Assembly (NCBI GenBank): GCA_046318155.1
Contig: JBKCUU010000093.1
Location: 1-12,753, forward strand
Direction of reading: 5' to 3'
Length of the DNA stretch: 12,753 bases
DNA from: Bdellovibrio sp.
Lineage (GTDB): Bacteria > Bdellovibrionota > Bdellovibrionia > Bdellovibrionales > Bdellovibrionaceae
A program made the position numbers and the translations under genes. Positions 1-12,753 of this stretch are shown here, piece by piece (position 1 is the stretch's first letter; the number at the start of each line of letters is the position of its first letter). The notes beneath the pieces were generated by a model. It did not search any database. It was not told where the DNA came from and saw nothing but the letters and a program-made list of their open reading frames with translations.

Positions 1-2
1 AA

Positions 3-596
3 TTCGGTCAACAGCAGTTTGGCCCTCAACAGTTTGGTCCTGGCCCTTCACTTCCCGGCCAAGGTCAATTCCGTCAACAGCAATTTGGCCAGCAACAGGT
101 TCAGCAGCAACCCGCAAACTGCACGACTTATGCAACCAACCAAGCAAAGTCTTTGATGATCAACGAATTGCAATTCACGACGGGCCCTCAGTTGCGAAAC
201 GCTTTGCTTGAAGCCAACATTGATGGCGACAGCATGTCTTTACAACAGATGTACATGTCGACCTTTCACAATCCCTTGATGAACGTGTGGAATCAAAATT
301 CACAAAACGGAATCAACTGGTCGCAAGCTCAATTGACACCTGGCTTGCAAAATCCTGGACTTCAAACGCCTGGTTTGCAAAACCACGGCGGCCCCGTCCT
401 GCCCGGCACCTATGATGCTCGCAACAACGGGAGCCGCGGAACGCCTGGAATCCCCCAAGCTTTTGGTCAACCCAACCAATACGGAGCCCCTGGCGGCGTC
501 GGTCAACCCAACAATTACCGACCAAACCCACAGACCTTCCCACAAAACAACGGCTTCGCGGCCCCCACCAACAACGGTTTGCGTAGTCGCTTCTAA
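3..596 (+). CDS. 3' part of a low-complexity Q/G/P/N-rich hypothetical protein (5' truncated by the window edge)
   Basis: The frame of ORF 153..596 is open from position 3 (FGQQQFGPQQFGPGPSLPGQGQFRQQQFGQQQVQQQPANCTTYATNQAKSLMINELQF...), so the true start lies upstream. It ends at TAA 594-596 and is followed by a terminator. Confidence 0.85.
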   Translation, partial: FGQQQFGPQQFGPGPSLPGQGQFRQQQFGQQQVQQQPANCTTYATNQAKSLMINELQFTTGPQLRNALLEANIDGDSMSLQQMYMSTFHNPLMNVWNQNSQNGINWSQAQLTPGLQNPGLQTPGLQNHGGPVLPGTYDARNNGSRGTPGIPQAFGQPNQYGAPGGVGQPNNYRPNPQTFPQNNGFAAPTNNGLRSRF

Positions 597-640
597 TTAA
601 AAAAAGTCCTCCACGGACCCAAGGAAGGGCCCGGAAAACC

Positions 641-674
641 AAAAAAGGCACCCCCAAAAAAGGGTGCCTTTTTT
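641..674 (+). terminator. Intrinsic terminator, potentially bidirectional
   Basis: AAAAAAGGCACCC (641-653), an 8-nt loop, then GGGTGCCTTTTTT (662-674): a GC stem flanked by A and T tracts, about 45 bp after the stop codon. Confidence 0.9.
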
Positions 675-709
675 CTTTACAAAATCCCATGGTGCCCGCG
701 GTTCGCGGC

Positions 710-849
710 TCACTCTTGAGTTTAGGCTTAGGAGTTTTCCTTCTGATAGAGACACGGCCCTCCAGGCCTCGCCGCCCCTGAATACCGCATCCTGCGGGGG
801 CGGAGGTCCCCATCAGAAGGAAAACTCCTAAGCCTAAACTCAAGAGTGA
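710..849. repeat. Hairpin element copy 1: perfect 38-bp inverted repeat around a conserved GC-rich core
   Basis: 710-747 TCACTCTTGAGTTTAGGCTTAGGAGTTTTCCTTCTGAT is the exact reverse complement of 812-849. The core 749-810 matches 1001-1062 in inverted orientation. Confidence 0.95.
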
Positions 850-952
850 TGCAAATCCGACTTCGAACGAAAAGCAGTTCCGGGATTTTAGAAATTCAAA
901 AATGATGGGCTTCCGGATCGACTCCGTTAAACTCCGACGTCTTTGAATGCGA

Positions 953-1108
953 GACGCTGATGATCCCGGTTTCCTCTCCTGAACTTCTCTTGAGTAAAAT
1001 GGGACCTCCGCCCCCGCAGGATGCGGTATTCAGGGGCGACGAGGCCTGGAAGGCCGAGTCCCATTTTACTCAAGAGAAGTTCAGGAGAGGAAACCCGGAT
1101 CCAGCGTC
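953..1108. repeat. Hairpin element copy 2 (opposite orientation): perfect 38-bp inverted repeat with an imperfect outer extension
   Basis: 968-1005 GGTTTCCTCTCCTGAACTTCTCTTGAGTAAAATGGGAC is the exact reverse complement of 1058-1095. Pairing extends via GATCC/GGATC (962-966 with 1097-1101) and GACGCTG/CAGCGTC (953-959 with 1102-1108). Confidence 0.95.
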
Positions 1109-1143
1109 CCTCCGAAGGGTCCGGGATTCTCAAAGAAGAGACG

Positions 1144-1173
1144 AAAAAAATCCCGGGGTCTTGCGACCCCGGG
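1144..1173 (-). terminator. Intrinsic terminator of the beta-barrel gene/operon
   Basis: The minus strand reads CCCGGGGTC-GCAA-GACCCCGGG-A-TTTTTTT: a 9-bp stem, GNRA tetraloop and U-tract, about 47 bp after the stop at 1221. Confidence 0.9.
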
Positions 1174-1220
1174 CCCTGCTGACCGCCTCTTGGTGTGTCT
1201 AGCTGCAGATCAAGATGCGA

Positions 1221-2681
1221 TTAAAATGAGATGGCGGCTTTGCTTTGAAATCCGTAAGTAAATCCTGCGTCCCGTCCCACAGAACCTTCTTTGAAGGCCG
1301 ATCCGGGAGAGAACAAACCAATTTCGTTGACCCATTGAACGCGCTCATAGGGGCGATAAACAAGAGCTGTGTCCCACTCAAATCCCAAATCTTTGCTGGT
1401 ATCGCTGTTGAGCACACGTGAAGGGTTTGTTTGAACTTGAGCGTAGGTGAGGGTGTTGCGCCAGTCGAGTTTATCACCAAAGCTGATCGTGAACCGAGGC
1501 GAGAAATAAACTGTGTTGCTGATCGCTTCTTCATCCAGAGCTTCTTCATTGGCGTAAGTCGGGCACGGAACAGTTGTGCAGCTTGCGTCACGATTGCGCT
1601 GAACACGCGAAGTCAGAACGTCATAGCCACCCATCGGGTGATTGAACATCATGAAGGCCACATCATAATTGCGATCCATTTGATAACCTTCGAAGTTATC
1701 GGTCGTCGGATTATCGCCGCTGACCAGGCCCGTTTTCACGAGCCATTTCCAATCTGTTTTTGGAAAATCAAGTTCGAGCGCGATGCCGTAACCATTGATT
1801 TTAATTTCTTGGCCGCCAGCGGTTTTGATACCCGTTGAACCGCTATCAAAACCTGCTTCCATACGAAATTTAAACGAGTCCCAACCACGCATCAGTGTAA
1901 TATTGGTGTGATTGGTCGACCAACCACTAGCTGCGAGTACTGAGGTGTAGGCGGGGTTCACGCCAGAATCAAAAACGTTGTAAGCATCATTCGAAGATTG
2001 CGAGGAGGTGCGTGTTCGGTAGAACAAACCAAAGACCGACTCGGTCTCGGCGTTGTTGTATTGGATATCAAACATAGTGTCGGTGACTTCTCGGCCTTGC
2101 GCTGGCGAGTAGTCGTAGGGCTTACCGATCATGGGCATGATCGAAAGATTTCCGATTAAAAATTTGTAACCGACAAGGTCCTGAATATCGCCCCAGTGAT
2201 CAAAGGCACCTTTGCCGGCGTTGTAACTCATGCCCAAACCAAACTGAAGCGGCGCGCGGCCGACCAAAATCGACCCGTACTCTTGATTGAAGGTGGCGTA
2301 CAACTCACGCACTTGCAGGTTTGAGGAGCCTTGATTCTGCGAAGTGACGTTCGATGAGGTACCGTTCATGTTCGTCGCTGTTCCGGCATTGGCGCCCGAA
2401 CCAAACTGCTGACCCACTTGGGAGTTGGGGTAGTTGGCGTTGCCTAGAACTTCAAAGTTCGCGACGACATGAACACCGTCGGCGGCGATAATCTTGGGCG
2501 AGAGGTTCAAATGGCTGAGCAAGTAAGACTTACGACCGCCGCCCGCACTTAAATTTGTTTTGTCGATTTCGGTGTATTCAAACCGGTACGTTCCGGACCA
2601 ATCAACGGCCATTGCCATCGCGGTTTGAGTCAAAAACAAGGACATTCCAAGAAGAGAAAGCTGCTTTTTCATAGGCCTCAT
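1221..2681 (-). CDS. Outer-membrane beta-barrel protein (alginate-export/TIGR04551-like porin; start may be ATG 2672)
   Basis: Sec signal peptide (MKKQLSLLGMSLFLTQTAMA), many amphipathic aromatic-rich beta strands, a GRxPxxFGLGM segment typical of this barrel group, and a C-terminal Phe (AAISF) consistent with a BAM signal. The family assignment comes from motif recognition only. Confidence 0.8.
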   Translation of the reverse strand: MRPMKKQLSLLGMSLFLTQTAMAMAVDWSGTYRFEYTEIDKTNLSAGGGRKSYLLSHLNLSPKIIAADGVHVVANFEVLGNANYPNSQVGQQFGSGANAGTATNMNGTSSNVTSQNQGSSNLQVRELYATFNQEYGSILVGRAPLQFGLGMSYNAGKGAFDHWGDIQDLVGYKFLIGNLSIMPMIGKPYDYSPAQGREVTDTMFDIQYNNAETESVFGLFYRTRTSSQSSNDAYNVFDSGVNPAYTSVLAASGWSTNHTNITLMRGWDSFKFRMEAGFDSGSTGIKTAGGQEIKINGYGIALELDFPKTDWKWLVKTGLVSGDNPTTDNFEGYQMDRNYDVAFMMFNHPMGGYDVLTSRVQRNRDASCTTVPCPTYANEEALDEEAISNTVYFSPRFTISFGDKLDWRNTLTYAQVQTNPSRVLNSDTSKDLGFEWDTALVYRPYERVQWVNEIGLFSPGSAFKEGSVGRDAGFTYGFQSKAAISF

Positions 2682-2719
2682 TCAAGCATGCGGATTCTGA
2701 AAAAGACAACTCTAAAAAT

Positions 2720-3262
2720 TTATGTTTCAACAATTCCGAGAATGTCGCTCTCTCGCACCACGATGAGGTCTTGGCCAGCCCACGTAATTTTCGAACCCGC
2801 ATGGGCAGCGAACAGAACTTCGTCGCCGACTTGCAGCTCGATCGGATGGATTTTTCCTTTTTTATCGAGATGTCCACGTCCCACGGCAAGAACTTTTGCC
2901 TTGAGATTGCCCGAAAGCTCAGCAGAGTCCGGAATATGAAGACCGCCCGCTGTCATTTTAGGTGCTTCGATGGGCACCAGAACGACGCGATCATCAAGGG
3001 GCGAAATCGATTTGCCCGTGATCATTTTTAGAGTCGGTGTTTTGCTAACTTTTGCAGCCGCTTTGGCTGGAGTCTTCGCGGCTTTGTTGATTGCTTTTTT
3101 CGCCGCGGGCTTCGCCGTCGGTTTCGCAGCTGACTTTTTGGGCGTCGCTTTCGTTTTTACTTTGGCTTTTATTTTGGCTTTTACTGTCGCTTTTACTTTG
3201 TTGCTTTTCTGTGCAACTTTTTTTGCAACTTTTTTGGGTGCAGTCTTCTTAGCCTTGGCCAC
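2720..3262 (-). CDS. groES: Co-chaperonin GroES (Cpn10) paralogue with a Lys/Ala-rich N-terminal extension
   Basis: The C-terminal ~100 aa has GroES motifs: ISPLDDRVVL, mobile loop TAGGLHIPDSA, AVGRG, VGDEVLF, RESDILG. The likely start is GTG at 3262, after a purine-rich AAGAAGAGAG and overlapping the upstream gene's end. An alternative internal ATG at 3025 lacks an SD. Confidence 0.9.
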   Translation of the reverse strand: MAKAKKTAPKKVAKKVAQKSNKVKATVKAKIKAKVKTKATPKKSAAKPTAKPAAKKAINKAAKTPAKAAAKVSKTPTLKMITGKSISPLDDRVVLVPIEAPKMTAGGLHIPDSAELSGNLKAKVLAVGRGHLDKKGKIHPIELQVGDEVLFAAHAGSKITWAGQDLIVVRESDILGIVET

Positions 3263-3524
3263 GTCGATTTCTCTCTTCTTCGTAATATTTACGATACATG
3301 ATGTCCCATTCGGGGCTACCTTCAAGGACGTTTCGCTTTAACGAGGCTACCTTTTCGCGCGCTTTAAGGTCGATGTCAGCATCTTCTTTGACAAATTCGG
3401 CAATCGCTTTTTTAGTTACCCGAAGCGCCATGTCTTCGTCGGTGAAATCAACCAGATCATCGTTATAAACAGCATCGTTAATAAGCAAAGCCAGATGCCC
3501 CTGACGGTCTTCAGAAATGATCAT
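3249..3524 (-). CDS. DUF507-family protein
   Basis: 91-aa helical protein ending ...RNVLEGSPEWDIMYRKYYEEERNRRG, typical of the second DUF507 partner in deltaproteobacterial pairs. It has an ATGA overlap (3521-3524) with the upstream gene. Confidence 0.75.
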   Translation of the reverse strand: MIISEDRQGHLALLINDAVYNDDLVDFTDEDMALRVTKKAIAEFVKEDADIDLKAREKVASLKRNVLEGSPEWDIMYRKYYEEERNRRGQG

Positions 3525-3799
3525 AAAATGATTTTTCTTTCTTTGGCGAGCTTCTGTTTCAGAAGTGGGTACATTTTGTAGCGCTCGAATTGCCCGCCGT
3601 GGCTGCGCTCAAGCTCTTCGAGCATCTTCTGGACGTCTTTTTCGAGAAGGGCTTCTTTATCGTAGTCTTCGCGCACAGCGGCGATCGCCCGCGCGAGCAC
3701 CCGTTTCTCGTCATCTTTAAATTCGACCAGATTGTGGGCCTTCCAGGCCTCGAGAACCTTTTCAGATAATTTTTGGATTTGCAAAGGAGTCAGTCTCAT
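3521..3799 (-). CDS. DUF507-family protein
   Basis: MRLTPLQIQKLSEKVL...YKMYPLLKQKLAKERKIIL, a typical DUF507 pattern. The start is reassigned to ATG 3799 because GGAGG (3810-3814, minus strand) lies 10 nt upstream. Confidence 0.8.
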   Translation of the reverse strand: MRLTPLQIQKLSEKVLEAWKAHNLVEFKDDEKRVLARAIAAVREDYDKEALLEKDVQKMLEELERSHGGQFERYKMYPLLKQKLAKERKIIL

Positions 3800-3849
3800 A
3801 ATTGATGTGCCTCCGTCCCTTCTTTTGACTATTGAAGTGACCCCTTCTA

Positions 3850-6117
3850 ATGTCAAGGGCGATGAAAATGAATCTCAAGAAATGGTTGATCGCGGCGGCG
3901 ACCCTCCTCGCACTGATGTGCATCGTCCTGATCACTTGGGTTTGGAATCTGAATGATGAAGTTCAAGACAAATTGCAGAACCGACGATTTCTTCCTCCCA
4001 CTGAATTTTACACCTCACCACTGGCGATTGGCGCACAAGACCGCTGGACGCGCGACGAGCTTCGCCATGAACTTGTCAGACGTCAGTACCGCGAAAATCC
4101 GCCAGACCGCCCGCTGTCTGCTGGTCAATTTTGGAGTCTCGAAGGCGCCGCGTGCACAGCTTCGATTGGACATCTCGAGAATGTCAGCGAACCTCAATGT
4201 CTGATTTTAAGTCCACAAGAAACGCCCGATCCCGAGTTTGCGCAGCCCGAGATGAAACTCCAAGCCGTAATCTGGAGCGCTGCAGATCCAGCGATTGTGG
4301 CCGCCGCAGCGAGAGCCAATCCACTTCGGCCCGCGGCGCAGGTTTGGCTTGAGCCCGAAGTCTTTGCGCAATACTTAGGCTCAACCCCTGTTTTGCAAAA
4401 TTGGACAAACTTAGGCGACACGCCGTCTTCATGTTTAAATGCCGTGCTGGCCATCGAGGATTCTCAGTTTCTTGAGCATGGCGGCGTCAGCTTTTTGGGA
4501 ATCGGGCGTGCCGCAGCTAAAAATATTTTGCAAGGACGTTTCGCTCAAGGCGGATCAACCATTACCCAGCAAATGGTCAAAAACTTTTTTCTGACTTCGG
4601 AGCGAACTCTCAAGCGAAAAGTCACCGAGATCATGATGTCAATGCTGTTGGAAGCTCATGCAAACAAAGACGAAATTTTTGAAACGTATTTGAATATCAT
4701 CTACATGGGCCAGTCGGGTCCGTTTGAAGTTCGCGGCTTTGGTGCGGCGGCTCGCCATTACTTTAATCAAGATCTTTCTCAATTGGGACTTTCAGAATGC
4801 AGTTTGCTGGCAGCCATTTTAAACTCGCCCGGAAACTTTGACCCCTCACGTAAGCCCGAGGCTGCGCAGAGGCGGCGGGCTCGTGTACTGGAGCGCATGG
4901 CCGAGCTTTCGATGATCTCGCCTGAAGATGCAGCGAGCGCGCAAGCGGCCCCGCTACCCAAGATTCAGCGGCAAACGTTGTGGGAAACGGCGCCTTATTA
5001 TATTCAGGCAGCGCTGTTTACACTCACCCAAGCAGGCTTATCGTCAGAGGGGCTGCAGATCTTTACGGGTCTTAAATCAAGTCACCAAGAGGTGGCGCAA
5101 AAGTCGGTTCAAGGCCAGATCGAGAAACTCGAAAAAGACCATCCCAAGATTAAAGAGATCGCCGCGAAGGGCATTCCACTAGAAGGCCTTTTGCTTTCGA
5201 TGGATTTGAGAAACAACTGGATCACGGCGGCTGTCGGCGGGCGTTCTTTTCGCAAAACTCAGTACAACCGGATCTTAGATGGACACCGCCAAATTGGCAG
5301 CTTGATGAAGCCCTTTGTTTTTTACTCTGCCCTCGAGAATGATCCGTCGCTGAATGCGCTCACGACTATAAAAGATGCGAAGTTTTCGTACAAATACGAA
5401 GGCCAGACTTGGTCGCCCGTTAACTACGGAAGAAAATATGAGGGCGAAGTTCCCATGTACTACGCACTCAAAAAAAGTTTGAACGCCGCCACGGCACAAG
5501 CTGGAATCACGGCGGGACTGCCGCGACTTAAAGATGTGGCTGAACGGGCTGGCAGCACCAGCACGCTGAAGCCCCTTCCTTCGCTAACGCTTGGCGCTTT
5601 CGAATTGTATCCCACCGAAGTTTTGCGCATGTACTCGACGCTTGCGCACTTGGGACAAAAATCGGAGCCCATTTGGGTCAGGTCTGCGCGGTACCCGCAA
5701 GGCAATACGGTTTATACGCCCTCGATTGAATCGTCTGAAGTTTTAGATCCCGTCGTGACCGCTCAGGTCGTAGGGATGATGAAACAAACAACGCAGTCTG
5801 GAACTGCCGCCGCCGTTAAGGCCAGTGGCTTTGATCTTCCCACCGCTGGAAAAACCGGAACAACGTCAGATTCTCGTGATACTTGGTTTGCGGGATTTAC
5901 GCCTCAGCGCTTAACTTTGGCGTGGATTGGATACGATCAAAACGCCTCTCACAATTTGACGGGCGGCTCGGGGACAGTGCCCATCTGGATTGAGTTTATG
6001 AAAAAGGCGACTGAACACGACTCCAAGAAAGACTTCGCCTGGCCCAGTGGCGTTCGTTCCCTCCATGTTCAACCGGCCCTCGAGACGTCAGAAATCGAAC
6101 TCATTTTAAAAAATTGA
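3850..6117 (+). CDS. mrcB: Class A bifunctional penicillin-binding protein (PBP1B-like); start probably ATG 3862 or 3868
   Basis: N-terminal TM anchor and a UB2H-like segment. GT51 motifs EDSQFLEHGG, GGSTITQQMVKN, RKVTE, KDEIFETYLN. Transpeptidase motifs SLMK (SxxK), SLN (SxN), KTG. Confidence 0.9.
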   Translation: MSRAMKMNLKKWLIAAATLLALMCIVLITWVWNLNDEVQDKLQNRRFLPPTEFYTSPLAIGAQDRWTRDELRHELVRRQYRENPPDRPLSAGQFWSLEGAACTASIGHLENVSEPQCLILSPQETPDPEFAQPEMKLQAVIWSAADPAIVAAAARANPLRPAAQVWLEPEVFAQYLGSTPVLQNWTNLGDTPSSCLNAVLAIEDSQFLEHGGVSFLGIGRAAAKNILQGRFAQGGSTITQQMVKNFFLTSERTLKRKVTEIMMSMLLEAHANKDEIFETYLNIIYMGQSGPFEVRGFGAAARHYFNQDLSQLGLSECSLLAAILNSPGNFDPSRKPEAAQRRRARVLERMAELSMISPEDAASAQAAPLPKIQRQTLWETAPYYIQAALFTLTQAGLSSEGLQIFTGLKSSHQEVAQKSVQGQIEKLEKDHPKIKEIAAKGIPLEGLLLSMDLRNNWITAAVGGRSFRKTQYNRILDGHRQIGSLMKPFVFYSALENDPSLNALTTIKDAKFSYKYEGQTWSPVNYGRKYEGEVPMYYALKKSLNAATAQAGITAGLPRLKDVAERAGSTSTLKPLPSLTLGAFELYPTEVLRMYSTLAHLGQKSEPIWVRSARYPQGNTVYTPSIESSEVLDPVVTAQVVGMMKQTTQSGTAAAVKASGFDLPTAGKTGTTSDSRDTWFAGFTPQRLTLAWIGYDQNASHNLTGGSGTVPIWIEFMKKATEHDSKKDFAWPSGVRSLHVQPALETSEIELILKN

Positions 6118-6174
6118 ATGTGAAAAATGAATCCGTTCGGCTTACCGCTGTGGATGGAGTGAAAAATTCAAAAT

Positions 6175-7164
6175 TCAGAGTTTACTCAAATCAAGCTCAA
6201 GACCCTCAAAAGCGAACCGCCAGCGAACCTGGGGCAGCGACACTCGGTTGGTTTCGGCCGTCTTCATGCGCCAGTCGTAATACTCTTTCGTTTGGCGCTT
6301 GAGCTCATAAACATCTTGAGTTGTTGCTCCTGGATCGTGATGCGCAAAAACCAAGTGGCGGATGTTCTCGCGGAATGCGATATCCAAACCAATTTGCGAG
6401 GCCGAGTGGCCCCAGTTTGCTTTTTCGGCAAGCTCTGGGAACGTATACTGGGCATCAAAATACATCATATCAACGCCTTGGTAGAGCGGCAGATCGGGCC
6501 CCAAAGCTTCGCGCGTTGAGCGTGTGCCCTCGGTGTCCACGCAGTGCGCGTAAACACGTCCACCCGACTCGACTCGCAGACCCCAGCAAGGATCTGGATG
6601 ATCAAGCTGATAGGAAGTGATGTTCATATCATCAAGCTTGGCTGTTTGACGTGGCTCAAGCCTATGAAACTTGATTTCAGAAGCGAGCGATTCAAAAGCG
6701 ACTGGGAAATAAGGTCTTTTAAAGACACCGCGAACCATTTCTTCAAGCTCTGGCTGGACCGCATAAACATTCACTTTGTTTCCAGCAATAAAGAGAGGAG
6801 CAAAAAACGGCAAGCCCAAGACATGATCCCAATGAAAATGAGTCAGAAAAATATGGATGTTGGCTTTGCCCTTGGCCGCGGGTCCCTTCATCATCGAATC
6901 ACCGATATTGCGAATGCCGCTTCCGCCATCGATGATCAACTGAGACGCAGCCGACTTCACTTGCACGCTCGTCGTGGCCGTGCCGAATCCGCCAATTTGC
7001 GGAGTCGACATCGTGGCCAGGTATTCTTTAACCTGTTCGGCGCGCGAATAACCTGCTTTAAAAAAGCCCTGGAGAAGACCCTCGAAATCTTTAGCCCACT
7101 GCTCCGGCGAAGGAGAGCTCGGTAAAGATCCTCGGACTCCCCAGTACTTGAGAATCAAGGACAT
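6175..7164 (-). CDS. MBL-fold metallo-hydrolase (RNase Z/phosphodiesterase-like subgroup)
   Basis: WGVRGS N-terminal motif, IIDGGSG, THFHWDH (HxHxDH), LDHP, DTE, DAQY, WGHS, AHHDP. Confidence 0.9.
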   Translation of the reverse strand: MSLILKYWGVRGSLPSSPSPEQWAKDFEGLLQGFFKAGYSRAEQVKEYLATMSTPQIGGFGTATTSVQVKSAASQLIIDGGSGIRNIGDSMMKGPAAKGKANIHIFLTHFHWDHVLGLPFFAPLFIAGNKVNVYAVQPELEEMVRGVFKRPYFPVAFESLASEIKFHRLEPRQTAKLDDMNITSYQLDHPDPCWGLRVESGGRVYAHCVDTEGTRSTREALGPDLPLYQGVDMMYFDAQYTFPELAEKANWGHSASQIGLDIAFRENIRHLVFAHHDPGATTQDVYELKRQTKEYYDWRMKTAETNRVSLPQVRWRFAFEGLELDLSKL

Positions 7165-7337
7165 ACTCCACTTAGAATGTCCGACCTGATCACGACATGC
7201 AATTGCTTTGATCTGAACCCCTTTGTCGGTCGAGAAGCAAGACCATCGTCGTGCCCTAATCCCAATGAACGATCGAACTTAAAAACAAACTCCAGTCGAC
7301 AGGAATTTAAACCGATCAGCTAGAAGGAGGAAACACC

Positions 7338-8684
7338 GTGAGCTATCGCGTTTTGATTGCCGATGATTTTGAAGATATGCGCGAACTTCTCGAATTTGTT
7401 TTCGCGGGTGAAATGGGTTTTAGTACCGTCGTGGTCAATTCGGGCTCTGCCGCGATCGAGGCCTTGAAGCGTGACTCCTCCTTTGACCTCATTTTTACAG
7501 ACCTCAATATGCCCAATGGTTCAGGCTTAGATTTGTTTAAAGCCTACCAGCAGATGAATTTGAAATGCCCTTTTATGGTCCTTTCGAGTGATCGACCTGA
7601 ACAACACCCTTCCCTGCGGGGCCCCAATGTCGATTGGATCAGCAAGCCCTTTGAGGTTTCGGAGATCATTAAACGCGTTAGCAATCTCACGAGTGTTCGG
7701 GAACTTCCAACAGATTCTTATGTACCCGTTTCGCTCAATCTCTTAAAACGCATCGAGCAGATTGAGATTCCACTCTTCGTTCGCATCAACAGTGAGAAGT
7801 ACGTCCGACTCACGAGCGGGGCGACCTACTTTAACGCTGAAGAATTCGAAAAGTACCAAAGTCGTGGATTGCTTTATCTTTACATCGAAGCCGGTATGGC
7901 TGATGAATTCATCGCAGACTACCGAAAAAAAGTTTTGTCTCTAGATGCATGGAAAGAAGTTTGTCCGGGCGACCACGAACTGGTTTCGATTAATACCGAC
8001 CTTCTCAAAAATCTGACGGCTCAATTGGGTTGGGACGACAGCGTGGTCGAACTGGCCAAAGACTCGATTCAGAAAGCCCTTCACTTAGCAAAAAATCATC
8101 CAAGCTTAAATTCCGTTTTTCAGCAGTTTCACAAAATTGAGCGGTACGGTTTTGCAGATCACTGCACGATGACGCTTTTGGTGGCCTGCGGCCTGCTCAA
8201 GAACATGAACTACAACGATGACGTCACCATAGCCAAAATGACTTTCGCTTCAGTGCTTCATGACATGAGCATCACAGATCAAGTTTATGATCAAAAGCCC
8301 AAGCTCATTAAAAAGATCTTGGGTGGTGAAAAGAACAGCCGAGAAACTGAATTGGTTTTTGTGCACACGGTGCGTGCTTCTGAAACATGTGCGAAGTGGG
8401 ATTTTTGTCCACCGGAAGTCGATCAGATTATTCTGTATCACCACGAGAGACCGGATGGGCGCGGGTTTCCGTTTGGCAGAACCGCTGCCGACTTGAGCTT
8501 TCTCTGTTCAGTTTATATCTTAGCCGAGGATATTGCGGACTTCTTTATGGGCTCATTTGGCAAAACTAATTTGCAGGTATTCTTGGACTCTCGCCGTGAC
8601 CTTTACGTGAACGGTCACTTCAAGGGGCTCTTCCGCAGCTTCGAGAGCGCTGCTCAACATCGAATCAAGTCAGACGCCGCCTAA
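7338..8684 (+). CDS. Response regulator with N-terminal REC and C-terminal HD-GYP-like domain
   Basis: GGAGG SD at 7326-7330 before GTG. REC motifs IADD, IFTDLNMP (phosphoacceptor D), ISKPF. C-terminal VLHD and HHERPDGRGFP. Confidence 0.88.
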   Translation: MSYRVLIADDFEDMRELLEFVFAGEMGFSTVVVNSGSAAIEALKRDSSFDLIFTDLNMPNGSGLDLFKAYQQMNLKCPFMVLSSDRPEQHPSLRGPNVDWISKPFEVSEIIKRVSNLTSVRELPTDSYVPVSLNLLKRIEQIEIPLFVRINSEKYVRLTSGATYFNAEEFEKYQSRGLLYLYIEAGMADEFIADYRKKVLSLDAWKEVCPGDHELVSINTDLLKNLTAQLGWDDSVVELAKDSIQKALHLAKNHPSLNSVFQQFHKIERYGFADHCTMTLLVACGLLKNMNYNDDVTIAKMTFASVLHDMSITDQVYDQKPKLIKKILGGEKNSRETELVFVHTVRASETCAKWDFCPPEVDQIILYHHERPDGRGFPFGRTAADLSFLCSVYILAEDIADFFMGSFGKTNLQVFLDSRRDLYVNGHFKGLFRSFESAAQHRIKSDAA

Positions 8685-8719
8685 ACGGCGTTCGACACTT
8701 GTCGCCGCCTAAACGGCGT
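8675..8719. repeat. 17-bp direct repeat of a small hairpin at the convergent gene junction
   Basis: CGCCGCCTAAACGGCGT occurs at 8675-8691 and 8703-8719; each copy is a CGCCG-N6-CGGCG hairpin. Confidence 0.85.
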
Positions 8720-8996
8720 CGTAATCAACGACCAGGCGGGTGCAATTTTTTTTGATTCGAGATTGGCACGTCTGAATGAGTTTTTGACCTGAGCTTGGAT
8801 CAACTGTATCTCCGCCAACCACGTCTTCAACTTCACCACTGACGACAACCGCCGTGCACGACGAGCAGATCCCCTCCAGACAGGAGTAAGGCGCCGGAAT
8901 TGAGTTTCTCAGTGCACAATCCAGAATCGTTTCATTTTCGCCAGTCTGCACAACACGTGTCGTTCCGCCGGCTCGAAATTCGATCTCGGATTTCAT
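8709..8996 (-). CDS. 2Fe-2S ferredoxin (plant-type fold)
   Basis: ETILDCAL, PYSCLEGICSSC (Cx4Cx2C) and a distal TC ligand; 95 aa. Confidence 0.92.
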   Translation of the reverse strand: MKSEIEFRAGGTTRVVQTGENETILDCALRNSIPAPYSCLEGICSSCTAVVVSGEVEDVVGGDTVDPSSGQKLIQTCQSRIKKNCTRLVVDYDAV

Positions 8997-9061
8997 TGGC
9001 CTGTTTTCTTATCAAAAAAACAATGTGAGGTCATCTTGGCTCCCTTTTGCGTGAAAGCTCA

Positions 9062-9089
9062 TTGACTGTTTTTTAATCAGTCCTACAGT
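9062..9089 (+). promoter_or_regulatory. Candidate sigma70 promoter for the rSAM operon with an overlapping inverted repeat
   Basis: TTGACT (9062-9067), 16 bp, then TACAGT (9084-9089), in an AT-rich divergent intergenic region. A GACTG-N9-CAGTC palindrome (9064-9082) overlaps it. Confidence 0.35.
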
Positions 9090-9241
9090 ATTTTCAGATT
9101 AAGCCGTTCAAAACGGCTCTTCTTCTATATCCAACCATCAGAACCCGACCTGGAAACTAACTATATGTCATTTAACGCACGAGGTGCAAAACGCACCAGG
9201 CTTTTTTCTTGCAGTTGTCAGGGGGTTGGTAGCTTGGAGCC

Positions 9242-10567
9242 ATGATGACACTTATGAACGAAGCGAGACAAATCGAAGACCTGCACCTGATCCGTCGCCC
9301 CAGTGGCGACGTGGTGGCTTTTCATGCTCGCAACATGCAGGTGGCTCGTCTTTCACATGAATCTTGGATGGCGCTAGATCATGCCGAAACCAAAAGTGAG
9401 GCGCTACAAGCTTTGCTGGATTGGAATTTGAGCGAGAGCCCCGACGTTTTACGCGAAAAGCGCGAAACAGGTGTGCGGGCACTCACGATCAACGTGACGC
9501 AAGTGTGCAACTTGCATTGCAAGTACTGCGCAGCTGGCGGCGATGGTTCGTTCGGCGATCCCGTTAAAAAAATCATCGTGGCCGATACGCTTCCGGCCTT
9601 ACAATCATTCATCGCCAAGGTACCCAAAGGTGAGTCCTTCCGCCTGACATTTTTAGGCGGCGAACCTTTGCTGTACCCTGAAGGCATCCAGCTCCTGGCC
9701 GAAGAGGCGCAGCGTTTAGGCGCTGAACACGGAATTCAAGTTGATTTTACCGTTGTGACCAATGGCACTTTGTTTTCTGAGAAAAACATCGAGCTGCTCA
9801 AGCGTTTTAAAATGGACATAACCGTGAGTATCGATGGCCCGGTCTTGGTGAATGACGTTCGTCGCCCCACCAAAGGGGGCCGAGGTGTGACCGAGATGGT
9901 TGTCGAAGGCTTGGGGCGTTTGCTGCCGCAGAAATTGCATCTCGGAACAGTCATGCTTTCGGGCGTTTTTGGAAAGGGCAACTTGGATTTGATGACGGCC
10001 TACCAGTTTTACCGGCAGTTTGATGTCGACTGGTTTGATTTTACCTACGACCACCACGAATCCAGCCCTGAGATTAACCGCGAATTTATGCGCGAAATAG
10101 GCAAAGTCGCGGCTCACGCCTATGAAACCGAAGGTGAAGTGGGGCTCCGCCGCATTCACACTTTTGACCGTCTGATTGTCGCGCTCGACAATCAACAACA
10201 GATCGAAAATTACTGCGGCGCTGGAAAATCATTCTTGATGATGGATGCTCGGCAAAACCTCTACACCTGCCCCTGGGTTGTGAATGAGCCCAAAGAAGTC
10301 GTCGGACATGTTGGAAATATCTGGGAGGACAAGCTCAAAGCTTATGAAGCTCCCCTGATCGAGAAAAACGGCTGCCAGGACTGCTGGTCGCGGTTTCTGT
10401 GCGGCGGCGGATGCATGTACATTCACCGTCAAGCCACGGGCGATAAGCACCGCGTGGATCAAAATTACTGTGATCGAACCCGGTTCTTGATTGAACAAAC
10501 ACTTCTGTACTATGAAAATATGAGGGCGTATGAAAAAGGTGAAGGCAATGGATCAAGCAATGACTGA
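9242..10567 (+). CDS. Radical SAM/SPASM peptide maturase (SCIFF/CteB ranthisynthase-like) with a short RRE-like N-terminus
   Basis: CNLHCKYC (CxxxCxxC), FLGGEPLL, VTNGTL, VSIDG. The SPASM region has 7 Cys: CGAG-...-YTCP, Cx2Cx5Cx3C (CQDCWSRFLCGGGC), then x18-C. The N-terminal pattern of three beta strands then a helix (LHLIRR/VVAFHARN/QVARLSHESWMAL) resembles an RRE. Confidence 0.92.
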   Translation: MMTLMNEARQIEDLHLIRRPSGDVVAFHARNMQVARLSHESWMALDHAETKSEALQALLDWNLSESPDVLREKRETGVRALTINVTQVCNLHCKYCAAGGDGSFGDPVKKIIVADTLPALQSFIAKVPKGESFRLTFLGGEPLLYPEGIQLLAEEAQRLGAEHGIQVDFTVVTNGTLFSEKNIELLKRFKMDITVSIDGPVLVNDVRRPTKGGRGVTEMVVEGLGRLLPQKLHLGTVMLSGVFGKGNLDLMTAYQFYRQFDVDWFDFTYDHHESSPEINREFMREIGKVAAHAYETEGEVGLRRIHTFDRLIVALDNQQQIENYCGAGKSFLMMDARQNLYTCPWVVNEPKEVVGHVGNIWEDKLKAYEAPLIEKNGCQDCWSRFLCGGGCMYIHRQATGDKHRVDQNYCDRTRFLIEQTLLYYENMRAYEKGEGNGSSND

Positions 10568-10697
10568 CGTGACACCAAAAAACACAGAAAAAACGACAGA
10601 AAACAAGACCAAAAAAGCTCACGTCACCCTGGTTAAGCCCATGAAAATCATGGGCCGAGATCCTGGAGTTGGATGCCGCCCTACCGGCGTGCAATGA
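10548..10697 (+). CDS. Unannotated 49-aa peptide, putative RiPP precursor: MDQAMTDVTPKNTEKTTENKTKKAHVTLVKPMKIMGRDPGVGCRPTGVQ
   Basis: Translated by hand. SD-like AAGGTGA (10536-10542) lies 5 nt before ATG 10548. The ORF overlaps the rSAM 3' end by 20 nt, and its TGA (10695-10697) forms an ATGA overlap with the kinase ATG at 10694, exactly filling the intergenic gap. Confidence 0.8.
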   Translation: MDQAMTDVTPKNTEKTTENKTKKAHVTLVKPMKIMGRDPGVGCRPTGVQ

Positions 10698-12580
10698 ACG
10701 AAGAGAGTAAAAAGACCCCATGGGCGACCCTGCTCATGAGGGCCGCCTTCGCACTGGCATTTAGTTTTGTACTGGTTCAGCTCAAACTGGATTTCTTGGA
10801 GTCTTATCTTTTTGACCTTCGATTTCGCCTGAGACCCGTCTCGACAGTCTCCGAAAATGTTGAAATCATTCTCGTCGACCAGAAAACGGTTGAGCACTTT
10901 AAACGCATTCCTGGATTTGAAGATCATATCGCCGTCCTGAAAACTCTATTGGCGCAAAATCCAAAAGCAGTTGTCTACGTCACCCCCCTGATTAAATCGG
11001 GCGAATCAGAAGAAGAAGAGGGCCGCGCACTCGCAGCCCCCCAGGGCACACCCGAAAAAGCCCGCGAACTCAGTGAGCTCCTGGCCAGTTCGGGCCGCGT
11101 TTACCAAATGACCGATCGACTGTTTTTAAAAGGCGAAAGCGGACAAAACAAACTCCCGGCTCCGTTTGAAAAAGTCCCACTTCTCGCGGGTCCTAAAACG
11201 GCGGATCTGAACCTGTTTGCCAAAGATGGCGTCACCCGCCGGGTGCTGATTGATTACCAAGGCGAGCCGCTCGGGCATGCGCAGCTGGCGGCTGAGTTTA
11301 ACCCCGAAATCAAGGATCTCAAAAACCTCAAGGGTCAGTTCGAGGTTTACGAGACCAATCAACTCTTTATCGATTTTCAGCGGGGTGGCTCGTTTCAGAC
11401 GACCAAGTTTGAGGACTTCATTCGCCAGTCGATCGATCCCAAGCGTTTTGAAGGCAAACTGATTTTGATCGGTGATGACCTTGGCAAATCGCTCAAAAGT
11501 TATGTTCGTACGCCATACTCACGCGATCCCTCGGCGATGACCCTCGTCGAAATGCAAGCCAACATGTTCGACACGTTCATTCGTAACTCAGCCCCAAGGC
11601 AGGCGCCTGCTTGGATGGATTTGCTCCTCACTGGATTGATTTCAGTTTTTACCGTGCATGTTGTTCTGACCTTAAGGCCTTTAAGAGGGATGGGCCTCCT
11701 CTTGATCGCCGGCGGCTTACTCACGCTGGTGGGGTATATCAGCTTTTGGCCCTTTAAGATTATGCTCCCTATGGCGCACCCCTATTTGGCGATTTTCCTG
11801 TGTTACTACTTTTTTATTCCCTACCGCTTGATCGTCGAGAATCGCCGCAGCTGGGAGTATCAACAAAAAAACCGCCTGCTGAGCCAAGTGGAAGAACTCA
11901 AAACAAATTTTATCTCGATGATGAGCCACGACTTAAGAACGCCGATCGCGCGCATTCAAGGCATGACCGAAGTGATCTTGAAAGACACGGTCACACTCAG
12001 TAGCGGCCAACGTGAAGCCTTGGACCATATCCGATCCAGTAACGAAGATCTCCTTCGCTTTATCAATTCGATTCTGAACTACGCGCGGATCGAGAGCCAA
12101 GGTGTGGAGCTGCATTGTCAGGATCGAGACATCAACGCCATCTTGGAAGAAGTCGTCAAAAAGCACGAGTTCTTGGCGAAGGTAAAGCACATCCAACTGA
12201 TGACCGAATGCGAGCCGCTGTTTCCGATTCAGGTCGATCCTGATTTGATCCGCCAGGTGTTTTCAAACTTGGTCGAAAACGCGATCAAGTACAGTCCCGA
12301 AAATTCGAAGGTACTGATCACGTCTGAAGAGGTGACTGGAGGCTTCGTGCGCGTGCAAGTTTCGGATCAAGGCGATGGCATCCCGGCCGAAGATCTGCCA
12401 CATATTTTCATGAAATTTTTTCGTAGCCGGGCGGCCAAATCGTCACCCATCAAGGGCTCCGGCCTCGGACTTTACCTAGCCCAATATTTTATCCAGCTGC
12501 ATAAGGGCTCGATATCAGTGGAGTCTTCGCTAGGACAGGGCTCCACTTTCGCGGTGGATCTGCCGCTCCGTCAGACTTAA
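10694..12580 (+). CDS. CHASE2-domain sensor histidine kinase
   Basis: N-terminal TM, CHASE2-like region (LFDLRFRLRP, IILVDQKT, DGVTRR, GKLILIG), then 3 TM helices. HisKA H-box SHDLRTP; HATPase NLVENAIKY, DQGDG, GSGLGL. The start is placed at 10694 (ATGA overlap); 10673 is an alternative. Confidence 0.92.
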   Translation: MNEESKKTPWATLLMRAAFALAFSFVLVQLKLDFLESYLFDLRFRLRPVSTVSENVEIILVDQKTVEHFKRIPGFEDHIAVLKTLLAQNPKAVVYVTPLIKSGESEEEEGRALAAPQGTPEKARELSELLASSGRVYQMTDRLFLKGESGQNKLPAPFEKVPLLAGPKTADLNLFAKDGVTRRVLIDYQGEPLGHAQLAAEFNPEIKDLKNLKGQFEVYETNQLFIDFQRGGSFQTTKFEDFIRQSIDPKRFEGKLILIGDDLGKSLKSYVRTPYSRDPSAMTLVEMQANMFDTFIRNSAPRQAPAWMDLLLTGLISVFTVHVVLTLRPLRGMGLLLIAGGLLTLVGYISFWPFKIMLPMAHPYLAIFLCYYFFIPYRLIVENRRSWEYQQKNRLLSQVEELKTNFISMMSHDLRTPIARIQGMTEVILKDTVTLSSGQREALDHIRSSNEDLLRFINSILNYARIESQGVELHCQDRDINAILEEVVKKHEFLAKVKHIQLMTECEPLFPIQVDPDLIRQVFSNLVENAIKYSPENSKVLITSEEVTGGFVRVQVSDQGDGIPAEDLPHIFMKFFRSRAAKSSPIKGSGLGLYLAQYFIQLHKGSISVESSLGQGSTFAVDLPLRQT

Positions 12581-12701
12581 TCCGTCAGATTTGAGCCCTC
12601 AGCTTTCTCCCGACAACCTTAACCGGCTTGAGAATTCATGAAAGATATGAGAGACATGACGCGGGGTATTACTGTTTTACGTCTGCCTGGGTGGAGGTTC
12701 C

Positions 12702-12753
12702 ATGATTCGTATTCTTGTTGCTGATGACGATCAAGGTCTGCGGCTGTCGGTCA
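12702..12753 (+). CDS. N-terminus of a response regulator (REC domain), 3' truncated
   Basis: GGAGG at 12693-12697, then ATG 12702: MIRILVADDDQGLRLSV..., the classic first strand and acidic pocket of a receiver domain. Confidence 0.85.
   Translation, partial: MIRILVADDDQGLRLSV

Follow-up and report, generated by a model that had tools for sequence, protein, structure and literature searches.

A conserved one-cysteine peptide gene between a radical SAM/SPASM enzyme and a CHASE2 sensor kinase in Bdellovibrionaceae: candidate precursor of a self-amplifying signal

The locus considered here raises the question of whether the DNA wedged between a radical SAM/SPASM enzyme gene and a sensor kinase gene of a Bdellovibrio species encodes a peptide substrate of that enzyme and, if so, what the modified product might be doing next to a kinase. 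The window, i.e. the whole stretch of DNA analysed, spans positions 1 to 12,753 (12,753 nucleotides) of contig JBKCUU010000093.1 in assembly GCA_046318155.1, and carries the following features:

9027..9043, + strand: enhancer-like palindrome, a weak match to a consensus of approximately GG[GT]GTCA-N3-TGAC[AC]CC, putative regulator-binding site
9199..9213, + strand: sigma54-type -24/-12 promoter, GG-N8-TTGCA, a family-wide box upstream of the radical SAM gene
9242..10567, + strand: radical SAM/SPASM maturase, 441 aa, with a reduced RRE-like N-terminus (about residues 7-63), CX3CX2C and SPASM
10548..10697, + strand: precursor peptide ORF, 49 aa (55 aa if the start is 10530)
10620..10640, + strand: leader motif H25-P31, in the family H[IV]KK[VI]KP, resembling the SCIFF-type MKH[IV]K; predicted RRE-binding strand
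10674..10688, + strand: core C43-R44-P45-T46-G47, in the family C-x-P-x-[G/R]; predicted site of a single thioether ring
10694..12580, + strand: membrane histidine kinase with an N-terminal transmembrane segment, periplasmic CHASE2, further transmembrane segments, HisKA and HATPase
12702..12753, + strand: start of a sigma54-dependent response regulator (REC-AAA-HTH), continuing on contig C89, 60783-59248

The initial annotation had proposed a 49-aa ORF with its own ribosome-binding site and overlaps at both ends, and this is confirmed by the details of the sequence. Translation of 10548-10697 gives 49 residues that include KKAHVTLVKPMKIM, with a single cysteine (C43) as well as D38 and T46; the ORF shares 20 nt with the 3' end of the radical SAM gene, whose stop lies at 10567, and its own 3' end is overlapped by the kinase start through an ATGA at 10694-10697. 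An SD-like AAGGTG precedes 10548 and is also present in a same-genus locus (L002). Since an alternative in-frame ATG at 10530, with GAGG upstream, is likewise conserved and products of both lengths occur in public protein sets, translation starts at either 10548 or 10530. The codons of leader and core differ between the window and L002 by 9 synonymous and 0 non-synonymous changes, and the motif codons in the nine genomes of genus g10 by 212 synonymous versus 51 non-synonymous pairwise differences. The ORF is almost certainly a real gene, and a second copy was not found in genome G000. The earlier description of it as hidden holds only in part, for the gene is annotated in B. bacteriovorus HD100 as hypothetical Bd3358; a 38-aa family member from that strain is present in public records (Q6MI21/CAE78161).

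Collecting homologues of the enzyme gene and translating the gap downstream of each, as had been suggested, revealed a conserved small ORF. Among 70 orthologous genome loci (L001-L030 and L110-L149, the source genome included), 69 carry, behind the radical SAM gene, a peptide whose leader is of the H[IV]KK[VI]KP type and whose one cysteine sits in a C-x-P-x context; in the remaining one (L028) the leader is visible up to the contig end. Two loci, L009 and L145, carry two copies each. The 72 peptides compared below were gathered by a Cys/Pro rule combined with a check by eye, which dropped one spurious candidate and added those of L030 and L150 by hand. A fixed leader-plus-C-x-P rule matches 54 of 69 real gaps versus 11 of 6,900 shuffled ones, and the occurrence of the peptide is therefore not due to chance. 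In a held-out metagenome set the peptide was recovered in all 26 orthologue loci with downstream DNA, some of them near-duplicates, five further loci running off their contigs; 49 more distant metagenome radical SAM loci (23-35% identity) yielded neither a peptide above HMM noise nor a kinase. A profile search with the peptide returned 51 representatives at E <=0.001, 50 of them short proteins, and all 48 of those inspected share the same form. The enzyme is near-ubiquitous in the family, with orthologues in 33 of 36 and 34 of 35 same-family genomes, and is sparser in family f6 of the order (5 of 18); matches outside the order came from 3 genomes in a sample of 301. A related-locus search of genome contigs gave 3 true orthologues among 79 loci, and the named close orthologues belong to the Bdellovibrionaceae and Pseudobdellovibrionaceae.

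The peptides share a layout of a variable N-terminal tail, the leader, a linker of free length, the C-x-P-x core and a tail with at least three residues after the cysteine in every case. In the leader the His is kept in 61 of 72 and the Pro in 53 of 72, and the distance from His to Cys ranges from 17 to 47 residues, being 18 in the window peptide, where the leader has the diverged form HVTLVKP. All but one of the 72 have a single cysteine; proline occupies position +2 from it in 65 (23 of 26 among the held-out peptides) and either +1 or +2 in 70. The motifs first predicted to be conserved, LVKP and GxGC(R)P, thus gave way to H[IV]KK[VI]KP and C-x-P. By contrast, the initial claim that the peptide fits neither SCIFF nor the CX3D pattern is borne out by the lone cysteine and the rarity of Asp at +4 (2/72). 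None of 68 peptides matches an NCBIfam model, among them TIGR03973 for SCIFF precursors, and no SCIFF Pfam model matches; searching the PDB, Pfam and NCBIfam with the peptide profile likewise recovered no family. A lipobox reading, based on x-A/G-C in the vicinity of lspA/lgt, was rejected because the peptides have no hydrophobic h-region; no hydrophobic signal stretch was detected in them.

The enzyme bears the radical SAM motif CX3CX2C (C89, C93, C96) and seven SPASM cysteines (325, 343, 378, 381, 387, 391 and 410), all ten being invariant in 59 enzyme sequences, with no extra, eighth SPASM cysteine before C325. In the available text of two publications, seven SPASM cysteines leave Aux I open in CteB, and Cys21 of CteA is seen there (PMC6231123, PMC8326336). 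By sequence, the closest solved protein is CteB (E 1e-26), with anSME well behind (4.5e-5). A structural model of the enzyme (pLDDT 93) aligns with CteB 5WGG over 397 residues (Z 37.0, rmsd 2.8, model range 12-428), the N-terminal domain included; after CteB and ChlB, anSME is the next fold match (Z 31). That N-terminal domain, built of four strands and two helices, lines up with its CteB counterpart when the full chains are aligned; taken alone its resemblance to RREs is weak (CteB Z 3.7, lasso B1 Z 3.4, TbiB1 E 0.14). Charge covariation between strand 3 of this domain and the leader is also weak (Glu33/Lys 53, 8, 2 and 4, with one mis-parsed row and related sequences that are not independent) and is given no weight. 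Taken with the presence of the peptide beside the enzyme gene in 69 of 70 loci, the likeness of the enzyme to CteB upholds the proposal of a conserved precursor next to a CteB/PapB-like radical SAM/SPASM enzyme with an RRE-like N-terminus, and the peptide is very probably the substrate of that enzyme.

Of the known systems, SCIFF/thermocellin (CteA, CteB; PDB 5WGG, 5WHY) provides the best sequence and fold match to the enzyme. It shares the seven-cysteine SPASM domain and, by inspection and without HMM-level support, a leader of MKH[IV]K type, with a spacing of 18 between His3 and Cys21 that equals that of the window peptide and is close to the family minimum of 17. In the portion of the Precord 2023 precursor table available, MKHIK occurs 675 and MKHVK 322 times (997 occurrences), the rows shown being of the thermocellin class with residue 21 as the first cysteine; the strings HIKKIKP, HIKKVKP and GCIPVR and the accessions tried are absent from that portion (PMC10288494). 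SCIFF peptides differ in having six cysteines and a C-K-T core as against one cysteine and C-x-P-x, and in that the present peptide resides in a kinase-activator operon. The enzyme scores 121.9 bits against the SCIFF maturase model TIGR03974 (cut-off 425), three relatives reaching 128-203. Its top NCBIfam score, 162 bits (161.7), is to the PapB model NF047865, below the cut-off of 340. The PapA/PapB (freyrasin) and QhpD ranthisynthase systems further resemble a C-P-E subgroup of the present peptides that has Glu at +2, but neither a CX3D motif nor a conserved acidic acceptor is found here. The enzyme falls below all 25 listed NCBIfam cut-offs and no named family fits the peptide, in keeping with the earlier suggestion of a possibly undescribed RiPP family; by its sequence, the peptide-enzyme pair is no member of SCIFF, freyrasin or anSME.

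The active site departs from that of CteB. At the six positions highlighted by Precord et al. the enzyme has A, L, T, S, P and W where CteB has F, F, T, S, H and Q, so that the loop reads C-P-W and the equivalent of CteB His363 is absent. Because the histidine after the cluster cysteine is missing, the chemistry of CteB is not transferable to the C-P-W enzyme and may differ. A divergent version from outside the order (L150, 22% identity) keeps C-H-R; its peptide has the same leader and a C-S-W core, and a CHASE2 gene follows 1.1 kb further on.

Given this enzyme, it is likely that a thioether ring is formed on the peptide, and the question becomes which residue accepts the cysteine sulfur. According to the accessible text of two reviews, the acceptors of CteB and PapB lie C-terminal to the cysteine, and the CteA link joins Cys32 to Thr34 at Cgamma in E. 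coli and to Thr37 in vitro (PMC8326336, PMC8172795). The shortest tails limit a C-terminal acceptor to positions +1 to +3. The ranthionine first proposed, from Cys43 to Asp38 or to the gamma carbon of Thr46, relies on two residues that the window peptide does possess, Thr recurring at +3 in 14 of 72; with Asp at -5 in 3 of 72 and 16 of 81 distinct cores devoid of an sp3 gamma C-H at +3, these acceptors did not hold up across the family and this ring is extremely doubtful. Of the 81 distinct cores, 79 offer such a C-H at +2 and 65 at +3. The non-proline residues at +2 are mostly Glu, Val or Ile, and the only candidate carbon that every core shares at +3 is Calpha.

Closure geometry was assessed coarsely, with 900,000 conformers drawn for each model. 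The thermocellin control closed without clashes 5 times, Pro Cgamma 10 times and Pro Cdelta 13 times; Calpha at +3 did so once (trans) and 22 times (cis), and Pro Cbeta never in 1.8 million conformers, making it the sole option that geometry rules out. As both the Cys-Pro link and the link to Calpha at +3 yield clash-free closures, geometry does not distinguish between them. A ring from the sulfur of Cys43 to Cgamma or Cdelta of Pro45, in the i+2 register of thermocellin (as in Cys32-Thr34) that SCIFF may thus share with the present peptides, can be put forward tentatively as the likeliest single link; proline is not listed as a thioether acceptor in the parts of the reviews at hand. A bond from Cys43 to Calpha of residue +3 across a proline turn, the other leading option, is rather unlikely; a Calpha ring of four residues, as in the short-ring sactipeptides of GggB (streptosactin) and QmpB, would be compatible with the variability at +3, while the single cysteine, the Gram-negative host and a score of 54 bits against NF050038 (cut-off 650) set the present peptides apart from them.

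A ring closed towards the N-terminus in the manner of streptosactin-type sactionines, on Gly at -3 or a small residue at -1, would suit the Gly at -3 in 41 of 72 peptides and the Gly, Ala or Ser at -1 in 58, is geometrically allowed at the same coarse level of sampling, and would accord with the placement of the sactisynthases GggB and QmpB close to ranthisynthases in the available text of Precord et al. (PMC10288494). Nonetheless, 31 of 72 peptides have Pro or a bulky side chain at -3, the C-terminal side is better conserved and the acceptors of CteB and PapB are on that side, so that we consider this particular ring very improbable and an N-terminal acceptor of any kind for Cys43 quite unlikely. 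The cysteine might instead itself be oxidised without a cross-link, to an anSME-like thioaldehyde or formylglycine or by desaturation. The cysteine is the sole invariant residue, C-x-P-x-R, found in 16 of 72 peptides, recalls a sulfatase signature, and anSME (PDB 4K36-4K39) shares the SPASM fold. Yet the Arg varies (34 of 72 peptides have Gly there), anSME lacks an RRE and has all ligands of Aux I in place, in contrast to the seven-cysteine SPASM domain here, and the score against TIGR03942 is 81 bits for a cut-off of 349. Moreover, Ala98 and Pro344 of the enzyme align with what we take to be the catalytic Tyr24 and Asp277 of anSME, whose catalytic residues are hence not kept, and this oxidation appears improbable. 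Chemistry at Cys43 other than a thioether, or none, is overall somewhat unlikely.

The peptide is embedded in an operon of nearly constant order, namely radical SAM enzyme, peptide, CHASE2 kinase and sigma54 response regulator in nearly all long loci, followed by a gene of no assigned function, ileS and lspA. No conserved transporter or protease gene was found near the operon among the loci compared, nor a C39 peptidase (PF03412) in G000, which is 95% complete. A GG-N8-TTGC box precedes 61 of 69 radical SAM genes, compared with 840 of 13,800 shuffles (6%) and 3 of 69 reverse strands, and RpoN is encoded in the source genome. The palindrome near -100 scores above 8 in 36 of 52 non-redundant promoters, 30 of these at -125 to -45; as the EM search was seeded from the data, biasing the shuffle control, weight is placed on position and on the loci devoid of the enzyme. 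The window has a further weak match immediately next to the promoter, at 9182-9198, and the two matches have PWM scores of 11.3 and 9.9. A site near -50 fitting what we take to be the IHF consensus is found under strict matching in 12 of 52 promoters versus 1% in shuffles. A regulon scan of G000 gave 7 hits with enhancer plus promoter. The initial annotation, while right about the peptide and its enzyme, did not include the SCIFF-like leader, the sigma54 promoter or the coupling to kinase and sigma54 activator.

In the consulted portion of the HD100 tables, Bd3357 is labelled 'heme biosynthesis' (1,284 nt) and followed by Bd3358 (117 nt), the kinase Bd3359 and the ZraR-like Bd3360 (PMC3627812), and on account of their sizes and order Bd3357-3360 can be recognised as the HD100 operon. 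In the data available for 30 min of predation all four belong to the predation-specific set, with Bd3357-3360 up 1.6, 2.0-2.2, 2.1-2.2 and 3.0 fold, respectively (PMC2797640). By 3 h Bd3357 is up 28, Bd3359 19 and Bd3360 17.5 fold in the corresponding tables, Bd3358 having 3 reads and being not significant after correction (PMC3627812). Our survey of the open-access and bioRxiv literature found no paper naming Bd3357 or Bd3358, and Bd3359 and Bd3360 in passing only.

The arrangement recalls the pheromone cassettes agrBDCA of Staphylococcus and comQXPA of Bacillus, in which an enzyme, a peptide, a membrane kinase and a regulator follow in the same order. The likeness extends to a probable autoregulation, through predicted binding of the regulator, and to the joint variation and exchange of enzyme, peptide and sensor half against a conserved kinase core and regulator. 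The differences are that there is no homology, that a radical SAM enzyme, a CHASE2 sensor and a sigma54 enhancer-binding regulator are used in a diderm cell, that an exporter or protease was not found linked to the operon, and that the kinase also occurs without a peptide. By analogy, the pair may be read as working like a ranthipeptide or short-ring sactipeptide system laid out in the manner of agr/comQXPA.

The co-variation of the sensor domain with the peptide is seen in pairs of kinases with at least 90% identity in the kinase core (48 loci), where the CHASE2 domains are 76% identical in 46 pairs with the same core type and 39-45% in 22 pairs with different core types, these pairs not being independent. 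A comparison of L161 with L152 captures the pattern in a single instance: the flanks and regulator are 72-91% identical and the kinase core 93%, whereas the radical SAM enzyme is 51% and CHASE2 41% identical, and the core types differ. L161 and L264 cluster with the CIPVR-type loci in kinase core and regulator but with the CxPLG-type in enzyme; their CHASE2 domains fall outside the CIPVR group. AU tests gave p values of 2e-61, 6e-6 and 0.001 against the alternatives, for groups named after inspection of the data. The point of exchange is immediately behind the membrane helices, and the genes upstream were not part of the swap. Judged from the sequences, enzyme, peptide and sensor domain were exchanged together, as one event of adjacent DNA, and the mature peptide is probably the ligand of the CHASE2 kinase.

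The main competing view is that the kinase senses something else and that enzyme and peptide serve solely as an output of the two-component system, placed behind an autoregulated sigma54 promoter and delivering a modified peptide with a function of its own in prey entry. It draws on loci that dispense with the enzyme. Apart from two positive controls, 42 genomes were probed, and in 17 of them, scattered over the tree, the orthologous kinase and regulator genes stand together behind intact upstream DNA but have no enzyme. In four of these the kinase is directly behind the sigma54 box with no room for a peptide, and in nine more an SD-led peptide was not found (one with a sigma54 box but no SD-led ORF, eight with no convincing box), from which it follows that the kinase can work without a peptide; the other four have an SD-led Cys-free ORF of 25-44 aa. 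The persistence of kinase, activator, promoter and enhancer among these 17 loci, 13 of them with no recognisable peptide, and the failure to find export machinery linked to the operon are what an output would lead one to expect. Against it stand the fall of CHASE2 identity with core type at equal kinase-core identity, the bounding of the swap on both sides, and family f10, to which one of the four loci with a Cys-free ORF belongs and where Cys-free peptides stay beside the kinase: in all six kinase loci there, an SD-led ORF of 27-37 aa is rich in Lys, free of Cys and ends in P-x-[DE]-x-x. On this evidence the output view is unlikely.

Five added f10 genomes, two of them 71-82% complete, have no enzyme orthologue (best 52 bits), and the Cys-free peptide of G014, a genome without a genus mate, has no homologue by word search. 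The palindrome is retained in 9 of 11 enzyme-less kinase loci with a sigma54 box, which ties it to the regulator. These phyletic patterns can be read as pointing to an old autoregulated kinase-activator unit that often travels with a small basic peptide, to which the enzyme would be a lineage-specific add-on, the peptide of the Bdellovibrionaceae carrying a cysteine and being served by a radical SAM modifier. The retention of proline in the Cys-free peptides also means that its role may lie in receptor binding or a turn rather than in accepting the sulfur.

In the mechanism that we propose, the leader would pair with the RRE-like sheet of the enzyme, Cys43 would coordinate the vacant iron site of the auxiliary cluster, in the way seen for CteA and CteB, and the acceptor would be within three residues on the C-terminal side of Cys43. 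On balance the core would then be expected to reach the periplasm and bind CHASE2, giving a positive loop of the agr/comQXPA kind with specificity types, and the sigma54 activator would be likely to re-induce the whole operon. We lean slightly towards this explanation in its entirety, that is, a RiPP precursor with one small Cys thioether ring, whose trimmed product is read by the CHASE2 kinase and whose operon is re-induced by the sigma54 activator. Its most specific form, in which a type-specific pheromone with a radical Cys-to-Pro thioether is the CHASE2 ligand and switches on a sigma54 programme inside prey, with sister lineages using an unmodified Cys-free peptide and the same receptor family, is decidedly unlikely as a whole.

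To our knowledge no ligand class has been established for CHASE2, and no paper on a peptide signal in Bdellovibrio-type predators was found in the open-access and bioRxiv literature. If the proposal is true, the operon would provide a new cross-link, the first CHASE2 ligand class and agr-like signalling in a Gram-negative predator. For the chemistry of such enzymes, it would offer a minimal one-ring substrate of a CteB-like enzyme with an unusual C-P-W loop and a conserved proline partner. The natural variants, namely the different core types, the swapped module, the Cys-free peptides and the peptide-less loci, represent ready specificity controls, and because the operon is near-universal in the family, prey-induced and present in the tractable HD100 (Bd3357-3360), the signalling idea is directly testable. 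It bears on the question of how Bdellovibrio senses the prey interior or the presence of kin: a conserved one-cysteine peptide, encoded between a radical SAM enzyme that likely closes its ring and a sensor kinase that probably detects it, would give a Gram-negative predator a self-amplifying peptide signal of a kind not described before.

The cores around the single cysteine of the precursor peptide are not uniform across the loci read in related genomes and metagenomes. In two of these loci, a single rSAM/SPASM maturase gene is followed by two tandem precursor genes with differing cores (L009:2794-3063 and L145:4160-4425). In seven others (L136, L138-L140, L143, L183 and L187), the cores carry a proline at position +1 (C-P-E, C-P-V or C-P-S) or lack proline altogether, and the cognate enzymes have N-W or A-W, rather than P-W, after the SPASM cluster cysteine. 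As N-W and A-W also occur in the enzymes of some C-x-P loci, their association with Pro+1 or proline-less cores may be a clade effect. L161 and L264, where enzyme, peptide and sensor domain were swapped together, share 98% identity in the regulator, 97% in the kinase core and 88% in the enzyme, as against only 60% in CHASE2, while their peptide cores differ at two positions; this divergence possibly represents an incipient change of specificity.

A divergent member, L150, comes from a genome outside the order (G066):

1550-2971, minus strand, enzyme with a C-H-R active-site loop
1510-1629, minus strand, peptide with a C-S-W core

This locus retains both the sigma54 promoter and the upstream palindrome, a nucleotidyltransferase-like ORF separates its peptide from the CHASE2 gene, and multiheme cytochrome genes lie close by. 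Unrelated rSAM/SPASM loci (L202, L233; L218, L220, L222, L227; L214; L241) have small Cys-tailed ORFs of their own, including a Nif11-like type ending in LCS(C/G)G, a type ending in CGGIGCG, and others.

Among the neighbouring genes in the window are:

2720-3325, minus strand, protein with a GroES domain and, N-terminal to it, a long histone-like extension rich in Lys and Ala; conserved among relatives
3249-3524 and 3521-3856, minus strand, DUF507 encoded by a pair of adjacent genes, one for its N half and one for its C half, a split also present in relatives

A 7-bp hairpin with a weak T tail (9102-9118) lies upstream of the promoter. Seven further palindrome-plus-sigma54 matches in the same genome (contigs C98, C64, C50, C47, C58, C20 and C88) are possible regulon members. 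The window's end (12600-12753) overlaps that of contig C89, with several base differences within the kinase-regulator spacer that reflect strain mixture or assembly noise. Most loci, whether or not they have the enzyme, carry a conserved 194-aa gene (L031:15139-15720 and orthologues) downstream of the regulator; this gene belongs to no Pfam family.

The enzyme is absent from a same-family genome that is 99% complete (G014), which contains:

L274:2733-2861, minus strand, Cys-free 42-aa ORF with two NGxG...KPPF repeats, before the kinase

A word search for homologues of this ORF found none. Other enzyme-less loci (L292 and L322-L326 of family f10, L290 and L286) possess Shine-Dalgarno-led, Lys-rich, Cys-free ORFs of 25-44 aa between the sigma54 box and the kinase, which end in P-x-[DE]-x-x in 6/6 f10 loci. 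These Lys-rich ORFs are candidates for unmodified peptide signals.
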